Part shown: piece after piece, positions 1 to 64,000 of the stretch | Layout: each line of letters begins with the position of its first letter | How positions within the stretch are numbered: the first letter of the stretch is position 1 | Origin: a virus | DNA length: 64,000 nt | IMG/VR virus record: IMGVR_UViG_3300042346_000326 | Coordinates: 33,381 to 97,380 of that record | Strand: one strand, 5' to 3' | Notes under the pieces: generated by a model | The model's database searches: none | The model's input: only the letters and a program-made list of their open reading frames with translations | What the model was told of the DNA's origin: nothing | Position numbers and translations under genes: made by a program

Positions 1-2
1 CA

Positions 3-398
3 TGGGAGAAGGCTGCACAACGTGACAAGACTATGGCTTCAGACATCGTTACTCGTTACTCTAGGGCGTTAACAGAAATGCAGTCTGCTCCTAACGATGC
101 TGCACGTCGTAATGCTGAATTTAAGTTAGAGCAGGCTCTTGAACATGGTTCGATGTTATTTGAAGACATTCATCGTTCTCGAAAACTTGCTTTTACAGAA
201 TTTGGTAGGGGATACGATGACTTTTATAACTACCGTTGGCAAGCAGGAAAGAAATACGGAACTGTACCCGCATTACGCAAGATGCATGACTATCTCAAAG
301 CACGTCAAGAAGAACAGGCCGTTGAAACTTATGGCGTAGAGTTACCAGATACACAGACGCTCATAAGGAGAGCAGCAACTTATAGAGTAAAGGAATAA
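3..398 (+). CDS. hypothetical protein, probably 5'-truncated by the window edge
   Basis: Frame is open upstream of the ATG at 33 to the window start; stop lies 1 nt before the next ORF. Confidence 0.6.
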   Translation, partial: WEKAAQRDKTMASDIVTRYSRALTEMQSAPNDAARRNAEFKLEQALEHGSMLFEDIHRSRKLAFTEFGRGYDDFYNYRWQAGKKYGTVPALRKMHDYLKARQEEQAVETYGVELPDTQTLIRRAATYRVKE

Positions 399-399
399 C

Positions 400-888
400 T
401 TGAACATACTTCTATCACTAAACGGGGTACTACGGGCGGAATCTGGAGAACCAAACAGAGCAGGGGTAATCCTGTACTACGCTCTTAATGCTGCACACCG
501 TGTTGCCATCATTACAAAAGATGATAAAGACAATGCAAAACATTGGTTACAGTCTCACGGCATAATCGGCTACGATGATTTGCTGGATAACTCTGTTGAT
601 TTAGCGGGCGAAGACTTAAAGAAGCGTCAGTTTCTTCTCAGCAGAGGAAAATCTCCTGTTGAAATGTACATTGACTCTGACCCAGAGATGTGTGCGTGGG
701 TATTTGAGCACCAGAATGTTCCTACTCTCCTGGTCAGTCATCCAAGTTACTTGCCAGTAGAACATCGACCAGATGCTCCTCGCAAGGTTCGTGCATGGAA
801 TGAGATTGAAGAGGCTGTTACAAGAGTTAACATTGCTAAATCAAAGTTTGCATCACAACCAAAAGATGTAACTCTGTGGGATGACTGA
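400..888 (+). CDS. HAD-superfamily-like protein (degenerate motif I)
   Basis: N-terminal ILLSLNGVL resembles HAD hhhDhDGVL; later MYIDSD; coupled to next ORF. Confidence 0.45.
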   Translation: MNILLSLNGVLRAESGEPNRAGVILYYALNAAHRVAIITKDDKDNAKHWLQSHGIIGYDDLLDNSVDLAGEDLKKRQFLLSRGKSPVEMYIDSDPEMCAWVFEHQNVPTLLVSHPSYLPVEHRPDAPRKVRAWNEIEEAVTRVNIAKSKFASQPKDVTLWDD

Positions 889-2390
889 TGATTATTTTCT
901 CAGGTACAGAGGTTGGCAGTAATCGCACCCTTCTAGAGGGTATGAAGGTCGAGTCGATGGGGCTCAACTATTGGGGTTTGCGTAAACGGGGACTACCAAA
1001 AACAAAGACATGGTTGATATCTGAACATTTTGATGACAATACAAAAGTTTACATTGAATCAGGTGCATCACAAGCGGACAAGTCTGGTCTGTCCAAAACA
1101 GAGTTAGAAGACCTTGCCGCTGACTACCAGGAGTTTCTGGTTAACAACGCTGACAGGGCCGCAGCCTTCTTAGAGTTTGACTCACAGACTCTGGGCAAAG
1201 AATGGGTCGCCCAACAACGTTCCTTTTTCAGTAATGACCCTAAGTTATGGGTAATCTGGCATCAAGAGTACGGGATACAGAACCTCAAAGAACTATCAGA
1301 GCAATTCCAAAATGTTGCAATACCCAATGAAGAGATTGAATCGGTAACTAACCTTGCAGGTATTGTGAGGTCATACCAGAGACAGTATGGAACCCATTAT
1401 CATGGCATTGGATGTGCCAAGCCAGACAACTTGAGACAGATACCATTTGCCACAGCCAGCACATTGTCATGGATATCGCCTATGAGACGAGGCGAAACAA
1501 TCATCTGGGATGGAACAAAGTTAGTTAGATATCCCAAGAAGATGAAGGACCAAGCCAGACCTCGCTATAAGGCGATTGTAGAGAAAGCAGGACTGGACTA
1601 TTTAGAGTTTGTCAACGATAGTACCCTTGAAGCCACTAAGGTAGCGGTGTGGTCATACCTACGATTGGAAGAGTCAATGGATAAGAAGAGACCCGATTTA
1701 CACATCATTGATGGTGGAAAAAAAGAAGAAGTATCTGATAACAGCGATACGCCCCTTATGTCGGGTTTGATGGAATTAGGGGGGTACCTTTCTGATAACA
1801 GTGGAGCAGAAGGGAGGAAAGTGGAGCGAAGTGAAGTGGTTCCACGAGCCCCTGAAGAGATGCAGAATTTACCTGTCTTTGGCTTTAAAACAAAAACTGT
1901 AGTAGAAACAGATGAAGATGGAAAGGACATTCTTAAAGATGTACCCGTCATTCAAACGCAGAGTAGTTCAATTCGTCAGTGCAACACTTGCTTTGTCGCT
2001 GCTAATTGCCCTGCTTTCAAGCCTGATAATTCTTGTGCCTTCAATCTTCCAGTAGAAGTTAAGACCAAGGAACAACTAAAAGCCCTGCTCACAGCCATAA
2101 TTGAGATGCAAGGACAGCGTGTAGCGTTCATGCGTTTTGCCGAAGAAGTGAACGGTGGGTATGCAGACCCTAACGTTTCACAAGAGATAGACCGACTATT
2201 TAAGTTAGTCAATCAGGTCAAGGAGATGGAATCTAACAAGGAGTTTATACAGATTACAGCCCAACGCCAGAGCGCTGGTGGCGTTCTTTCAGCCATCTTT
2301 GGAGACCGTGCTCAAGCATTACGTGAGTTGCCAGAAACGCTAAAAGAAGATACGGTTACAAAAATAATCACAGAATCTATTGAAGAGTGA
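888..2390 (+). CDS. conserved phage protein with possible TGT-like barrel and C-terminal Cys cluster
   Basis: HYHGIG...PFATASTLSW resembles the HxhG...SxDSxSW pattern of TGT-like proteins; CNTC-x5-C-x8-C. Confidence 0.4.
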   Translation: MIIFSGTEVGSNRTLLEGMKVESMGLNYWGLRKRGLPKTKTWLISEHFDDNTKVYIESGASQADKSGLSKTELEDLAADYQEFLVNNADRAAAFLEFDSQTLGKEWVAQQRSFFSNDPKLWVIWHQEYGIQNLKELSEQFQNVAIPNEEIESVTNLAGIVRSYQRQYGTHYHGIGCAKPDNLRQIPFATASTLSWISPMRRGETIIWDGTKLVRYPKKMKDQARPRYKAIVEKAGLDYLEFVNDSTLEATKVAVWSYLRLEESMDKKRPDLHIIDGGKKEEVSDNSDTPLMSGLMELGGYLSDNSGAEGRKVERSEVVPRAPEEMQNLPVFGFKTKTVVETDEDGKDILKDVPVIQTQSSSIRQCNTCFVAANCPAFKPDNSCAFNLPVEVKTKEQLKALLTAIIEMQGQRVAFMRFAEEVNGGYADPNVSQEIDRLFKLVNQVKEMESNKEFIQITAQRQSAGGVLSAIFGDRAQALRELPETLKEDTVTKIITESIEE

Positions 2391-2408
2391 TATCTGATAA
2401 CAGGTAAA

Positions 2409-3137
2409 ATGGGGAGTAAAATCATTAAGATTTTAAAGTTTATACCAGATTTAAAAACTACTTCTATAGAAATCTCTTCTCCAGTCCCTGCCATCACGAC
2501 CATACCAAATTGGTACAGGACTATACCTCAGTTTATGAATGGTGAAAAGAAACTTAAAGTAATTCCTGGTGAAAGAAGCGTAAATACTACTGTAAAACGT
2601 TGCACCCCCTTTTTGGATGGAATGACCATAGGTTATATGCTGGTTTTGTCAGACGATATTCAAGTTGTAATAGATACTCAAACAGGTTTTCAAGGTCTTT
2701 GGTGGAGAACTTCTTCTACATTAGTTACTGAACATGCTTCAGAACAACATCCAAATCTTTACATTTCAGAAGAATATTCAAATAAAGTTTTTAAATGGGC
2801 AAATGAATGGCAGTTACAAACTCCTCCAGGTTACAGTCTCTATTGTTCTCATCCTTCTAACAGGCTAGACCTTCCCTTTCATACTTTTACAGGAGTTGTT
2901 GATTCAGACCTTTACCCGTTGTCTACTCAATTTCCTTTTGTGATTAAAAAAGACTTTGAAGGTATTATTGAACGAGGAACGCCTGTTGCTCAACTAATCC
3001 CAATAAAGAGAGATTTATGGAAGTCTCAAGTTGAACTTTACGATGAAACAAGTCACCCACGAAGAATGCGTCAATTTTTTGGAAAAATAGACAGGGCATA
3101 CAAAAACAACTTTTGGTCTAAAAAGGTTTATCAATAG
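2409..3137 (+). CDS. DUF6065-like / dUTPase-fold-like protein (paralog 1 of 5)
   Basis: PxWY..TVKRCTPFLD..GY..TPPGYS..GVVDSD..GTPVAQLIPIKR..YKNNFW shared with four ORFs at 50.8-54.2 kb. Confidence 0.6.
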   Translation: MGSKIIKILKFIPDLKTTSIEISSPVPAITTIPNWYRTIPQFMNGEKKLKVIPGERSVNTTVKRCTPFLDGMTIGYMLVLSDDIQVVIDTQTGFQGLWWRTSSTLVTEHASEQHPNLYISEEYSNKVFKWANEWQLQTPPGYSLYCSHPSNRLDLPFHTFTGVVDSDLYPLSTQFPFVIKKDFEGIIERGTPVAQLIPIKRDLWKSQVELYDETSHPRRMRQFFGKIDRAYKNNFWSKKVYQ

Positions 3138-3247
3138 TTTAACAACCTGCATTAACTTTTGAACTTTTTGCTATTGATAGGTGCATGATAGGATTTTGAA
3201 CATAACAATGTTCCTCCCTTTTTAGGGGTATTTAACAATTATATGAA

Positions 3248-5272
3248 ATGGTAGGGGATATGAATTATTTTTCTTTTAAGTTGGCTGAAGACTTTGTTAC
3301 TCAATACAAAGGCAAGAAGTCACCTTTTGGTTATCAAGACGCTGGCGGGAATTCTGTAGGAGAGATTACCTTTCTTCGTACCTATTCTCGTCTAAAGGAA
3401 GATGGTCGCAAAGAGACGTGGGTTGATGTATGTGAGCGGGTTATCAATGGCATGTACTCTCTACAGAAGGACCACGCTAAGAGTCAACGTCTTCCATGGT
3501 CTGATGCCAAAGCAGCAGCCTCCGCTAAGGAAGCATTTGACCGCCTCTTCAATCTAAAGTGGACACCACCTGGACGTGGTCTGTGGGTCATGGGCACGCC
3601 TCTTGTGAATGTCCAACGAAACTCCGCAGCATTACAAAACTGTGCATTCGTCTCGACTGGTTCCATGACAAAGACAGACCCAGCAAAACCATTTGCTTTC
3701 TTAATGGAAGCATCGATGCTGGGAGTTGGTGTTGGTTTTGATGACAAGGGCGCAGACAAAGACTTCACTATCTATGCACCACAAGGAGAACTCGATTATG
3801 AAATCCCTGATACAAGAGAAGGCTGGGTTGAATCAACTGCATCACTTATTAATGCCTACCTACGACCAGACTCTAAGGCTCCAAAGTTTGATTATTCAAA
3901 GGTTCGCCCAGCAGGAGAACCAATTAAGATATTTGGTGGAACAGCAGCAGGACCAGACCCGTTAATTAAACTTCACGACTTGATTCGTGGAATGTTCGAT
4001 AGTCGTGCAGGTCAGAAATTAACTCGCAGAGACATCGCAGACATCGGCAACATGATTGGTGTCTGTGTTGTATCTGGAAATGTTCGTCGTTCTGCTGAGT
4101 TGCTTATGGGCAGACTTGATGATGAAGAGTTTCTAAACCTTAAGAACTACGACAAACACCCAGAGCGCCTTGCTCATGGCTGGATGTCAAACAACTCTGT
4201 TGAGGTATCTGTTGGTCAAGACCTATCGCCAATCATTGATGGTATTGCTCGCAACGGTGAGCCAGGAGTTATCTGGATGGATGTCACTCGCAAGTATGGT
4301 CGCCTTGCTGACCCTGAGAACAACAAGGATTGGCGTGCTGTTGGCTACAACCCATGCGCTGAACAGTCACTTGAATCCTACGAATGCTGCACACTAGTTG
4401 AGACCTACCTCAATCGCCACGAGAACCTAGAAGACTTTTTGCGCACCCTAAAGTTTGCATATCTTTATGCAAAGACTGTAACGCTTCTTCCTACTCACTG
4501 GGAAGAGACCAACGCCATCATGCAGCGCAATCGTCGTATTGGAACTTCTATATCTGGCGTTGCAAACTTTGCAGATAACAGGGGCTTGCCAACTCTTCGT
4601 GAGTGGATGGATAAAGGCTATTCAGTAATTCAAAGTTATGACAAGAACTACTCTGAGTGGCTAGGTATCCGTGAGTCAATCAAGACTACAACTGTTAAGC
4701 CAAGCGGAACAGTCTCTATCCTTGCTGGTGAATCTCCTGGAGTTCACTGGTCTGTTGGTGGCAAATACTTTATGCGTGCTATTCGTTTTGCAAACAATGA
4801 CCCAATGCTTCCATTGTTTAAGATGGCGAATTACAGAGTAGAACCCGCCAATGAATCTCCTGATACGACTTCTGTTGTCTTCTTCCCTGTAAAGTCAGAT
4901 GCTATACGTTCTGAGAAGGATGTAAGTATCTACGAGAAGATGGCACTTGCTGCTACTGCACAAAGATATTGGTCAGATAACTCTGTAAGTGTGACTATCT
5001 CATTTGACCCTGAAAAAGAGTCTTCGGCTATTGGAACTGTGCTTCACATGTATGACGGACAGTTAAAGACAGTCTCATTCTTACCAAGTGGTAACCATAT
5101 CTATCCTCAAATGCCTTACACACAGATAGGTGAAGAGTTCTACAACGATGCAACTATGGAAATCTTCCCGATTGATTTTAGTGGCGTTTATGCTGGAATG
5201 GCAGCCGATGCAATTGGTGAAGCGTATTGCACAACTGATGCGTGTGAGATAAAGTTAATCTCAAACACATAA
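3248..5272 (+). CDS. nrdJ: class II (B12-dependent) ribonucleotide reductase, monomeric RTPR type
   Basis: RTYSR, PPGRGLW, NC, GNVRRSA, NPCAEQ, TTVKPSGT, C-terminal CTTDAC. Confidence 0.93.
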   Translation: MVGDMNYFSFKLAEDFVTQYKGKKSPFGYQDAGGNSVGEITFLRTYSRLKEDGRKETWVDVCERVINGMYSLQKDHAKSQRLPWSDAKAAASAKEAFDRLFNLKWTPPGRGLWVMGTPLVNVQRNSAALQNCAFVSTGSMTKTDPAKPFAFLMEASMLGVGVGFDDKGADKDFTIYAPQGELDYEIPDTREGWVESTASLINAYLRPDSKAPKFDYSKVRPAGEPIKIFGGTAAGPDPLIKLHDLIRGMFDSRAGQKLTRRDIADIGNMIGVCVVSGNVRRSAELLMGRLDDEEFLNLKNYDKHPERLAHGWMSNNSVEVSVGQDLSPIIDGIARNGEPGVIWMDVTRKYGRLADPENNKDWRAVGYNPCAEQSLESYECCTLVETYLNRHENLEDFLRTLKFAYLYAKTVTLLPTHWEETNAIMQRNRRIGTSISGVANFADNRGLPTLREWMDKGYSVIQSYDKNYSEWLGIRESIKTTTVKPSGTVSILAGESPGVHWSVGGKYFMRAIRFANNDPMLPLFKMANYRVEPANESPDTTSVVFFPVKSDAIRSEKDVSIYEKMALAATAQRYWSDNSVSVTISFDPEKESSAIGTVLHMYDGQLKTVSFLPSGNHIYPQMPYTQIGEEFYNDATMEIFPIDFSGVYAGMAADAIGEAYCTTDACEIKLISNT

Positions 5273-5273
5273 G

Positions 5274-5308
5274 GAAAAAGCCCCTCGTAATTGAGGGGCT
5301 TTCTCTTT
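5274..5308. terminator. bidirectional intrinsic terminator between convergent genes
   Basis: AAAAGCCCCTC-gtaatt-GAGGGGCTTT with A and T runs on either side. Confidence 0.8.
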
Positions 5309-5316
5309 TGGTATTG

Positions 5317-6420
5317 CTTTTGGTATGACTTTGCTTTTTAAGCCTTTACCTATTGCTTTACCTATTTAGTTCTTGCCTTTGCCTTTTGCTATTGCTTTGG
5401 CTTTTGGCTTGGTATCAGGGAACTTTGCTATCCATTCTTGGGTTCTAGCGGTCATTCCCTTCCACGCACTCCAATTCTCGCCCCCATTGCTCATGTGATA
5501 AGCAATCTGAGCGTTTACCACAGGGTTTAGCAGTTCGGCATTGGAATCCAATCCAAACTTCGCTCTTCTGTCTGCACCCAACTCTCCTAGCATGTTTATC
5601 TGAAACAAGCCGTATGAGTTGTCGCCTGTTGAGGCGTTCCCATTATGTGCGAGCGGTCTACCCGATGATTCTTTCTTCGCAACTGCCCATGCTTCTCGTA
5701 GGTCTTGCCCTTCGAACCCAACTGCTTTCAGTAGGGCTACTAGTTCTAGGTCACTCAACTTGTGAGAGTTCTCGAACTTGGCAAGCAACTTGTCGCTGGA
5801 CTCTTGCTCGACTTGGGCTTCCAACGCCTCTGCCTTTGTGGGGCTAAACGCTGGAGTGATTCTCCCTACTCCGAATGTTCCTGAAAGGAACGCGGTAGTT
5901 AGAATCAACACTACAAGCCGATTTTGTGTTTCTAGTTTCATCAGTTCTCCTAACCCAGAAAGTCATTGACAATTTCACTCGCCTTTGATTTCTGGTGTCG
6001 AACGCGGTGTAAGTAGCGTTCGGTAGTTTTTATGGATTGATGACCCAATCGCTCTTTTACTTCATGGACATCAACGCCGTTTTTAAGTAACTGCGTTGCG
6101 TTCGCATGTCGTAAGTCGTGAGTTCTTGGACTCCAACCCATGCCTGATTTGGCTATTGCTTTGTTCCAAATGGTTCTCCATGTATCTCGTGGCAGGTGAC
6201 TCGGTTCGTCAAGTATGACTTCACCCTTTTGGTATGACTTTGCTCTTTGCGACCTTCGATACTCTCGAACTATCGCTTTACAATCGTCACACCTACAAGA
6301 CCCACTTGCGTAAGCCCTGAGCGTGCCATGTTGGAACAGTTTTCCGTCTTTCACGAATGGTCGTAAAGACTTTGCTGTGCCACGAGAATCTTTAATTTTA
6401 CCTTTTGGTATGACTTTGCT
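5317..6420. repeat. three exact 19-nt direct repeats CTTTTGGTATGACTTTGCT
   Basis: Copies at 5317-5335, 6226-6244 and 6402-6420. Confidence 0.85.
5366..5941 (-). CDS. secreted or membrane-anchored lysozyme-like / lytic transglycosylase
   Basis: N-terminal hydrophobic segment; AVAKKESSG (catalytic E), SYGLFQIN, WSAW. Confidence 0.85.
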   Translation of the reverse strand: MKLETQNRLVVLILTTAFLSGTFGVGRITPAFSPTKAEALEAQVEQESSDKLLAKFENSHKLSDLELVALLKAVGFEGQDLREAWAVAKKESSGRPLAHNGNASTGDNSYGLFQINMLGELGADRRAKFGLDSNAELLNPVVNAQIAYHMSNGGENWSAWKGMTARTQEWIAKFPDTKPKAKAIAKGKGKN

Positions 6421-7227
6421 TCTCTCAAAGACTAACTCTTCTTTTGCTATTCGATTTGCCCTGACAAACGCCTTTATCTCTAGTAACAGGGCTTCGGGCA
6501 ATACAACTGAACGCTTGTAACCTGACTTAGTGGCATCTACGACTAAGAATCTACTTCCGTTATTGCGTGCTTTGCCTAACTCACTCACTCGCCTCTGTAT
6601 AAAAACTTCTTTTGTATTGAAATTAAAATCTTTTAATCGAATCTCTGTGGCTTCTCCGAAGCGTGCGCCCGAAGCAACAAGGAACTTCGCAAACAACTTC
6701 GCACCCTCTGTCGGTAAGTGACTAACAATCTTCTTGAACTCGTCAGGCTCGACCACATTGGAAATGTCCGATTTGCCTACTTTGACCTTTATGCCACGAG
6801 TCGGGTTGGTTTGGGCTATTTGCCCCTCTTGTAACCATTTGTAGAGAGAGCCTAGACACGCCTTGATTTGAGCCAGCGTTGCGCCACCGACCCCCTGAGC
6901 CTTCAATTCGCCCAAGAGTTCTCGGACTTCAAGCGTGGATACCTCAGAAACGCGTTTAGAGCCGATTTGAGGGGCTAGATACCTGCCCCAAAGGGATTCA
7001 TACCCCTTCTTCGTGATAGGCAGTAATTCGGCGGTTCTAAGCCATTTTTCGGCATACTCAGAAAGGGTCAAATTAGCCCTTGAAGGGCTCTCTGAGCCCC
7101 CATTCTCCATGCGTAGGGCTTGATACCGAGCCTCACTCTCGGAAGCCCAAGTGCCAGCAGACAGGCGTTTAGAGCCCTGCCTGTAATAGCCTGTGAAGCG
7201 TGAGCCACGCCTGACCACATACGCCAC
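5950..7227 (-). CDS. tyrosine recombinase/integrase with inserted Zn-binding module
   Basis: GARFGE (R), HDLRH, LGHQSIKTTERY (H, Y); SAM-like N domain; HGT..Y..CRCDDC insertion. Confidence 0.92.
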   Translation of the reverse strand: MAYVVRRGSRFTGYYRQGSKRLSAGTWASESEARYQALRMENGGSESPSRANLTLSEYAEKWLRTAELLPITKKGYESLWGRYLAPQIGSKRVSEVSTLEVRELLGELKAQGVGGATLAQIKACLGSLYKWLQEGQIAQTNPTRGIKVKVGKSDISNVVEPDEFKKIVSHLPTEGAKLFAKFLVASGARFGEATEIRLKDFNFNTKEVFIQRRVSELGKARNNGSRFLVVDATKSGYKRSVVLPEALLLEIKAFVRANRIAKEELVFERSKVIPKGKIKDSRGTAKSLRPFVKDGKLFQHGTLRAYASGSCRCDDCKAIVREYRRSQRAKSYQKGEVILDEPSHLPRDTWRTIWNKAIAKSGMGWSPRTHDLRHANATQLLKNGVDVHEVKERLGHQSIKTTERYLHRVRHQKSKASEIVNDFLG

Positions 7228-7229
7228 GA

Positions 7230-7324
7230 AAGCCCCCTCTACTCGTGAGTAACATTACTGATGAGTAAGTTACTGACGAGTAACATCTAGGTCAAATCCG
7301 AAGCCCCCTCTACTGATGAGTAAC
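7230..7324. promoter_or_regulatory. array of four palindromic (T)TACT-N4-AGTAA sites upstream of the recombinase
   Basis: Sites at 7240-7252, 7255-7268, 7270-7283, 7311-7323; longer repeat AAGCCCCCTCTACT..GAGTAAC at 7230 and 7301. Confidence 0.75.
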
Positions 7325-7333
7325 TTATGGGCA

Positions 7334-7370
7334 TAAAAAAGACCCCCATTCCTGATACGGAATGAGGGTC
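7334..7370 (-). terminator. intrinsic terminator of the minus-strand operon
   Basis: Minus strand GACCCTCATTCC-gtatca-GGAATGGGGGTC-TTTTTT. Confidence 0.8.
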
Positions 7371-7372
7371 GG

Positions 7373-7425
7373 TCACATAATGACTAAGTGCTTAGACGAG
7401 TTGAGTTATTCGCTTATGTGTTTTC
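7373..7425 (-). ncRNA. 3' arm of a split structured RNA (pairs with 15991-16513)
   Basis: Four contiguous segments are reverse-complementary to 16498-16513, 16136-16148, 16020-16028 and 15991-16007 in nested order. Confidence 0.7.
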
Positions 7426-7629
7426 GGATTCAGAAACTACTTCAAGTTCTGATTCTTTTCGATTCTGATTCCATTCTTCGATTGTTTTCTTTTTCCATAC
7501 AGGAGTTCTTCCTATGTATGTATCGGGTTCGGGAAGGGTGTTTCTTCTTCGATAAGTGTAAAGAGTTGAATACTTTAATCCTAACAACTCGCTTACTTGG
7601 TCGTTCGTTAGCCATTCGTTCTCACTCAC
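7414..7629 (-). CDS. AlpA/excisionase-like helix-turn-helix protein
   Basis: WLTNDQVSELLGLKYSTLYTY..LPEPD..GRTPVW. Confidence 0.8.
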   Translation of the reverse strand: MSENEWLTNDQVSELLGLKYSTLYTYRRRNTLPEPDTYIGRTPVWKKKTIEEWNQNRKESELEVVSESENT

Positions 7630-8069
7630 TTTGTTTCCTTTACATAAAGTTGTTGTGATTCATTGTTGAACCACAAGTAAGGTAAATCATTTTCAATGTT
7701 GAAGTGATAGTAAGTTGAATCTTTGCGATTCAGATTACTCTGATGTGAATTGTGAAAGTTTGGATTGCCAAACCACTTTGGTAATTCACAATCAGGATAC
7801 ATTGAATGAAGTGCTACAAACTTTTCACGCATTGTGTCTTTGTAACCACGAACAATCCATTCATCACAGATTGCGATTCCGTATTCACAAAGTAACTTCT
7901 CGTGACCGCGCCACAGATTCGTAGCAGGGTGATTGCGCCAACCTTTTGTTTCGCCACGAAGCGCACGAAGTATCTGCCACGCTTCTACGCGTTGCTTACC
8001 TAGTCGCTTGTAATCGAGAGCCTGAGCCGACTTAACAAAGTCGGGATAAGGCAGGAATGTATTAACCAT
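7626..8069 (-). CDS. pyrimidine-dimer DNA glycosylase / MSMEG_6728-like protein
   Basis: TFLPYPDF..LDYKRLGKQRVEAWQIL..WRNHPA..HQSNL.RKD. Confidence 0.85.
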   Translation of the reverse strand: MVNTFLPYPDFVKSAQALDYKRLGKQRVEAWQILRALRGETKGWRNHPATNLWRGHEKLLCEYGIAICDEWIVRGYKDTMREKFVALHSMYPDCELPKWFGNPNFHNSHQSNLNRKDSTYYHFNIENDLPYLWFNNESQQLYVKETK

Positions 8070-8236
8070 TAGAATCCGTCACTTTCTAAAGTAGAAACAG
8101 TTATAGAAGTTTTTATTGCGCTATCGTCTGAGTATTCAGCACTCTCTAACGCTTCATACGCTTCCTCTTCTGAGGTCGCATAAGCAACAACTGAATGTGT
8201 AGTTACAACTTCCACAATCGCTTTGTATCTAATCAT
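8069..8236 (-). CDS. small hypothetical protein (55 aa, MIRYKAIVEV...)
   Basis: Fills the gap with start/stop overlaps on both sides; GAAAGGAG RBS; not in the ORF track. Confidence 0.65.
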   Translation of the reverse strand: MIRYKAIVEVVTTHSVVAYATSEEEAYEALESAEYSDDSAIKTSITVSTLESDGF

Positions 8237-8562
8237 TGGGATTTACTCCTTTCGGCTTTGCGGATTAGTTTGTGTCGTTCTGACTCAGTAGTGCCACCCC
8301 AAATCCCATAACGAATCCGATTCGTTACCGCAAAGGAAAGACACTTAGTTGTTTCGTGGCATTGAGAACATAAAGATTTCGCCATTGAAATCTTTTCAAT
8401 GTCTTCGGGGATTGTTTGGCCACTAGGAAACCAAATCTCAGGGTCGTTCTGTTGGCAGGGTGTCTTGTCATAGTCACGAGCCATTGGCACTTTGAGATTG
8501 AAAACAGGATTGTTAGTCGCTCTCTTTGGTTGTGCCGAAGGTAATCGTTTGATGTAAGTCAT
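8233..8562 (-). CDS. whiB: WhiB-family transcriptional regulator
   Basis: C..DPEIWFP..AKSLCSQC..C..GIWGG; four conserved Cys. Confidence 0.92.
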   Translation of the reverse strand: MTYIKRLPSAQPKRATNNPVFNLKVPMARDYDKTPCQQNDPEIWFPSGQTIPEDIEKISMAKSLCSQCHETTKCLSFAVTNRIRYGIWGGTTESERHKLIRKAERSKSQ

Positions 8563-9215
8563 GCGTTTATCTCCTTTCGTTGCTCTTTGTTAGTGAATTG
8601 GGGAAGTTCATTATTGTTTTGGTGGTCGTTGTCGTTACAATCTGAACAGATTGTCTGTTGCGTAGTCTGCTCACAACCACATTCGCAATCACAACTTCCA
8701 CAATCTTCACAACCTTCATAACATTCTCCCCATTTCTGTATGCGCCATTCACAATTCATCTCGCCTTCTTCTCGTGAAACTAACTTTCCTTTTTCGTATT
8801 CAAGTTCTCCGTAATAACCCATTCCCTCTTCTTGGTATTTAAGAGTTATAGAAGTGAATGGATACTTCTCCGCAATCGCTTCAACGATAGGAGTTGGCGG
8901 TGACCATGCGGTATTAAATGAGATTGAAACTTCTGTTGGAGATTCAATTCGCAATTCAACATCACAGGCGTTCCACTTAGTTCCCCACTTGGCGCAACGA
9001 AAGTTATACCAATCCTCGTATCCGTATTTATCTTTCATCTCTTGTGGGTTAGTTCTATTTGGCGAACTTGAATCAAGAAGTTCTTGTGGAGTAGGAATAA
9101 TCCGATTGAAGTCGAATGGTTGGTCTGAATCGTTTGTAATGCCCTGAATCAACTTTGTAAATTGTTTTGGGGTCTTTGTTGTAATAGTTAAATCGTTAGA
9201 ACACCAATTTGGCAT
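8559..9215 (-). CDS. DUF1281/YubB ferredoxin-like protein with Cys-rich tail
   Basis: MPNWC start with GAAAGGAG RBS; WY..R..WGTKWNA, FNTAWSPP; start reassigned from 9389. Confidence 0.75.
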   Translation of the reverse strand: MPNWCSNDLTITTKTPKQFTKLIQGITNDSDQPFDFNRIIPTPQELLDSSSPNRTNPQEMKDKYGYEDWYNFRCAKWGTKWNACDVELRIESPTEVSISFNTAWSPPTPIVEAIAEKYPFTSITLKYQEEGMGYYGELEYEKGKLVSREEGEMNCEWRIQKWGECYEGCEDCGSCDCECGCEQTTQQTICSDCNDNDHQNNNELPQFTNKEQRKEINA

Positions 9216-9219
9216 AACT

Positions 9220-9385
9220 AACTCCTTTCTTTGTAATAGGAATCGAATGAGGGCAGATACAACTCGCAACGCGTGGTCGAAAGGAGTTCTGTAAGCCCCA
9301 CGAGTGGTCATGGTTGCTCTTAGCGTTGATAGGTCGTAGGGAATGAAAGAACCTACAAGGTCAATCGCTTTGACCCTCACTCGAT
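9220..9385 (-). promoter_or_regulatory. structured intergenic RNA element with anti-SD loop
   Basis: Closing helix 9242-9253/9374-9385 with G-U on the minus strand; 9279-9288 complementary to the RBS at 9220-9229. Confidence 0.55.
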
Positions 9386-9389
9386 ACAT

Positions 9390-9941
9390 TTATTTAGTTA
9401 ATTGTTTGTGAGCGTGGTATCTCCAATTACGAGAACGCTTCACAGTAATAATGTCGTGGCAATTATGACAACGCACTACACACTTTTGTATTTCTTTTTT
9501 AATCTTGTGTAATGGTTGTATGTCACGAATCATGTCAGCGATTGTGTGTTCCTTTTCGCCCCTTGTATGTAGGTGGTCAAAGGTAAGTGAGCGAATGTCG
9601 GAATCTAAAGTCTTTATCACTTGGTTAATTGTCGAAGTTGGAACTTTGCCAGCAAGTAACTTCTTAATGCGAAGTTTCTTTTTGGCGCAATCAACGCAGG
9701 TGTGTTTAGCAAAGTAATTCGCCAAGAACTTATGAATCTCTTTCTTACGGATTCTTCGGTTCTTATACATTCTTTGTAATTGAGCCTTAGTGTTCTTTCG
9801 ATAGTAAGCCTTCTGTCGCTCGCTTTGGCAGGGTCGGCAATAGGGTTGTGTATTGCCGACAACGCCACGAGTCGAACGCTTACGATTGAAAGCGGTAAGT
9901 GATTTACGAGTTTTACAATGACTACAAACTTTTGTTTTCAT
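9390..9941 (-). CDS. HNH-type endonuclease with Zn fingers
   Basis: CSHC..CRPC, CVDC, LTFDH..KCVVRCHNCH. Confidence 0.75.
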   Translation of the reverse strand: MKTKVCSHCKTRKSLTAFNRKRSTRGVVGNTQPYCRPCQSERQKAYYRKNTKAQLQRMYKNRRIRKKEIHKFLANYFAKHTCVDCAKKKLRIKKLLAGKVPTSTINQVIKTLDSDIRSLTFDHLHTRGEKEHTIADMIRDIQPLHKIKKEIQKCVVRCHNCHDIITVKRSRNWRYHAHKQLTK

Positions 9942-10504
9942 TTATTAACCTTTCTCAATCTAAAGTTCCACCTTTGTCTAGCCATTCAGCGAAACAAATT
10001 GGGCAACCTAAACTGATTGCTTTTTCTGCTGGATACTCGTGACCTCTAAAACATTTTTTATTAGTCATAACTCTCCTAACTAAGAACTTTCTGAACGCAG
10101 TTAAAGCAGAACCATAAAACAGATTCGTTATACGAATCCTTTATGTCTTTGCCTGATGTAGTCAATCCTTCCTGATTACAAGAATCGCAAAGCGATAATT
10201 GGTCAGGTGTAACTCTGATTATTTCTACATAACCCACAGTTATTCCCCCTCTCCTTCAATCATTGAGAATGAAGTTCCAATAGCGACCCCGATAAGAGTC
10301 GCTATTGTTACTAATACAAAGAATGTAATCACTTTGTCACCTCATCTATCATCTTTTGGCATGAGCCATAGCCCAAGAAGTTTGCGTAGGGTTTATCGCC
10401 CACATAACAAACATCACGAGTTATGTATGACATAAAGATAAGTAGAAGAGTGGCAGGAATTATTACAAGAACAATCCAACCTCTTCTAGTTAGTTTTGTT
10501 CCAC

Positions 10505-11146
10505 TCATGGCGTTACCTCTTTCGGATACAAGTTAGTCAATGGCAAAGTTTTGTAATGAACATCATTAGCGTTGCTAGGAGTCATGTAAGAAACAATGAA
10601 TCTGCTTCCTGTCGTTGCGACAATCTTGCCTAGTCGTGTTCTACCAAAGGCACGAATCGCAACAACATCACCAATACCAGCATTGAATACATGACTATCA
10701 TCATGGCGAATACTTTGACGATAAGTGATTGCCAACGCTCGCAATTCATCTTTGATTGAATACATAGAAGCAAGTAAGTCAATCTTCTTACGAACTTTCT
10801 TTAGAGCAATTTCAAGATTGTGTGAGCCCCAACCTGTTGTAACGCACCCCTGAGAAAGCCAAGCGAGATTGTATAAATGGTCAAAGAAACCGCCGACTTC
10901 CCAAACGAATGATTCGTATTTAGAAGTTGTGACTCCGTTTGTTGGAGTTGAGAAGTCACGCTTCCACACAACGATTGCGAATCCTTTATAGATTTCACAA
11001 TGGTAATCAGAATCAACGAGCCGACCATGATTCAACCAATTTCCGTCAATTATCTTTCTCTTGAATCTCTCTAAATAAAAAGATTCATCATTTGGAATTG
11101 GCGTTGCGGTAACAACGCCATTCTCTTCTGTAATTGTGTGTGCCAT
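10505..11146 (-). CDS. hypothetical protein
   Basis: 213-aa ORF coupled to the upstream gene. Confidence 0.6.
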   Translation of the reverse strand: MAHTITEENGVVTATPIPNDESFYLERFKRKIIDGNWLNHGRLVDSDYHCEIYKGFAIVVWKRDFSTPTNGVTTSKYESFVWEVGGFFDHLYNLAWLSQGCVTTGWGSHNLEIALKKVRKKIDLLASMYSIKDELRALAITYRQSIRHDDSHVFNAGIGDVVAIRAFGRTRLGKIVATTGSRFIVSYMTPSNANDVHYKTLPLTNLYPKEVTP

Positions 11147-11754
11147 TACGCCACCAAGTCCTTTGCTTCGAGAACCTTCTCGATAAGAGTTTCCATTAGG
11201 GAGAGTTCAACTTGAACAACCGCAAGAGTTTTGTATTCATTATTAACTCTTACATTATTTGTATCGAATTGAACTGATTGTGGAGTTACACGATTGCCAA
11301 GAATCCCTGTCAATGTGTCACGCAAAGAAGTTTCCATACGCTCTTTGTTTGCCTGAGCAATTCGGCGTTCCTCTTCACGCTTTAATTGTTCCTGCTCTGC
11401 TTTCTTGCGTTCTTCTTCCTCTTGGCGTTTCTCTTCATTCCAGCGTGGTTCAAGAGTTGCCCACAACGCAACAATGTCTTGTGGTCGTGCGAGCCAATAC
11501 ATGTCTTGATTGTTTTCCTTAGCAACAACAAGATAGCCAACTGCTCGCTCTCCCTGTTTTGCTTTAACGAATCCTGAATCATCAGGTTGATGTGACCTAA
11601 AAACTTTGTATTCATACTTTGTTAATGACACAAGGTTTGCTTTTACAACATCATTCTTACGAACTCTGTCGGGGTCTTTCTTATCGCGTGATGAGTATTG
11701 CCATGACGGAATGATTGCGTAGTCATGTCCAGCAATTAAATCGGAGAACTTCAT
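11146..11754 (-). CDS. hypothetical protein with coiled coil
   Basis: Start MKFSDL after AGAAAGAGAG RBS; central E/K/R-rich helix. Confidence 0.65.
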   Translation of the reverse strand: MKFSDLIAGHDYAIIPSWQYSSRDKKDPDRVRKNDVVKANLVSLTKYEYKVFRSHQPDDSGFVKAKQGERAVGYLVVAKENNQDMYWLARPQDIVALWATLEPRWNEEKRQEEEERKKAEQEQLKREEERRIAQANKERMETSLRDTLTGILGNRVTPQSVQFDTNNVRVNNEYKTLAVVQVELSLMETLIEKVLEAKDLVA

Positions 11755-11861
11755 TTGTATTACTCTCTTTCTTATTTGTATTTGTTTATTTGTATTTGGA
11801 ATGTGGGGCGTATAAATCTCGTAGATACGCCCCACACTTGTCACCTAGAGAGTGACATTTG

Positions 11862-13790
11862 TTAGTTGGATACAACTCTTCTGCCAATCGCATTACGAAC
11901 GATTGTGCGAGCCATACCAACAAGGTCGAATGGATTACGAATCACCGCACCAACTTCGCAGAAGTGAGCCTTCTCGTGAGTTAGTTCAACTGATTCGTGT
12001 TGGTCAGGAATGTATGCGAACGCAGTTAATACGCCAGCATTATTCATCTTCTTGATTTCAGGGTCACACAAGTTTGTGTCACTCCATTCTCCGTCAGTAA
12101 TTGCGAAGAAAAGTTTGACAGGCTTTTGTGACTCAGCAAGAAGTTTCGTTGAGTATTTGACCGCATACTCAGCAAGAGTGCCACCTGTTGTTCCACAATC
12201 TCTAACAGAATTGTTCGCCCTATCAGAAGCGCGATACAAAGTTGTTGTATGAGAATTGAAAACAATTACAGAGCAGTTAGCACCGATTCTGTCGAGTGCG
12301 AACTTAATCGCATACATGGCGCGATAAGCGTTGCTCGCTTTATCGCCACTCATAGAACCTGAATTGTCGAGAGCGATTACACATTCAATCTCTGTAACAT
12401 CTTCTCTGCCCTCACTCCATTGGTCGAATACTGTGTCTAAATCATCACCACGCATAAAGCGTGAAGCGTTTAATTTGCCACGAGATTCGTATTTATCCCA
12501 AGCAGGGTCGAACTTTGCTTTCAATCTCTCTAACTCACGAGCGAATGAAAGTGAAGCCGATTGTGTTTTGGAATCAGGAAGAACAGAACGATAGCGAGCG
12601 AGTTCAGGCTCTTCTAGTTTGTTAGTAGATAATGCTGATTGACCATTAACAATACGAATCGTGTTCTCAATCTCCTGACGAACAGAATCCTTATCAAGAA
12701 TGTCTGTAATAGCAGTATTAAGAATTGCGATTGTTTTGGTTGTGTCATTACCAGCACTATTACTAGGTGAATCAGATTGCGATTGAGATTGCGATTGAGA
12801 TTGTGAATCAGATTTAGATTGCGATTTAGTTTCGTCAATCGTGGTCTTATCTAATTGTTTAGCGCGTTCGCTATCGCGTGTCTGTTGCTTGGCAGGTTGT
12901 GGGCGCGAGTTGATAGAAGACTCAATGCCTTCTGTTGGTCGCTCACCATGACCCATTGGGCAATTAAGAATGATGTCACCTTTGCCATTTGGATTATTGC
13001 TAGGTGTTGATTCACCTAACAATTCTTTTTCCCAATCAGCAAGGTCAGAGTAATCACGAACATTCTGTTCGCCACTCTCACCTTGTTCGCCACCATTACC
13101 GCCTTCACCATGTCCTGACTTTGGAAGTAAGTTGTAGAAGCGTTCAATAAGTTTCTTACCGAGTTCTGTATCGCGTGGATAAATAAGTGTTCTGTATTCA
13201 TCAACGATTTCAGTTATCTCAGCAACTAATTCCTGATAAGGAAATAGTCGTAGCGATTCTTCACGAATCTCTAGCGGTAAGTATTTGCGCCCACGAAGTA
13301 ATGGATAAGAACTCTTAAATGCGTTCTCATCATTAACAAAGTAAGTCGCAATAGTTACTACGAACCAATCAACAGTTGAAGGGAATCGTGAAGTAAATAA
13401 GGTTTCAATACGCTGGTCTTCTAACGCATTAAACGCCTTGAAGTAATCATTCTCTTTGACCCAAGTAACAATCTCTGAGCCTTGTCGTGGAGTATAAAGA
13501 ATGTGTGACAACTCGTGGAAATTAAGACCACGAAGATTCGCAACACTTACGCCATTGTTAAGGTCGTTGATTAAACGAGAGTTAAGAGTGATGTCACTCG
13601 CACCTGACCAAGCAGGTGCTTCAAGTGAAGCGTGTTCTACTTTGACAGTAATCGGTCTGAAAGTCAGAGCCGAATTAACGCGAGCAAAGTAACGAGTCAA
13701 TCGCTCAACGCGTTGGCGATTGCGCTCATCTTCTTCCTCTTGGATTTTGCGAGCCCGACTAGCGAACTCTTCAATGAATGGAAGTGTCAT
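11862..13790 (-). CDS. VWA-domain protein with N-terminal HExxH metallopeptidase-like domain
   Basis: FHELSHILYT, FNALEDQRIE, MIDAS DNSGS, GGT, TDGE. Confidence 0.85.
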   Translation of the reverse strand: MTLPFIEEFASRARKIQEEEDERNRQRVERLTRYFARVNSALTFRPITVKVEHASLEAPAWSGASDITLNSRLINDLNNGVSVANLRGLNFHELSHILYTPRQGSEIVTWVKENDYFKAFNALEDQRIETLFTSRFPSTVDWFVVTIATYFVNDENAFKSSYPLLRGRKYLPLEIREESLRLFPYQELVAEITEIVDEYRTLIYPRDTELGKKLIERFYNLLPKSGHGEGGNGGEQGESGEQNVRDYSDLADWEKELLGESTPSNNPNGKGDIILNCPMGHGERPTEGIESSINSRPQPAKQQTRDSERAKQLDKTTIDETKSQSKSDSQSQSQSQSQSDSPSNSAGNDTTKTIAILNTAITDILDKDSVRQEIENTIRIVNGQSALSTNKLEEPELARYRSVLPDSKTQSASLSFARELERLKAKFDPAWDKYESRGKLNASRFMRGDDLDTVFDQWSEGREDVTEIECVIALDNSGSMSGDKASNAYRAMYAIKFALDRIGANCSVIVFNSHTTTLYRASDRANNSVRDCGTTGGTLAEYAVKYSTKLLAESQKPVKLFFAITDGEWSDTNLCDPEIKKMNNAGVLTAFAYIPDQHESVELTHEKAHFCEVGAVIRNPFDLVGMARTIVRNAIGRRVVSN

Positions 13791-13796
13791 GGTTTC

Positions 13797-15158
13797 CTAA
13801 CCAATTAGTGATTCGTTATTAACAACATTTGTAATGCCTAAATCTTCTTTTAGATTGTAAGCATTTGCTTCTAACAACATACGAACCGCAGGGCGTTCGT
13901 TTTGGTCGAAGTTATTAACAAAGACTTCGCAAGCGAAATCAAAGTTAAGACCTGTCGCTAACTTCTCAAAGGTTTTGAGAATACGAGTTGAAACAGGTGT
14001 ATCGAAGATTGTGTTGCTATCAGTAATAGCAATTTCGTCAGCACCACGAGAGCGTGACCTCATGCCATAAGCAAGTTCGAGTAATGATTCTGATTTAAGA
14101 ATCTTCTTCTCAATGCTCTTGTCGTAGTTGTAGTTCAACTTAATCTCGAAGCGGTCTTTCCATGCTTCGTTAAGTAATGAAGTGCCACGATAATTTGGAT
14201 TCATGTCAGCGATAATCAACAAGTTGTCATTTGCTTTTACAACTTCGTTGCCATTCTCCATGATTGTAATTGAACGCCGATAATCAAGTAGTGGCATTAG
14301 GAATTGCTGAACATTCTTAGCGAGTGTATTTACTTCACCGATAAGAAGAACACCACCATTACGAACCAATCGTGTAACCGCGCCATCAACCCACGATAAA
14401 GAACCATTAGCGTTTGGAACATAACCGCCAACAATTTGTGTGTAATCAAGAGCAGAGTTAGAAGGAATCGCAAAGTATTGAACGCCAAGTAATGAAGCAA
14501 TCCACATTGAAGATGAAGTCTTACCTGTTCCAGCGTCACCATAAAGAAGAACATTTAGTTTGTTCTTCAATGCGAACTGATACATAGTGAGTTCATCAAC
14601 ATCACCAGCGAATGTGCGTTGAATGTAGTGCGAGAACTCTTCAATCTTTGGAATGAATAGCGAACGCTCTTCAATCGCAACCGATTGAGCAACCTGTGTA
14701 GTAACAGGTTGAATACGGATAACTGAATCGTGAGATACAACAGAGCCTTTAGTAGCGCGTTGCCCACGATTGTCGGTGTAGAACTTTCCTAACTCAGAAG
14801 GATTGTTCTTTACAGTATCGAATAGTGAATCAGCGACAACGATTGCTTCATCACCGAGTGTTTGGTCTGAGAGTGAGTGCTTACGAATTAGTTTCTGTAT
14901 TAGCACTCTTGGAAAACCATTGTCATTGAAATCTTCAATGTCATTAGGTGAAACAGGAATTGCGACAGGCTCGCCAATTAGTTGCTCGCCACTATCGAAT
15001 TGAAACGCGCCCTCTTGCCACGCGTTCTGTTTGCCTTGCTTACCATTTGTGAATCTCCAACGAGTAACAACAGAGTCGTTGAAGTTTGCGATAAATACCT
15101 GACGAGTAACTGATACATCAGCAGGTTGTGACACGATAAGTGTTCCGTAGTTTGTCAT
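13797..15158 (-). CDS. MoxR/CbbQ-type AAA+ ATPase
   Basis: Walker A GDAGTGKT, Walker B LLIGEVN, MNPNYRGT..LNEAWKDRF, VSTR; adjacent to the VWA partner. Confidence 0.88.
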   Translation of the reverse strand: MTNYGTLIVSQPADVSVTRQVFIANFNDSVVTRWRFTNGKQGKQNAWQEGAFQFDSGEQLIGEPVAIPVSPNDIEDFNDNGFPRVLIQKLIRKHSLSDQTLGDEAIVVADSLFDTVKNNPSELGKFYTDNRGQRATKGSVVSHDSVIRIQPVTTQVAQSVAIEERSLFIPKIEEFSHYIQRTFAGDVDELTMYQFALKNKLNVLLYGDAGTGKTSSSMWIASLLGVQYFAIPSNSALDYTQIVGGYVPNANGSLSWVDGAVTRLVRNGGVLLIGEVNTLAKNVQQFLMPLLDYRRSITIMENGNEVVKANDNLLIIADMNPNYRGTSLLNEAWKDRFEIKLNYNYDKSIEKKILKSESLLELAYGMRSRSRGADEIAITDSNTIFDTPVSTRILKTFEKLATGLNFDFACEVFVNNFDQNERPAVRMLLEANAYNLKEDLGITNVVNNESLIG

Positions 15159-15187
15159 TTCTTTTCTTTCTCTAGGTGATTGGTTTG

Positions 15188-15472
15188 TTAGTTGTATTCG
15201 TTGATAGGTGTATCGGGATTGCTGATTACTGATTGAGATTTATTTTCTACATCAGTAAGTGTTTCAATGAGTGACTCGAATTGTTCTTCATTAACAATTC
15301 TTAGTCTGATTACTTCATTCATCTTTTCGATAACAGATTCGAGAGTTTCAATAAAGCCGACAGGTGGCTCGCTTCCATTCTCTACTACTTCTTTTGTTGA
15401 TTGTGCGATTCCCATTAGCCCCATTTGTAAGAAGCCAAGTTCATCTTTTGTGAAGTCGTATAACGGATTCAT
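15188..15472 (-). CDS. hypothetical acidic protein
   Basis: 94-aa ORF with GAAAGGA RBS. Confidence 0.6.
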   Translation of the reverse strand: MNPLYDFTKDELGFLQMGLMGIAQSTKEVVENGSEPPVGFIETLESVIEKMNEVIRLRIVNEEQFESLIETLTDVENKSQSVISNPDTPINEYN

Positions 15473-15557
15473 TTGTTTTCCTTTCGTGGTTCTAACTCAT
15501 TGTGAATCAAGCAGAACCATGACTCTTTGTCGTATGCGACAAGTGTGTGTTCAGTAT

Positions 15558-15680
15558 TCATTTAACGAGCCTTTCTTTGTGGTCTTTACGGACATGATTG
15601 GTAAGAGTTTCAGAAGCGAAACCGCTACGAACCTCTAGTTCTTTGTCGCATACAGGGCATTGAACAATTCTTTGCGCCAT
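15558..15680 (-). CDS. small C2H2 zinc-finger protein (40 aa)
   Basis: MAQRIVQCPVCDKELEVRSGFASETLTNHVRKDH; AAAGGAG RBS; not in the ORF track. Confidence 0.65.
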   Translation of the reverse strand: MAQRIVQCPVCDKELEVRSGFASETLTNHVRKDHKERLVK

Positions 15681-15737
15681 GTAAGTAACTCCTTTTCTCT
15701 GTAATGGGTATTCGGTATTAAGTTGTTTATTCAGTTG

Positions 15738-15911
15738 TTATTTAGTTGTATCTCGATAAGGAGTCCATGTAGTCCAGCGAGATTCGCCTTCTACATTTAT
15801 CCGTAACTTAACTAGGTCGTTGCGAACAGGAACTATCTCTTCAATGATTCCTGTAATGCGTGACTTAGTAGAAGTGAATAAGTCACCGATTGCGTATTTA
15901 TCTTTTTCCAT
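15738..15911 (-). CDS. small SH3-like hypothetical protein (57 aa), first gene of the minus operon
   Basis: MEKDKYAIGDLFTSTKSRITGIIEEI...; GGAAAGAGG RBS; not in the ORF track. Confidence 0.65.
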   Translation of the reverse strand: MEKDKYAIGDLFTSTKSRITGIIEEIVPVRNDLVKLRINVEGESRWTTWTPYRDTTK

Positions 15912-15990
15912 TGTGTTGCCTCTTTCCTTATGTAACCACCGCGATTGTCACCGAATCTCATTCACAGAATCGGTATCGGTGACAATCACA

Positions 15991-16518
15991 GAAAACACAT
16001 AAGCGAAATTACTAAGTATGAATAACTCGTTTATTCAATTACTGTCATTGTTCTTGGAACAGATTGGTTACTGTCGGCACTAACTATTGTTAGCAATCCA
16101 TAGGTAATGAATAACTGAGTTACACAACTTTCCGTAACTCGTCTAAGCCTTCTGCTATTCACAATAACTTTCGTTAATGTTGATTACGATTTATTAGGAG
16201 TGCGCTCTGCTCGCTTGTAACTTTTGTCGCTCGTAATTCGATACGCGGTAAGTTTGAGTATCGAATTAGTTATCGCGGATACAAGGTCTTCGCATAGAAG
16301 TCACTTCGTGCGTTCCGTTATTCGTAATTTAATTTAGTCGCGTAATGCGTAAATCATTTTGCCAATTTAATTTTGAGTATCACTCGCGGTCTTATGACCT
16401 ATTAAGTAAATTGAATAACTGCCGATAGTAAATTGGGATAATCACAATTACTAAATCGTCATAACAGTTTTTGCGTAATGAATCTAAATCGCAGATTCTT
16501 AGTCACTATGTAATTTTC
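15991..16518 (-). ncRNA. large (~520 nt) multi-helix structured RNA candidate
   Basis: No ORF; many local and long-range helices; UAAC-GAAA-GUUA tetraloop hairpin on the minus strand; pairs with 7373-7425. Confidence 0.75.
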
Positions 16519-17491
16519 TAAGTTCGAGTGGGTTCTTTGGAGAGCCTCTCGGCTCTACCTCTGACCACGCCCCAAGTATGCCATAGATTGACCGACTCAG
16601 TTTGCCACCCCTATTAAGAGCGTGTTTATGGGGCTTTTAGCCCCTAGAGCCCCTGCCCCCCAAGTAACCCACCTGCTATCACCACCGCTTCAGAAGAGTT
16701 AGTTAGTGAATGAGCGTGAGCCCCCACATAACTAATCGCGCCAAAGAGTTTTTCTTTTCAGTAATGACTAATACAAAGATAGTAATAGATAGATAGAAGT
16801 TAATAATAGAGATAGATAAATACCCACATAAGTAACTCGGTAACTACACTCAATTAGTCAATAATCAAATAAACACATAACAAAGTTTGTAATAGCAAAT
16901 AATTAAGTAACTTCTGACCTTCTGCTGTCGTATCTAAGCGTAGAAGAGTAAAAAGTAAGTAACTCCGCCGTTTAATTCTGGAAGTTACTTACTGACTAAC
17001 TCAGATAGCCCGTAACTAACTAGCCACCACCACCGCCATAACCGCCACCTGATACATCTTGTCGTTACAAGGAGAAGTGACTCATCTACCTACTAGGGAA
17101 TAACTGAGTTAGTCATAGTGATAGAAGATAATTGAAACAATTAGTAATAGATACATAACAACACATAACTAATAACGCGTTGCGTTACTAATGCGTGATT
17201 ATGTGATAACAACTGACTAGGTGACTCGTTGGCTTGGTGGTATCCGCACAGACCATGTTGCTAAATAAACAGTAGCCGAAGTGTTGTCACCAAAGTTGTC
17301 ACCAAGTTATTTGTTACACCTGATAACAACGCATGAGTTGAACAACAACCACCTGATTAGTAGTCAGGTGGTAGGTGTTCTCATGTGTAACTAACAACAA
17401 CCCCCCCACCATTAAACGGAAAACGCCAAATGAACAGCCAGGTGAGACACATGGTTGAGGGGTTGGGGCCAGGGCAGTAGCCAAAAGACGG

Positions 17492-17761
17492 CTAGTGGCC
17501 CTCGTCAATGGTCCACGCCTTATGGGTAGGAGAGTCCTTTATCATCTTTACGGTCTTATAGCCTGTAAGCCATTTAAGGGCATCCTTTAACGCCTGGTCT
17601 GATGTCTTAGATTGCCCTTTCATATACGTATAAGGCTGCTGTATCTCTGGATTAGTGGGGTATTCATGCCAACAGTCAGTTCTGATTCCCCAATGCCACA
17701 CAGATTTACGGTTTGTAACGAGGATTGTAAATTGGCCATTCACACATTTAGTGTAGTACAT
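17492..17761 (-). CDS. hypothetical protein (MYYTKC...)
   Basis: Isolated ORF between two 19-nt direct repeats. Confidence 0.45.
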   Translation of the reverse strand: MYYTKCVNGQFTILVTNRKSVWHWGIRTDCWHEYPTNPEIQQPYTYMKGQSKTSDQALKDALKWLTGYKTVKMIKDSPTHKAWTIDEGH

Positions 17762-17812
17762 GCTAGTGCGGTTGACGATGTGGGGCCAAGGCAGTAGCCG
17801 TAAACTAGCCAC

Positions 17813-18118
17813 ATGGCAGACTTTCTTAGCAGAGTGCAGTTCAAAAATCACTCTACTCCCTATGAGGACAAGATTGGGGCCCATTTAGGCAAGCAGCAGG
17901 TTGGATGGCTAGACCTTGATAAAGATACGGGTGTAGTTAATGAGGTATATGTTAAGGAGCAGCACCAGGGTAAGGGTATCGCCACAGGCATGTGGAAGCA
18001 CGCCCAGGAGTCTGGCTTAAATCCAAGACATTCTGATACTCGTTCCGAGTCTGGAGATGCTTGGGCGCAATCTCTTTATCAAAAGGGACTGGCTCCAGAA
18101 CCAGAGAGTATGGAATAA
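17813..18118 (+). CDS. GNAT acetyltransferase
   Basis: VYVKEQHQGKGIATGMW acetyl-CoA motif A; N-terminal FLSRVQF. Confidence 0.8.
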   Translation: MADFLSRVQFKNHSTPYEDKIGAHLGKQQVGWLDLDKDTGVVNEVYVKEQHQGKGIATGMWKHAQESGLNPRHSDTRSESGDAWAQSLYQKGLAPEPESME

Positions 18119-18444
18119 TGAGCAATCTAGGCCCTCAATTCGACCCCTTACAAGAGGCTAGGAGTATCAAGAACAATAAGAGCCGCCTAACTAGGACCCT
18201 AAAGGCCGTAGGACTAGAGCCACGGAGACGATTTAAGTCAAGAAGCGGAAAGGTATCGATGCAATCTGCAGGATTGGTATACACCGCTACAGATAGCAAC
18301 AGTACAACGGTCCACTACGCCACTGGTAGTCCTGGAGATAACAACGTGGAACCATATCATCAGCGGATACTAAAGGCCCTTATCGATGCCGACTACAACG
18401 CTTCAATGAAGGATGGCAAAATTCACGTACAGCACTCTATGTGA
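18118..18444 (+). CDS. hypothetical protein with N-terminal NLGPQF tag
   Basis: ATG overlaps the upstream TAA (TAATG); start reassigned from 18061. Confidence 0.65.
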   Translation: MSNLGPQFDPLQEARSIKNNKSRLTRTLKAVGLEPRRRFKSRSGKVSMQSAGLVYTATDSNSTTVHYATGSPGDNNVEPYHQRILKALIDADYNASMKDGKIHVQHSM

Positions 18445-18456
18445 TAGGCTCTGTCT

Positions 18457-18618
18457 ATGAGCATCGAGAAGCGAATCGGCAAGGTATGGATATATTTTGG
18501 TTGGAACTTTAGAAGAGTTGCATTTGGAATCTCAGTAGACCGCTTTGAGATAGCGTTTGATTTTCTATTCTGGTACTTCACAATTGAATTTTGGCCAATA
18601 TTTTCCAGTAACGACTAG
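18457..18618 (+). CDS. small aromatic/hydrophobic protein (53 aa)
   Basis: MSIEKRIGKVWIYFGWNF...; TGA-TAGGCT -10 ends 6 nt upstream (leaderless). Confidence 0.55.
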   Translation: MSIEKRIGKVWIYFGWNFRRVAFGISVDRFEIAFDFLFWYFTIEFWPIFSSND

Positions 18619-18682
18619 TACCTCCCCTAGCAGATAAGATTTCACGCTATCTTTTTTAGGCAGTAGCCTCATAATACTCTTT

Positions 18683-18799
18683 ATGAGTAGCCTGTCTGCA
18701 AACCAATTCGTAATGCCTAAAGAGCAGTATGTAAATGTCGCCATGCAGATGATGCCTCCATCAGGGGCCACTAACACAGCAAGTAGCACCAAGGCATGA
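18683..18799 (+). CDS. 38-aa peptide with SLSANQF tag
   Basis: MSSLSANQFVMPKEQ...; CATAAT -10 upstream; ATGA overlap with next gene; not in the ORF track. Confidence 0.6.
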   Translation: MSSLSANQFVMPKEQYVNVAMQMMPPSGATNTASSTKA

Positions 18800-19329
18800 G
18801 CAGATACGCAGAGTTCAGTGATTCAGCAGGTCGCCACTATGTAGAAGGCGAGATGCCCGAACAAGTCAAATATCGTCACAAGTTATCTAACTTTGGAGAA
18901 CCTAGGCGCATCTCGGTCTATGACCCTAGTGACTCAACGCCACGTCGTGCTAGTGAACAGGGCCATATAGAAGAACATCCAAAAGGTGAACCTGGTCTTG
19001 TGGGATATGCAGATATCTATCGTGAAAAAGGCGGCGAACAATTCGGCACTCTAACAAATGCAGAGGGAAAGAAAGAGCCACTCATTAGTAAGGCCCATAC
19101 CAATATCGGCTTTGTAACAGTAGAACCCAAACATCGTGGTGGCGGCATATCAAAACAACTAATTAACTATGTAGATAAGACCACACCAAAAGATGCCCAA
19201 GTAAATTTTGGTGAGATTGCACACATCGGCATGGCCAAGATTGCTTCAAAGATGCAGGCAGAAAACCCAAGTCGTATTCATGCAAAAGACTTGTGGTACT
19301 ACAAAGACAAACTTAAGGAAGGCCAATGA
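18796..19329 (+). CDS. GNAT acetyltransferase
   Basis: IGFVTVEPKHRGGGISKQLI. Confidence 0.75.
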   Translation: MSRYAEFSDSAGRHYVEGEMPEQVKYRHKLSNFGEPRRISVYDPSDSTPRRASEQGHIEEHPKGEPGLVGYADIYREKGGEQFGTLTNAEGKKEPLISKAHTNIGFVTVEPKHRGGGISKQLINYVDKTTPKDAQVNFGEIAHIGMAKIASKMQAENPSRIHAKDLWYYKDKLKEGQ

Positions 19330-19721
19330 AGAAGACGCCTCCTCCTAAAAATCCTAATGACAGAAGAAACCTGTCGGGGGTTCAGTTTAGATACTTTCCA
19401 CCTGAAGATAAGTACTCATTTCATGAACTACATGCCATCTCTCCAGATGCTTATAACAAGAACAGCAGAACAGGAAAAGGATTAGTCGTCGGGCGGTTGC
19501 AGTGGCATCCAAAGTCTGGTGAGGTCAATTGGGTGCGCACACACGAGAACTATCGAGGCCTAGGTGTCGCATCTACGTTATGGGAAAAGGCTAATAAGTT
19601 ATCTGCCGATACTGGAATAAGAGCACCCAAACATTCTAAGCACCGCACTGACCAGGGCGATGCGTGGGCAAAATCTGTCGGGGGCGTTACGCCATCACGA
19701 GCCAACTATGAGGAGTGGTGA
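19326..19721 (+). CDS. GNAT acetyltransferase (paralog of 17813)
   Basis: VRTHENYRGLGVASTLW..HSKHRTDQGDAWA; NLSGVQF. Confidence 0.8.
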   Translation: MKKTPPPKNPNDRRNLSGVQFRYFPPEDKYSFHELHAISPDAYNKNSRTGKGLVVGRLQWHPKSGEVNWVRTHENYRGLGVASTLWEKANKLSADTGIRAPKHSKHRTDQGDAWAKSVGGVTPSRANYEEW

Positions 19722-20224
19722 TGAGTAACCTAGGTCGCCAGTGGAAACAGGACCCACTCATCATGACGCCAAAAGAATTAGAAGGCCATGTTCAAGATAC
19801 TCTAAAGTCAAATCCATTTAAAACAACTACAGAGAGAATTACAGATAACCCACATGGCGCTTGCTATGACGCTTCCTGTTTAATTCATGGCTATCTGCCA
19901 CATGGCTCACACGTCGCTGTCTATGGTGGAAAGCACCACGACCCAAAGTCTACAAATCCAGGAGACTGGTACAGCAATCACTTTGTACATCACGTACCTA
20001 CTACAGAGGGTATGCACGCTGTTGATTTGACGCATCGTCAATTTGATTCATCAGAGAAGACTCCCCTAGTAGAGCCACTACAGAAGTTTCAAGATAGAAA
20101 CGTAATGAAGGGCTTTAGAACTCTGCGCACTGATGCAGAGCACGCAAAGTTATACACAGAGGGTAGAAAGACCAAGCCTCTAGGTAAGAAGATGGCTAGA
20201 GAATTGCGCAGGGATGTCACATGA
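19721..20224 (+). CDS. papain/transglutaminase-like Cys-His-Asp enzyme
   Basis: GACYDAS..NHFV..AVDLTHRQF; N-terminal NLGRQW. Confidence 0.6.
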   Translation: MSNLGRQWKQDPLIMTPKELEGHVQDTLKSNPFKTTTERITDNPHGACYDASCLIHGYLPHGSHVAVYGGKHHDPKSTNPGDWYSNHFVHHVPTTEGMHAVDLTHRQFDSSEKTPLVEPLQKFQDRNVMKGFRTLRTDAEHAKLYTEGRKTKPLGKKMARELRRDVT

Positions 20225-20502
20225 GTGCATCAGATAACCTATCAAGCCAATTGTTTCATGGAACAAGGGCAAAGATAAAGGGACAGATAATTAACCCAGG
20301 TCCATCTGGATTTGCGTATGCAACAACTGACAGAGGTTCTGCAGAATTATTCGGCAAAACAAAGATGCCAGAAGGTGAACTAGGAGATAACAAGGTCTAT
20401 CGCGTTATGTCATTAGGAGAAACGACTACCAAGCCAGGTAACTTTAAGGGTGAGACTCACCACATCTCCGACACTGGCTTCTTGATATTAGGTGAAGCAT
20501 GA
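20221..20502 (+). CDS. ADP-ribosyltransferase-like (Arr / H-Y class)
   Basis: LFHGT..AYATTD..A..VYRV. Confidence 0.6.
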   Translation: MSASDNLSSQLFHGTRAKIKGQIINPGPSGFAYATTDRGSAELFGKTKMPEGELGDNKVYRVMSLGETTTKPGNFKGETHHISDTGFLILGEA

Positions 20503-20927
20503 GCGCCCTATCTAACGAGTTATTTTTTGAAGCACATCGCGGACTTCGTCTAAAGGGCAAAGAAAAAGTTAATAAAGACGAATTAGGTATGCACTGGTCT
20601 GCAGATAGAGATAAAGCAGATGAGTTTGCAACAAAGCACATAAATTGGCCTGAGTGGGAACATGGCAAGACTTATCATGCCCAGATACCTGTATCTGCTG
20701 TAGAGACTGGATTCACTCGTCTACGTGACAGTGGCTTCGCTAACTTTGCTGGTAAAGACCCATTAGGTGAAAAGGAAGTGCCAGTAAAAGAGGGCGCTAC
20801 AGTAAAGGTCACAGGCGTTACTAGCCATCGTAGAACATACCTAGGACCTAACAAGACCGTTAATCAGGGAACGGCATTGAAGTCACGTACCCGTCGTTAC
20901 AACCCACCAAGAGAGATGAAGGCATGA
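20499..20927 (+). CDS. ADP-ribosyltransferase-like (R-S-E class)
   Basis: HRG..HWS..A..FA..EKEV. Confidence 0.65.
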   Translation: MSALSNELFFEAHRGLRLKGKEKVNKDELGMHWSADRDKADEFATKHINWPEWEHGKTYHAQIPVSAVETGFTRLRDSGFANFAGKDPLGEKEVPVKEGATVKVTGVTSHRRTYLGPNKTVNQGTALKSRTRRYNPPREMKA

Positions 20928-21109
20928 CTTGTCGTCATGTCTATGAATATGTTGGGGCGGCAATATGTCCCGCGTGCGGGCGCGATACGCACGAACCAGA
21001 CACCGAACTTCATAACAAGTTGTTCAAAGAGCATTACGAGCAGGGCCGTCATCTGGTATACAAGTGTCCTGTAGAGGGCGGCACTATACGAGGTTGGTGG
21101 AGCATATGA
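20924..21109 (+). CDS. small Zn-ribbon protein
   Basis: CRH..CPACG; coupled on both sides. Confidence 0.55.
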   Translation: MTCRHVYEYVGAAICPACGRDTHEPDTELHNKLFKEHYEQGRHLVYKCPVEGGTIRGWWSI

Positions 21110-21537
21110 GTGCACCTTTATCTGAACCGTTGTTTCATGGTTCAAGCCATCCCTTTAACAAGGGCGACATTATTAAGCCTATGGAGATGGACCACGCACA
21201 TGCCACAACAGATAAGGCATATGCCAATAACTACTCGACATTAGATGCAGAACGAGATTACAGTAGAGACCCAAAGTCTTTATTTACATATACCTACAAA
21301 GTCAGTCCTGTAGATGAAAAAGAGATGCACTCAGAGACAGAACCGTGGAGAACTGACCCAGTTAAAAAGAACCTACGTCTTGCTAAAGACATTCCTAATA
21401 TCTATGTGTCCAAAAAAGGATTTAAAGTAGAGGGCATCGAGTCAATGAGGGCGCACCCACAGATAGTTACAGATAACAAGGTTCTAGAGAACGCTCTGAG
21501 CGCTTGGAGACGAAAACGTGACAGAGAAGAGTCCTAA
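21106..21537 (+). CDS. ADP-ribosyltransferase-like (Arr-like)
   Basis: PLSEPLFHGS..GDIIKP..AHATTD..YTYKVSP; start reassigned from 21064. Confidence 0.6.
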   Translation: MSAPLSEPLFHGSSHPFNKGDIIKPMEMDHAHATTDKAYANNYSTLDAERDYSRDPKSLFTYTYKVSPVDEKEMHSETEPWRTDPVKKNLRLAKDIPNIYVSKKGFKVEGIESMRAHPQIVTDNKVLENALSAWRRKRDREES

Positions 21538-21661
21538 TCCTGCTAGGGTCAAGAAGGTCCAGGAATTAAGGCGCTCTAACGCTGCTACCCCTGTCCCCTC
21601 TAAAAAGGTCTATACAAGGAAGAAAAAGCATTCAAAGGGCGCAAATCGGGCATCTCTTTAG
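21518..21661 (+). CDS. small basic protein (47 aa)
   Basis: VQELRRSNAA..SKKVYTRKKKH; not in the ORF track. Confidence 0.5.
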   Translation: MTEKSPNPARVKKVQELRRSNAATPVPSKKVYTRKKKHSKGANRASL

Positions 21662-21719
21662 GCTCAAACCCAAGTTGACCCCTTTGGTATCCTTGGGTAC
21701 TGGAGGCGAAGGGGAGACC

Positions 21720-22271
21720 ATGACAACAATCATTGGAGTTCAGTACGAAGACCACTGCCTATTTATGGCAGATAATCAAGTTACATTAGATGGTGGTCGT
21801 CGTTACAAACACCCCGATATGAAAAAGATTAGCAAGGTAGGCGAATACCTTGTTGCAGGTTCTGGCGAAGTTGCACCATGCGATATTGCGCAACATCTAT
21901 GGACGCCACCTGCTATGTCTGCCAAAGACAGAAAAGATACTTATCACTTTGTTATTGCTAAGTTGATGCCATCGCTACGCAAATGTCTTGAAGACAATGG
22001 CTACGATTTCGATGAAGGCAAATCTGACGGCAAGTCAGGTGAATCACGATTCAATCTGCTTGTTGCCGCTAATGGTCAGATATTCGACATTGCCGATGAT
22101 ATGTCGGTCTGTATGTCAGATGCTGGCTTCTATGGCGTTGGCTCTGGCTCTCCATATGCATTAGGTGCTCTCTATGGTGGTGTTAAGCCAGAAAAGGCTA
22201 TGGCTGTTGCTGAGAAGATAGATGTCAATACTTCTGGGCCGTTTCAGAAAGAAGTTCAGTACAAGAAGTAA
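21720..22271 (+). CDS. HslV/proteasome-beta-like Ntn protease
   Basis: MTTIIGV (N-terminal Thr), ADNQVT, K, GSGSPYALGAL; GGGGAG RBS. Confidence 0.85.
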   Translation: MTTIIGVQYEDHCLFMADNQVTLDGGRRYKHPDMKKISKVGEYLVAGSGEVAPCDIAQHLWTPPAMSAKDRKDTYHFVIAKLMPSLRKCLEDNGYDFDEGKSDGKSGESRFNLLVAANGQIFDIADDMSVCMSDAGFYGVGSGSPYALGALYGGVKPEKAMAVAEKIDVNTSGPFQKEVQYKK

Positions 22272-22275
22272 CTTT

Positions 22276-22291
22276 TGTGAAATAAATCACA
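22276..22291. promoter_or_regulatory. CRP/GlxR consensus site
   Basis: TGTGA-AATAAA-TCACA just upstream of the extended -10 TGA-TATAGT. Confidence 0.55.
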
Positions 22292-22361
22292 CTCTGATAT
22301 AGTTACATATACGGCTTGCCATTCGGGAGCCATTAAACCTAGTCTCGTCTAAGGAGAGATT

Positions 22362-22847
22362 ATGACACCCTATGAAGTTATGAAAAAGAAATCTACGTAT
22401 CCTGATTACGCACATAAAATGGAAACCCCAAAGGACCCCTTTACAACACTTGAACCCTTTTTAAATTCATGGACTATCGGTTTTGACCGACACTTCCAAC
22501 TACTTGAGGAGTTGCGCAATGCATCAAAGTCAACCTATCCCCCATACAACATCGTACAAGTTGATGACGGAGAGACCTACATCATCGAGATTGCAGCGGC
22601 TGGCTTCACCAAAGAGGATATCGAAGTCTCTTTTAGAGAGAACCAACTTATCGTCACTGGAAAGATGGAAGATGATTCAGCCCAGTATCTCCACAAAGGC
22701 ATAGCATCACGGGACTTCGAACAGTCCTTTGCCCTTGCCGATGATGTAAGGGTAGTAGACGCATCTATGCAGGATGGAATTCTGTCCATTCGTCTAGAGC
22801 GAGAAATTCCTGAACATAAGAAACCACGAACAATTACTATCAAGTAA
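22362..22847 (+). CDS. small heat-shock protein (Hsp20/IbpA family)
   Basis: YPPYNIV..IEIAAAGF..YLHKGIASRDF..F.LA..DGILSI. Confidence 0.93.
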   Translation: MTPYEVMKKKSTYPDYAHKMETPKDPFTTLEPFLNSWTIGFDRHFQLLEELRNASKSTYPPYNIVQVDDGETYIIEIAAAGFTKEDIEVSFRENQLIVTGKMEDDSAQYLHKGIASRDFEQSFALADDVRVVDASMQDGILSIRLEREIPEHKKPRTITIK

Positions 22848-22926
22848 TATACGTCACACAATTTAATACGAGGCTCCTGGGCATGAGCACGCAAAAACTG
22901 CCCATTCAATCTGCTAGGCTTTTCGT

Positions 22927-23433
22927 ATGATTGTTAGCCTTAGTAAAGAAGAAGTCCGTGCATGTGCGGACATTGCGTTAAATCGTTGGATGATGAAGTG
23001 GGGCTCTATTGACCGCCCTAATTATGCTGGCGATAATAAAGCAAAACTAGAACCAGAAATTGCAGCCAACGTTAGAACTATCGTTGCAGAATACGCTGTG
23101 GCAAAACTTTATAAAATGCCACTAACATTTCCGTTCTATCCAAATGAAGAACATCCATTTAGACAGCACATTCCTGATGTTGGCTCTAATGTTGAGGTTA
23201 AGAGTGTTAGAACACGAGATGAGATTCCAGTCTTTCCTAAAGACATTAAACCTGGTCGCCTTCTCGTGGGCGCACGCGTACTCGACCGCGACTACTACTC
23301 AGAGGTAGAGGTATACGGTTGGCTACGAATGGAAGATGTGCAACGAGATGAATGGAAATACGTACCAGAGGGTTCATGGCGTATTCCATTGACTGAGTTC
23401 AACGACTCAATACCAGAGGTCGTGTATGTCTAA
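22927..23433 (+). CDS. hypothetical protein, possible PD-(D/E)xK fold
   Basis: PDVG..VEVKS; leaderless TGC-TAGGCT promoter. Confidence 0.5.
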   Translation: MIVSLSKEEVRACADIALNRWMMKWGSIDRPNYAGDNKAKLEPEIAANVRTIVAEYAVAKLYKMPLTFPFYPNEEHPFRQHIPDVGSNVEVKSVRTRDEIPVFPKDIKPGRLLVGARVLDRDYYSEVEVYGWLRMEDVQRDEWKYVPEGSWRIPLTEFNDSIPEVVYV

Positions 23434-23689
23434 GACACAGGATAAGAGAAAGCAGAAAAAAATAGAACACGCAGAATTTATATGGAGGCAAGCGCAACTA
23501 AAGGCTGCCCTTGCCAAAACAGAGTTAGACCTAGCCATAGAGACGTTTAAGGAATTTACAGGAGAAATGACAGAAGAACAGATAAAACAGACCGAAGAGA
23601 AGACCCAAGAGCAGTACAAGCGCATCGAGGAGTACCTCATGAGCGAAAAAGAATTGTATTTAGAACGTATGGGTATCCAACACGACTGA
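23426..23689 (+). CDS. coiled-coil hypothetical protein
   Basis: 87-aa helical ORF. Confidence 0.55.
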   Translation: MSKTQDKRKQKKIEHAEFIWRQAQLKAALAKTELDLAIETFKEFTGEMTEEQIKQTEEKTQEQYKRIEEYLMSEKELYLERMGIQHD

Positions 23690-23699
23690 TAATTGTCCT

Positions 23700-23900
23700 G
23701 TGCTAAAACTTACTCTTGCTCTAGTGACCTCTGCAGCACTTTTGACTGGCTGCGGGTATGACGGTCACTTTAGATACCCTTGCCAAGACCCTACAAATTG
23801 GGAAACAGCAGAATGCAAGCCACCTATCTGTACTGCTTCAGGAACCTGTCCTGTAGACTTAGTAAAGACCCCTCAACCAAAAGGCCCACCAAATGAGTAA
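23700..23900 (+). CDS. Cys-rich lipoprotein
   Basis: Signal peptide with LTGC lipobox. Confidence 0.7.
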   Translation: MLKLTLALVTSAALLTGCGYDGHFRYPCQDPTNWETAECKPPICTASGTCPVDLVKTPQPKGPPNE

Positions 23901-24303
23901 AGAACGCTTATCACCACAAGACCTAGACGCTAGATTAAAGTTTATTTTAGGAATCACACTAGGAACAATTCTTCTATGCACATCATTAGGCATTCTTTAC
24001 GGCCTCCTATTTGTGACACAGCCAATAGGTGCTCAGTCTGAGAACGACAAGATGTTCTTTAACGTTCTAGGAAGCGTAGCAACGTTTATCACAGGTACCC
24101 TGGCTGGTCTTCTTATTGGTCAGAGCGGTGCCAAAGATGTCATGAAAGCAGTTCAAGACAATAAAGAAATTGATGCCAAGAATACAAGAGAAGACAAGAA
24201 ATTAGAAGCAGAGATTGATGCTACAGCAGCACGTCTAGCAGCAAAGCCAGATGGCGCAATGCCAGAGGAACAGCCTGTTGATACAGATTGGGACAAAGAC
24301 TAA
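23893..24303 (+). CDS. two-TM membrane protein (holin-like)
   Basis: Two hydrophobic helices; directly precedes the endolysin. Confidence 0.55.
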   Translation: MSKERLSPQDLDARLKFILGITLGTILLCTSLGILYGLLFVTQPIGAQSENDKMFFNVLGSVATFITGTLAGLLIGQSGAKDVMKAVQDNKEIDAKNTREDKKLEAEIDATAARLAAKPDGAMPEEQPVDTDWDKD

Positions 24304-24854
24304 TGGCAGACCAAGGAACAGCAGCACGCCTTATTGAAGTTGCTAAAGCAGAAATTGGCGTTATCGAAGGACCAAAAGATAATGAGACTAAGTACGGTGC
24401 TTATACTAAAGCCAACTTCCAACCATGGTGTGGTTCTTTTGTTATGTGGTGTGGCAACGAGGCTGGAGTAAAGATTCCTAACACTGTATACACACCAAGT
24501 GGAGCAGCGGCATTTAAGAAGGCTGGTGCATGGATTGACGGAGATGTTGCAGACCCAGAACCAGGAGATATAGCCTATTTTGATTTCCCATCAGATGGCG
24601 TCGATAGGATTTCTCACGTAGGTATTGTTATTAAAGACAATGAAGATGGCACTGTTTGGTGTATCGAAGGCAACACATCTTCTAAGAAGTCTGGAAGTCA
24701 AAGAAATGGTGGAGAGGTCTGCAAACAACTTCGGGCCTATAAGAAGAACAAGGCTAACGTAATGATTTCAATTGTTGGTTTTGGTCGTCCAAAGTTTAAA
24801 AAGACAGCAGAAAAAACTGAATCTTCTACCAAGTGTCCTACTTGCGGTAAGTAA
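24303..24854 (+). CDS. CHAP-domain endolysin
   Basis: PWCGSFVMW, HVGIV, IEGNT; start reassigned to TAATG at 24303. Confidence 0.88.
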   Translation: MADQGTAARLIEVAKAEIGVIEGPKDNETKYGAYTKANFQPWCGSFVMWCGNEAGVKIPNTVYTPSGAAAFKKAGAWIDGDVADPEPGDIAYFDFPSDGVDRISHVGIVIKDNEDGTVWCIEGNTSSKKSGSQRNGGEVCKQLRAYKKNKANVMISIVGFGRPKFKKTAEKTESSTKCPTCGK

Positions 24855-25073
24855 CAATGACTCTTCCTACCAAGAAGAAAAAAATAATAGCCCGTATTTA
24901 AGGTTTAGTTGCCGCTAACCGTTTTCCACACGAAGCACACATTGTGTAGGTATATCCTGTAAATGGACAGGCTATGGCTTCTTTAACTCTGTGTCTACAA
25001 AAAGTCTGTTTTATAAGTTGTTTGAACATGGGTTGACCATAACATACTCGTTTTTATAGGGCAAACTAGTAGG

Positions 25074-25277
25074 GTGACTGTTACAAGTGCTAAGGTAAGC
25101 CTAAAAGTAAACGACCGTTGTGACAAATGCGGTGCTCAGGCAATGATTCGTGCTACTTTACTTACTGGAGAGTTGTACTTCTGTGGGCACCACGCTCGTC
25201 AGATTGCAACTCCTCTTGTACTTAAATCAATTGAAGTCTATGACCCACAAGGTGTGTTTAATTATGGAAAACAATAG
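25074..25277 (+). CDS. small actinobacterial-type Zn-binding protein
   Basis: DRCDKCGAQA..GELYFCGHH. Confidence 0.7.
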   Translation: MTVTSAKVSLKVNDRCDKCGAQAMIRATLLTGELYFCGHHARQIATPLVLKSIEVYDPQGVFNYGKQ

Positions 25278-25620
25278 ATATGTGCTTGGTCAGGGGATTT
25301 TTGGAGGAATTAAGGGAAGTTATGGTAGATATAGCGTGGGACCTCGTGTGAACAGTCTTTCAACACAGTTTAATGATTACATGGATACTGTAGAAGAAAG
25401 TAAACGTCGTCGTTTCAAGAGAAAAAAAGAATCAGGTTATTCAGGCGCAGGTTTCTGGTTTGGTCTTTACCCAAACATGGTTGCAGGTATGGGCTCAGGA
25501 ACAGGTGTGATGAATCCTGACCAAGTCCCTGCAGATGCTGGTTCTGGACAAACTGCTGCAACAACAGATGGTATGGGAATGGGTGGAACATCTTTTAATG
25601 GCGCTGGTGGTGTTAGTTAA
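25264..25620 (+). CDS. Gly-rich hypothetical protein
   Basis: MENNRY start; coupled to next ORF. Confidence 0.55.
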   Translation: MENNRYVLGQGIFGGIKGSYGRYSVGPRVNSLSTQFNDYMDTVEESKRRRFKRKKESGYSGAGFWFGLYPNMVAGMGSGTGVMNPDQVPADAGSGQTAATTDGMGMGGTSFNGAGGVS

Positions 25621-25853
25621 TGGATGAAGTATTTGGTTCTCCTAAAATGCAACGACAAACATTACGTGTTAATCAACGTCGTGGAATTAAACAACACTTT
25701 GGGTACAACACTAATTTAGGTTACAAATCAAAAGCAGAACCAAGTGTTGTTTCTTGGAACAATCGTGGTCGTGGTGTACAGGGTGAATCTGTTAACTCAC
25801 ACAATCCTGCTGCGTCTAAATTTATAGTGCGAAGAAATTGGAAACCAGTATAA
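25620..25853 (+). CDS. small basic hypothetical protein
   Basis: TAATG coupling. Confidence 0.55.
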   Translation: MDEVFGSPKMQRQTLRVNQRRGIKQHFGYNTNLGYKSKAEPSVVSWNNRGRGVQGESVNSHNPAASKFIVRRNWKPV

Positions 25854-25897
25854 TTTAAGTCTTGAGGGGTACAAGATAAAAGATTCCGAGGGGTTTC

Positions 25898-28567
25898 TTG
25901 AAATTGCTGCGTGCATCCGCAGAACAATATGGTTTCTTTAGTCGTTTAAACTTTTTACTAGGAGCAGGATTTATTTATCTGCTTCTTTCGATTCTTCCTG
26001 CTTATGCAGAGGAAACAACTTCTGCACCACCTGCGCCACAAGAAACAACAGCGCCAACCCCAGAGCCCACACAAAGTCCAACGTCATCTACTTCTTCTCC
26101 TGAACCTTCTCCAACGCCAACAGCCGAACCTTCACCGAGCGAAGCATCACCTTCACCAACACAAAGTCCAGAGCCAAGCCCAACCCCAACCCCAACAGAA
26201 ACCACAGCGCCTGAGACATCTCCTACTCCTTCCACATCCACTTCGACTGAGCCCGCTCCAAGTCCAACTCCAACGCCAGAATCTTCGCCTGCTTCCACTT
26301 CAACTCCGACTCCAACTCCTGAACCTTCTCCAACTCCAACCGCGACCTCGACTCCAGCGCCAACACCCGCTCCATCTTCTGAGCCGAGTCCAACTCAATC
26401 ACCGACTCCAGAGCCTTCACCTTCCGCTTCAGTGGCTCCGACGCCCATATCCAGCCCAGAACAATCCCCGTCCCCAAGCAATACAACACAAACGCCGACT
26501 GCCACCACACCTGAAACACCTACAGTCACCTCCGTACAAGCAAAAATTGAGACGGCAACTGTAACGCTAAATGCTGCAATTGAATCGTCAACTGTCACAC
26601 AACAAGCGGCTGCTGCTACTCAAATAACTGAGGCTCAAACTGCTATCACTGTGGCAGAGAGCGCCACGGTCACTGCTGTTGCTGCGCAGGCTACTGTTAA
26701 TGCTCTTTTAGATGCGCCAGAAAACACAAAAGTGTACACAACTGATGGTTATGTGGCTCCCGTTGCTCCGCAAACACCCACAGTTACAACAACAACTTTG
26801 CCTGTGATGTACGACGCATCAACTAAAATTCAAACTCCTTTTGATATAAAAATGGGTGATGTGGTATACAACGGTCAGGGTGCAGATAGCCAAATTTATG
26901 TAACTTCAAAGGCAACTATTACCTTTGGCACTGGAAACCATATCTGGTGGGATTTCCCTGCTGGACCAAGCATTTCAGTATTTGCCAGCGACTATATGAA
27001 TGCTGGTCAAGGCACATCTACTGTAGTAACTACCACAGATACAACTTTAGAAGTTGATTGGAACCTTAAAAAGTTTGGTGACAACAACAGCCCTATAACT
27101 AACATTAATTGGAAAATGACTGTCAACCCTACAACTGGGGAATGGACTGGTATAGGAACTGTTGCTGGCAATACTACTAATCTTTGGTATCCGCAACGCA
27201 CTGGTGTTAGAGAAACTGCAGGCGAGCCTATAAAACCAATGACAAATGTAACTAATGAGACCATTGCTGCGGCTCAAGAAACAGCGGCAACAAAACTTGC
27301 TACCGCAAATGCTTTAGCAAATACTGCAGTAGAAAAAGTAGAAACCGCTGTTACAGTTCTTCAAACTCCGATTCCTCAAACTCCGCCGACTCCAACACCT
27401 GAGCCAACTCCCGCACCGCAGCCAGAGCCAACACCACAACCACAGCCAGAGACGCAACCACAGCCAACACCACAACCCGAACCTTCACCTGAACCTCCTA
27501 CAAATCCGTCAACCGACCCTGCGCCAACCAATCCAACTCCTGAGCCCACGGTTCCAGGACCTCAACCTGAGCCTCAACCTCAACCAGAGCCTGTTGTACC
27601 GCAACCCGAACCAGAGCCTGAGCCTCCTGTGACGGAAGAGGATGACCCTGAAGAACCTGAAGTTGCTCCAGAGAATCCTGAAGAGTCTTCTGAAGAGGAA
27701 ACAGAAAGTCAGGAAGAGGCTCCAGAGGATTCTCCTGAAGATGACACTCCCGAAGACACTCAAGACGATTCAGAGAGTCCTCAAGACACTCCTGAATCTT
27801 CCGATAATCAACAGCCAGACTCATCAGAAGACCCTACAGACTCAGAAACAGAACCGACCCCAACAGAAGAAGAGACACAGCCCATATCGCCTGAAGAAGG
27901 CGACGAAACTGACGAGTCTTCTGTCGAACCCCAACCTGAAGAATCAGAAGAGCCAGAAACAGACAACCAAGAGCAATATAATCAGTCGGAAGAAACACAA
28001 GATACTCCTATCGTTGAACCAAGTAACCCAGAGCCTACACCAGAAACAGTTATCTCCGACGCACTTTCTGACGGTCAATTAACAACCGAAGAAAAAGAAG
28101 TCATAGTTACTGCTTTGGTCGCTAGTCTAGCACCAGGTGAGGCTATCTCTAGCGAAACTTTAATAGAGGCTGGAATTACTTATGAAGACTTACCTCCACA
28201 AACACCTGTTGACGTTAGAACCGATGAGAACGGTAATGCAGTTATTATTACTGCAGAAGTTGCAGCCGCCCTTGAACTAATCGAAAATCCATCTGAATTA
28301 ATTGGCGAATTATTTACTGACCCAGGTCAAGTTCTTCTTGCACTGGGAAGTATCGGTGCAGATATGTCAGAAGAAGAACGAGAAGAAGCAACAAAGATGG
28401 TCGTAGCAACTGTAGTCGCTGCAGGTGCTGCTATTAATGCTGCAACAACCGCAGCAGCCGCAGCAGCCGCTGCTGCAACAACAACGGGAGGGTCAACTGG
28501 AGGCAGTAGTTCAGGTGGCGGAGCGCCAACTGGAGATAGCAAGGCAGTTAGGAGACGCCGCAAATGA
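25898..28567 (+). CDS. large secreted/membrane-anchored Pro-Thr-rich and acidic surface protein
   Basis: Signal peptide ending AYA-EE; PT/PE repeats; central beta-rich domain; D/E tract; C-terminal hydrophobic stretch and RRRRK. Confidence 0.75.
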   Translation: MKLLRASAEQYGFFSRLNFLLGAGFIYLLLSILPAYAEETTSAPPAPQETTAPTPEPTQSPTSSTSSPEPSPTPTAEPSPSEASPSPTQSPEPSPTPTPTETTAPETSPTPSTSTSTEPAPSPTPTPESSPASTSTPTPTPEPSPTPTATSTPAPTPAPSSEPSPTQSPTPEPSPSASVAPTPISSPEQSPSPSNTTQTPTATTPETPTVTSVQAKIETATVTLNAAIESSTVTQQAAAATQITEAQTAITVAESATVTAVAAQATVNALLDAPENTKVYTTDGYVAPVAPQTPTVTTTTLPVMYDASTKIQTPFDIKMGDVVYNGQGADSQIYVTSKATITFGTGNHIWWDFPAGPSISVFASDYMNAGQGTSTVVTTTDTTLEVDWNLKKFGDNNSPITNINWKMTVNPTTGEWTGIGTVAGNTTNLWYPQRTGVRETAGEPIKPMTNVTNETIAAAQETAATKLATANALANTAVEKVETAVTVLQTPIPQTPPTPTPEPTPAPQPEPTPQPQPETQPQPTPQPEPSPEPPTNPSTDPAPTNPTPEPTVPGPQPEPQPQPEPVVPQPEPEPEPPVTEEDDPEEPEVAPENPEESSEEETESQEEAPEDSPEDDTPEDTQDDSESPQDTPESSDNQQPDSSEDPTDSETEPTPTEEETQPISPEEGDETDESSVEPQPEESEEPETDNQEQYNQSEETQDTPIVEPSNPEPTPETVISDALSDGQLTTEEKEVIVTALVASLAPGEAISSETLIEAGITYEDLPPQTPVDVRTDENGNAVIITAEVAAALELIENPSELIGELFTDPGQVLLALGSIGADMSEEEREEATKMVVATVVAAGAAINAATTAAAAAAAAATTTGGSTGGSSSGGGAPTGDSKAVRRRRK

Positions 28568-28731
28568 TAAAGTTCCTTAAAGATATGCTAGACCAACTTT
28601 GGACACTTTTGGGTATGTTTATTGCTTGGATTGTGCTCGATGGAAGTGCAAAAGACGTGGTTGGTTGGGCAACAATCGGAACTCTCGTTGCATGGATTGC
28701 AACGTATCCCCTGCGCAACCGCGAAGATTAA
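28564..28731 (+). CDS. small two-TM membrane protein
   Basis: MIKFLKDMLDQLWTLLGMFIAWIVL...; ATGA coupling; not in the ORF track. Confidence 0.65.
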   Translation: MIKFLKDMLDQLWTLLGMFIAWIVLDGSAKDVVGWATIGTLVAWIATYPLRNRED

Positions 28732-28773
28732 GAGATTATTTACCTTGAGAAGGGCATCTCATTTAGGAGATAT

Positions 28774-28968
28774 ATGGATAAGAAAGCACTAGAAGCAGCA
28801 GCAGCCACGTACTTACGTGCCGCTGCAGCAGCAGTTGCCGCTCTGTACATGAGCGGTATCACAGACCCAAAGACTTTGCTCAATGCATTTATTGCAGGTC
28901 TTCTCGGCCCATTGGCTAAAGCACTAAATCCAAAAGACCCGTCATACGGGTTCGGCAAGAAGAAATAA
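28774..28968 (+). CDS. holin-like small membrane protein
   Basis: Two hydrophobic helices, basic C-terminus; AGGAG RBS. Confidence 0.6.
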   Translation: MDKKALEAAAATYLRAAAAAVAALYMSGITDPKTLLNAFIAGLLGPLAKALNPKDPSYGFGKKK

Positions 28969-28983
28969 CACTGAGGTAGATAG

Positions 28984-29367
28984 ATGGCGCTTGAGGCAAT
29001 TGCTGGTGTAGTAATTCTTTTTGCATCAGTCTTTACAGCCTTGGGCGTCATCTTTCGCCCAGGCTACATAAGGATTAAAGAATTAGGAGAATGGTTCGAC
29101 CATTTTAAGAGAGATTGGATGGGCGAAGAAGAGGCTCCTGGTAGAGACGCTGTTCCTGGGGTTATGGAGAGGCTAAATAAACTCGATGGCGAATTAAGCC
29201 AGAATAGTGGGAAGTCTACAAAAGACGTAGTCAACAAAATGCTCTATAAACAAGAAAAGATGGAAGAGAAGGTCGACATAATGCTTGAGGCCTTCGTAGA
29301 GATGGGCGAGCGTCTTATCAAGATTGAAGACCACGTAGCCAAAAGCCATCCTGAAGATACCAAATAA
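28984..29367 (+). CDS. membrane protein with coiled coil (lysis-associated type)
   Basis: N-terminal TM; PGVMERL..NSGKS.KD. Confidence 0.55.
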   Translation: MALEAIAGVVILFASVFTALGVIFRPGYIRIKELGEWFDHFKRDWMGEEEAPGRDAVPGVMERLNKLDGELSQNSGKSTKDVVNKMLYKQEKMEEKVDIMLEAFVEMGERLIKIEDHVAKSHPEDTK

Positions 29368-29396
29368 ACTATCTAACTTTACGAGAAGATTAGGTC

Positions 29397-29807
29397 ATGG
29401 TAGATATTCCTTCACGTGATTGGAATCCCTTTCTTTGGGCTGGAAGTAAGTTAAGAACACCAACAAAGCCTGTAAAGAAGACTAACGAAACTGCAGGATT
29501 GCGCTCTCAACAAAGTTCAGAGACTCAATCAACTGCAAGTAAGGCTGGTGGAGTTCTTGATGTTCATTTTCAAGGAACATTAACTGCTCCATCTCAAAAG
29601 GGTGCGGGACACAAGGCATGGCTTGGACCTGTTGTTCCTCCAAAACCAAAAAGTTTAGAAGGAGTTCCATCTGTACGCAGAGGAAAGAGTGGACTTGAGG
29701 CAAACCCTGAATATCGAGAAGTTAAACGTAAGATTCAGCACTTCGAAGAAGCAGTAAACGCTGCAAAGGGTAACCCTCATCGTATTGAATTTACGGGTGG
29801 AATATAA
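29397..29807 (+). CDS. hypothetical protein
   Basis: 136-aa ORF, coupled to next gene. Confidence 0.55.
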   Translation: MVDIPSRDWNPFLWAGSKLRTPTKPVKKTNETAGLRSQQSSETQSTASKAGGVLDVHFQGTLTAPSQKGAGHKAWLGPVVPPKPKSLEGVPSVRRGKSGLEANPEYREVKRKIQHFEEAVNAAKGNPHRIEFTGGI

Positions 29808-30142
29808 TGCCAGCCTTCTTAAATAAAGACGATATGTCATACGAACACTTTAATATTGGTTCTGACTCTCAAGTTTCTCCTTTAACAGAAAAGGACAGAG
29901 ATATCATTCGGTTTTCTGCTCGTAAATTTAAGAGCGTAATCGACAGAGACACCGCTATTAATACAAAGTTTGGATTAAGTTCTGTAGACTACTTTAGAAA
30001 GTTAGAGGCGGTTAAAGACCATCCACATTTGAGTAAACGAGTACGTGGAAGAGTCGGAGAACTATTCTCTACTCCTGGTCCCATGACTGGAGGCACTCCT
30101 ATCATGGACAGCAAACAATTCTCACATGGAGTGAACTGGTAA
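29807..30142 (+). CDS. DUF3263-like protein
   Basis: LTEKDRDIIRF..AINTKFGLSSVDYFRKL resembles actinobacterial DUF3263. Confidence 0.55.
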   Translation: MPAFLNKDDMSYEHFNIGSDSQVSPLTEKDRDIIRFSARKFKSVIDRDTAINTKFGLSSVDYFRKLEAVKDHPHLSKRVRGRVGELFSTPGPMTGGTPIMDSKQFSHGVNW

Positions 30143-30420
30143 TGGCAAAAAAAGTGGAAGCATGGCAACGTAAAGAAGGTAAGAACCCTAAAGGTGGCCT
30201 CAATGAAAAGGGCCGTAAGTCATACGAACGAGCAAACCCTGGTTCTGACCTCAAACCTCCTGTAAAGCGTGAACAGGCAAAGAAGTCCAAGAAGTCTGCT
30301 GCGCGACGTAAATCATTCTGCGCTAGGATGGAAGGCATGAAGAGAAAGAACACCTCTTCAAAGACTGCTAGAGACCCTAACAGTCGGATTAATAAATCAC
30401 TACGAGCATGGGACTGTTAA
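30142..30420 (+). CDS. small basic phage protein (DUF6321-like)
   Basis: KNPKGGLNEKGR..RRKSFCARM..DPNSR..WDC. Confidence 0.65.
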   Translation: MAKKVEAWQRKEGKNPKGGLNEKGRKSYERANPGSDLKPPVKREQAKKSKKSAARRKSFCARMEGMKRKNTSSKTARDPNSRINKSLRAWDC

Positions 30421-30597
30421 ATGTTTACAAAACTACTTATTAAACTTGGCTTAAAGAAAGACCCAAAAGCAATTGTTGCAAATCTATTGAAAGAACTTGA
30501 TGCAATAGAATCTGTAAAGGTAATTCCAGCAAAAAAGAAGGCTACAGCAAAGAAGACGGCTCCTGCCAAAAAGAAGACGGCAAAGAAGGCTAAATAA
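30421..30597 (+). CDS. histone H1/HupB-tail-like protein (58 aa)
   Basis: C-terminal PAKKKATAKKTAPAKKKTAKKAK; not in the ORF track. Confidence 0.65.
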   Translation: MFTKLLIKLGLKKDPKAIVANLLKELDAIESVKVIPAKKKATAKKTAPAKKKTAKKAK

Positions 30598-30848
30598 TGA
30601 AATGCGCTAACTGCGATTCTGGTGCTCTTTTTGTCTATCAAATAACGGCAGAAAAAGAGATACTGTATTGCGGTAAGCATTTACCAAAGTTCTTAGAGTC
30701 CCGCAGGCGTGCAGGAAACTTAAAGACTACTGATGCCTTCGCTGAGGAACGAAAAACAGCCTTAGAAACTGTCGCATCTCCTGCAGAACCTGCAGCCCCT
30801 AAAAAGCGCAAGAAGAAGGCAGCAGAAAATAATGAAGGTAATTCGTAA
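30597..30848 (+). CDS. Zn-finger protein with basic tail
   Basis: CANC..YCGKH. Confidence 0.6.
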   Translation: MKCANCDSGALFVYQITAEKEILYCGKHLPKFLESRRRAGNLKTTDAFAEERKTALETVASPAEPAAPKKRKKKAAENNEGNS

Positions 30849-31068
30849 GTTCGCAGTACAAGGACATGCTGTACCATCATCCTCACACAGTCCAAGAGGA
30901 CCGTTTCCACCTGAAGTCCTAGCAGGACCTCAGAGAAGTTACGGCGATGACCATTCGGATTCCTTACATCCAGCACTAGACGAAGTACGCTTCTTCAAAT
31001 GTCGCGACTGCGAAGAGGTGCTTTTTGAGACTGAACTAGACAACCACACATGTGAGGAAGAAGAATAA
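30832..31068 (+). CDS. small Zn-finger protein
   Basis: FKCRDC..HTC. Confidence 0.6.
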   Translation: MKVIRKFAVQGHAVPSSSHSPRGPFPPEVLAGPQRSYGDDHSDSLHPALDEVRFFKCRDCEEVLFETELDNHTCEEEE

Positions 31069-31712
31069 TGGCCGTAAATAACAATGGGAATCTACTTGAT
31101 TCCGCAGGAAACGTATGCGTCGACAGAGTTTGGGGCAATATGCCTATGCAGCCAAACGATGAGCGCGACGAAGCAGTTCAAGGAGACTTGAGCGCAACTC
31201 TTAATGACCATGTCATTGCTTATGCAGGATGGAATGGTTATCCACTTTATACACCAAACGATGATGGAGCAGGCGTTGGATATGTAAACGTCCCATCTGT
31301 TATTGGTGTAGTTACAGCAACCGCTGTAGATACTCTTGATGATGCTGGTCTTACAGTTACTACAGCATCTGCTGCAACTAACTCTGCAAAGACAATTACA
31401 GCAGTATCTCGTACAACTGGTTCAACAACTATCCGTTTTACTGCATCAACACACGGATATTCACTTAACCAGAAAGTAACTGTTTCTGGTCTTGACTCCG
31501 AGTTCAATGCTACTTGGACGATTGTTAACGTTCCAAACGGAAACGCGTTTGACGTTACAGGAACTTCAACAGCATCTTATGGTGCATCAGGACTTTCTGG
31601 TTCTGTAGTTGCAGTATCTGGAACAATCAAGACACAGTCTGTTGCTGCTGGTGGAGCAACGATTGCAGTAGGACAAGCAGTAACTATTACACCTTGGGCC
31701 ACAGCCTCTTAA
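31068..31712 (+). CDS. PASTA-domain-containing protein with inserted beta domain
   Basis: VPSVIG..A..L..AGL and GTIKTQSVAAG..GQAVTIT separated by ~70 aa. Confidence 0.6.
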   Translation: MAVNNNGNLLDSAGNVCVDRVWGNMPMQPNDERDEAVQGDLSATLNDHVIAYAGWNGYPLYTPNDDGAGVGYVNVPSVIGVVTATAVDTLDDAGLTVTTASAATNSAKTITAVSRTTGSTTIRFTASTHGYSLNQKVTVSGLDSEFNATWTIVNVPNGNAFDVTGTSTASYGASGLSGSVVAVSGTIKTQSVAAGGATIAVGQAVTITPWATAS

Positions 31713-31717
31713 TATAA

Positions 31718-32551
31718 ATGGCTCGTATCAGAGGAGGAGGCGCAGCGGGTAAACGCCCTGCTGCCCTCCCTTCTGCTCAAGAATTGCTAGGCGCAATTGG
31801 AAAGCCATATGGCTTTGGTCCAAAACAAACATCAGGAATGATGAAAGCATTATCTACAGAGGGCGGATTTCAAAGCCCATTTGCTGCACTGCCTACAGCA
31901 GCGTCTACTGGTGAGTTTTTTGAAACAATCTCTTTATTAAACGCAACCGATACTATGCGTTATTACAATCCACAAAGCCCTGATGAAGTTGCATATCGCA
32001 ATCAGGCTGGTGAAGCAGTGTTTCCTACTCTAGGTGAAGACGTTTACTACGTAGACGCGCAAGGTAACTTTGTTGACCGTTCTGCTGGTCGCAAATATTA
32101 CGATGAAGACTTAGATACTGGTGAAGTTGTTATCCCTGGTGAAAAAGGACCTCAATTTGGTGAGTCGGATGCTCCTGCTCCTCTTTCTCTTGTACCAACC
32201 TCTTCAAGTAACCCAGACCGTCCTCGCACAGTTGCGGCTGGATATGACCGTAATCGTTCAGTGTTGACTGTTGTATTTCGTGATGGAACGTATTACAACT
32301 ACTATGAAGTAAACACTAATGAATGGCAAGACTTTAAAAAACGAGTGTCTAAAGGACAATACATCTATAAGTATTTAGACTACAAACCTCGTGGTGCAGC
32401 CAATGTAAATAGCCTTCCTTCGTATGCACGCACGGCTCTGTACAAACTTACTAGAACGTTGCAATTACAAAGAAGTGCAAAACAGTACGATAGGCTTGCC
32501 AAAAGTAATACTCCTAAAGCACCAAAGGCAAACAAACCAAGAAAGAGATAA
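31718..32551 (+). CDS. KTSC-domain protein
   Basis: AGYD..LTVVFRDGTYYNYYEV..SKGQYI. Confidence 0.75.
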   Translation: MARIRGGGAAGKRPAALPSAQELLGAIGKPYGFGPKQTSGMMKALSTEGGFQSPFAALPTAASTGEFFETISLLNATDTMRYYNPQSPDEVAYRNQAGEAVFPTLGEDVYYVDAQGNFVDRSAGRKYYDEDLDTGEVVIPGEKGPQFGESDAPAPLSLVPTSSSNPDRPRTVAAGYDRNRSVLTVVFRDGTYYNYYEVNTNEWQDFKKRVSKGQYIYKYLDYKPRGAANVNSLPSYARTALYKLTRTLQLQRSAKQYDRLAKSNTPKAPKANKPRKR

Positions 32552-32953
32552 ATGCCCAAGGCTCACAATATCGGACCACTATTTGTACAAATAACCAAGT
32601 TCCCCTATGAATGGGACGGTAAGTTTGTAGTCAGAGGGTGGACTCAAGAGATTGAAGAGCCGTATAGAACGGCTAATCCATTTATATTTAGACTGCCCAA
32701 TTATAAGGCTATGGTTTTTGGACTATGGACTGGTGCAAAAGACGAAGAGGATGCGTTAAACTCAGCGCTAGAAAGGCGGGATGTAACTTACGATGATTTT
32801 ACGGAAAAAGCGGGCTGGACACCAGCCCCAGACTCGGATAGAGAAACGGGTAGCGACGATTTCCACCCCAGACTTGATAACTTGGATGGAACAGTCGATG
32901 TTCATAATTGGGAAACACATAACAGTATGGCAGAGACAACAGAGCGAGGCTGA
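32552..32953 (+). CDS. hypothetical protein
   Basis: Abuts the upstream stop. Confidence 0.55.
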   Translation: MPKAHNIGPLFVQITKFPYEWDGKFVVRGWTQEIEEPYRTANPFIFRLPNYKAMVFGLWTGAKDEEDALNSALERRDVTYDDFTEKAGWTPAPDSDRETGSDDFHPRLDNLDGTVDVHNWETHNSMAETTERG

Positions 32954-33035
32954 CCTTGATGAAGTTCTTATGGGTGCAGAAGCATTTCATGCAATTGCCA
33001 AAGAATTAAAACGACGCTCTAACCCTGTGCTATGA
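32793..33035 (+). CDS. helical hypothetical protein (overlaps previous ORF)
   Basis: Amphipathic helical pattern; ends just before the terminase promoter. Confidence 0.5.
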   Translation: MILRKKRAGHQPQTRIEKRVATISTPDLITWMEQSMFIIGKHITVWQRQQSEADLDEVLMGAEAFHAIAKELKRRSNPVL

Positions 33036-33110
33036 TTTCTATGCTTCGCCTCTCTACAGGTCTAGCGTTGACCCACCCAAAAGGTGGGTCACGCTGTTTA
33101 ATGGGTGCAT

Positions 33111-34688
33111 ATGGAAGAAGATAAGTTTGAAGAAATAAATCCTGAATTCTATCTTCAGGATGAACAACCTGTTGAAGAAGATGTAGAGGAACCTCTTGAT
33201 GAGTTATCCCAACAGTTTGTAGACAAACTCATTGACAAGATGCTTGAGTTTCTTAAAGTACTTGTTGGGCATGACCTGCACCCTTATCAAAAGCCTCTTG
33301 CTCGTCGCATTATGGAATCAGTTATCATTAATGATGGCGAAGAAATAACAGCGTTAGCATCGCGTCAGTCAGGTAAGTCAGAGACGGTTGCAGACACGGT
33401 GGCTACTATGATGATTCTTCTTCCACGCCTTGCAAAGTTGTATCCAGACCTTCTTGGAAAATTTAAAGATGGAATTTGGGTTGGATTGTTTGCACCAACC
33501 GAAGCACAGGCTGAGACTCTCTTTGGTCGCACTGTTACTCGTTTAAGTTCAGAGCGTGCTGTTGAAATCATGGATGACCCAGAAATTGACGACACAGCCG
33601 CACGCGTAGGCGGGGTAACACGTCAGATTCGTTTAAAGAAATCTGGTTCTACTATCACAATGATGACCGCTAACCCAAGAGCAAAGATTGAGTCTAAGTC
33701 ATTCCATCTTGTAATCATTGATGAGTGTCAAGAAGCAGATGACTTTGTTGTGTCGAAGTCCATCTCTCCTATGTTGGCTTACTATGCAGGAACAATGGTT
33801 AAAACGGGAACGCCAACAACAAGTAAGAATAACTTCTATCGTGCTATACAGTTAAACCGTAGACGACAAACAGGACGCGCTGCAAGGCAAAACCACTTTC
33901 AATGGGATTGGAAAGACGTTGCTAAATTCAACCCAAATTATGAAAAGTTTATTCGTAAAGAAATGCTGCGTATTGGGGAAGACTCTGATGAATTTCAAAT
34001 GTCATATAATTGCAAATGGTTGCTAGAACGAGGAATGTTTGTTACGTCATCTATAATGGACGAACTAGGTGACACTTCACAAGAGTTAGTTAAGTCTTGG
34101 CACAAGACTCCTGTTGTTGTTGGAGTTGACCCTGCACGTAAGACTGACTCAACAGTTGTTACGATTGTGTGGGTTGATTGGGATAGACCTGATGAGTTCG
34201 GATACTTTGACCATCGCATTCTCAATTGGTTAGAGATGCAGGGAGATGATTGGGAAGAGCAGTACTATCAAATAGTTAACTTCCTTGAGAACTACGACGT
34301 ACTTGCTGTTGGTGTTGATGCTAACGGTGTAGGTGATGCAGTCGCACAACGACTTAAGTTACTCTTACCAAGAGCAGAGGTTATGTCCTTGACATCTAGC
34401 CCATCAGAACAGTCGAAGCGTTGGAAACACCTACAAGCACTACTCCAACGCAAAATGATTTCTTGGCCTGCCCATGCTAAAACTAGGCGCCTAAGAACAT
34501 GGAAACGGTTCTATCAACAGATGGTTGACGCAGAGGTTCAGTACAAAGGTCCTAACTTCCTTGTAGCCGCTCCTGATGAGTCTTACGCACACGATGACTT
34601 TGTAGACTCCCTTGCTATAGCCTGTTCCTTAACTCAGGACCTCGTTATGCCAGAAGTTGTGGCTTCAAGTAATCCTTTCTTTGGTTAG
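33111..34688 (+). CDS. terL: terminase large subunit
   Basis: Walker A SRQSGKS, Walker B IIDECQ, TGTP, nuclease GVDPA..D..HDDFVDS. Confidence 0.93.
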   Translation: MEEDKFEEINPEFYLQDEQPVEEDVEEPLDELSQQFVDKLIDKMLEFLKVLVGHDLHPYQKPLARRIMESVIINDGEEITALASRQSGKSETVADTVATMMILLPRLAKLYPDLLGKFKDGIWVGLFAPTEAQAETLFGRTVTRLSSERAVEIMDDPEIDDTAARVGGVTRQIRLKKSGSTITMMTANPRAKIESKSFHLVIIDECQEADDFVVSKSISPMLAYYAGTMVKTGTPTTSKNNFYRAIQLNRRRQTGRAARQNHFQWDWKDVAKFNPNYEKFIRKEMLRIGEDSDEFQMSYNCKWLLERGMFVTSSIMDELGDTSQELVKSWHKTPVVVGVDPARKTDSTVVTIVWVDWDRPDEFGYFDHRILNWLEMQGDDWEEQYYQIVNFLENYDVLAVGVDANGVGDAVAQRLKLLLPRAEVMSLTSSPSEQSKRWKHLQALLQRKMISWPAHAKTRRLRTWKRFYQQMVDAEVQYKGPNFLVAAPDESYAHDDFVDSLAIACSLTQDLVMPEVVASSNPFFG

Positions 34689-34758
34689 CCACACAAAGTA
34701 TCAAAAAGGGTGGAAACTATTACCAGGTATACCTAAACCTAGAAACAAGGAGTCTCCA

Positions 34759-35154
34759 ATGGCTATTTCACCAGCACCTCGCTTTCCAGAGCGTGCACCT
34801 AATGTCTACGAACGCAAGATGAGCGACAACCCAGTACGCCGTGGACCACTACGCTTTGAAGAAGGCGTTGCAACAGATACCGATGTTCCAACTGATTTCC
34901 AAAAGGGAATGGCACAGGGTTCCGCTGTAGCAGCAGGTCGTCCAAATCGTAATGCACCTGTATGGCAGAAGCCTGCCGCTGAAACTCTTTCAGAGCGTGC
35001 ACATGTCGGTTCCGCTGCTTGGATTGAAGCACCTACAATGTTAGGTGAGTTTGCGCATGGCACATACACAGACCGTGCAGAGCAGACAATTGAGACTGTT
35101 GTACGTTCAGGTGGACGTCAACAGCGCCCAGCACCAACAGTCGTAAACGACTAA
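34759..35154 (+). CDS. head-module hypothetical protein
   Basis: AAGGAG RBS before MAISPAP. Confidence 0.65.
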   Translation: MAISPAPRFPERAPNVYERKMSDNPVRRGPLRFEEGVATDTDVPTDFQKGMAQGSAVAAGRPNRNAPVWQKPAAETLSERAHVGSAAWIEAPTMLGEFAHGTYTDRAEQTIETVVRSGGRQQRPAPTVVND

Positions 35155-35223
35155 TTAATTTAGCAACCTGACCCCGCTCATACGGTAGTGTATGGGCGGG
35201 AACAGGCTATCTGGAGGAGTTCA

Positions 35224-35481
35224 GTGAGAAAACCCGCTAATCCAAAACTGTATGCAATGTTTGTTGCACAGGCAAAGGCTAAGTATTCAACATGGCCTAA
35301 TCCTGGTGCAAGTGCATGGGTTGCTAAAAAGTATCAACAAGCAGGCGGTCAATACGTAGAAACAACTGAAGCAGACCGTCGTAAAAAAATGGCAATAAAG
35401 AAACAACAGCATGAACAAGAAAAGAAACGTTCTGTAAAAAAAGATAATAAAAAATCCGAAAAGGATAAAGGCAAGAAGTAA
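35224..35481 (+). CDS. small basic protein (DUF5872-N-like)
   Basis: GGAGGAG RBS; PANPKLY..KKYQQAGGQY. Confidence 0.6.
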   Translation: MRKPANPKLYAMFVAQAKAKYSTWPNPGASAWVAKKYQQAGGQYVETTEADRRKKMAIKKQQHEQEKKRSVKKDNKKSEKDKGKK

Positions 35482-37217
35482 TGTCATTTCTAGATTTCAC
35501 GCCACCGTCTTATAGAGCGGCGTCATCTGACCTTACGATTTCTATTTCACCTCTTGGTCTTGTAGAACTTGCTGACGAAGAATTTGAGGTTCACGGTCCT
35601 CGTCTAAACCGTTATTCGCTCAACTGGGCAATGTACTTAGGGCATCACTGGGGTTATCGTCGTGAACAAGGCGAAATGCAAATTGCCGTTAATTACTATC
35701 GCGCTTTCAATGATTATCTTGCAAGGTTTGTCTTTGGTCGTGGAGTTCATTTTCGTTCTCCTAAATCGACTGAAGCAATTATTCCAGACCGCTTAGAGCG
35801 CATTTGGGAAATTGACAATGACAAGATGCGTGTTCTACTTGAGATGGGACAGCAGGGCGGTATTACTGGCGATGTTTTTGTAAAAGTAGCATACGAAGAG
35901 CCATGGACAGACTCTGCTGGCATGTTCCATCCTGGACGTGTTCGCATTCTTCCTATGAACTCATCTTTCTGCTTCCCTGAATTTCATCCACACGACAGAA
36001 CACGCCTACTTCGCTTTAAGCAGAAGTATCGTTTCTGGGGAACTTCTCTTGAAGGTACTCGCCAAGTATTTACTTACACTGAAATTTTGACTGACGATGT
36101 TATTGAAGAGTACATCAACGATGAACTCATTGATTCACGCCCAAATCCACTAGGACTTATTCCAGTGGTACATATTCCTAACGTTCCTGTTTCAGGTTCA
36201 CCGTGGGGTCTCTCGGACGCACACGACATCATCACTATCAACCGTGCATATAACGAAATTAGCACTGATGTTGCAGACATCATTAACTATCACGCTTCTC
36301 CTGTGACAGTTATCGTTGGTGCTAAAGCCTCTAACCTTGAGAAAGGTGCTAAGAAGGTTTGGGGCGGTCTTCCAAAAGACGCCCAAGTCTTCAATCTTGA
36401 AGGTGGCGCATCAGGTATTGATGGCGCTTTGAAATATCTTGAGTTATTAAAACGCTCAATGCACGAAATCATGAACATTCCAGAAACTGCGCTTGGACAA
36501 GTCCAGCCAATTTCTAATACATCAGGTGTTGCTCTTTCTATTCAGTATCAGCCACTGATGAATCGCTACTCTCAAAAGGTAGCCCAGTATGGCAAGGGAC
36601 TAGAGCGAATCAATGAACTTGCACTTCGCACCCTTGCTATCAAGGAACCACAAACATTTTTATATAATCCAAATGAAGATGGGCCAATCAAGGAAGGTCA
36701 ACTAGACCGTCTTGACCCAAATGACCCACTTTCATATATGAACTATGTACAGTTCCCACCTCCATTACCATTAGACAAACTAATTGTGCTTAACGAAATT
36801 CAGACCAAACTTGGTATGGGTCTTGAGTCTAAAGAGGGGGCACTTCGTACTCTTGGTGAAGAATTCCCAGAAGAGAAGTTACAAGAGATTCGTCGTGAAC
36901 TTGTTGAAGATGCTAAGGCAGACGGAGCCCTCACTCTTGTCCGCGTTCAGATTCAAAAGCAGATTCAAGACATGACAGGTATGATGCCAGGACCTGATGG
37001 AACAAGCGCAGTTCCGCTCCAACCTACTGAACTAGGTGATGGAGATATCATGGGAGATGGCGTAGAAGGCGCTCCTTCACCTGAGAATATCGAAAACCCA
37101 GTCAATCAAGAGGCTGAGGCTATTAATTCACAGGCAGAAGCCGCTATCCGTGAAACGCTACTAACCCAAGCCTATGGAACAAAGATTCCACAGAGAAGGG
37201 CAGTAGATAGAGAATAA
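35481..37217 (+). CDS. portal protein (SPP1 gp6-like)
   Basis: Position after terminase; NPLGLIPVVHIPN, SGVALSIQYQPL. Confidence 0.88.
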   Translation: MSFLDFTPPSYRAASSDLTISISPLGLVELADEEFEVHGPRLNRYSLNWAMYLGHHWGYRREQGEMQIAVNYYRAFNDYLARFVFGRGVHFRSPKSTEAIIPDRLERIWEIDNDKMRVLLEMGQQGGITGDVFVKVAYEEPWTDSAGMFHPGRVRILPMNSSFCFPEFHPHDRTRLLRFKQKYRFWGTSLEGTRQVFTYTEILTDDVIEEYINDELIDSRPNPLGLIPVVHIPNVPVSGSPWGLSDAHDIITINRAYNEISTDVADIINYHASPVTVIVGAKASNLEKGAKKVWGGLPKDAQVFNLEGGASGIDGALKYLELLKRSMHEIMNIPETALGQVQPISNTSGVALSIQYQPLMNRYSQKVAQYGKGLERINELALRTLAIKEPQTFLYNPNEDGPIKEGQLDRLDPNDPLSYMNYVQFPPPLPLDKLIVLNEIQTKLGMGLESKEGALRTLGEEFPEEKLQEIRRELVEDAKADGALTLVRVQIQKQIQDMTGMMPGPDGTSAVPLQPTELGDGDIMGDGVEGAPSPENIENPVNQEAEAINSQAEAAIRETLLTQAYGTKIPQRRAVDRE

Positions 37218-37338
37218 GTTTCCAACTATAAAAAGTTTGGAATATATCGAGACAATTGCGTATAAATGTACTGCAATTATCTCATAATAACTAAGGGACA
37301 CGCCGCAAGGCATACGGACAACGACATAAGAAAGATAA

Positions 37339-38103
37339 GTGACTACTATGGAAAACGCAGTAGACGAAACAAATATTACTGAGATGCAAATCCCAGTAGA
37401 TGTACAAATGAGTGGAGATATGCCTACCTATTCTGCTGATGACATTGCGAAAGCACGTGAGCAGGAAAAGGCAAAACTTTATCCTCAGTTAGAAAAGATG
37501 AAAGAAGAACTCGCTTCTCTGAAAAGAGAGCGTGAAGAAGTGGCAGCCCGTGAAGCAGAGCGTCAATCACGCATTGCTGATGAGGAAGCCCGTGCAGCAC
37601 AGTTGAAGAAGGAACAGGAAGAAAACGAACTGTCCTTCAAAGACCTTCTCAAAAAGAAGGAGCAAGAATTTCAATCTCAGTTAGAGAATGAGCGTCTTGA
37701 AAGAGAACGTGCTATCGCACTCCTTGAACAGGAACGCAAGTTCCAAGAGTTGATGAACTATCGTCAATCTCGATTAGAGCAGGAAAGAGATAACATCATT
37801 CCTGAACTTATTGATTTAATTGAAGGTGGTTCACAAGATGAAATAGAGCAGAGCATCTCAACTCTGAAAGACAAATCTGCTCGAATTTTAGACTCCGCTC
37901 AACAGGCTATGCAGTCTGCTAGAGCACAAATGGCAGGACCACGCGTTACAGCGCCTGCCGCAGGACCCCTCGATAATGACTCGTCACAACAATCGTTTAC
38001 TCCTGATTCAATCAGGGATATGTCATTGGCAGACTATGCGAAACAAAGAGCCAAATTACTTGGCAATGCAGCATCAAATCGTGGTCAGGGACTGTTCGGT
38101 TAA
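37339..38103 (+). CDS. capsid scaffolding protein
   Basis: Long coiled coil; C-terminal MSLADYAKQRAKLL; precedes MCP. Confidence 0.8.
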   Translation: MTTMENAVDETNITEMQIPVDVQMSGDMPTYSADDIAKAREQEKAKLYPQLEKMKEELASLKREREEVAAREAERQSRIADEEARAAQLKKEQEENELSFKDLLKKKEQEFQSQLENERLERERAIALLEQERKFQELMNYRQSRLEQERDNIIPELIDLIEGGSQDEIEQSISTLKDKSARILDSAQQAMQSARAQMAGPRVTAPAAGPLDNDSSQQSFTPDSIRDMSLADYAKQRAKLLGNAASNRGQGLFG

Positions 38104-38136
38104 TCCACACAACTATCTAGAAAGGACTTGACCTAA

Positions 38137-39264
38137 ATGGCAAGTGCAATTACAGGTACTGGTCAACTAGCCAGCGCCCCTACCGCTTATTCAGGCTCCA
38201 ATACAAGCCTTAATCAAGCAATTCAAACAATCTGGTCGAAGGAAATCCTCTTCCAGGCAATGCCAATTCTTCGTTTTGAACAGTTTGCAGTTAAGAAGAC
38301 TGAACTAGGAGTTGCTCCTGGTCTTCGTGTGAACTTCCTTCGTTACAAGAACTTTGCAGTAGACCCATCTCCTCTAACAGAAGGTGTTCGTATGACAACG
38401 AACGCTCTTACTGCAGAGCAGATTGCTATTACTGTTGCAGAACACGGCTACGCAGTAGCAGTTTCTGAACTTCTTCTAAATGCATCCTTCGATGACGTGA
38501 TGGCTTCTGCTTCACGTCTTCTTGGTCGCCACATGGCACAGTACCTAGATGTACAGGCACGTAACACACTTTCTGCAGCAACTTCTGCAGTATTTGGTTA
38601 TGACCGTTCTGCACTTCAGGGTGTTAATGACTGGTACAACGAAGGAAGCGCTGCAACACAGTTCTCAGACCTCGATGGTAACTACAAGTTATCTACAGGT
38701 GCTGTCAAGGATGCTGCTCTTACCCTTGCTGGTAAGAACATCCCACGCCTTGGTGAGACATACGTACAGTTCGTACATCCAAAGCAGTCACGTGATATCC
38801 GTTCGAACCCAGAGTTCATCGAGGTAACAAAGTACGCTGCTCCAGGAAACTTCATGCTCGGTGAAATCGGACGTCTCTATGACGTAGTATTCATCGAAAC
38901 AACACAGGTTAAGAAGTTGGCTGTTAACGCTTCTTATACAACTTCAACAAGCGTAGGAGTTCCTGCGTCTCAGATTGAAGTACCTGTTAAGGCTAACACT
39001 CGCCCAGGTTCAGGCGGTAACCCAGAGTCTGCAGATTTCACTGCTGAAAAGGGTTATTTGACTTCTGCAACTGGAAACGGTGCTGAGGTTTACGAGTCCA
39101 TCATGATTGGTGACAATGCATTTGGTCACGCAATCTCCCTCCCAGTTGAACTCCGCGATGGTGGCGTTCTCGACTTCGGTCGTGAGCACGCTCTTGCTTG
39201 GTATGCAATTTGGGGTCTTGGTGTTATCACAGACCAGGCTATCGTCAAGGTCTACACCAACTAG
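38137..39264 (+). CDS. major capsid protein (N4 gp56-like family)
   Basis: IWSKEIL, LTEGV, FVHPKQ..D, GEIG.LY.V.FIET, DFGR; biased codon usage. Confidence 0.9.
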   Translation: MASAITGTGQLASAPTAYSGSNTSLNQAIQTIWSKEILFQAMPILRFEQFAVKKTELGVAPGLRVNFLRYKNFAVDPSPLTEGVRMTTNALTAEQIAITVAEHGYAVAVSELLLNASFDDVMASASRLLGRHMAQYLDVQARNTLSAATSAVFGYDRSALQGVNDWYNEGSAATQFSDLDGNYKLSTGAVKDAALTLAGKNIPRLGETYVQFVHPKQSRDIRSNPEFIEVTKYAAPGNFMLGEIGRLYDVVFIETTQVKKLAVNASYTTSTSVGVPASQIEVPVKANTRPGSGGNPESADFTAEKGYLTSATGNGAEVYESIMIGDNAFGHAISLPVELRDGGVLDFGREHALAWYAIWGLGVITDQAIVKVYTN

Positions 39265-39344
39265 TTTCACCTTATGTCTGGGAGCCATACTCCTTCTTTG
39301 GCTCCCAGGCATAAACAATCACACAACTTAGGAGAATAAACACC

Positions 39345-39728
39345 GTGGCAAATAAAGCAACAAGTCCATTGGATGCAACAGGAGTTGCAGCCGAAAGAGC
39401 AGCAAAAAAGAACGCTACTGAAGTAAAAAAGCGTCAAGAAGAAATTTCTATCGCTAATCAGTTAGAGGCAGAGTCTCTTGAAAGAGACATCTTCGACCCA
39501 AAGAAACCAGATGCTCCACTCGTCTTGGACGAAATTGAAAGTGTTGGAGTCTCAGTGTCGAATGAGTACGTAGTCATTCGAACAATTACCGACATTGATG
39601 ACATGACATTTGGAGTCGTTAACGGGACCCCTCAAAGTTACTCATTCAAATCAGGAGTTAAGTACCGTGTCCCACGACACCTCTCTGATTATCTAGAGCA
39701 ACTTGGGTACATTTGGCGGCCTAACTAA
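39345..39728 (+). CDS. head-associated hypothetical protein
   Basis: AGGAG RBS; follows MCP. Confidence 0.6.
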   Translation: MANKATSPLDATGVAAERAAKKNATEVKKRQEEISIANQLEAESLERDIFDPKKPDAPLVLDEIESVGVSVSNEYVVIRTITDIDDMTFGVVNGTPQSYSFKSGVKYRVPRHLSDYLEQLGYIWRPN

Positions 39729-39746
39729 GCCGTCGCTAGTAGTCCT

Positions 39747-39796
39747 CCCTCAACTGGTTCCCGCCCTCCTCCCAGTTGAGGGTTGGACCTTTTTTG
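39747..39796 (+). terminator. intrinsic terminator with C-rich loop
   Basis: CCCTCAACTGG / CCAGTTGAGGG then a T run. Confidence 0.7.
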
Positions 39797-39854
39797 TGCT
39801 GTTTATTTGTAAGTTACAAGAGAGAATAACAACACTTGAGTTCTCGGAGGTTTT

Positions 39855-40919
39855 GTGGCGACGTTATCTAGCCTAGGAAGCAGGCTTCGCACTGAAATAG
39901 GCGATATCGGCAAATCTTTTGTGTATCAATTTACAGCCGATGGAACCACCAATCGATTCTTAGTTCCATACTCACCTCTTGATGGATTAAACCTGTCAAT
40001 ATTACAAGATGGCGTCAACGTATCTGACGATGTTGCAGTTGAAGAAGCCACAGGATATATAGTCTTTGACACAACACCATCAGCAGATGACGTAATAATT
40101 GTTGCTGGTAATTATTATAGATATTTTACCGACACAGAAACTGAACAATTTGTTAGCACTGCATTTACTGAACACAGTGCGTATCACACGGACGCGTACG
40201 GGCGAAGCGTTTCTCTACAAAATCTTCCTGTTCTTGAAGAGTACCCAGTAGTTATTTATGCAGCAACACTGGCTCTCTATGCGTTAGCCAATGATGCTGC
40301 ATTTGATATTAACGTGTTTGCTCCAGATGGCGTAACTATTCCTCGTTCTGAACGATATCAGCAGTTGATGCAAATGGTTCAGGCTCGTCAAAGCCAGTAC
40401 AAAGAACTTTGTTCACAACTTGGTATTGGTCTTTACAAGATTGATGTATTTAGTTTGCGCCGAATTTCAAAAACTACAAATCGTTATGTACCAATCTTTC
40501 AACCTATGGAAGTCGATGATAGAGAGACTCCAACACGGGTTTACGTACCTATCCCAACTTACGGTGGAGTTGATGCTCCTGTTACAACTATTGTTCAAGA
40601 CCTGTTTGTGTATGAAGGCGATGACTATACCTTCAATGTAGTTTTTGATTTTGAACTTGATACATACACGGCAACCTCCGAAATACGTGCGCTTCCTGGA
40701 AGTTCTGCCTTAATAACTTCTTTCAATATTACAAAACCTGATGTTGGTTCAGGTGATGGAGCAGGGCTTCGTACTTTACAGTTGGACCTTACTGAAGTCC
40801 AAACCCGTCTCCTTCCAAAAACGTCGTACTACGACATTCAAATGGTGGATTCAAACGGCGTTACAAAAACGTATGTTACGGGTAAAATCTTCTTGACTAA
40901 AGAGGTGACTACTGAATGA
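39855..40919 (+). CDS. head-tail adaptor-like protein with C-terminal Ig/BppU-like domain
   Basis: LRTEIGD..YFTD.E; YEGDDYTF..YYDIQMVD..GKIF. Confidence 0.6.
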   Translation: MATLSSLGSRLRTEIGDIGKSFVYQFTADGTTNRFLVPYSPLDGLNLSILQDGVNVSDDVAVEEATGYIVFDTTPSADDVIIVAGNYYRYFTDTETEQFVSTAFTEHSAYHTDAYGRSVSLQNLPVLEEYPVVIYAATLALYALANDAAFDINVFAPDGVTIPRSERYQQLMQMVQARQSQYKELCSQLGIGLYKIDVFSLRRISKTTNRYVPIFQPMEVDDRETPTRVYVPIPTYGGVDAPVTTIVQDLFVYEGDDYTFNVVFDFELDTYTATSEIRALPGSSALITSFNITKPDVGSGDGAGLRTLQLDLTEVQTRLLPKTSYYDIQMVDSNGVTKTYVTGKIFLTKEVTTE

Positions 40920-41236
40920 GCCAATACGTAAGACCAGGGGCTAACTCAACGACGTATGTAAACGACGTCATTAGTATTACAACGCCTTCAGGAACTGCCT
41001 CTTATGGAACTTCTGGGTCAGTAACAGAGGTAGTAGTTCCAGACCTTGCATATGCTCATAATCAGGCCACTTCCAGTTCTACCTGGACAATTGTTCATAA
41101 TTTAGATTTTTATCCTAACGTTACGGTTGTAGACTCTGCTGGTACAATCGTTGAGGGCGAAATCGCCTACACAAATCGAAATCAAATCGTGCTCACATTC
41201 TCAGCAGCATTTAGCGGTAAAGCCTATTTATCATAA
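40916..41236 (+). CDS. small virion fibre-associated protein
   Basis: WTIVHNL..PNVTVVD..F...FSGKAYL. Confidence 0.6.
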   Translation: MSQYVRPGANSTTYVNDVISITTPSGTASYGTSGSVTEVVVPDLAYAHNQATSSSTWTIVHNLDFYPNVTVVDSAGTIVEGEIAYTNRNQIVLTFSAAFSGKAYLS

Positions 41237-41247
41237 GGAGACATTGA

Positions 41248-44067
41248 GTGGCACGTAAATATTTAACCCCAATTGATTTAACTAAGTTAGAACTTCAGAA
41301 TGCCCGCATTCAGAACCTAGCAACAGCCCCAGGAAGCCCAGTAGTAGGTCAAATCTATTTTGACACTGTACTTGGTTATCTTCGTGTTTGGAATGGCAGT
41401 GCATGGGTTAATACAAGCCAAGGTGCTCAAGGTACGCAAGGCACTCAAGGTACAACTGGTGCTCAAGGTACACAAGGAACACAGGGAACCGCAGGTGCGC
41501 AAGGTCTTGACGGTGCTAATGGTTCGCAAGGTACACAAGGAACACAAGGTACACAAGGTACTGTTGGTGCGCAAGGAACTCAAGGAACACAGGGCACCGA
41601 AGGTGCGCAAGGCGCAGAAGGTGCACAAGGTACAACTGGTGAGACTGGTGCTCAAGGTACGCAAGGAACACAAGGTGTTGAGGGACAACAGGGTGTACAG
41701 GGAACTCAAGGCACGCAAGGCGTTCAAGGTACTGAAGGACAGCAAGGAGTTCAAGGAACTGTTGGTTCTCAAGGCACACAAGGAACTGTTGGTTCTCAAG
41801 GCACACAAGGAACTGTTGGTTCTCAAGGCACCACAGGAGCGCAAGGTGCGGAAGGTGCACAAGGAACGGCTGGTGCGCAAGGTACAGAAGGCGCCCAAGG
41901 AACACAGGGAACACAAGGTACTCAAGGTGTTCAAGGTAAAGAAGGTTCCTTTGGTGGTATTTCATTTGAGTATAACTATGACAACTCAACCACTATGGCA
42001 GACCCAGGCGATACATACATTCGCCTTAATGCTTCTCCTTCTTCAGCAACAGCACTTGCAATTGATGACGTAAACGCTGCTTCAGTAGACATTCATCCAT
42101 ATCTACAAACAATTGATGACTCTACTTCAACAATTAAGGGTCACGTAAAGATTTCTCTAAAGTCAGATAGCAACACGTTTGCTCTCTACACAATTAGCAA
42201 CCTAACAGATAATGCAACATGGTTTCAAATAACAATTGCATATGTATCTGGTAATGGTTCATTCACAGATGAAGATGATGTAATTTTAACTTTTGCTCGT
42301 ACTGGTGATGTTGGTGCACAGGGTGCTCAAGGTACAACGGGTGCTCAAGGCGTACAGGGCACTACAGGTGCTCAGGGAGCAGAAGGTGCTCAAGGTACAG
42401 AGGGCGCTCAAGGTACAGAAGGTGCACAGGGAGTTCAAGGTACTGAAGGACAACAGGGTACTCAAGGAACTTTAGGTGCTCAGGGTACTCAAGGTACCGA
42501 AGGAGCCCAAGGCGTCGAAGGACAACAGGGCGTTCAGGGCGTTCAGGGAACTCAGGGCGTTCAAGGTACTCAAGGTGCAGACGGTATTCAAGGTCTAGAC
42601 GGTGCTAACGGTACCCAAGGTACAGTCGGTGCACAGGGTACAGTCGGTTCACAAGGAACAACTGGAGCCCAAGGTACTCAAGGTACAGCAGCACTTTGGA
42701 ACTTTACTGGTGCTTATAACATCGGATTACCATATGCAGTTGGCGATGTAGCAACTTACCAAGGACAGACTTGGTACCGCAAAAATGCTAATGGCGGTAA
42801 CGTTGGAGATACTCCTTCAGAAGGAACCTTCTGGACATTGCTTTCTGCGCAAGGCGTTCAAGGCACTGTAGGTTCACAGGGCACTGCGGGAACTCAGGGT
42901 ACTCAAGGTACACAGGGTGCTACTGGTACAACTGACCCAATCACTGCTGGCTATGCATTAACTAAGGTCGGAGACCAGGTCTCATTTGATGCCTTCGTCG
43001 CAAGTACTGGAGCAGGATTCGAAGGCGCTCAGTACACAACAACACTAAAGGCAATTGCTCCAACTGACAACAACGTAATTAACTTGCCAGATGCAGCAGG
43101 TACTATCGCTCTTACCAGCGATATCACAGCGACAATTGCTGATACTGATGATGTTCCAGAAGGTACTACAAACCTCTACTACACTGATGAGCGTGTAGAT
43201 GACCGTGTTAACGACCTTATCGTTGATGGTACTGGTATTCAAACCACCTACAACGATGGCGCTCAAACACTAACTATCGCTGTTGACACGACAGTCATCG
43301 CAACTCGTGCATACGTAGACTCAACAGCACAAGGTCTTGATGTCAAGGCTTCTGTTAAAGTTGCAACGACAGCAGCATTAGCAACCTACGCCTTCTCTAA
43401 CACAGGTGGCGGAACTCTTACGGCAAGTGCTAATGGCGCCCTAACAATTGATGGTGTAAATCTTGCGCAAGGTAACCGTGTTCTTGTAAAGAATGAAGCA
43501 GGTGCTAACGAGAAGTACAACGGTGTCTACTCCGTAGCAACTGCTGGTGATGGAAGCACTCCATGGGAGTTGATGCGTGCAGACGATGCAAATGCTTCTG
43601 CAGATGTCACAGCAGGCCTCTTCACATTCGTTGAGCAAGGCACAACAAATGCTGATACTGGCTGGGTATTAACAACTAATGACAGCATCACCCTTAACAC
43701 TACAGCGCTAACCTTCACACAGTTCTCTGGTGCAGGAACATACATCGCTGGTGGCGGTCTAACTCTTACTGGTAACACATTTGCAGTGGGCGCTGGAACA
43801 GGTATCACCGTAAACGCTGATGATGTTGCAGTAGACACAACCACAGTTGCTAGAAAGTACACAACCACAGTTGGTGACAACAGCGCAACATCCTTTACAA
43901 TCACACACAACTTCAATACACGTGGAGTCGTTGTTTCGGTTTACAACGCAGCCTCCGCTTATGAAGAGGTAGTTGTAGATGTTGAAAAGACAACCGTCAA
44001 CACCGTTACTGTGAAGTTTGCTGAAGCCCCAGCAACTAATGCTTACGTCGTGGCGGTCATTGGCTAA
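41248..44067 (+). CDS. collagen-like fibre protein (G-X-Q repeats)
   Basis: Three blocks of GTQ/GAQ/GVQ triplets separated by globular domains. Confidence 0.85.
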   Translation: MARKYLTPIDLTKLELQNARIQNLATAPGSPVVGQIYFDTVLGYLRVWNGSAWVNTSQGAQGTQGTQGTTGAQGTQGTQGTAGAQGLDGANGSQGTQGTQGTQGTVGAQGTQGTQGTEGAQGAEGAQGTTGETGAQGTQGTQGVEGQQGVQGTQGTQGVQGTEGQQGVQGTVGSQGTQGTVGSQGTQGTVGSQGTTGAQGAEGAQGTAGAQGTEGAQGTQGTQGTQGVQGKEGSFGGISFEYNYDNSTTMADPGDTYIRLNASPSSATALAIDDVNAASVDIHPYLQTIDDSTSTIKGHVKISLKSDSNTFALYTISNLTDNATWFQITIAYVSGNGSFTDEDDVILTFARTGDVGAQGAQGTTGAQGVQGTTGAQGAEGAQGTEGAQGTEGAQGVQGTEGQQGTQGTLGAQGTQGTEGAQGVEGQQGVQGVQGTQGVQGTQGADGIQGLDGANGTQGTVGAQGTVGSQGTTGAQGTQGTAALWNFTGAYNIGLPYAVGDVATYQGQTWYRKNANGGNVGDTPSEGTFWTLLSAQGVQGTVGSQGTAGTQGTQGTQGATGTTDPITAGYALTKVGDQVSFDAFVASTGAGFEGAQYTTTLKAIAPTDNNVINLPDAAGTIALTSDITATIADTDDVPEGTTNLYYTDERVDDRVNDLIVDGTGIQTTYNDGAQTLTIAVDTTVIATRAYVDSTAQGLDVKASVKVATTAALATYAFSNTGGGTLTASANGALTIDGVNLAQGNRVLVKNEAGANEKYNGVYSVATAGDGSTPWELMRADDANASADVTAGLFTFVEQGTTNADTGWVLTTNDSITLNTTALTFTQFSGAGTYIAGGGLTLTGNTFAVGAGTGITVNADDVAVDTTTVARKYTTTVGDNSATSFTITHNFNTRGVVVSVYNAASAYEEVVVDVEKTTVNTVTVKFAEAPATNAYVVAVIG

Positions 44068-44069
44068 CG

Positions 44070-44351
44070 ATGAGCAGCAGAGCACTAGTACCACTGAACG
44101 TACTGGCTACCGTTACGGAGCCAGTAGGTCAGCATGCTGGTGACCTCTACTTTAATCCAGACAATCACAACCTCTATGTATTTGATGGAGTATTCTGGGT
44201 CGAGATATCGACAGTACCTACTTTCGACATCATAGAGGGTGGCGACGAAGCAAGCGGAAGCGACACCTATCTGTCAACAGCAGAAGGTGGAGACGAAGCA
44301 GGTGGCAGTGATTCTTATACCAGTTCCTATGATGGTGGAGGAGTAATCTAA
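44070..44351 (+). CDS. small fibre-associated protein
   Basis: GDLYFN..LYVFDG.FW; EGG/DGG repeats. Confidence 0.55.
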   Translation: MSSRALVPLNVLATVTEPVGQHAGDLYFNPDNHNLYVFDGVFWVEISTVPTFDIIEGGDEASGSDTYLSTAEGGDEAGGSDSYTSSYDGGGVI

Positions 44352-45643
44352 TGGCAGTAACAATCAAATTACGTCGTGGAACAGCAACGAACTGGTCAAC
44401 GAATAATCCAACTTTAGCCGCTGGTGAAGTCGGCATTGAAACCGATACTGGAAAATTAAAGATTGGTAATGGCTCTACCTCTTGGAACTCTCTTCCATAT
44501 GGCGGATTACAAGGTACTCAAGGAACTCAAGGTGTTCAGGGCGTTCAAGGTACACAGGGAGTCCAAGGAGTAGGGGGTGCTCAAGGAACCACTGGAGATA
44601 CTGGAGCCCAAGGTACTCAGGGAACACAAGGTACTCAAGGAACTCAAGGTACTCAGGGAACTCAGGGAACAGTTGGAGCCCAAGGTACTCAGGGAACACA
44701 AGGCGCTGAAGGTTCACAGGGTGCTGAAGGACAACAAGGTACTCAAGGAACGCAGGGTACGCAAGGCGTACAGGGAACTATTGGTTCTCAAGGTGTACAG
44801 GGTGTTCAGGGTACACAGGGTGTGCAAGGAAGCGAAGGACAACAAGGAACTCAAGGAACGACAGGCTCTCAGGGAGTTCAAGGTACCCAAGGCACTCAAG
44901 GAACCCAAGGAACCCAAGGAACTCAAGGTTCAATAGGAGCCCAAGGTGTTCAAGGTCTTGCTGGTCAAAGCGGTTCGTCATCTAGCATTTTTGAGTTTAA
45001 AGCAGACGCAAATAGCCAAGCAGACTCTGCTCCATCCAATGGACATCTTCGTTGGAACAACGCCACTCAAAAGAATGCTTCTTTTATATATATAAGCCAT
45101 CTCGACACTCTTGGTAATGACAATGATGTGATTTTTTCACTCATTAAACAAGGCGATGTAATCACTGTTCAGAAAAAAGACAATTCAGATGATTATCAAA
45201 CATTTAATGTTAGTGGCGCTATAACAGTTATTTCGAACAGTTACATAAAGATTCCAGTATCAAATACTGGTTCTGGTGGTGTTGGAGCGACTAATTTTTC
45301 TCAAAATGACACTCTGTTATTCGTTATTACAAGCGTCGGTGTTCAAGGTCCAACTGGTGCGCAAGGCGTTCAAGGAACCGTCGGTGCACAAGGAACAGTT
45401 GGTTCACAGGGTGTACAAGGAACGCAGGGAACACAGGGTGTACAAGGAACCATCGGTGCTCAAGGAGCCCAAGGAACGACAGGCTCTCAGGGAGTTCAAG
45501 GTGTTCAAGGCACAGTTGGTACTGGTACACAGGGAACTCAAGGTGTGCAAGGAACTGCAGGTACCACAGGTACTCAAGGAACAGCAGGAACTGCAGCAGC
45601 AGGCGGTTCTATCCCAGATATCCTGATGCTAGGTGGTATGTAG
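44351..45643 (+). CDS. collagen-like fibre with Mtd-N/hyaluronidase-N-like domain
   Basis: IKLRRGTA..W..NPTLAAGEVGIETDTGKLKIGNG; G-X-Q repeats. Confidence 0.85.
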   Translation: MAVTIKLRRGTATNWSTNNPTLAAGEVGIETDTGKLKIGNGSTSWNSLPYGGLQGTQGTQGVQGVQGTQGVQGVGGAQGTTGDTGAQGTQGTQGTQGTQGTQGTQGTVGAQGTQGTQGAEGSQGAEGQQGTQGTQGTQGVQGTIGSQGVQGVQGTQGVQGSEGQQGTQGTTGSQGVQGTQGTQGTQGTQGTQGSIGAQGVQGLAGQSGSSSSIFEFKADANSQADSAPSNGHLRWNNATQKNASFIYISHLDTLGNDNDVIFSLIKQGDVITVQKKDNSDDYQTFNVSGAITVISNSYIKIPVSNTGSGGVGATNFSQNDTLLFVITSVGVQGPTGAQGVQGTVGAQGTVGSQGVQGTQGTQGVQGTIGAQGAQGTTGSQGVQGVQGTVGTGTQGTQGVQGTAGTTGTQGTAGTAAAGGSIPDILMLGGM

Positions 45644-46369
45644 TAGTTCTGTACTGCCCCAGTGAATTTGGCTTTTACGGGCTGCATCTAAATTAAACTT
45701 TACTGGTCTATACGCATTTGGCTTTAGAGTGTAAGTTGCAAATCTCATTTGGTCTGGTTCTTGTTTCATTCTAAAATTAAATACATACCAATCTACTGGC
45801 GCTGTTATGCCACGTGTGGCTACATCATTCAGAGCCTTTTCTGCCCCACGTCTACTCACTGCATACGCAGCACATGACCACTGTTGATATGACCTACAAA
45901 TGTGCTGTTCATAAATATCGTGCTGTTCTTCGTTATAGGCAAACAGCGAGTCATCAGGAACAAAGATAGAGAAGAAGTCCCAGGTAGGCATCAACTCCTG
46001 CATATAAAAGTTTGTAATCATTTGAAAGTTTGCACTTAGTTCAACATCATCTTCAAAAATGAGTAGCACATCCTTATCAGTTTGCAAGAAGTTTTTATAT
46101 GCCAACCAGTTACTTGCCCAGACTCCAACTACTCCTGATGATGGAGGGAAGGTCTCTCCTGGCTGTGCATAGTCTTCTACAGTGTTTACTTTAAAGTCAG
46201 GATTATCGTTGATGAAGTCCTCAGCCTTATCTATAGTGTTTAAGTATTGAGTTGGAGAACCAAGCCTTGGAAGAAAATCAAGCCTCTTTAAAATTTTTTC
46301 ATAGGCTCTATTACGTATTTCATTTCCAGTATCAGTATGAAAGACCTCAAAGCAGGCATTGTTTAACAT
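45629..46369 (-). CDS. glycosyltransferase family 25
   Basis: GVWASN..LLIFEDDV..AYAVSRRGAEK..PVD. Confidence 0.8.
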   Translation of the reverse strand: MLNNACFEVFHTDTGNEIRNRAYEKILKRLDFLPRLGSPTQYLNTIDKAEDFINDNPDFKVNTVEDYAQPGETFPPSSGVVGVWASNWLAYKNFLQTDKDVLLIFEDDVELSANFQMITNFYMQELMPTWDFFSIFVPDDSLFAYNEEQHDIYEQHICRSYQQWSCAAYAVSRRGAEKALNDVATRGITAPVDWYVFNFRMKQEPDQMRFATYTLKPNAYRPVKFNLDAARKSQIHWGSTELLHTT

Positions 46370-46893
46370 TTCTGTATCCAGACTTGATAGCCAGACTCAA
46401 TAAGGCTGTATTGCCCCTTGCAGACCTCTAGAACGGCATCTACGCCTCTCTTTGGCTCTAGGAATGGATTGCCGTTGTAATTCCATAGGTAATCATCAAA
46501 GGCCATTACACCGCCCTTCTCTAGCCATTTAAAGGCATTGAGGCCATCTAGAGCGGTCTGTAGCGCTGTATGGTCTCCATCTATATAAATGAAGTTAAAT
46601 GTCATGGCATTGATTGTAAAAAACTCATCACTTGTCATCTTGCACTTGACTACTCGGTCATCGTTAAATCGAGAGTCGTAGTACTGCTCAACAGTTTGAA
46701 AGTCAAGATTCTCGTGGGCCTTTTCTTCACTACCCTGCCAGGTGTCAACATCGTGGAGCCGTTCTATTTCTCGGTTGTTGAGCAACCACTCCGTTGCATC
46801 ACCTGTATATGTTCCAATTTGTAGAGCACGAAGTGGCACATTAGGAACATGACGAAAATATTTCTCAACATCTTTGAACCAGTTAGGAAACAT
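46363..46893 (-). CDS. class I SAM methyltransferase (Methyltransf_24-like)
   Basis: LQIGTYTG, VDTW, FIYIDGDH, GGVMAFDDY. Confidence 0.85.
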   Translation of the reverse strand: MFPNWFKDVEKYFRHVPNVPLRALQIGTYTGDATEWLLNNREIERLHDVDTWQGSEEKAHENLDFQTVEQYYDSRFNDDRVVKCKMTSDEFFTINAMTFNFIYIDGDHTALQTALDGLNAFKWLEKGGVMAFDDYLWNYNGNPFLEPKRGVDAVLEVCKGQYSLIESGYQVWIQKC

Positions 46894-47453
46894 TAGAACA
46901 ACTTCATATTATTAAGGCACCCGTATACATATTCAGGTGACATTTTGTGGTCATCTAGCAGATGCTGAAATAAGGCTTTGCTTTCTTCTTTTCGCCCAAT
47001 CCACCATCCAGATACAGCCTTTTCAAACATCAAACAGTACGGGCCGTTATATTCCACATAACCAGGTAGCGGGTTATTCTGCGTGGCTATCGTGAATTGA
47101 AGACCTAATTCTGAAAATGTAAATGCCTTCTGGTATTCCTTATTGCGTTCATAGTGTCTGGCTAACAAGAAGTAGGCTTCTGGTCTACCTGGCATAAATG
47201 CAATCGCATGATGCATCGTGTTTATTACTGTGGCGTTTCTGTCGCTCTGTCTAGACCAGCAGAGAGCCATCTTTAATAGCGAGGTATAGGTAAGTAATGG
47301 CTGGCTTTTATAACCATAATCTGCAGACCGTAGAAAGAATCCAGCAGCAGAAGCATGCTGTTTTAAGCGTTCATACTCTTCGCCTAATGCAAAGTTTTTA
47401 ATTGGGTCACTCGTATTAGACGCAAGGTCTATAACTAGGCTTTCAACCGACAT
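46893..47453 (-). CDS. TPR-repeat protein
   Basis: AIAFMPGRPEAYFLLARHYE; helical repeats. Confidence 0.7.
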   Translation of the reverse strand: MSVESLVIDLASNTSDPIKNFALGEEYERLKQHASAAGFFLRSADYGYKSQPLLTYTSLLKMALCWSRQSDRNATVINTMHHAIAFMPGRPEAYFLLARHYERNKEYQKAFTFSELGLQFTIATQNNPLPGYVEYNGPYCLMFEKAVSGWWIGRKEESKALFQHLLDDHKMSPEYVYGCLNNMKLF

Positions 47454-48444
47454 ATGCTAGAGCCTCCGTAATCATCTCATTAACCACATGACGAGGTGTC
47501 CGTAATACAAAGGCTGCATTGTCAGCCACTGAGAAACTTATCAACAGGTCATCTTCATAAACAGCAGCGCCTACACAAAACTCAATCTTTACATCAAGGA
47601 ATGAAAACTCTTTGCTCAAGCCTTTGAAGTTAAAGTCTTTATCCCAAACAATAAGGCGATGTCTGTATACAGAATCCTTTTGATTTAAATAGTTGCGCCA
47701 TAAAGCAACTTCGTGAGTAAAGCAGATGTAGAAATCGCCCCAACGAATTATCTGTGAACCACCACGTTGGTCTTTAGGAGAAGAAGGAGTTTCTCTATTA
47801 AAGGCTTGTTTACATTCAGGAGCATCAGGATTTGCCCAAACAACTTCTGTAGGCATAGTCCACTTAACAAAGTGATAAGGATTGTCAAGAATCGGCATCC
47901 AGTTCTTCTCACAATATGATGTGTCCTCGTCCACGGGCGCGGGCACGCGTACGCGAGAGACCTCTGTAGCAGTCCATTTGTCTTTGTCTAAATCTATTTT
48001 GGAGTACTCCATACGACCTTGACCATTAGGCGTGGTATCACGGCGCACACCAATCATGTACAGGTCTCCATTCCATCTAACAACACGGGCATCTTCAAGG
48101 CCGTGAAATTCCCAAATAGGTTTATGTAGTTCCAGCATCTTGACCTGTGTAGAGTTTTGTAGATTGAAGTTCTTGTCAAGACGGCAGAAGTAATTTGTGG
48201 TTGTTAAACGCTGGTCTCTTTCTGGATGAAGATACGACAATGGCCCCCAAGGGCTGAAGAACCGCTCATCGTTCTCGGAGATATAGAGGGTGTAGTTGAC
48301 ACATCTGACATTGACTAGGATATCGCCATCATCGTCTATAAAAACCGATGGGTTCATAATCCCCGTGTTATCAGGAAGATTGTGGGGAACTATAAGGGGG
48401 GATATTTTACCGCCTTGAGATACCGATTTATGCACCAAATTCAC
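47443..48444 (-). CDS. five-bladed beta-propeller glycoside hydrolase/phosphorylase (GH130-like)
   Basis: NPSV, GLEDAR, EKNWMP, RGGSQ, EFCVG. Confidence 0.75.
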   Translation of the reverse strand: MNLVHKSVSQGGKISPLIVPHNLPDNTGIMNPSVFIDDDGDILVNVRCVNYTLYISENDERFFSPWGPLSYLHPERDQRLTTTNYFCRLDKNFNLQNSTQVKMLELHKPIWEFHGLEDARVVRWNGDLYMIGVRRDTTPNGQGRMEYSKIDLDKDKWTATEVSRVRVPAPVDEDTSYCEKNWMPILDNPYHFVKWTMPTEVVWANPDAPECKQAFNRETPSSPKDQRGGSQIIRWGDFYICFTHEVALWRNYLNQKDSVYRHRLIVWDKDFNFKGLSKEFSFLDVKIEFCVGAAVYEDDLLISFSVADNAAFVLRTPRHVVNEMITEALAYVG

Positions 48445-48555
48445 GTAGCCACTTTAGCCCACATACTCAAAAAATACGAACTAATCTATGCATGTTTAGT
48501 CGTACAGGTAAGGGTTTTATCTGTACCTTACTGATACTGCTACATAAGGAGTCTC

Positions 48556-48882
48556 ATGGCAACAACCTATAAGGTTCTGGGTCAATCTAACCCAGCAGCA
48601 ACTACGGAAACTACCCTACTAACTACAACAGCAGCCACCGTAGTTTCAACACTCGCTGTCTGCAATCAAGCAGGCACAGCAGCAACATATCGAATTGCAA
48701 TTCGTCCATCTGCTGATGGAGCCACTGCAGCAAAACATTTTATTGTTTATGGGGCAACTGTTGGCGCTTCTGATGCAATTATGCTTACGCTTGGTGTTAC
48801 GCTTGCTTCTGGCGATAAAATACAGGTCTTTGCATCATCAGCAAACGTCTCCTTCACTGCATTTGGAAGTGAGATTTCCTAA
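48556..48882 (+). CDS. small virion beta-sandwich protein
   Basis: YKVLGQ..VCNQ..SFTAFGSEI; AAGGAG RBS. Confidence 0.6.
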   Translation: MATTYKVLGQSNPAATTETTLLTTTAATVVSTLAVCNQAGTAATYRIAIRPSADGATAAKHFIVYGATVGASDAIMLTLGVTLASGDKIQVFASSANVSFTAFGSEIS

Positions 48883-50354
48883 TGTCAGTACGTAAAGCAA
48901 GCGAATCTGGTGTTCAACCAGCAGTTACAATTCCAGATGTTCCAGATGCTCCAACAATTGGTGCCGCTACAGATGTAGGTACCTCTCGTGCGTACAATAA
49001 CGGTGCAGCAACTGTTGCTGTAACTGCAGCCGCTACTGGAGGCGCCCTTTCTTTTTATCAAGCAACTTCAAGTCCTGGTGGATTTACAGCAACTAGTGCA
49101 TCCTCTCCCGTAACTGTTACAGGTCTTGCCGCAGGAACTTCATACACTTTTATTGGTCGTGCTGGAAACTCAACAGCAGTAAGCACAACCACTTCAGCAT
49201 CAAATAGCATTACAGCAACAACTATTCCTCAAGCACCTACAATTGGTGCCGTCACTTCTTCTGCCTCACAAGAAGCAACAGTCAATTTTACTGCTGGAGC
49301 AACTGGCGGAAAAGCAGTTTCACATTTTACTGCAACTTCTAGCCCTGGTTCTATAACAAAAACTGGAGCATCTAGTCCCATCACTGTAACTGGACTTACA
49401 AATGGAACTGCGTATACATTTACCGTTACTGGAACTAACGCAAATGGAACATCTAGTGCATCTTCAGCAAGTTCATCTGTAACGCCAGTATCACCTGCAC
49501 CATCATCTGTTGAAGTCTTAATTGTTGCTGGTGGCGGTGGTGGGGGAGTTGGGTTTAATTATTCCTCTGGTGGTGGCGGCGGCGGCGCAGGTGGCTATAG
49601 AACAACTACTTCTTACGCAGTTTCTGGTGCAACTTCCTACGCTGTGGCTGTTGGAGGCGGCGGCGCAGGAGGAGCAGCAAGTGCTAGTATTGGAAGTAAC
49701 GGTGGAACAAGCACATTCGGTGCATTAAACTCATCAGGTGGTGGCGGTGGAGCAGGTAACACTGGACAAAACATTACACGTTCTGGTAACGCTGGTGGTA
49801 GCGGCGGAGGATGCGGCGCTTGGGACCCTCAATTAGGTGGCAGTTTTCAAGCAGGTGGCGCTGGCAACGCTGGTGGTTATTCTCCAGCAGAAGGATACGC
49901 TGGACGTGGTGTGACAAGTTTTGGTGGTGCACGCGCAACTGGTGGTGGTGGAGCAGGAACTGCTTCTCCTGGAACTGATGGTAATGGTAACCAAAATGGA
50001 ACTGCTGGCGAAGCAGGTGCTGCATCATCTATTACGGGTTCTTCTGTCACCCGCGCTGGTGGTGGTGGCGGTGGTGCAGGAACTAATGGCGGTGGCGCAG
50101 GCGGTGGTGGAACTGGAAATGTTGCAGATGTAATTGGTGGCGCAGGAAGTGCAAACACTGGTGGTGGAGGTGGCGGTTGTCGTCACAATGCTGTTGGAGG
50201 TGCAGGAGGTTCTGGAGTTGTAATTCTTGCTTATTCAGACACAAATCCACTCCCTACAATTGGTGCTGGGTTAACCTACACATCAAGCACTACAAGTCGC
50301 GCTGGTTACAGAGTGGTTACTTTCTTATCTGGCAGTGGAAACATTAATTGGTAG
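48882..50354 (+). CDS. fibronectin type III plus glycine-rich fibre/adhesin
   Basis: Two FN3 repeats (TVTGL..GT.YTF); IVAGGGGGG...GGSGVVIL. Confidence 0.82.
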   Translation: MSVRKASESGVQPAVTIPDVPDAPTIGAATDVGTSRAYNNGAATVAVTAAATGGALSFYQATSSPGGFTATSASSPVTVTGLAAGTSYTFIGRAGNSTAVSTTTSASNSITATTIPQAPTIGAVTSSASQEATVNFTAGATGGKAVSHFTATSSPGSITKTGASSPITVTGLTNGTAYTFTVTGTNANGTSSASSASSSVTPVSPAPSSVEVLIVAGGGGGGVGFNYSSGGGGGGAGGYRTTTSYAVSGATSYAVAVGGGGAGGAASASIGSNGGTSTFGALNSSGGGGGAGNTGQNITRSGNAGGSGGGCGAWDPQLGGSFQAGGAGNAGGYSPAEGYAGRGVTSFGGARATGGGGAGTASPGTDGNGNQNGTAGEAGAASSITGSSVTRAGGGGGGAGTNGGGAGGGGTGNVADVIGGAGSANTGGGGGGCRHNAVGGAGGSGVVILAYSDTNPLPTIGAGLTYTSSTTSRAGYRVVTFLSGSGNINW

Positions 50355-50364
50355 AGGAGACTTT

Positions 50365-50772
50365 GTGGCACATTATGCATTTTTAAACGAAGACAATATA
50401 GTAGTAAACGTCATTGTTGGACGCAATGAAGATGAGGTTGTAGACGGAATCTCTGACTGGGAAGCGCACTATGCAGAGGTAGTCGGAATGACCTGTAAAC
50501 GTACTTCGTACAATACTCATAACAATCAACACCTATTAGGTGGAACACCTTTTAGATATAACTATGCTCAAATTGATGGCACTTACGACCCTGTTAAAGA
50601 CGGGTTTATTCCAGTTAGAACTTATAAAGCCTGGACAGTTGACCCTGAAACATTGAACTGGATTCCACCAGTGCCCATGCCAGACAGCAGCACCTTAAAT
50701 GAAGGTGAGTCATACTATTGGAATGACCTTACTGATGAATGGCTTATTGCGACAGAAATGATTACAGATTAA
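50365..50772 (+). CDS. fibre-associated/chaperone-like protein
   Basis: GAGGAG RBS, MAHYAFL..RTSYN..FRYNYA..W.PPVPMP. Confidence 0.65.
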   Translation: MAHYAFLNEDNIVVNVIVGRNEDEVVDGISDWEAHYAEVVGMTCKRTSYNTHNNQHLLGGTPFRYNYAQIDGTYDPVKDGFIPVRTYKAWTVDPETLNWIPPVPMPDSSTLNEGESYYWNDLTDEWLIATEMITD

Positions 50773-51462
50773 TTATTTGTAGTTTTTTCTTTGCCAAAAT
50801 ACAGTTCTATAAGCGTCAAAAAATACTGTCTTTATTTTGACAACTTGATTTTCAATAGTTTCTTTCATTTTTGTTGTTGTTGATTCCCAAGAGTCTCTTT
50901 TAAAGGGTATTACTTGAACAAAAGGAGTTCCTTTTGAAATTATTCCTTCAAATTTTGGATTTGACAAAGTAAAAGGAAAATTAGTAGGAACGTGGTATTT
51001 ATCTGTATCTACAACTCCAGGAAGAATAACAATTAAGTTATCTCGGTGCAAAGGCGGTACAAACAAACACGAGTATCCTGATGGAGTTTTTATCCCCCAA
51101 TAATTATTTATTTTAGGAGTGTCAACTCCACTTGATACGGGATGTAGATAAAGTTGAGAGTTTCCATGAAAAGAAATATAATCTCCAGCAGGCCAGTGAA
51201 ACCAGGGTCTTCCATCAATTTGTTCTACGTAAATATCAACAGCAGTAGTAATTAAGTATCCTGTAGAAAGAGAGTCCAGAACAGGAACGCAGCGCTTTAT
51301 GGATGCCGTTGTTGCGGAATCTTTATGAGGTCTTTTTTTTCCTTGAACTTGTAAAGAATAAGATGGCATGTTTTTATACCATTCAGGCAAAACTTTTATT
51401 GCTGATATTGGCGGGTCTGTCTCAAATGGGCCATGGTCTATAAACTCTATGTTTTTAGTCAT
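50773..51462 (-). CDS. DUF6065-like protein (paralog 2)
   Basis: Shared family motifs; start reassigned to MTKNIEF. Confidence 0.6.
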   Translation of the reverse strand: MTKNIEFIDHGPFETDPPISAIKVLPEWYKNMPSYSLQVQGKKRPHKDSATTASIKRCVPVLDSLSTGYLITTAVDIYVEQIDGRPWFHWPAGDYISFHGNSQLYLHPVSSGVDTPKINNYWGIKTPSGYSCLFVPPLHRDNLIVILPGVVDTDKYHVPTNFPFTLSNPKFEGIISKGTPFVQVIPFKRDSWESTTTKMKETIENQVVKIKTVFFDAYRTVFWQRKNYK

Positions 51463-52150
51463 AGTTTTTCTTTCTCCAAAATGTTTGTTTATAAAACCCA
51501 GATACTTTTCTAGTTGAAAAATATCTATTTCTTTCTCCAATTTCAATAATATCTTTGTTTTCTTTTGAAGTCCAGTTCTCTCTTTTAAAAGGAAGTATTT
51601 GGAGTATAGGGGTTCCTTGGGGCACTATTCCTTCCCAATCTTTTTCAAAAACAAAAGGTACGTTTCCTGCGTTCACCCCGCAGTCTGAGTCTATTACTGC
51701 TGACAAAGTTTGGAACGGAAGGTCTATTCTGTTAAATGGATGACTAACAAAAGAACTATATCCTGGAGGTGTTCTAAAGTAATAAGGAAATTTCCATGCA
51801 TAAACATCGTGACCATACCTTTTAGAGATAGGCATTCCCTGAACAATTTCAGCAGGTCTTCCTTCTAAAATATCTGGTTTTTGATTCCAAGTAAAGTTAG
51901 GCACACCACCTATTTGACGAACTTGAAGGTCTTGCCAAAGTTCTGCAATGTATCCACTGGTTAGTGAGTCTAAATACGGGGCACATAGTTTTACAGTTTG
52001 ATGTCCTTCTACAGTGTCTGAATTTAATATTGATTTTCCACCAACAAATCTTTCTGCTTTTTTATACCATTCAGGAATATACTTCTTAGATGAAGCGGGC
52101 AGGTCTAGGTAAGGATGGCCAACGGCAAACTCAATGAGTCTATACTTCAT
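51455..52150 (-). CDS. DUF6065-like protein (paralog 3)
   Basis: Shared family motifs. Confidence 0.6.
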   Translation of the reverse strand: MKYRLIEFAVGHPYLDLPASSKKYIPEWYKKAERFVGGKSILNSDTVEGHQTVKLCAPYLDSLTSGYIAELWQDLQVRQIGGVPNFTWNQKPDILEGRPAEIVQGMPISKRYGHDVYAWKFPYYFRTPPGYSSFVSHPFNRIDLPFQTLSAVIDSDCGVNAGNVPFVFEKDWEGIVPQGTPILQILPFKRENWTSKENKDIIEIGERNRYFSTRKVSGFYKQTFWRKKNYD

Positions 52151-52266
52151 TCCTTAAACCTATCAAATAACCTAAGCATCTTCAACCCCTAAATTAGTAC
52201 CTTAATCTAGGGTAGGATAAAGGGTGATAGGCTGTCTCACAGTAACAAAAATAAAGGAGAGAACAT

Positions 52267-52761
52267 ATGGGGTATCAAATTTATGATAACTTTTTACCTG
52301 AAAAACAGTTTAAAGACATGCAGCATTTTTTGTTAAAAGACGGCCTTTGCCCTTGGTATTACAACTCGTTCATAGTTAATGACAATCAAGACACCTTTGC
52401 ATTTCAATTTACCCATACATTTTTACGAGGAAGTGACGACTACATTAGTCCCTATGTTTCAAAGATAGAGCCTCTTATTCATAAAGTAAACCCATCATCT
52501 ATCTTTAAGATAAAAGCAAATCTTGGGGGAAGAACTCCTACGAACGAAGAGGGCGGTTATCACACAGACTTTTCTTTTGATTGTAAAACTGCGGTCTATT
52601 ATGTGAACACAAATAATGGGTATACTTTATTTAAAGATGGTACAAAAATTGACAGTATAGAAAATCGTTTTGTAGTATTTGACTCATCTATGGAACATAC
52701 GGGAGTTTCTCAAACAGATACAAAAGTACGTTGTTTAATAAACTTAAATTATGTTTTGTAA
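52267..52761 (+). CDS. 2OG-Fe(II) oxygenase
   Basis: HTD..YYVNTNNG.T..ENRFVVFD..H..R..INLNY. Confidence 0.85.
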   Translation: MGYQIYDNFLPEKQFKDMQHFLLKDGLCPWYYNSFIVNDNQDTFAFQFTHTFLRGSDDYISPYVSKIEPLIHKVNPSSIFKIKANLGGRTPTNEEGGYHTDFSFDCKTAVYYVNTNNGYTLFKDGTKIDSIENRFVVFDSSMEHTGVSQTDTKVRCLINLNYVL

Positions 52762-52762
52762 A

Positions 52763-53491
52763 ATGACAAAAAATATCAAGTTCATTGCTCGTGACCCGTA
52801 TGGTTGGGAAGTCTATCCAAAACCATATCCAGCGGCTACTGCAGTGCCTTCTTGGTGGAAAGATTCTACTCCTTATAAAATTACTGACAATAATCCTGAT
52901 GGTAAAAAATTTTTGGTTGAAAATTTAGGTGCTAATACCACGTTTAAAAAATGTACTCCTATGTTAGACGCTCTTACTGCTGGGTATATTGTTCCTCTTT
53001 ATACAGACGTCCAAATGCGGTGGACACCAAATGGACCATTAGTTACATGGAGAGTGAAAGGTTCTGACGTATTTTCACCTCATGGGCCAGAAGGAAAAGT
53101 TCCTGGACTTGAAATTCCAACAGGGTATTCAGACTATATTTTTAAATATAACAATACTTGGATACCTAAAACTCCACCTGGATATTCTGTTCTCATTACA
53201 TCTCCTTTTGGTTATAGAAACCTTCCTTTTTACGCTATTCCAGCCATAGTAGACTCAGACAAAAGTTCTCTAGAGATTGTTCCTCCAATGTGGATAAAAC
53301 AAAACTTTGAAGGAATAATCTCAAAAGGAACTCCTATGTTTCAAGTAATACCCTTTAAAAGAGAAAATTGGAAAACAGAGTTTGATTTTTATTCTGAAAA
53401 TGAATACCAAAAAATAACTGATAAAACGTTTAACTCAACACTTGTAAATCACTACATTAAAAATGTATGGAGTAGAAAGACCTTCAAATGA
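52763..53491 (+). CDS. DUF6065-like protein (paralog 4)
   Basis: Shared family motifs. Confidence 0.6.
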   Translation: MTKNIKFIARDPYGWEVYPKPYPAATAVPSWWKDSTPYKITDNNPDGKKFLVENLGANTTFKKCTPMLDALTAGYIVPLYTDVQMRWTPNGPLVTWRVKGSDVFSPHGPEGKVPGLEIPTGYSDYIFKYNNTWIPKTPPGYSVLITSPFGYRNLPFYAIPAIVDSDKSSLEIVPPMWIKQNFEGIISKGTPMFQVIPFKRENWKTEFDFYSENEYQKITDKTFNSTLVNHYIKNVWSRKTFK

Positions 53492-54213
53492 AAAAAATAA
53501 CTTTTACAGCATTAACAGACCGTACTTTAAAACTTGAACCAAATCCAACACCAGCAAGTATGCATAGTCCAGCATGGTACAAAAAAACACCCAAATATGA
53601 ATCTGCAAACGGCGGTTCGCAGTCAATAGTTGAGTTTTTAAAAATTGACAACTTTCATATGACATTTAAAATGTGTCAACCATTTACCGATGCTTTAGTT
53701 TCTGGTTATATGATTACTCTTCCAGCGACAATTGTGGTTACACAAACACTTAATTCTGAAGGAGTTTTTTCTCCAAATATAAGATGGAACACCAATTGGG
53801 ATATTGTTGATGCTCAAAGCCCTTTTGTAGCAAGTAAGTTACCAAAACCAGAGGGGTACTCTTCTAATTTATTTAGATGGATTTCAAATTGGAAAATTGA
53901 AACCCCATTAGGTTATAGCGCATTGTTTATGCATCCTATATATAGGTATGACCTTCCATTTCATACCTTGACTGGGTTTGTAGATACTGATAAAAATCCT
54001 AATCCTCTTCTACTTCCTTTTTTTGTAAAAGAAAATTTTGAAGGAGAAATACCTTTGGGAACACCTATTGCACAAGTGTTTCCTATCAAAAGAGATTCTT
54101 GGGAAAGTAATATATCACAAAACATTTTGGACCCTTACGGACCCATGAGAGTAAAGCAAACTTTTCAAAGAGCGTATAAAAAATTGTACTGGTCTAAAAA
54201 ATCTTACAAATAG
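53488..54213 (+). CDS. DUF6065-like protein (paralog 5)
   Basis: Shared family motifs. Confidence 0.6.
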   Translation: MKKITFTALTDRTLKLEPNPTPASMHSPAWYKKTPKYESANGGSQSIVEFLKIDNFHMTFKMCQPFTDALVSGYMITLPATIVVTQTLNSEGVFSPNIRWNTNWDIVDAQSPFVASKLPKPEGYSSNLFRWISNWKIETPLGYSALFMHPIYRYDLPFHTLTGFVDTDKNPNPLLLPFFVKENFEGEIPLGTPIAQVFPIKRDSWESNISQNILDPYGPMRVKQTFQRAYKKLYWSKKSYK

Positions 54214-55143
54214 TTACAAACTTTTAGAAAACTCTATCCAAGATTTTTTAAAAACATCCAAAGAAAAACGAGAGTTTATGTGTTGTGCAGCATCTTTAGG
54301 GTCATACAGGTTTGACTGTACTCTTTTAATTGCATCATTCATAGTTTTTGCAAAAACCTCAACATGATTATTGTTTTCAATTTTATAAACCATACCCTGC
54401 TGTTGCCCAACCTCAACCAAAGCATCTTGGTCACTGTGAACTGGGATGCAGTTTGCACTAATGGCTTCTCCTAATGAAATGCAAAAAGTTTCATCAAAAG
54501 AACAGGGATAAGAAAAAATATGAGATTCTGAAAGAACTTTTCTTACAGTTGTATGAGGAGTAAGGCCATAGAACACTACTCTTGAATCAAACTCAATACC
54601 TGGAGCAGAAATATCTGGGTAAAAATTGCTAAAAACATTGACTTCAATATTGCCTTCAATCAAGGGCATTGCATTTAAAAGAACTTCTAATCCCCTATCT
54701 GCACTTGAAGTATATATGGCTTTTACTTTATTTACATTTTTAAATCTTAATACGTCATTTTCTACTGGTTCTATTACATTTGAAATAACAACTACTTTAT
54801 TTCTGTCTATTCCTAAATCTTTAACTACAGAGTTTTTTAAATGGTTAGAGACTACAACTACTGCTTTTAATTTTTTTAAAAATAAAGGATGACTAAATTC
54901 ATACAATAAATTGTAATTAAACTGATTAAATGGATTGTGTAACCATAAAATTGTATCTTTGTCATCTTTTAAAAGAGATTCAACAGAAGGCATGTAACCA
55001 GGCGCTATCATGCAGTTAAACTTGTTTAATGTTGGAACTAATGACTCTACATGAGTTTTAAACAGTCTTGCCATGTGTTCAGTTCCGCCATAGACTTCAG
55101 AGTTAACTTGAAACATTACTTTTCTCCAAACTGAGCCCACCAA
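54214..55143 (-). CDS. GT-B (family 4-like) glycosyltransferase
   Basis: GGTE, YTSSADRGL, ETFCISLGEA. Confidence 0.8.
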   Translation of the reverse strand: MVGSVWRKVMFQVNSEVYGGTEHMARLFKTHVESLVPTLNKFNCMIAPGYMPSVESLLKDDKDTILWLHNPFNQFNYNLLYEFSHPLFLKKLKAVVVVSNHLKNSVVKDLGIDRNKVVVISNVIEPVENDVLRFKNVNKVKAIYTSSADRGLEVLLNAMPLIEGNIEVNVFSNFYPDISAPGIEFDSRVVFYGLTPHTTVRKVLSESHIFSYPCSFDETFCISLGEAISANCIPVHSDQDALVEVGQQQGMVYKIENNNHVEVFAKTMNDAIKRVQSNLYDPKDAAQHINSRFSLDVFKKSWIEFSKSL

Positions 55144-55832
55144 TGCTCATAGTATTCTTTGTCTAAATAAACTTTTTTAATATGTCGTGCAATAGCGCCT
55201 GTGTGAGCAAAAACTGGAATTTCTTGTTCTCTTAGTTTCTCAAAAAAAGAAATGTCCTCACTTTTTATAGGCTTAATCAAACTAACATCGAAAAGATTGC
55301 CTTTTTTGTAAACTTTATACAAAGCATCTATTACAGACCTATGAATTAAAAGTAATCCCATACCAGCAGCATCTACTTGAACTAACGCATTATCAGGTAA
55401 AGGATGTACTGACTTATAGTCTTCTTCTTTTTTGTCATATAAAAAAATACATGGAAAAGGCATCCTTAAAACCCCATCAGTAGCCTTATAAGTCATGTAC
55501 ACACCAGTAATGACTGGAAATTTATCTTTATCTGCCACATCCCACAAATTATCAAAAATGTCTGGAGTTATGATTATGTCGCTGTCTAGCCAAAGCAACC
55601 AATCAGCAGTCTCATCTTCATACCATGAGTCCAATAAGTCTTGTCTTTGCCTAAAGATTTCGTTGCCCATCCTGTGTGTTACTGAGTACAAAGGGATATT
55701 ACGCTGTTGAAGGCGCAGCATCACTGCTATTACGCTGCTCATAAACGGACTTTCAACTGTGGAAGGGTCACACCAAGCGATGGTTATTGTTTCTTCAGGA
55801 GAGTGCATGAGAAAAACATACCACATTGACAC
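55116..55832 (-). CDS. GT-A (family 2-like) glycosyltransferase
   Basis: WLLWLDSDI (DxD), AAGMGLLLIHRSV, SEDISF. Confidence 0.8.
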   Translation of the reverse strand: MSMWYVFLMHSPEETITIAWCDPSTVESPFMSSVIAVMLRLQQRNIPLYSVTHRMGNEIFRQRQDLLDSWYEDETADWLLWLDSDIIITPDIFDNLWDVADKDKFPVITGVYMTYKATDGVLRMPFPCIFLYDKKEEDYKSVHPLPDNALVQVDAAGMGLLLIHRSVIDALYKVYKKGNLFDVSLIKPIKSEDISFFEKLREQEIPVFAHTGAIARHIKKVYLDKEYYEHWWAQFGEK

Positions 55833-55867
55833 CGCTTTGAGGTAAGTCCCACCCTACAATTGTCACT

Positions 55868-56401
55868 ATGCGTGGAACTAAAGTTCAGGGTCGATTTAAA
55901 ATAGACTTCGAAACCAAGTCTATGGATGAGGGCATGATTGATGAACTACGCGACCCTGTAGGAACCATAGTCAACTGGTGGCTCTGGAACCCAACAGAGT
56001 TTGATGAGAACTATGAAGACTTTACAGACCCTATATACGATGTAAGTAATCAGACCGATGGTCTTGGTCGTCGCTGGGATGAGCCTTTTGATTTGCCCGT
56101 TATTTTGGCGCAACAAATTCGTGGCAATAACGTAATGAATGAACGCGGTTTTTATACAGTAGATACTTTGCGCCTAGTAGTTGCAGTCGATGATATAAAC
56201 AGACTTCTTCCAGCAATGATTAGCGACCCAACGGCCCATATTAAGGACCGACTAATTTTCCAGAACACCGTGTTTACCCCTACCCGTGTAAACCCACGAG
56301 GAAGGTACAAAGAACGCTATTCTGTTGTTACAATTGACTGTAACCAGGTCAATGCTGAAGAGTTGGTCAATGACCCACAATTCCAGCAGTACGCAGAATA
56401 G
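55868..56401 (+). CDS. head closure/neck protein (putative)
   Basis: Position and size; TACAAT -10 upstream. Confidence 0.5.
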   Translation: MRGTKVQGRFKIDFETKSMDEGMIDELRDPVGTIVNWWLWNPTEFDENYEDFTDPIYDVSNQTDGLGRRWDEPFDLPVILAQQIRGNNVMNERGFYTVDTLRLVVAVDDINRLLPAMISDPTAHIKDRLIFQNTVFTPTRVNPRGRYKERYSVVTIDCNQVNAEELVNDPQFQQYAE

Positions 56402-56408
56402 GAGCAAC

Positions 56409-56546
56409 ATGACTTTTGAACCAGAAATCGACGTAGACCTCTTTGACGAAGATTTGGTAGAAGAAATTGACCATGAATTTGATATGGCCGAAGACTATGA
56501 TGACCATGCTTGGGACGAAGAAGAACTAGTAGAAGAGGAAGAGTAA
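56409..56546 (+). CDS. very acidic 45-aa protein
   Basis: AGGAG RBS; MTFEPEIDVDLFDEDLVEE...EEEE. Confidence 0.6.
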   Translation: MTFEPEIDVDLFDEDLVEEIDHEFDMAEDYDDHAWDEEELVEEEE

Positions 56547-58171
56547 TGGCAAATAAAAAAGCAACAGCAAAACAAAAGGGCAAGGTTGAAACCGTCATGC
56601 GGGAGTACAAGTCTGGCAAATTAAAGTCAGGAAAAAAGGGACCTGGTAAAGGACCTGTAGTTAAGTCACGTAAGCAGGCCGTTGCTATCGCTATGAGCGA
56701 AGCAGGAATGTCTAAAAAGAAAAAATAATGAAAAGACGTAAAAGAACGCCTGGTGCTCGCGCAGGAAAAGCCCCCTCTAAACAAGTAAGAACAACTTTAA
56801 CTGAAGCAAAATACTCTTCAGGTGGCGCTAAATTAAAGAGGAAGAAAGGCGGCTTCGTACGCAAGCCAAAGCCCCCAATACATTACAAACGTAAGAAAGT
56901 GACCTTTGACTAATGGCAAAGACAATTAAGGTTCAAGGAACAAAACACACCGTTAAGAAGAACAAGAAAGGCGATGTGATTGTCGACCACGAAGCCAAGG
57001 CTAAGGCTGGTAAGTGGGACAAGATTAACTTGACCAAGAAGGGCGGCTCTAAGACCGTTGAAGAGGGCGTCAAGGCTGTAAAAGATTGGCACAAGAAGAA
57101 TCCTCACAAGAAGGTGAAACGTGGCAGCAAAAAAGACAAGTAAGTCAAAAGTAAACCAAGCAGGTAACTACACCAAGCCTGGTATGCGCAAAGCGCTCTT
57201 TAATAAGATTAAGGCTGGCTCCAAGGGTGGAGACCCAGGAGAATGGAGCGCAAGAAAAGCACAACTTCTTGCCTCTGAATATAAGAAGGCAGGCGGAGGG
57301 TACAAGAACTAGAATGGCCCTTGCTAAATCACAGAAGTCCTTAAAGAAGTGGTCACAAGAGAAGTGGCGTACTTCCGATGGGAAAGAGTCTAAAGGTAAA
57401 AAGAGATACCTGCCAGATAAAGCATGGGATAGTCTTTCTCCTTCAGAAAAGGCTGCTACTAACCGCGCTAAAGCCGAAGGCAATAGCAAAGGAAAGCAGT
57501 TTGTAAAACAACCCAAAAAAATTGCCGCAAAGACGGCAAGACACCGATAGGAGATACCCATGTGTAGCACTTGTGGCTGTATGAAGCCGAAAGATAAGCA
57601 CGGAGAGAAGACTCTAGCCGCTGCTAACAAGAAGTATGCCAAGAAGAAGAACGACAAGAAGAAGGAGAAAAAGTAATGGCTCTCTCCTGTAATATGAAGA
57701 ATTGTAAGTGTAAATGCAATGTTTGCAAAGGAAAGAAATAATGGCGCTAAAAGGTAAACAAACCAAACTTGACTTAAACAAGAACGGCAAACTTGATAAG
57801 GAAGACTTCTCAATGCTACGTGGCAAGAAGGGCGCTGCTAAAGCCAAAGGCAAGAAGCAGGCTATGCCAAGAAAGAAGGGCATGTAGTGAAGAAGCCACC
57901 TATGAAGGGCAAGTACACCAAGAAGTCCGATGAAAAGATGGACTCCTACTTGACCAAGAAGGCTGGTCTTGACAAAGAAGAAAAAGAAGAGTTTGAGAAG
58001 AAAGACAAGGCTCACGGAAAAAAGAAGAAACCGAAGACTCTTCAAGAGGATGTCAAGATTGATAAGAAGATTATCAAGGGCATAAAGAAGAAAGAAAAGG
58101 CCCACGAAAAGAAGGAAGGCAAGAAGGGCGAGAAGGCCGAAGAAAAGCGGGAGAAGAAAGAAAAGAAGTAG
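56546..58171 (+). other. array of nine closely coupled Lys-rich micro-ORFs (DUF6496-like, split DUF5872-like, Cys-rich, EF-hand-like)
   Basis: 56546-56728, 56728-56913, 56913-57143, 57121-57312, 57314-57550, 57560-57676, 57676-57741, 57741-57887, 57887-58171; mostly TAATG-type overlaps. Confidence 0.75.
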
Positions 58172-58178
58172 CAAGTTG

Positions 58179-58206
58179 GAGCCCCGAAAGGGGCTCTTCT
58201 TGTTTA
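58179..58206 (+). terminator. intrinsic terminator
   Basis: GAGCCCC-GAAA-GGGGCTC-TTCTTGTTT. Confidence 0.8.
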
Positions 58207-58274
58207 TCCTAGCCTTATCGGAAATCCGTGCGGACTCCGTGTAGCACCCACTACTTGCGATAAAGGGGATATAA

Positions 58275-58448
58275 ATGGCTTGGAAGCCTTGGTATGAACG
58301 TGCCGCTGAAATGAACGGCAAAGAAGTTGAAGAGTTCATGCGTGGCGTTTTTGGTTGGAAACCAAAAGATAAACGCCCAATTATTACTGGTCTTATCGCA
58401 GGCTACGTTGGTGGCAAAGTCGCTGCGAAGGACCTAAAGAAGAAGTGA
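58275..58448 (+). CDS. small membrane-associated protein (57 aa)
   Basis: AAAGGGG RBS; MAWKPWYER..IITGLIAGYVGG; not in the ORF track. Confidence 0.55.
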   Translation: MAWKPWYERAAEMNGKEVEEFMRGVFGWKPKDKRPIITGLIAGYVGGKVAAKDLKKK

Positions 58449-58762
58449 ATCGACAAAAATTAAACAGCGCCCTTAATCAAGCCAGTCACGAAACGACCAG
58501 GCTTCTTTCCGCACACCTGCGCACGGAGGCTCGCAAGAGCGGATGGTCAGATGATGTCGTGCGCTCTATGAACGTTACCTACGACAAAGATGGCTTTGCA
58601 GCGCATGTAGACGCTCGTAATCACGTCAAAGCCTTAGATTTAGAGTACGGAACTCCTACTACTCAACCAACTGCTGCAGTTCGCCGTTTTAGTAATCGAA
58701 CAGCAGAGGCTCAACATTTCTTTGTAAACCGTCTCTTCAAGCATATCGAGGATGACCTATGA
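58445..58762 (+). CDS. neck/tail-completion protein (HK97 gp10-like)
   Basis: LEYGT....P motif; position. Confidence 0.5.
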   Translation: MNRQKLNSALNQASHETTRLLSAHLRTEARKSGWSDDVVRSMNVTYDKDGFAAHVDARNHVKALDLEYGTPTTQPTAAVRRFSNRTAEAQHFFVNRLFKHIEDDL

Positions 58763-59481
58763 GTTTCCTACTTGATGAAGATGAAGCGATTCGTGACCTA
58801 CTACTCGGTATGACTGTTACAGACCAAAAGCAGAATACCTCCCGCAATGTCGGTGTATGGTTTGGACAACCTGACCAAGAGTTACGTGAGCAGAAGTATC
58901 CCTACATAACTATAGATATGATTGATGTTGCTGAAGATTTCACACGTGCTATGCGTGGCAAGGTTCGCCCTGCATATATCCAAGACCCAACCGTCATGGT
59001 TACTGGTGTACAAGGAACTCAGTCAGTTCAGTTTGTTCAACAAGTAAACTTTAATAATAATGACCATGCCTGGGAAATTGATTACCCAATTCCCGTAAAC
59101 ATCGACTATCAAATAACTACATACTCACGTCAACCACGTCATGACCGCCAAATTCTGGCGCAATTACTATACACAAAGATTCCACTTCGATACGCTGTTC
59201 TATTGACGGGACCAAACACTGTCTATGGTACACATCGTCGCTTGGATGTTCTGGATATTGCAAAACGCGATGTTTCAGAAAATGGCAAACGGTTGTTTGT
59301 CAATGCAATCACTGTGCGTATCTCATCCGAGATTGCACAAGAAACCTTCACCAAACTCTATAAGGCGCAAGAACTTACTATCACTGGTGTTACAGACGAC
59401 GAAGGCAATACTGATGGAAGTCAGGTTATTGGTCGTGGTCAATTCACTGCAATTCAAGGCATAACTATTACGGCACCATAA
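58759..59481 (+). CDS. tail terminator / sheath stabiliser-like protein
   Basis: YPYITI..D; PIPVNIDYQI; precedes sheath. Confidence 0.65.
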   Translation: MSFLLDEDEAIRDLLLGMTVTDQKQNTSRNVGVWFGQPDQELREQKYPYITIDMIDVAEDFTRAMRGKVRPAYIQDPTVMVTGVQGTQSVQFVQQVNFNNNDHAWEIDYPIPVNIDYQITTYSRQPRHDRQILAQLLYTKIPLRYAVLLTGPNTVYGTHRRLDVLDIAKRDVSENGKRLFVNAITVRISSEIAQETFTKLYKAQELTITGVTDDEGNTDGSQVIGRGQFTAIQGITITAP

Positions 59482-59511
59482 GGAACAACCTCAACTTAGT
59501 TAGGAGAAAAG

Positions 59512-61023
59512 ATGTCATTTAGTCGCCCAGGCGTTTATATTACAGAACGCCTATTACCAGCAACACTTCCGCAAGGACCAAGTGCTGATGCTGCTGGTGC
59601 AGTAGTTGCGCCTTTTGCACAGGGACCAGAAACGGTAACTCGTGTAACTTCTTGGTATGACTTTACCAAGTACTTTGGTGGATATAACGCTTCTTATCCA
59701 GCAACATTTCAGGTAGCAGCATTCTTCCAAAACGGTGGACGCGAACTTTATGTTCAACGTCTACTTGCATCAAACGCTGTAAAAGCCGATACCGACCTAG
59801 TCGACAGTGGTAGCGCAGCACAAGTTAACATTCAATCAAAAAATGCTGGAACTGATGGAAACAGCCTTCGTGTTGTTCTTTCAGCAGGTCAGGTAGCCAG
59901 CACATACACACTTACTTTGTACAAAGAGTCAGGTGTAGCAAATGATATTTCTGACGACATTCTTCTTGAGCGATATGAAAACATCGTTTTTGATGATGAC
60001 ACGTCAAGTGATTACGCAGAAACAGTTATAAACGTTGTTTCACCTAACATCACAGTAGCAGTTGATTCAGGTTATGCAGGACAGTCTTTGACTTCTGCAA
60101 CCTATCCACTTGCAGGTGGTTCAAACGGAACTGCAACAGCATCTACTGATTACACCAACTACAAGGCTGGTGGTTCATCAGTATTTACTAGATTCTCAAA
60201 TCTTGAGCGTCCACTTGTAATGTTTCTTCCAGTTGTTAACGCTCTTGCTTCTGGAACAACAGCAGTATTTGATGCAGCAACTTCTTGGGCAGAAGATAAC
60301 AACGGATTCGTTGTTGTTGATACTGACCCAGATTTAACTCCAGCAAACGCTGTTAGCGCTGCTGCTGCTCTTGCAGATACCAGTTTTGCTGCTGTCTATT
60401 ACCCGCAATACTTCATTGCTGACCCACTAGGACGTGGCGCTGGTGCGCTTCGTAAAATTGGGCCATCAGGTGCTCTTGCAGGTATCTACCTTGCAAACGA
60501 TGCATCACGTGGTGTATTTAAGGCTCCAGCAGGTGTAGGAGTTGTTCTTCAAGGTGCAGTTGTTATGGAGAGAACCTTCACATCAACTGAACTCGATACA
60601 ATGAACGCAAGCACATCGCCAGTCAACGCAATTCGTGCTCTTCCAGGTGCAGGCATCTGCGTCATGGGCGCACGCACGCTCAAGCAGGATGGAACAGCAA
60701 ACAAGTATGTCAACATGCGTCGTTCGCTTATCTACATTCGCAAGCAATTAAAGAACCTCACAGAGTTTGCAATATTTGAAAACAATGATGAAAAACTATG
60801 GGCATCACTGCGCACCGTAATCTCTTCATTCTTAGTTGAATATAAGAATCAGGGTGGTTTACGAGGTGCTACAAACACTGATGCTTTCTTTATCAAGTGT
60901 GATGGTGAAAATAACACCGCACAATCAATTGCAAACGGAGAGGTACGCATCCAAGTGGGTGTCGCACTCCAGTATCCAGCAGAATTCGTTGTCATTGACC
61001 TAAGTCAAAAGACCGCGAATTAA
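59512..61023 (+). CDS. contractile tail sheath protein
   Basis: PGVYITE, GVFKAPAG, GARTL, YVNMRR, FENND, PAEFVVI. Confidence 0.93.
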   Translation: MSFSRPGVYITERLLPATLPQGPSADAAGAVVAPFAQGPETVTRVTSWYDFTKYFGGYNASYPATFQVAAFFQNGGRELYVQRLLASNAVKADTDLVDSGSAAQVNIQSKNAGTDGNSLRVVLSAGQVASTYTLTLYKESGVANDISDDILLERYENIVFDDDTSSDYAETVINVVSPNITVAVDSGYAGQSLTSATYPLAGGSNGTATASTDYTNYKAGGSSVFTRFSNLERPLVMFLPVVNALASGTTAVFDAATSWAEDNNGFVVVDTDPDLTPANAVSAAAALADTSFAAVYYPQYFIADPLGRGAGALRKIGPSGALAGIYLANDASRGVFKAPAGVGVVLQGAVVMERTFTSTELDTMNASTSPVNAIRALPGAGICVMGARTLKQDGTANKYVNMRRSLIYIRKQLKNLTEFAIFENNDEKLWASLRTVISSFLVEYKNQGGLRGATNTDAFFIKCDGENNTAQSIANGEVRIQVGVALQYPAEFVVIDLSQKTAN

Positions 61024-61043
61024 TTCGAAGGAGAAATACATAA

Positions 61044-61676
61044 ATGCCAACAATAATCAATAACCGCTCGACACTGGTAACCGACCCGTTACGTAATTTT
61101 CGGTTCCTTGTCCAGTTCAAACCTCTAACGGGATTCCCAGGAGCACTGGGCGGAACGTTACGCAGTGGAGCCGTAAACTCTGTTTCTTTTGGGTTTACCT
61201 CTGTATCAGGTCTGTCAGTAACTACAGACTCTATCCCTTACCGTGAGGGTGGGTACAACACAACCGTTCACCAGATTCCTGGTCAAACCACATTTACGCC
61301 GCTCACACTACAGCGTGGTGTAATGCTTGGAACAAATCAGAACTGGGAATGGATGCGCCTTCTGTTTGCAACAGTTGCAGCAGGTGGCAGCACACGTTCA
61401 ATTGCAGAAAACTTCCGTTGCAATATTGAAGTATCTGTTCTTTCACATCCAATTCCTGCTTCAGGTGCTGGAGACCCAAATGCTGCTGCTACTGACCATG
61501 TAGCAAAACGTATTGAGGTCTACAACGCATGGCCTACATCTGTGGCATACTCTGACCTCAACGCAGGTGACAATGCACTTCTAGTTGAACAAGTTACCTT
61601 CGTACACGAAGGCTTTGATATCAACTGGGGTACAGCGCTTACAGCAGCAGGACAAGCACCAGACTTCGCAGACTAA
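61044..61676 (+). CDS. tail tube protein (T4 gp19-like)
   Basis: DPLRNFRF, GFTSVSGL, YREGG, PGQTTF..LTLQRG, NAWP. Confidence 0.9.
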   Translation: MPTIINNRSTLVTDPLRNFRFLVQFKPLTGFPGALGGTLRSGAVNSVSFGFTSVSGLSVTTDSIPYREGGYNTTVHQIPGQTTFTPLTLQRGVMLGTNQNWEWMRLLFATVAAGGSTRSIAENFRCNIEVSVLSHPIPASGAGDPNAAATDHVAKRIEVYNAWPTSVAYSDLNAGDNALLVEQVTFVHEGFDINWGTALTAAGQAPDFAD

Positions 61677-61688
61677 CAAAGGAACATA

Positions 61689-62492
61689 ATGTCGAAAACA
61701 ATTAGTGCAGCGGCTAATCCCGCATTGGCAAATAAAATGTTAAGTGATGTTGTGGAAGAAAAACCACAGCAAAAAGAAATAAAGATTACTTCTCCTTCGA
61801 ACAATATCGTGACTCTCCCTGGTGGCTATATAACAGCCACTGGGGAAGTCATCGATGAAGCAGAGGTAAGAGAACTTACTGGCGCAGATGAAGAAGCAAT
61901 AGCAAAAGCCCCAAATGTGGGAAGAGCACTGTTAACTATTCTGCAAAGAGGTACTGTAAGAATAGGAGAAGAACGGGCAGACGATAAAGTCCTAGATGGT
62001 ATTTTATCTGCAGACCGTGATGTTCTTCTTCTTGCAATATTCAAAGCCACTTTTGGAAACACAACAGTGATTCCTGTTTACATTGATGGAGAGATGAAAG
62101 AAGTTGAAGTAGACCTTAATGTGGATATACCAATTAAGACTCTATCGGACAAAGTAAATGACCGCTATTTTACTGTAAAGGGCAAAAAGAACCTGTACAC
62201 CGTGCAACTTCCAACAGGCAAGACTCACAGAGAAATGATTAAAAACTCTGAGAAGTCATCTGCTGAATTGACTACTTTAATGTTAGAAGGAACTGTTACA
62301 GAAATAAATGGAACACCAGTCCTAAGTAAATCCCAGGTACAAACTCTCGGAATTCAAGACCGTAAAATCATCATTGATGAAATCAATAAAAGGCTTCCAG
62401 GGCCACAGTTCGACAATGTCACTGTGACTGACCCTGATACAGGAAAAGAGGTAAGTGTTCCCGTTAATTTCGGGACCTTATTTCGATTCTAA
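61689..62492 (+). CDS. tail assembly chaperone / T4 gp26-like
   Basis: VRELTGADEE; sits between tube and tape measure. Confidence 0.7.
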   Translation: MSKTISAAANPALANKMLSDVVEEKPQQKEIKITSPSNNIVTLPGGYITATGEVIDEAEVRELTGADEEAIAKAPNVGRALLTILQRGTVRIGEERADDKVLDGILSADRDVLLLAIFKATFGNTTVIPVYIDGEMKEVEVDLNVDIPIKTLSDKVNDRYFTVKGKKNLYTVQLPTGKTHREMIKNSEKSSAELTTLMLEGTVTEINGTPVLSKSQVQTLGIQDRKIIIDEINKRLPGPQFDNVTVTDPDTGKEVSVPVNFGTLFRF

Positions 62493-62640
62493 CGTAACGA
62501 GTTATGAAACACTCATTGCGGAGTGGGCAGCGCTCACTAGGTCTTTTAAAGGCTGGACACTAACGGAGATAAAAACGTTATCTCCACGAGAACGTAAAAA
62601 CTGGCTAGAAGTAGCCCGTTATGTCAGGGAAAGGGATTAG
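62455..62640 (+). CDS. probable frameshift-accessed C-terminal chaperone extension
   Basis: GWTLTEIKTLSPRERKNW; +1 frame relative to the upstream gene. Confidence 0.55.
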   Translation: MFPLISGPYFDSNVTSYETLIAEWAALTRSFKGWTLTEIKTLSPRERKNWLEVARYVRERD

Positions 62641-62641
62641 T

Positions 62642-64000
62642 ATGGCAAATAATAAAATGCTGTCTAATGTTCGTGACCTGACTACTGCCGTTGGTCAACT
62701 GCAACAAAAAATTGACGCCCTATATAACTCTCTAGATAAAGTTTCAGGTAAAGCAACTGAGGCTCTAGGGGGTGCGCAAGGCGTTCTACAATCTGGTGGG
62801 CAAATAGGCGTTGGTCAAGGCTCTACAACAATGAACCTTGGTTCAGACAACGCCAAATTCCCAACTTCACAACCATCTTCTGGCGGCAAGATGATGCCCT
62901 CAAGTCTTGGAAACTTTAGTTTCTCGTGGCAATTTAGACAGGGAAATCCAGAAGCAAGTTTAATGACTTCGCAGGCTGGTGGTGGAGGCGGAGGCGGTGG
63001 AGACACTGGAAAATTCTTTGGTCCAATTGATGCTTTTAAATACGGATTTAAAGGTGCAGCAAAAGTTGGATTAGGTGTTGCTGCAGGTATGTATGCTGCT
63101 GCGCCAGATGTGTCTCTTCTTGGACAACGAAGTATTGGGCTAGAGCAAGCACTGCGTCTTGGCACTGGTACTAGACAAATGCTTAATCAACAGTTAACTG
63201 GTGGATTAAGAAATGCAATGTCAAGCGTTGGTTCTGACGCAATAGTTGCTCCAATTCTTGCAAGCCGTGGCTTTATGCCAGGAACGTCTAACTATAAAAT
63301 GATGGTAGGTGAAACGGCTGGAGCGTTTAGGTATTTAGGAATTGACAATGCTGCTGCTGCAAGTGCGTTAGCCAGTTTGCGTTCTGCGCCTACAGGAGCA
63401 GCGCTTTATAACCTTGGAATTAATACATACGATGCTTCTACTGGAAAGTTTAAATCTACTGGTGCTATTGCTAAAGAGTTAATGAGTACATTAACTGCAG
63501 GTAGAGGAGCAACTCCAGAGCAAATTGCTTTTGCTATTCAATCAGGAACTTTATCAGGAACTTTAACAGATTTATTTGGAACAGGCGCTGAAAGAGACAT
63601 CATGCAAGTTGCCATGATGGATATTGCAAAAGGCAAAAATCCAGACCTTGCAATGCGTGGAGAAAAAGAAGCCATTCCTATTCTTGAAGGTGTTGGGCAA
63701 ATGAATTATGCTCAAACAAGGCTATATGAAGCCTCAGAAGATAGAATGGTTGAAGGATTTAACAGAGCAGCAAAAGTTGTTGACGCGTTCAACAAAGCAA
63801 TGGAAAAAGTAGTTGGTCCACTTGCAGAACTAAAGGGAGTTATTCAGGGCGCTGGTGGAACAAATGTAGGAGAAGCCGTATCTACTGGTGCTCCTCTTAT
63901 TGCTTTAGGGTTAAAAGATATGGCTAAATCATTAACCAGTCTTTTTCCAGGAATAGCAGGCGCAGGAATTGCTACTGGTCTTGCAACAGTTGCAGCAGGA
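62642..64000 (+). CDS. tape measure protein, 3'-truncated by the window edge
   Basis: Ala/Gly-rich frame after the chaperone, apparently open to the window end. Confidence 0.75.
   Translation, partial: MANNKMLSNVRDLTTAVGQLQQKIDALYNSLDKVSGKATEALGGAQGVLQSGGQIGVGQGSTTMNLGSDNAKFPTSQPSSGGKMMPSSLGNFSFSWQFRQGNPEASLMTSQAGGGGGGGGDTGKFFGPIDAFKYGFKGAAKVGLGVAAGMYAAAPDVSLLGQRSIGLEQALRLGTGTRQMLNQQLTGGLRNAMSSVGSDAIVAPILASRGFMPGTSNYKMMVGETAGAFRYLGIDNAAAASALASLRSAPTGAALYNLGINTYDASTGKFKSTGAIAKELMSTLTAGRGATPEQIAFAIQSGTLSGTLTDLFGTGAERDIMQVAMMDIAKGKNPDLAMRGEKEAIPILEGVGQMNYAQTRLYEASEDRMVEGFNRAAKVVDAFNKAMEKVVGPLAELKGVIQGAGGTNVGEAVSTGAPLIALGLKDMAKSLTSLFPGIAGAGIATGLATVAAG

Follow-up and report, generated by a model that had tools for sequence, protein, structure and literature searches.

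Co-evolving ends of a phage operon point to an operon-wide RNA regulatory device

In the 64,000-nt stretch of phage DNA analysed here (the window), a contiguous 53-nt segment at the 3′ end of a minus-strand operon is complementary to separate segments of a large structured RNA at the 5′ end of the same operon, and in related phages the two ends change together. This co-evolution suggests an operon-wide RNA regulatory device of a kind not yet described. In the reading that we prefer, and to which we give a probability of about one half, the device is intrinsic to the operon: the trailer, made last, would bind the 5′ leader and provide a delayed, probably negative, feedback. The original prediction was of a split structured RNA with its missing strand encoded where the operon ends (3′), and the architecture indeed looks so.

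Complementarity between the operon ends

The four inverted matches on which the original prediction was built were all recovered, in nested order, and both mismatches of the outermost helix are indeed G–U pairs on the minus strand (Table 1). Within the window, the 17-mer and the 13-mer each occur as a single copy, and no other exact copy of the 17-mer was present in the viral contigs searched. Across the whole 97-kb genome the leader is the sole long target of the trailer, other targets being no longer than 11 nt. In an unbiased scan of 50-nt windows over about 12 kb against the leader, which replaced a greedy chaining of 9-mers that was too noisy for trailer detection, the trailer ranked first (z = 7.1). 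Moreover, the predicted net binding energy of trailer and leader is −26 kcal/mol, compared with −6 ± 2 kcal/mol for 30 shuffled trailers. The unique 17-mer and 13-mer, the top rank in the window scan and the binding energy relative to shuffles together exclude chance; the complementarity is real and far beyond what chance would give. Folded in silico, the duplex totals 45–55 bp, with a longest uninterrupted helix of 17–21 bp.

Table 1 Features of the operon ends and their surroundings (positions in the window)
Feature	Position	Strand	Remarks
Tyrosine integrase	5950–7227	−	context only, outside the RNA pairing
Four TTACT-N4-AGTAA palindromes upstream of integrase	7228–7323	−	context only, outside the RNA pairing
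Intrinsic terminator	7341–7370	−	12-bp stem, then run of six T; stem co-varies in relatives
3′ trailer	7373–7425	−	contiguous antisense staple to H1, H2 and H3; directly 5′ of terminator
Enclosed operon, about 16 genes	7414–15911	−	AAA_5, VWA, DUF1281_C protein, WhiB, Pyr_excise, HTH_17/excisionase; rest small ORFs
Start region of first gene	15909–15990	−	16-bp covarying hairpin, ACATAAG (15927–15933), Shine–Dalgarno GGAAAGAGG, ATG (15909–15911); alignment helices 6 and 7
Structured 5′ leader RNA, about 655 nt	15912–16568	−	without credible ORF; covarying structure
H1, leader strand	15991–16007	−	pairs with trailer 7409–7425, 17/17
Leader domain D2	16008–16135	−	closed by its own long helix; covarying structure
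9/9 match	16020–16028	−	exact match to trailer 7403–7411; part of D2 closing helix; not a conserved trailer partner
D2 conserved core	16045–16101	−	ATGGATTGC, hairpin, GTGCCGACAGTAACCAATCTG, AGAACAATGA
H2, leader linker	16136–16148	−	pairs with trailer 7390–7402, 13/13
GAAA-tetraloop hairpin (16165–16176), conserved ATTGTGAATAGC box and D1 closing helix, 3′ strand	16149–16176	−	
D1 closing helix, 5′ strand; post-H3 box AATCTGCGATTTAG	16484–16497	−	pairs with 16149–16165
H3, leader strand	16498–16513	−	pairs with trailer 7373–7388, 14/16 plus two G–U (U–G/G–U); box kept, co-varies with trailer
Candidate extended −10 promoter (TGGCATACT)	16575–16583	−	conserved consensus match

The same layout, a contiguous trailer of 35–55 nt before a terminator set against three leader segments, is found in 18 related lake-phage contigs, with the trailer 8.0–10.1 kb downstream of its leader targets. 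In these contigs the best 50-nt window over the roughly 12 kb downstream of the leader always lies just 5′ of a terminator (z = 4.3–9.6), and three complementary boxes are present in every locus. Sequences fall into at least eight subgroups, and a trailer matches leaders from its own subgroup only (eight specificity groups), with a mean score of 64.9 for cognate trailer–leader combinations against 41.7 for non-cognate ones. Within the trailer–leader helices, 697 of 740 alignment cells pair, and two-sided changes occur in 35 trailer alignment columns. Consistent with the proposal of an RNA-level constraint on the coding (minus) strand, internal mismatches of the long-range helices are mostly G–U on the operon-sense strand (about 15, versus 5 A–C), an excess that is modest after allowing for shared ancestry. 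The expectation that both arms would be conserved and co-vary while the enclosed genes vary is thus borne out in the relatives. Of the four helices originally described, three are kept. The 9/9 match is exact here but not conserved: the leader contains four copies of its word, AGTTATTC, and in the relatives helix 1 is extended contiguously in its place.

A megablast search of the phage collection for near-identical phages gave no match. More distant relatives, with 51% identity in the AAA protein (the group of L009, L010, L024 and L046–L048), are without the leader motifs, so the system is confined to one clade. The leader-core motif had 37 matches in 596 Gb, roughly as many as chance would give, and all of them lacked the neighbouring conserved core motifs. 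The AAA protein had no match among genome contigs, and no prophage copy of the phage family was found in 185,579 species genomes, so that no host and no attL or attR were identified; the host is probably an actinobacterium.

Structure of the leader and the trailer

Both arms lie on the same strand, between a conserved promoter-like element and a terminator. We infer the transcript ends from these two features, with a predicted transcription start near 16568; in the relatives an element of the type TGnCATAAT or TGnTTCAAT is kept upstream of H3, at 72 or about 195–250 nt. The leader measures about 650–800 nt across the family. In its part from H2 to the start codon (alignment A1), 97.2% of cells pair, compared with 79.5% in shuffles, a value reached by none of 500 shuffles; compensatory changes occur in 26 of 38 pairs, and U–G pairs are frequent. 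From this alignment, that part of the leader is a real RNA structure on the sense strand. Upstream of H2, outside the A1 test, the structure is supported by conserved blocks and by the covarying helix that closes domain D1, the closing pairing of which appears in relatives as TCTGC/GCAGA, AACGC/GCGTT, CACGC/GCGTG and ACCGC/GCGGT. The GAAA-tetraloop hairpin has an invariant loop and a co-varying stem.

The segments that pair with the trailer are placed between these domains. The closing helices of D1 and D2 both co-vary and abut H3/H2 and H2/H1, respectively. H2 is variable in sequence yet matches its cognate trailer every time, and no conserved internal partner for it was found in the leader alignment. 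H1 has an invariant core, CTTATGTG, and flanks that co-vary with the trailer; its local alternative partner is ACATAAG, beside the Shine–Dalgarno sequence. A search of the whole window against Rfam 15 gave no match at gathering score, leader and trailer gave only chance-level matches (E > 0.8), and no tRNA was found.

Trailer and terminator hairpin make up a module of about 95 nt, the entire non-terminator part of which is antisense to H1, H2 and H3. Between the helices the trailers leave 0–2 nucleotides unpaired, and the gap from trailer end to intrinsic terminator is 0–6 nt in all loci. In one locus (L008) an extra ORF lies between the excisionase gene and the trailer, and the trailer remains with the terminator. 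The trailer by itself is predicted to form a hairpin, with CACAUAA/UUAUGUG as the closing stem and a loop that contains the H2 partner; with the terminator after it, this predicted form is typical of antisense RNAs. An attP core within the terminator stem is unlikely, because the stem co-varies between relatives.

Among the genes that the original prediction had placed between the two arms, AAA_5, VWA, WhiB, Pyr_excise and HTH_17/excisionase were confirmed, but an HNH gene was not, no HNH domain being found at E ≤ 0.01 in the ORFs scanned.

Proposed mechanism and alternatives

We propose that the 53 nt form the 3′-terminal trailer of the minus-strand operon RNA and that its pairing would staple the linkers H1, H2 and H3 together. 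Because the paired leader segments lie between domains closed by their own covarying helices, the result would be a quasi-continuous duplex with two three-way junctions. As the trailer is transcribed last, no leader–trailer complex could form until RNA polymerase had traversed the operon, and the trailer would act as a delayed feedback signal on the leader that is built into the operon. The trailer may act in cis, on the transcript that carries it, or in trans, as a processed 3′-end fragment that the terminator protects and that binds newly made leaders. The effect would most likely be negative, and three routes can be envisaged: the long duplex might be a substrate for RNase III, the leader might be deprived of its own function, or the ACATAAG/CTTATGT helix beside the ribosome-binding site of the first gene might be displaced. 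When ribosome-binding-site accessibility was predicted with the H segments blocked or free, the change had no consistent direction across 11 loci, in two of which the start codon was mis-picked.

With its three-way junctions, the predicted architecture would suit an inhibitory role and a completing one (positive or structural) equally well. Tentatively, the leader may be an ornate RNA that has been split, with its last strand about 9 kb downstream: a polymerase finishing the operon would supply the staple, and the domains would be assembled on a rod of about 50 bp with two three-way junctions, making a sensor of transcription completion or an RNA machine assembled on completion. If so, its function would go beyond ordinary antisense feedback and could be, for instance, timed self-processing, or a looping that takes in the entire early mRNA. 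Somewhat doubtful is a completing or protective role in general, in which the trailer finishes a large ornate RNA or loops the full-length mRNA to stabilize it or lock it until processing, as tac–fbi pairing does in hok mRNA, with a positive or structural effect. The strong conservation of the leader core argues for it, as do the scarcity of unpaired nucleotides between helices in the trailers and the position of the linkers between self-closed domains, which would give clean junctions and leave the domains folded. However, in an RNA of 9 kb the 5′ end would need to survive until the 3′ end has been made, and displacement of the local H1/ACATAAG helix is a better fit to a switch than to pure completion.

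The antisense-like trailer hairpin followed by a terminator, and the several short complementary boxes within one leader, would also suit an immunity RNA made in lysogens from its own promoter, which would silence the early operon through the leader boxes like the P4 CI RNA and the P1/P7 c4 RNA. The genome encodes an integrase and an excisionase, and no HTH_3, HTH_31 or S24 repressor was found anywhere in it. Nevertheless, we consider such an RNA unlikely: no conserved −10/−35 elements lie upstream of the trailers, where there is little intergenic room (in most loci the preceding ORF ends between 14 nt inside and about 47 nt before the trailer), and the reading presumes lysogeny, of which the 185,579 species genomes noted above yielded no prophage copy. 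A more speculative scheme, which we regard as distinctly improbable, has the leader act like put or EAR elements, as a processive antiterminator carried by RNA polymerase, until the trailer strips it off and transcription ends before attP and the integrase gene are reached. In its favour are the length of the operon, the weak terminator-like hairpins inside it and the immediate vicinity of trailer and terminator in all loci, including where a gene has been inserted upstream; but the terminator is strong by itself, and the Rfam search revealed no likeness to known antiterminator RNAs.

Finally, inverted repeats flanking an 8.6-kb segment beside an integrase could be DNA-level sites, either for inversion by the adjacent tyrosine recombinase or for a shared binding protein. 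We hold this to be very improbable. One arm is 53 contiguous nucleotides and the other is dispersed in three or four pieces over 520 bp, so the arms are not equivalent recombination sites; each helix has its own sequence, co-varying pairwise; mismatches favour G–U on one strand; and a single orientation is shared by all 18 relatives. Over positions 5000–17600, the contigs of four DNA runs from lakes or drinking water contained no inversion joints at the repeats and no loose ends near 7230–7370, with the proviso that contigs may miss rare isomers and integrated forms. Guide-like recognition of DNA for the recombinase, a less favoured option of the original prediction, found no support.

Relation to known RNA systems

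For delayed feedback by the trailer, the closest parallels are OppZ and CarZ of Vibrio cholerae, which are autoregulatory small RNAs derived from 3′ UTRs (PMC7398697). In both cases the RNA module sits 3′-terminally in an operon, uses the operon terminator and pairs with the transcript of its own operon (in silico for the phage), so that the output of the operon feeds back on it or, in the phage, would do so. The phage trailer differs in its target, a structured 5′ leader of about 650–800 nt rather than the ribosome-binding site of an internal cistron, and in its pairing, which is tripartite and covers about 45–55 bp, in contrast to a short seed. A further difference is the host, probably an actinobacterium, a group that is not known to have Hfq. 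In hok mRNA, with its tac–fbi pairing, the fold is not settled until the transcript is complete. Pairing of 5′ and 3′ UTRs within one mRNA is also described for icaR of Staphylococcus aureus (PMC3868564) and hbs of Bacillus subtilis (PMC5737220). As is proposed here for the operon RNA, the 3′ end and the 5′ region of each of these three mRNAs base-pair, in their case with consequences for translation, RNase III cleavage or stability; however, these mRNAs are monocistronic, 0.4–1.5 kb long and joined by a single helix, whereas the phage operon spans about 9 kb, with about 16 genes between the arms and three helices that flank folded domains.

Leader and trailer of rRNA operons pair into a processing stalk that loops out kilobases and whose stem is an RNase III substrate. 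The phage leader and trailer likewise form, in silico, a long duplex enclosing a product, but that product is a protein-coding operon, and the stem is broken by two large leader domains. In the phage immunity RNAs P4 CI and P1/P7 c4, as in the trailer, a number of short boxes are complementary to leader sites of their own operon; those RNAs are excised from the leader, no more than a few hundred nucleotides away from the sites they bind, whereas the trailer lies 8.0–10.1 kb downstream, at the operon end. Nested complementary pairs (UAR, DAR and CS) also join the ends of the roughly 10-kb flavivirus RNA, which is an RNA virus genome in which pairing serves replication, and the likeness is one of analogy only. 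GOLLD and ROOL are large, ornate phage-associated RNAs (PMC12286853). Like the leader, they are non-coding, conserved and intricately folded, and lake metagenomes are among the sources of the phage genomes that carry them, but no covariance-model match connects them to it, and they are not operon leaders and are without a remote partner strand.

rRNA operons are, to our knowledge, the only case in which end-to-end pairing has been described for a bacterial or phage polycistronic RNA of about 9 kb, and we know of no description of such pairing with the co-variation and junction architecture found here. If the pairing is functional, the phage would report complete transcription of the operon back to the operon start, using a built-in, protein-free timer or feedback. 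The leader itself is also a new member of the small set of ornate RNAs: large, structured and carried by abundant freshwater phages. With at least eight natural specificity variants, compensatory-mutation tests are straightforward, and the variants may offer orthogonal RNA regulators.

Complementarity between the ends of the operon

The source record is a 97,380-bp IMG/VR virus genome with direct terminal repeats, whose bases 33381–97380 make up the window, and DNA near-identical to the window is found in many lake-water metagenomes. WhiB and the lake origin together suggest a freshwater actinobacterium as the host. The original prediction held that the 53-nt trailer of a long operon pairs with four nested segments of its leader, and inverted matches of 17/17, 9/9, 13/13 and 14/16 were indeed recovered at those sites, both mismatches in the 14/16 helix becoming G-U pairs on the minus strand. 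Neither the 17-mer (H1) nor the 13-mer (H2) has a second copy anywhere in the window, and a complementarity search of the whole genome returned no other trailer target longer than 11 nt. When each 50-nt window over about 12 kb downstream was scored against the leader by spliced alignment, the trailer ranked top (z = 7.1), and its predicted net gain on co-folding was −26 kcal/mol, compared with −6 ± 2 kcal/mol for shuffled trailers. Three of the four helices are kept in relatives; the 9/9 helix (7403–7411/16020–16028) is not conserved, as relatives lengthen H1 contiguously instead, and in the window 16020–16028 is part of a helix internal to the leader.

Features of the operon and its surroundings, in window coordinates
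Feature	Position	Strand	Remarks
ORF-free region, 1.4 kb	15912–17313	−	first in transcription order of the minus-strand block
Candidate extended −10 element, TGGCATACT	16575–16583	−	consensus conserved in relatives
Leader segment H3	16498–16513	−	14/16 helix with trailer
Leader segment H2	16136–16148	−	13/13 helix with trailer
Leader segment H1	15991–16007	−	17/17 helix with trailer
First gene, 57-aa protein	15738–15911	−	no Pfam match
Operon, about 16 ORFs	15911 down to 7414	−	recognised: AAA_5, VWA, DUF1281_C protein, WhiB, pyrimidine-dimer glycosylase, HTH_17 excisionase-like
Trailer, 53 nt	7425 down to 7373	−	after operon ORFs
Strong intrinsic terminator	7370–7341	−	then six T
Four palindromes, TTACT-N4-AGTAA	7228–7323		between terminator and integrase start
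Tyrosine integrase	7227–5950	−

Co-variation of trailer and leader in relatives

Relatives were fetched with the AAA protein (23 viral and 25 metagenome loci), and 18 distinct contigs containing both ends were compared. In all 18, the best-scoring window lay directly 5′ of the terminator located ahead of the integrase-side palindromes. Its distance downstream from the leader core was 8.0–10.1 kb and its z value 4.3–9.6, against a maximum of 4.9 for decoy leader positions. The trailers are contiguous, 35–55 nt long, and consist of three abutting parts complementary to the separate segments H1, H2 and H3. Arm sequences are very different across subgroups of relatives, both arms changing together; H2, for example, reads GCTTAGACGAGTT in the window, GGGCTTAGGGAA in the lake-phage contig L013 and GGCTAGTGAAGATTGCG in another, L019. 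An all-versus-all matrix of trailers and leaders gave mean scores of 64.9 for cognate and 41.7 for non-cognate combinations, with eight specificity groups, and 697 of 740 helix cells pair in the trailer alignment, with two-sided changes in 35 columns. In a further relative, L008, an additional 92-aa ORF (L008:18732–19010) separates the trailer from the excisionase-like gene. The L008 trailer remains beside the terminator despite this insertion, and first genes vary among subgroups; conservation of the arms thus goes with variation in the genes that they enclose, bearing out the expectation of co-varying arms around changing genes.

The extended −10 element reads TGGCATAAT or TGGTTCAAT in relatives and lies 72 nt from H3 in the window and in contig L041, as against about 195–250 nt in the other relatives with a recognised element. 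Because it lies upstream of H3, all three segments would fall within the 5′ UTR, which would measure about 655 nt in this phage and about 800 nt in other relatives. In the interval that corresponds to 16514–16568, relatives L003, L005, L008, L013 and L016–L019 carry an extra conserved block of about 125–180 nt (gtgaaaaaggctaaa...cagagtgacgaaa), so that the leader of this phage is a shortened one.

The leader runs in the order D0, H3, D1, H2, D2, H1, a 16-bp hairpin, ACATAAG, Shine–Dalgarno sequence and ATG. The box that follows H3 and the one that precedes H2 pair in a covarying helix, which closes domain D1 (TCTGC/GCAGA, AACGC/GCGTT, CACGC/GCGTG or ACCGC/GCGGT). The closing helix of D2 is long (−9 to −29 kcal/mol) and distinct in sequence in each subgroup, and the D2 core is strongly conserved, with ATGGATTGC, a hairpin, GTGCCGACAGTAACCAATCTG and then AGAACAATGA. 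Across 16 leaders aligned from H2 as far as the start codon, 97.2% of the cells in 38 consensus pairs can pair (79.5% after shuffling), with compensatory change in 26 of the 38; none of 500 shuffles matched either value, and sliding the partner by one to three columns left 29–51% of cells paired. One covarying hairpin has an invariant GAAA loop cap. Neither leader nor trailer has a match in Rfam. Taken together, these comparisons show a large leader RNA of predicted structure and, encoded where the same operon ends, a dedicated antisense module that evolves along with it.

The leader helices also contain many U-G pairs, which on the opposite strand would be C-A. This structure is stronger evidence for RNA, and for the strand, than the internal mismatches of the long-range helices, where about 15 G-U on the operon-sense strand against 5 A-C, some shared by descent, are by themselves no more than suggestive. 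A reading of the arms as DNA sites is unlikely: they are unequal, one contiguous and the other spread over 520 bp, every helix has its own co-varying sequence, and a single orientation is common to all relatives. Inversion at the repeats, also raised originally, left no joint in contigs from four metagenome runs, a search of limited power.

Proposed binding and function

Because D1 and D2 are closed by their own helices, the H segments are linkers in the predicted fold, with the domains closing directly beside them. Trailer binding would then create a quasi-continuous duplex that contains two three-way junctions, the domains staying folded. Alone, the trailer is predicted to form a hairpin closed by CACAUAA/UUAUGUG that exposes the H2 partner in its loop, followed by the terminator hairpin, a shape typical of antisense RNAs; H2 would be a natural toehold. 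Closer by, ACATAAG, immediately ahead of the ribosome-binding site, is an invariant local partner of H1, and the conserved 5′ motif of the trailer, ACACATAAGC, mimics this partner.

We propose, with a probability of about one half, an operon-intrinsic, delayed RNA feedback of trailer on leader, most likely negative. A polymerase reaching the operon end would make the trailer, which would bind the leader and alter its activity, either in cis or, as a 3′ fragment protected by the terminator, in trans. A negative effect could arise if RNase III cut the long duplex, if the leader lost a function of its own or if the helix adjoining the ribosome-binding site were displaced, although the sign is uncertain. 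An immunity RNA of the P4 CI or P1 c4 type, with its own promoter, is conceivable, and would fit a genome in which no HTH_3, HTH_31 or S24 repressor was matched; however, the trailers have no conserved promoter upstream and little room for one, and lysogeny is unproven, a search for prophage copies having found none.

Among known systems, the tac–fbi pairing of hok mRNA and rRNA processing stalks are among the closest in geometry. So are the 5′–3′ UTR pairings of icaR (PMC3868564) and hbs (PMC5737220), and closest in logic are OppZ and CarZ, autoregulatory sRNAs derived from 3′ UTRs (PMC7398697). The phage system differs from all of these, as judged by sequence comparison, in four features: its span over a protein-coding operon (about 9 kb), its tripartite complementarity of about 50 bp, its target, a new ornate leader RNA without Rfam match, and its predicted three-way-junction design. 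There is a substantial chance, though well below even, that the system is a device of a truly new kind, a split RNA whose completion would require that the operon has been transcribed to its end.

Additional elements of the locus

The phage encodes an integrase and an excisionase-like protein, but Peptidase_S24, like HTH_3 and HTH_31, is without match in the whole 97 kb. The TTACT-N4-AGTAA palindromes occupy the same terminator-to-integrase gap in every relative (L002–L023), and in subgroups B and C an inverted pair, AAGTAACT...AGTTACTT, flanks a small hairpin immediately 5′ of the trailer; these elements may represent operators, arm-type sites or an RNA stem. The candidate leader promoter is preceded by about 700 bp without ORFs (16600–17313), in which the words (A)GTTACTTA and TTATGTG(G/T) recur and a block, ctgaaaagaaaaactc...gattagttatgtggggg, is kept in relatives from several subgroups; this region may represent an origin, an array of operators or a second RNA. 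The N-terminal motif Y-x-I-G-D-L-F-T-S-T-K of the first-gene protein is kept in subgroups A and C, and other subgroups start with a different gene. Within the operon, a contig from the drinking-water run X12 has 21 other letters in place of 156 bp at 9938–10095, a strain-level indel. The H1 word CTTATGTGTTT recurs as an 11-nt copy at 5263–5273 (minus strand), at the distal end of the minus-strand block and about 95 nt downstream of a lysozyme-like gene; this recurrence may be due to chance.

Follow-up and report, generated by a model that had tools for sequence, protein, structure and literature searches.

A large structured RNA family heading a phage AAA_5/VWA/WhiB operon

A non-coding RNA of ~590 nt was located on the minus strand of a 64,000-nucleotide window, the whole stretch of viral DNA analysed here (bases 33381-97380 of IMG/VR record IMGVR_UViG_3300042346_000326). 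It is read from about 16499 to 15912, where it reaches the ribosome-binding site of the gene that opens an 8.6-kb leftward operon, and its structure, strand, position and link to this one operon are conserved among relatives. A large structured RNA of about this size, possibly of a new class, had been proposed for 15991-16518 by a first-pass annotation of the DNA, and the comparison of sequences bears this out: a new family of large structured RNA, to which no described family could be matched, is well supported. As the RNA always heads the same operon, the best reading is that it acts in cis as a 5' untranslated leader controlling the expression of this operon, to which we assign a probability of roughly 0.6.

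Structure and strand of the leader

The leader lies within a 1.4-kb gap (15912-17314) in which no stop-to-stop frame longer than 50 aa was found on either strand, confirming that the stretch is free of ORFs; this check for hidden coding used the standard code only, and the flanking genes read normally under table 11. To the left of the gap is the minus-strand operon and to the right are plus-strand GNAT genes, with the minimum of the cumulative GC skew at this strand switch (16-17 kb). In blastn and a first alignment, 15912-16190 and 17195-17490 were kept in all relatives, 16190-16560 could be aligned only within subgroups, and blocks at 16565-17125 were kept only in close kin. The leader can be divided into two parts, a conserved 3' domain of ~270 nt and a variable 5' domain.

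The relatives comprised 23 loci fetched via the AAA_5 protein of the operon, together with extra viral and metagenome contigs recovered when the most conserved core sequence was used as the pattern in two scans (14 of the 44 metagenome pattern matches were chance matches). The element was found by nhmmer in 77 loci, 43 of them distinct, and 37 distinct sequences were aligned in the operon direction (alignment A5). The A5 consensus contains 61 pairs, arranged in 12 helices, and 92.7% of its cells are paired; in 40 of the 61 pairs both sides have changed. Covariation was 0.449 compared with 0.211 in shuffles, a value reached by none of 500 shuffles, and it dropped to 0.05-0.10 when the partners were slid by 1-3 columns.

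The 3' domain (15929-16181, minus strand) begins with a hairpin with a GAAA loop (16180-16173/16168-16161) and a short helix (16156-16154/16148-16146). A long-range helix (16137-16126/16018-16009) closes a multi-helix core, which consists of five short helices (16109-16103/16043-16024, 16097-16094/16050-16047, 16093-16091/16082-16080, 16079-16077/16053-16051 and 16075-16071/16062-16057) together with joining nucleotides and an 8-nt hairpin loop that are both invariant. An outer helix (16001-15995/15935-15929) then encloses a long terminal hairpin with a conserved loop (15994-15981/15950-15936). The conserved structure extends to 15929, past the left edge of 15991 that had been drawn before, and this last helix directly adjoins the Shine-Dalgarno sequence AAGGAAAGAGG (15928-15918), which was read from the sequence together with the ATG start codon of the first ORF (15911-15909). 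In the window, the outermost pairs of the last helix extend into the first bases of the Shine-Dalgarno, and several relatives have a separate anti-SD/SD hairpin between the RNA and the first ORF. The consensus structure for the window's group leaves the Shine-Dalgarno unsequestered, and no conserved, mutually exclusive pairing that gates a terminator or ribosome-binding site was demonstrated.

The strand of the RNA had to be corrected. RNAalifold gave -66.9 kcal/mol for the minus strand compared with -36.8 kcal/mol for the plus strand on the 37-sequence alignment, and -30.9 compared with -13.3 on smaller alignments. Among the consensus-pair cells, 250 were G-U and 40 were A-C, and six pairs were G-U in most sequences; some bias is expected as the count was made on a structure predicted for the minus strand, yet such G-U pairs are not available to the plus strand. 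Based on the energies and this wobble asymmetry, the minus strand is the folded one.

The same observations bear on whether the conservation could instead reflect an element acting as DNA, such as hairpins in single-stranded DNA or protein-binding palindromes of an origin, operator or divergent control region, or a leader transcript that primes replication, as ColE1 RNA II does. The location at the strand switch and skew minimum would suit such an element, as would the adjoining block at 17195-17490, with its reiterated words and a sequence that is conserved while its structure hardly is. However, the strong strand asymmetry of the wobble pairs, the hairpins that vary in length with full compensatory replacement among relatives, and the constant orientation and spacing relative to the first ribosome-binding site are all better explained by RNA than by sites in duplex DNA, making a DNA-level role very improbable.

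The variable 5' domain (16182-16495, minus strand) was aligned in 10 sequences of the window's wider subgroup (alignment A7). Here 94.1% of cells were paired, 14 of the 35 pairs were changed on both sides, and covariation was 0.335 compared with 0.128 in shuffles (0 of 500 reaching it), falling to 0.03-0.07 when slid. The support from these sequences is similar in kind to that for the 3' domain and weaker, and the plus and minus strands score alike. The predicted helices are a closing helix that joins the first bases after the upstream motif with the end of the domain (16494-16491/16210-16207), two further helices (16312-16309/16294-16291 and 16277-16266/16236-16228), and an 11-bp hairpin (16268-16258/16244-16234) with its extension (16286-16278/16221-16212). 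The distance between the upstream motif and the 3' domain is 97-301 nt in relatives; the higher-GC relatives and a single AT-rich one lack the 5' domain, and there the motif lies directly against the core. From its absence in these compact relatives, the 5' domain is therefore an optional module. Compact RNAs with the motif directly at the core and the same operon downstream were seen in L028, L032, L037, L090 and L065, and in the higher-GC compact forms the core is closed by a 14-bp helix.

The inverted repeats listed in the first-pass annotation are present in the sequence (16234-16244/16258-16268, 11 of 11; 16031-16040/16409-16418, 10 of 10; 16183-16196/16449-16462, 86%), and two of its eight helices were kept in relatives: the 11-bp helix at 16234-16268 with its extension (16212-16221/16278-16286) in A7, and the GAAA hairpin (16161-16180) in A5. 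The long-range and pseudoknot helices fared less well. Helices 16031/16409, 16186/16452 and 16108/16154 are absent from the comparative structure, the pseudoknot formed by 16068/16420 crossing 16031/16409 is not backed by the comparative data, and helix 16117-16123/16134-16140 competes with the covarying long-range helix 16126-16137/16009-16018. Some of the long-range helices do appear in a single-sequence fold of the whole leader, and they are kept only within a trio of near relatives, in which one pair is compensated and one broken (judged by eye in A5). Folding of the whole leader (15900-16509, minus strand) gave z = -4.5 with 20 shuffles. For the originally annotated interval, 15991-16518, stability was only modestly better than that of shuffles (plus strand, z = -2.1; minus strand, z = -3.2).

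The repeated word TGAATAACT was found at 16019, 16108 and 16412, as had been noted, with one more copy elsewhere. Across the window 0.79 copies would be expected, and four copies were reached in 3 of 100 shuffles. The minus-strand reading of 16412-16424, CGGCAGTTATTCA, is invariant in three window-type 5' domains while its flanks vary, and it is complementary to the core segments 16075-16079 and 16030-16036. In these three sequences, pairing of CGGCAGTTATTCA could produce an alternative conformer that invades the core.

Immediately upstream of the 5' domain is motif m, AAATTACATAGTGACTAAGAA (16496-16515, minus strand), which shows 93-96% identity in distant relatives although its flanks cannot be aligned. 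It includes CATAGT (16510-16505), a -10-like hexamer of the TAnnnT type that reads TATAGT or AATAGT in other sequences, and from this hexamer we infer that motif m is a promoter; alternatively, it could be the extreme 5' end of the RNA. The exact motif occurs once in the genome, and a consensus scan called no sigma-70-type promoter in 15500-18200. A role as a general phage promoter for a T7-like polymerase was rejected, the motif being unique apart from a copy in the operon trailer described below, and pairing of the motif with the 5' strand of the last outer helix was rejected as it is not kept in the AAATAG relatives (by eye). Sigma-70-type matches are depleted in this part of the genome, with 0 compared with 6.2 expected in 15500-18200 and 11 compared with 21 in 5300-16600, which fits a host with different promoter rules.

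The phage and the operon downstream

The virus record is complete, with 97,380 bp and terminal repeats. The genome encodes a terminase, portal, major head protein, tail sheath, ribonucleotide reductase and tyrosine integrase, and the source virus is therefore a temperate myovirus of ~97 kb. Its hosts are probably freshwater actinobacteria, because it carries a WhiB gene and relatives of its AAA_5 gene are found in Gordonia, Microbacterium and Brevibacterium phages. The relatives were drawn from IMG/VR and metagenome contigs, and the single RNA run that contained the stretch is riverine. A queuine tRNA-ribosyltransferase-like gene is also present at 888-2390 (PHROG 887), which could indicate 7-deazaguanine modification of the phage DNA.

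The leader heads an operon that is transcribed leftwards on the minus strand and starts with an ORF of 57 aa (15738-15911). This is followed by further small ORFs, an AAA_5 ATPase (13797-15158) and a VWA-domain protein (11862-13790), both identified by Pfam, and then by WhiB, a pyrimidine-dimer glycosylase and, as the last gene, an excisionase-type HTH protein (7414-7629). The last gene matched HTH_17 at 1.3e-7, and the AlpA and putative-excisionase families more weakly. An intrinsic terminator of the operon lies at 7341-7370 (minus strand), with a 12-bp stem containing 7 G-C pairs followed by T6.

A small ORF lies 3' of the RNA in all 16 relatives examined, but it is not the same ORF: the small first ORFs belong to at least two families with no detectable similarity to each other, and members of both had no Pfam or PHROG match. 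Where loci had been recovered solely by the RNA pattern, AAA_5, VWA and in most cases WhiB were found downstream in the same orientation. Because the first ORF varies while the RNA and the operon stay, the RNA belongs to the operon and not to its first gene, and the retention of the RNA in lineages that differ in this ORF argues against a control tied to that protein.

Transcription of the leader is weakly supported by an exact 258-nt contig (16231-16488, depth 2.9) from the riverine metatranscriptome, which carries neither strand nor transcript ends and could result from DNA carry-over. It was the only contig of that run on 15000-18500, and as this is a single RNA run, the uncovered parts of the region are no evidence of silence.

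Comparison with known RNAs and possible modes of action

At the gathering score, Rfam 15 gave no match in the 64-kb window and none in nine relatives, and at E<=10 only miRNA-level noise was obtained on 15600-18000. Membership in ROOL, GOLLD, OLE, HEARO, group I or II introns, RNase P or tmRNA is therefore not supported, and ARAGORN likewise found no tmRNA and no tRNA gene in the window. Known riboswitch and T-box classes were rejected on the same grounds, as no Rfam class model matched in the window or the nine relatives. A blastn search of 15900-17500 against 50,697 phage records gave no match. The core pattern matched 11 times in 185,579 prokaryote genomes, where nhmmer similarity was confined to the pattern itself; as these matches are only at chance level, the family appears to be confined to phage contigs.

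Large phage-borne RNAs such as ROOL and GOLLD are suspected of acting as free-standing RNAs. The leader shares with ROOL (RF03087) and GOLLD (RF01998) its size range, its many helices and its presence in phages. Unlike them, it has no covariance-model match, is not a free-standing gene and abuts a ribosome-binding site; GOLLD is in addition often found beside tRNA genes, whereas the window has none. The first-pass annotation had implied a free-standing ornate RNA, but the position between the -10-like motif and the first Shine-Dalgarno in every relative is the anatomy of a 5' leader.

A variant of the free-standing idea is that processing of the transcript releases the leader or its 5' domain, which accumulates as a stable RNA and acts in trans or assembles with itself, for instance to form a scaffold or to serve as a decoy for a host defence. 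Its large size, many helices and invariant loops, and the confinement of the family to phage contigs, are in keeping with this, as is the location of the sole RNA-library contig from the 3.5 kb examined, which falls within the leader. At a depth of 2.9, however, the RNA library is uninformative on transcript ends, and the RNA has no terminator or defined 3' end of its own, running straight into the ribosome-binding site. Together with a 5' domain that is dispensable in many relatives and the lack of an Rfam match to ROOL or GOLLD, these points make a stable RNA of this kind unlikely.

The likeness to cis-regulatory 5' leaders, including riboswitches, T-boxes, and ribosomal-protein and other protein-binding leaders, is closer. 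The RNA is on the coding strand, extends from a promoter-like motif to the first ribosome-binding site, has a multi-helix core with invariant unpaired nucleotides and covarying helices up to the Shine-Dalgarno, and is fixed to one operon. The general features of a 5' leader, a position on the coding strand (downstream of a promoter that is itself presumed) and a structure conserved by compensatory change, are thus found here. It differs from such leaders in having no Rfam family, a dispensable 5' domain and a first ORF that differs between lineages, and ~590 nt is unusually long compared with a riboswitch-type element.

As a cis-acting leader, the RNA could work as follows, with the promoter, the transcript ends, the bound factor and every regulatory step being what we infer from the features above. 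Transcription would start near 16499-16497, just downstream of CATAGT, and proceed leftwards. The nascent RNA would fold first into the variable 5' domain, closed by the helix joining its ends, and then into the 3' domain with its GAAA hairpin, the multi-helix core closed by the long-range helix, and the long terminal hairpin, whose outer helix would end at the ribosome-binding site of the first ORF. The core with its invariant unpaired nucleotides could be bound by a factor, which might be a protein, RNA polymerase, the ribosome or a small ligand. Binding of this factor would set the expression of the operon through access to the first ribosome-binding site, and/or through the stability or elongation of the 8.6-kb transcript. 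Feedback or end protection could then follow in close kin, from pairing of the 53 nt that precede the terminator with four segments of the leader.

Alternatively, the leader could be a processive antitermination RNA. By binding the transcribing polymerase in cis, it would let the enzyme pass pause and termination signals within the 8.6-kb operon, and perhaps also the terminator at 7341-7370, so that the integrase gene is reached. In HK022 put RNA and Bacillus EAR, the nascent RNA acts on the transcribing polymerase in cis and causes antitermination, and the leader resembles them as a nascent structured RNA just downstream of a promoter, here a presumed one, at the start of a long phage or operon transcript. 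An RNA tied to the operon and not to its variable first ORF would be expected of such a mechanism, and there are a few weak terminator-like hairpins inside the operon on the minus strand as well as a same-strand integrase gene after the terminator. A PF00940 search detected no phage RNA polymerase, which adds weakly to this at most, being uninformative in itself as the control genomes likewise gave no match. Against antitermination, the leader is several times larger than the known antitermination RNAs and matches no Rfam family, the internal terminator-like sites are weak and known from the window only, and read-through is predicted from position. We therefore regard antitermination as improbable, and the reading of a cis-acting leader that controls expression is preferred.

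The family was found in uncultured freshwater phages, a widespread group whose WhiB gene makes actinobacteria the probable hosts; to our knowledge, very few regulatory RNAs have been described from such phages. The genomic position of the RNA is well defined, at the start of an AAA_5/VWA/WhiB/Xis operon, and the depth of covariation suffices for a covariance model. Should sensing of a factor or looping of the transcript prove to be the role of the leader, this would reveal how these phages time an operon ending in an excision/integration module.

The operon trailer and neighbouring non-coding DNA

The operon ends in a 3' trailer of 53 nt (7373-7425, minus strand) that contains the stop codon of the excisionase-type gene and is complementary to four leader segments in nested order. 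The first trailer segment is complementary to motif m over 16 nt (G-U pairs included), the second to 16136-16148 over 13 nt, the third to 16020-16028 over 9 nt and the fourth to 15991-16007 over 17 nt; in the last case, 7409-7425 and 15991-16007 form a perfect inverted repeat (17 of 17). The plus-strand reading of the trailer gives the motif and pieces of the leader in condensed, inverted form, and the consensus scan calls a promoter on that strand. After the trailer come the strong terminator, short repeats and the tyrosine integrase gene (5950-7227, minus strand). The repeats at 7230-7330, between the terminator and the integrase gene, are direct and inverted (AAGCCCCCTCTACT..TGAGTAAC twice) and are candidates for attP arm sites.

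The same arrangement was found in G001 and G002, two related complete or nearly complete genomes, and in each of the three close genomes the trailer fits its own leader best, including a shared two-base insertion. A second copy was not found by pattern in the more distant G003 and G005; G006 and G007 are fragments that do not cover the trailer region. The three genomes fit three readings of this sequence alike: the trailer could pair as RNA with the leader inside the operon transcript, it could belong to a small RNA from the operon 3' end, or it could reflect concerted evolution of an inverted duplicate promoter.

Pairing inside the transcript would have the larger consequences. The two ends of a ~9-kb mRNA would pair through ~55 nt in four nested segments, looping out the 5' domain and the core, and the ring-closed transcript could serve as a retroregulation or end-protection device whose ends co-evolve in register. 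We put this forward tentatively, as a possibility with the odds against it. If it is true, only transcripts from the leader promoter would carry a duplex beside the xis stop codon and the terminator that precedes attP/int.

Lambda sib retroregulation and 3'-UTR-derived small RNAs are the known systems with which the 3' end of a phage transcript can be compared. As in lambda sib, the trailer is at the far 3' end of a phage transcript beside xis, attP and int, and duplex RNA would be possible only in transcripts of particular origin. Unlike lambda sib, the partner is the 5' leader of its own operon, 8.6 kb away and in four nested segments, and the arrangement is known from the sequences of three close genomes. 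The trailer with its terminator also resembles a small RNA of the 3'-UTR-derived type.

On the other side of the leader, the block at 17195-17490 (~295 nt) is kept in all relatives and contains a C7 run and reiterated words, with CACCTGAT present three times including a palindrome, GTCACCAA in tandem and CAGTAGCC at both ends. It was considered as a second structured RNA and rejected: 86.0% of cells were paired compared with 82.8% when shuffled, pairs changed on both sides were no commoner than in shuffles (238 of 500 reached the observed count), and covariation was barely above that of shuffles. The block is probably a DNA-level element, for instance an origin, or a promoter or operator that serves the rightward genes. 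Further non-coding blocks at 16565-17125 are present in close kin only, and they include ~85 nt (about 16715-16800) that are nearly invariant and have no reading frame.

Relative to L004 and L006, the window has a 317-bp insertion at 17483-17799. A 30-nt direct repeat borders this insertion (17453-17482 and 17770-17799), and most of a minus-strand ORF that belongs to no family (17492-17884, 130 aa) lies within it. A relative of this ORF is located elsewhere in L021, and the insertion is possibly a small mobile gene. The word GGCAGTAGCC occurs exactly at 17473, 17790 and 18659, each time on the plus strand and before rightward genes. With up to one mismatch allowed, there are 8 such sites in the window compared with 2.2 expected, making GGCAGTAGCC a candidate promoter or regulator box.

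Follow-up and report, generated by a model that had tools for sequence, protein, structure and literature searches.

The internal proteins of T-even phages are diverse defence proteins that have only a capsid-targeting sequence (CTS) in common (PMC3012670). ADP-ribosyltransferases (ARTs), Nudix and Macro proteins of phages are often packaged in the virion, chiefly in myoviruses (PMC9503650), and giant polyvalent proteins are predicted to be functional soon after they enter the cell with the DNA (PMC5512222; PMC9503650). Here, we analysed a window of 64,000 nucleotides from the IMG/VR record IMGVR_UViG_3300042346_000326, an uncultured lake phage that is a relative of the Streptomyces myovirus BRock. 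The window contains a real and undescribed array of small genes whose products share a short N-terminal peptide, hereafter the tag.

By comparing sequences from the phage and its relatives, we obtained a consensus of approximately M-S-A-S-D-N-L-S-x-x-Q-F at the N-terminus of the array proteins. The core reads (D/E)-(N/H)-L-(S/G)-x(1-2)-Q-(F/W/L), with MSASDNLSxxQF as the commonest spelling, MSNLGxQF and MSAPLSxPLF as short forms and MS(K/R)xxEF as a looser relative (tag-2), and in nearly every case it lies within the first 12 residues. The first-pass annotation had listed nine such N-termini, all of which were found where it placed them, and the shared start that it had seen is real on a much larger scale: 155 non-identical tagged proteins from related IMG/VR and metagenome contigs fell into ~33 cargo groups without BLAST relationship to each other, with lengths of 38-248 aa across all groups and a GC content of the tag-bearing contigs spanning 37-67%. 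Across the whole 97-kb genome, the strict motif occurred at 9 of 1107 ATG starts, seven within the 3.3-kb cassette and two in spurious small ORFs. Since this strict pattern was built from the window's own cassette genes, the independent test lies in the relatives, where genes without any homologue in the window also begin with the tag. A loose regular expression matched 126 of the 759 proteins encoded in tag-bearing loci, compared with 2/75 in phage BRock and 5/494 in bacterial control loci, a strong enrichment. None of the cultured relatives searched carries the tag, none of the GenBank phages searched encodes a protein related to the tagged ARTs, and the peptide was shown to be restricted to viruses. 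It looks like an undescribed address label, and we consider it highly probable that it is a functional address tag of some kind.

The array and its neighbours described here lie on the + strand, and the genes from 18683 onward are organised as a single operon, overlapping by ATGA or TGATG. The first gene, g1 (17813..18118), encodes a 101-aa protein with the tag form MADFLSRVQF that resembles g5 at the paralogue level. The 108-aa product of g2 (18118..18444) bears the short tag MSNLGPQF, which is retained as MSNLG(P/Q)QFD in homologues as low as 44% identity, and it gave no match to family profiles. An untagged conserved ORF of 53 aa (18457..18618) lies inside the array; its L002/L009 copy is 69% identical, and similar small ORFs adjoin the arrays in L016, L018, L019 and L115. 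The 38-aa g3 (18683..18799) begins with MSSLSANQF, and its C-terminal part is 75% identical in L002, where ALSGEQF is internal; g3-like ORFs were also found in L040 and L050. The looser tag MSRYAEF (tag-2) opens g4 (18796..19329, 177 aa), whose family starts with M(S)ARY(A/S)EF in 8 loci. In g5 (19326..19721, 131 aa), the tag ..RRNLSGVQF sits at residue 15 after a 14-residue extension, and both extension and tag are kept in L002, L003, L032, L033, L036 and L047. These genes are followed by g6 (19721..20224, 167 aa, MSNLGRQW), g7 (20221..20502, 93 aa, with the full tag MSASDNLSSQLF), g8 (20499..20927, 142 aa, MSALSNELF), the untagged, Cys-rich and zinc-ribbon-like g9 (20924..21109, 61 aa), which is kept in many arrays, and g10 (21106..21537, 143 aa, MSAPLSEPLF). 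The array ends with g11 (21518..21661), a very basic conserved protein of 47 aa (pI 11.5; 91-94% identity in relatives).

The cargo assignments of the first-pass annotation were mostly right. Among its three proposed GNATs, g1 (Pfam Acetyltransf_7, _10 and _1) and g5 (Acetyltransf_1, 22.5 against a cut-off of 20.7) scored above the Pfam cut-offs, whereas g4 reached 18.9 and 18.2 bits, below them, and is therefore only weakly GNAT-like. The proposed Cys-His-Asp enzyme, g6, does have invariant Cys, His and Asp residues (C48, H56, H64, H87, H90 and D102 in family alignment A3) but matched no family in PDB or Pfam; its distant homologues begin with MSKSEEF.. in place of the tag.

Of the three ART-like cargoes that it named, g7 and g10 are Arr-family ARTs, by profile and, for g10, by fold. 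The protein g7 belongs to profiles A2 and A4, the latter of which matched Arr-2 (PDB 9iba, E 9e-10) and Arr (2hw2, E 1.9e-8), while Pfam Arr-ms detected 3 of 13 members with a best E of 3e-5. The AF2 model of g10 (pLDDT 77.5) had its best Foldseek matches in Arr structures 9iaf and 2hw2 (E 2e-4, probability 1.0, TM 0.48-0.51). Among 70 sequences of the Arr-like family, the His is invariant and the Tyr almost so, and the HGT motif is present. An ART-like fold of the R type is moderately supported for g8 by its AF2 model (pLDDT 71), for which ARTs made up most top rows in VIA-align (TreX Z 7.2 and pertussis S1 Z 6.9, both below 8) and Foldseek gave E 0.03. The g8 family has an invariant R14, W33 and RYNPPR tail and a conserved W-S/T, and no invariant Glu of the R-S-E clade motif was found in its alignment. 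A search with the tagged-ART profile gave 1030 representatives, a family of ~1000 at 50% identity. Among the best 150 of the 1030 were 130 small proteins, of which 105 have the tag at their start. Giant proteins of 1200-4000 aa matched the profile only from position 13, directly past the tag, and they also bear Arr-ms, NUDIX, 2H and ART-PolyVal domains.

The tag stands apart from the cargo folds, is maintained by amino-acid selection and has been exchanged among cargoes. Its conserved positions draw on the full sets of six Leu and six Ser codons and on both codons each for Gln and Phe, and neighbouring tags in one genome differ synonymously, indicating that selection acts on the peptide and not on the DNA. 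Tag forms are swapped between orthologues: g6 begins with MSNLGRQW in the window and with MSASDNLGKQW in L002, g10 with MSAPLSEPLF in the window and with MSASDNLSQPLF in L003, and g9, untagged in the window, has an L003 orthologue that begins with MSNLT... The locus is hypervariable among close relatives. Between relatives, g12 and g14 serve as anchors with 88-96% identity, whereas the array genes are 31-95% identical or missing, and new genes turn up. The tag is also not merely the first strand of each fold, a possibility that the first-pass annotation had raised against itself. In structure models, its first ~8 residues form a low-confidence coil or short helix and only the last aromatic residue runs into strand 1 (in g10, residues 1-8 lack regular secondary structure, with pLDDT <50 for residues 1-3, and strand 1 comprises residues 9-13), and the tag-less giants start right after the tag. 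The proposal of a modular array in which unrelated small enzymes each follow a tag is supported.

Two genes outside the array bear on what might read the tag. Directly downstream, g12 (21720..22271) encodes an HslV/proteasome-like Ntn peptidase (phrog_1040, E 1.6e-26; Pfam Proteasome 22.5 against a cut-off of 22.4) whose sequence begins M-T-T, with an N-terminal Thr nucleophile; it is a weak candidate for the tag reader. Further on, a core late-region protein (25264..25620) carries the tag internally (..NSLSTQF..) with a basic patch after it, and its homologues in L007, L010, L014 and L041 begin with MSNLS(H/R)QF. The head module runs in the order portal, 254-aa scaffold-like gene and capsid, without a protease in between. 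The HK97-type head protease PF04586 (S78) was not detected in this phage while its positive controls matched, nor was MuF, and PF03420 (S77, the T4-type protease) gave no match, with a control that matched nowhere either.

Taking these results together, we propose that the cassette is a fast-exchanging library of small effectors (ARTs of the Arr and R types, GNATs, a Cys/His enzyme and others), each bearing a portable N-terminal address peptide that a single common partner would read. Our leading guess for this partner is the assembling phage head, in which case the enzymes would be taken up into the particle and reach the next cell together with the DNA, in the manner of the T4 internal proteins and Alt. 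Such head loading is our leading but tentative reading, and packaging is inferred from the T4 analogy and from the occurrence of the same ART domain in polyvalent proteins thought to be injected. Observations that lean toward it are the BRock-like myovirus background, the tagged ART located between the terminase and portal genes in L012 and the tag in a conserved late-region protein. The tagged proteins are not unusually basic, which counts against it. In its most specific form, MSASDNLSxxQF together with MS(K/R)xxEF would serve actinobacterial phages of 37-67% GC as a virion-loading signal that needs no cleavage, marking an open-ended library of injected enzymes, a proposal that we regard as possible and put forward with caution.

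The preservation of the tag over 37-67% GC fits a conserved host partner equally well. The tag could be a docking motif that brings all effectors to one conserved actinobacterial machine, such as the ribosome, RNA polymerase or an unfoldase adaptor, so that different enzymes would modify one target neighbourhood after synthesis in the infected cell. Like a docking motif, the tag is disordered and polar and has two hydrophobic anchors, and the array adjoins a divergent regulatory region, a typical site of early host-takeover genes. Moreover, the tag is internal in g5 and in the protein at 25264, and a free N-terminus is therefore not required. Among known bacterial hub motifs, the tag was compared with the beta-clamp motif QL(S/D)LF, the PIP box and the ClpX N-motifs, and it fits none of these. 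Its placement in nearly every protein within the first 12 residues would be needless for a docking motif, and we judge host docking rather unlikely.

The proximity of g12 suggests another role, in which the tag would be a propeptide or degron through which toxic enzymes are activated, or their lifetime limited, by the HslV-like Ntn peptidase or by a protease of the host. This peptidase, with its N-terminal Thr, is present in 7/7 larger tag-bearing records, and BRock lacks both the tag and the HslV-like peptidase. The final F, L or W of the tag fits a chymotrypsin-like cut, and a cut before this residue would probably expose an N-degron residue. On the other hand, an HslV-like peptidase is also found in 86 GenBank phages, none of which has a tagged-ART relative, and the tag is absent from the 40 kb around the peptidase gene in actinophage DSL-LC01, the one such neighbourhood read. 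The residues after the tag show no preference, and every record with both peptidase and tag comes from a single clade, which means that the association may reflect nothing more than synteny. We consider such processing or turnover unlikely.

It is improbable that one phage protein, either a modifying enzyme such as the near-ubiquitous GNAT or a holder that keeps toxic enzymes inactive, binds or modifies the tag on every cargo. GNATs of the g5 or g4 family do go with most arrays, but they bear the tag themselves and therefore look like cargo, and no gene beyond the clade's syntenic core was tied to the tag because the contigs of other clades are too short. Finally, a shared start with no function of its own, left by common ancestry, gene-start recombination or the first strand of the fold, is very improbable and already largely refuted by codons that are scrambled synonymously while amino acids are kept, even in adjacent genes, by the ~33 unrelated cargo groups and by tag-less homologues that begin immediately past the tag; the run of the final tag residue into strand 1, the faintly similar DNY..Q..F stretch ahead of the YHGT motif of Arr-2 and the mostly tagged membership of the largest cargo family speak for it, but the tag L is conserved to the same degree as the catalytic His and several proteins have 3-6-residue linkers between tag and HGT strand.

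Should the tag prove to be an address label, sequence alone would suffice to list the accessory effectors encoded by a large group of uncultured lake and soil phages, and its reader would offer a direct entry to the takeover of abundant freshwater Actinobacteria by these phages. Minimal Arr-like ADP-ribosyltransferases of ~90-140 aa would also be indicated as common phage weapons. If the tag is a virion-loading signal, the set of proteins that uncultured phages inject would become readable in the same way, and the tag could be used as a portable packaging handle.

Compared with the T-even CTS (MKTYQEFIAE) and its internal-protein genes (PMC3012670, PMC8442874), the array likewise consists of unrelated small proteins that share a peptide of ~10 residues alone. 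The T-even set is diverse and counter-defence-related (PMC3012670), the array also changes fast between relatives, and an ADP-ribosyltransferase is found in both (Alt in T4). The resemblance between T4 M-K-T-Y-Q-E-F and the looser tag MS(K/R)xxEF may be chance, and the main tag is unrelated to the T4 sequence. The T4 tag ends in an L/I-x-E cut site, whereas position counts revealed no conserved Glu site of this kind at or after the array tag, which by membership places it outside the T4-type capsid-targeting systems. Nor are the T4 scaffold core and cleavage mechanism mirrored (no S78 protease or MuF detected; S77 control matched nowhere), so that the T4 analogy drawn by the first-pass annotation fails on the tested features. 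The phage is a BRock-like actinophage rather than T4-like, and its cargoes are mostly enzymes, in contrast to the basic DNA-binding inhibitors of T-even phages. If the tag is an address label, the T-even logic of one tag and many cargoes would exist in another lineage, which uses a different peptide and apparently has no head protease.

Encapsulin cargo-loading peptides are short and conserved, occur on unrelated enzymes and bind the inner face of an HK97-fold shell uncleaved. Compared by description, the tag is alike in being a short conserved peptide on unrelated enzymes; unlike the tag, encapsulin peptides are usually C-terminal, have another sequence and serve a bacterial compartment rather than a virion. 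The head proteases of phiKZ- and SPN3US-like phages recognize an S/A/G-x-E motif. N-terminal segments also address many head-internal proteins among the inner-body and ejection proteins of those phages (PMC5694885, PMC7411985), but these segments are longer and are removed by the head protease at the Glu-containing motif, and neither motif nor protease was detected here (the S77 control matched nowhere). With Arr (PDB 2hw2, 9iba; Pfam Arr-ms), the g7 and g10 family shares profile (E 9e-10), fold, HGT motif and conserved Tyr, whereas g7 and g10 are shorter (93-143 aa), very divergent, tagged and phage-borne, and their substrate need not be rifamycin. The effector repertoire of the array (Arr-type ART, ART-PolyVal, NUDIX, 2H) is the same as that of polyvalent proteins (Iyer et al. 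2017, PMC5512222; PMC9503650), in which the domains are fused in one chain of 1200-4000 aa without a tag. In the array, each domain has its own gene of 38-177 aa and its own tag, with fused giants as homologues elsewhere. On the head-loading reading, the array would be the unlinked counterpart of these giant proteins with the same ART domain, and, if the tag is an address label, tagged single-domain genes and giant polyvalent proteins would be two solutions to one delivery problem.

The array comprises ten co-directional genes, g1–g10 (17813–21537). The window corresponds to bases 33381–97380 of an IMG/VR virus record, 97,380 bp long and complete, whose ends are direct terminal repeats. Every one of the N-termini quoted in the first-pass annotation for the ORFs of this array was found at its start. 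The shared peptide, approximately MSASDNLSxxQF with the short forms MSNLGxQF and MSAPLSxPLF, was captured in a strict motif that was fitted to the genes of the window, so that relatives are the fair test; it matched 9 of the 1107 ATG starts of at least 30 codons in the whole genome, seven in the cassette and two in spurious short ORFs. In the close relative L002/L009, the anchor genes were 88–96% identical and the array was different: g2 and g4 were missing and g1 had a match at the paralogue level only. Genes of this relative without a counterpart in the window again started with the tag, as MSLNDKQF, MSNLGKQF and MSAPLSGPLF.

A DNA pattern for MSASDNL retrieved 22 IMG/VR loci, about four of which are chance matches, a second pattern for MSAQDNLS retrieved 20 further loci, and a high-GC pattern retrieved seven metagenome contigs of up to 67% GC. 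With simple ORF calls for the genes of related loci, the pooled set amounted to 155 non-identical tagged proteins, which BLAST (E 1e-3) sorted into 36 clusters, about three of them false positives and some possibly remote kin; the cargoes were all 38–248 aa. A loose regular expression matched 126 of 759 proteins in tag-bearing loci; the corresponding counts were 2 of 75 for the Streptomyces myovirus BRock and 5 of 494 for bacterial control loci. When the tag DNA pattern was run against 596 Gb of prokaryote genomes, 57 matches were obtained, where about 50 are expected by chance on our own rough estimate. None of the 57 led into a real tag, which argues that the tag, as followed with this one DNA pattern, is virus-specific. 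Two 67% GC contigs, L114 (508–1559) and L117 (2–433), carried the same tag, with the starts MSNLSPHQF on a 248-aa HGT protein, MSAQDHLSPFQF and MSASDHLSPAQF; the tag therefore extends to high-GC elements. The tagged genes of L114 adjoin a recombinase-like gene, and such elements are possibly temperate. A related-locus search with two high-GC tagged ADP-ribosyltransferases (ARTs) found nothing, and no paper in the literature searched contained the tag strings.

The conserved tag positions used all six Leu codons, all six Ser codons (TCN and AGY), both Gln and both Phe codons, neighbouring tagged genes within one genome showed several synonymous differences, and the tag was kept from 37% to 67% GC, all of which indicates selection on the amino acids. 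Given this codon scrambling, an element at the DNA or mRNA level (repeat, recombination box, translation element) is ruled out as the main explanation. Nor is the tag just the first strand of each fold, one of the outcomes that the first-pass annotation had named as fatal to its proposal, as judged from models, linkers, tag-less homologues and tag swaps. AlphaFold placed the first 6–8 residues of g10 and g8 in coil or short helix, with pLDDT below 50 at residues 1–3 and 1–6, respectively; strand 1 took in no more than the final one or two residues of the tag. Several ARTs had 3–6 extra residues between Q-F and the HGT strand. A profile of the tagged ARTs found 1030 representatives; among the best 150, 130 were small proteins, 105 of which had the tag at the start, and giant proteins (1200–4000 aa) matched only from position 13, the residue after the tag. 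The tag form also changed on the same cargo, from MSAPLSEPLF in g10 to MSASDNLSQPLF in its L003 orthologue and from MSNLGRQW in g6 to MSASDNLGKQW in its L002 orthologue, and homologues of g2 kept the tag down to 44% identity.

The start of g4, MSRYAEF, which had been flagged as a loose match, proved to belong to a recurrent form, MS(K/R)xxEF, found across six or seven cargo groups. In the g6 family, one ART and one 74-aa family, this form takes the place of the main tag on the same cargo. In g5 the tag is preceded by 14 additional residues that are themselves conserved, and a late-region protein (25264–25620, + strand), likewise conserved, bears an internal tag, NSLSTQF, about 30 residues in, with an RRRFKRKK patch and then a Gly-rich tail behind it. 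The tag is therefore not confined to the extreme N-terminus. Homologues of this late-region protein in other lineages start with MSNLS(H/R)QF, and it may be the oldest tagged protein. Isoelectric points did not differ between tagged and other proteins. Right after the tag in the g6 family, we observed a second short module, W-(E/K)-Q-x-P-(L/M)-(I/F)-x-(T/S)-x-(K/S)-E-(L/I) (window 19745–19790, g6 residues 9–22), which is also present in a large unrelated-looking group (cluster 2 of the pooled proteins) and could represent either a longer version of the tag or a small domain common to both.

Several look-alike motifs were set aside. DELSQQF in TerL (33105–33230, + strand, residues ~30–37) is conserved in lake relatives and resembles the tag core, but a match of such size is expected by chance in a proteome, and it lies in a conserved helix also found in tag-less BRock as PNSQEF. 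Of the known motifs considered, the beta-clamp motif and PIP box were discarded, the D/E-x-N-x-S/T glycosylation sequon is broken by the frequent DHLS tag variant, and the Prp/L27 cut motif of Firmicutes belongs to the wrong host group and differs in spacing.

The cargoes followed the first-pass annotation in part. Three GNATs had been proposed, of which g1 and g5 scored above the Pfam GNAT cut-offs but g4 fell below. Among the three ART-like proteins, g7 and g10 are minimal ARTs that belong to the Arr family: a profile built from 70 sequences of their family matched Arr-2 (E 9e-10) and Arr (E 2e-8), and Pfam Arr-ms detected 3 of 13 members. The best PDB matches of the g10 model were Arr structures, and a viral structure library returned uncultured-phage proteins and a phage Arr. 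The giant homologues of the tagged ARTs carry Arr-ms, NUDIX, 2H and ART-PolyVal domains and are therefore polyvalent proteins (PMC5512222). A2, a smaller profile of tagged ARTs, had no PDB sequence match. The model of g8 points with moderate confidence to an ART-like fold, with TreX at Z 7.2, pertussis S1 at Z 6.9 and mostly ARTs in the top rows; its Arg is invariant and its basic tail conserved. In the supposed Cys-His-Asp enzyme, g6, residues of all three kinds were indeed invariant, but neither a family match nor a PDB sequence match was found. A protein atlas search gave weak leads only.

From 18683 on, consecutive genes overlap at their stop and start codons (ATGA or TGATG) and so form one operon. 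An 11-mer, AGGCAGTAGCC, lies at 17789–17799 and 18658–18668 (+ strand), 14–15 nt before the ATG in g1 and in g3; these two array genes are the ones without overlap coupling and without a Shine-Dalgarno sequence. A one-mismatch copy lies at 17472, and the element could be a promoter or initiation element. Promoter and terminator scans and an upstream-region comparison gave no usable timing signal. The array also holds an untagged 53-aa hydrophobic/aromatic ORF (18457–18618, + strand, MSIEKRIGKVW..), conserved in L002 and absent from the first-pass list; similar small ORFs (..GWGKWDSWGFGISYCHY..) flank the arrays in L016, L018, L019 and L115. The array is preceded on its 5' side by a long non-coding stretch and a divergent operon on the minus strand. 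On its 3' side come a gene for a very basic 47-aa product, genes for an HslV/proteasome-like peptidase, Hsp20 and a CHAP endolysin, and then the packaging/head genes (terminase, SPP1-type portal at 35481–37217, scaffold-like gene at 37339–38103 and capsid gene at 38137–39264). Also adjoining the arrays, g14 (22927–23433, + strand, 168 aa) is 76–93% conserved across the clade; it had no Pfam or PHROG match, and a PD...E-x-K-like stretch (..IPDVGSNVEVK..) suggests a nuclease fold. An 889-aa protein conserved in relatives (25898–28567, + strand) has a signal-peptide-like start and a Pro/Thr/Ser-rich linker of ~250 residues, which accounts for the sharp GC-skew dip (-0.26) at 26–28 kb. The capsid protein shares 62% identity with its counterpart in BRock and its kin, which suggests an actinobacterial host. 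BRock, the closest cultured relative by capsid protein, has neither an ART-like nor an HslV-like gene, and among GenBank phages neither DNA nor protein searches turned up anything related to the cassette or to the tagged ARTs.

The tag is probably a functional address read by a common partner. The first-pass annotation inferred a modular array of head-packaged anti-defence or host-takeover enzymes. By analogy, head loading by means of the tag is our leading reading, although we regard it as possible rather than probable. In its favour, the phage is a myovirus relative, the ART domain is shared with polyvalent proteins, a tagged ART in L012 lies between terminase and portal, and a conserved late-region protein bears the tag. 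Alternatively, a conserved host partner may read the tag, the tag may be a processing or turnover signal, or a modifying enzyme may act on it. The adjoining gene g12 (21720–22271, + strand), an HslV/proteasome-like Ntn peptidase starting M-T-T, was a further candidate, and its type occurs in 7 of 7 larger tag-bearing records. However, homologues occur in 86 GenBank phages (of E. coli and Microbacterium, and a lake actinophage), none of the 86 with a relative of the tagged ARTs, and it is therefore not a dedicated reader. The cultured lake actinophage had no tag in the 40-kb neighbourhood of this gene, and a prokaryote-genome scan for the HslV-like protein found nothing.

The closest known logic to the tagged array is the T-even internal-protein system, in which diverse defence proteins have only a capsid-targeting sequence in common (PMC3012670); it has been argued that packaging into virions is common for phage ARTs and related enzymes, particularly in myoviruses (PMC9503650). 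The looser form MS(K/R)xxEF is similar to residues 1–7 of the T4 tag MKTYQEFIAE (PMC8442874), a likeness that may be chance. Counting against membership of the T4 type, neither an S78 head protease nor MuF was detected in the phage, and the tag has no Glu cut motif; a search for an S77 head protease gave no match, but its control likewise matched nowhere. No cultured phage in GenBank carries tagged ARTs. One shared tag on diverse phage effectors is already known from T4; new here are the peptide and the phage lineage, the richness of the cargo in enzymes, the scale, and the apparent absence of cleavage.
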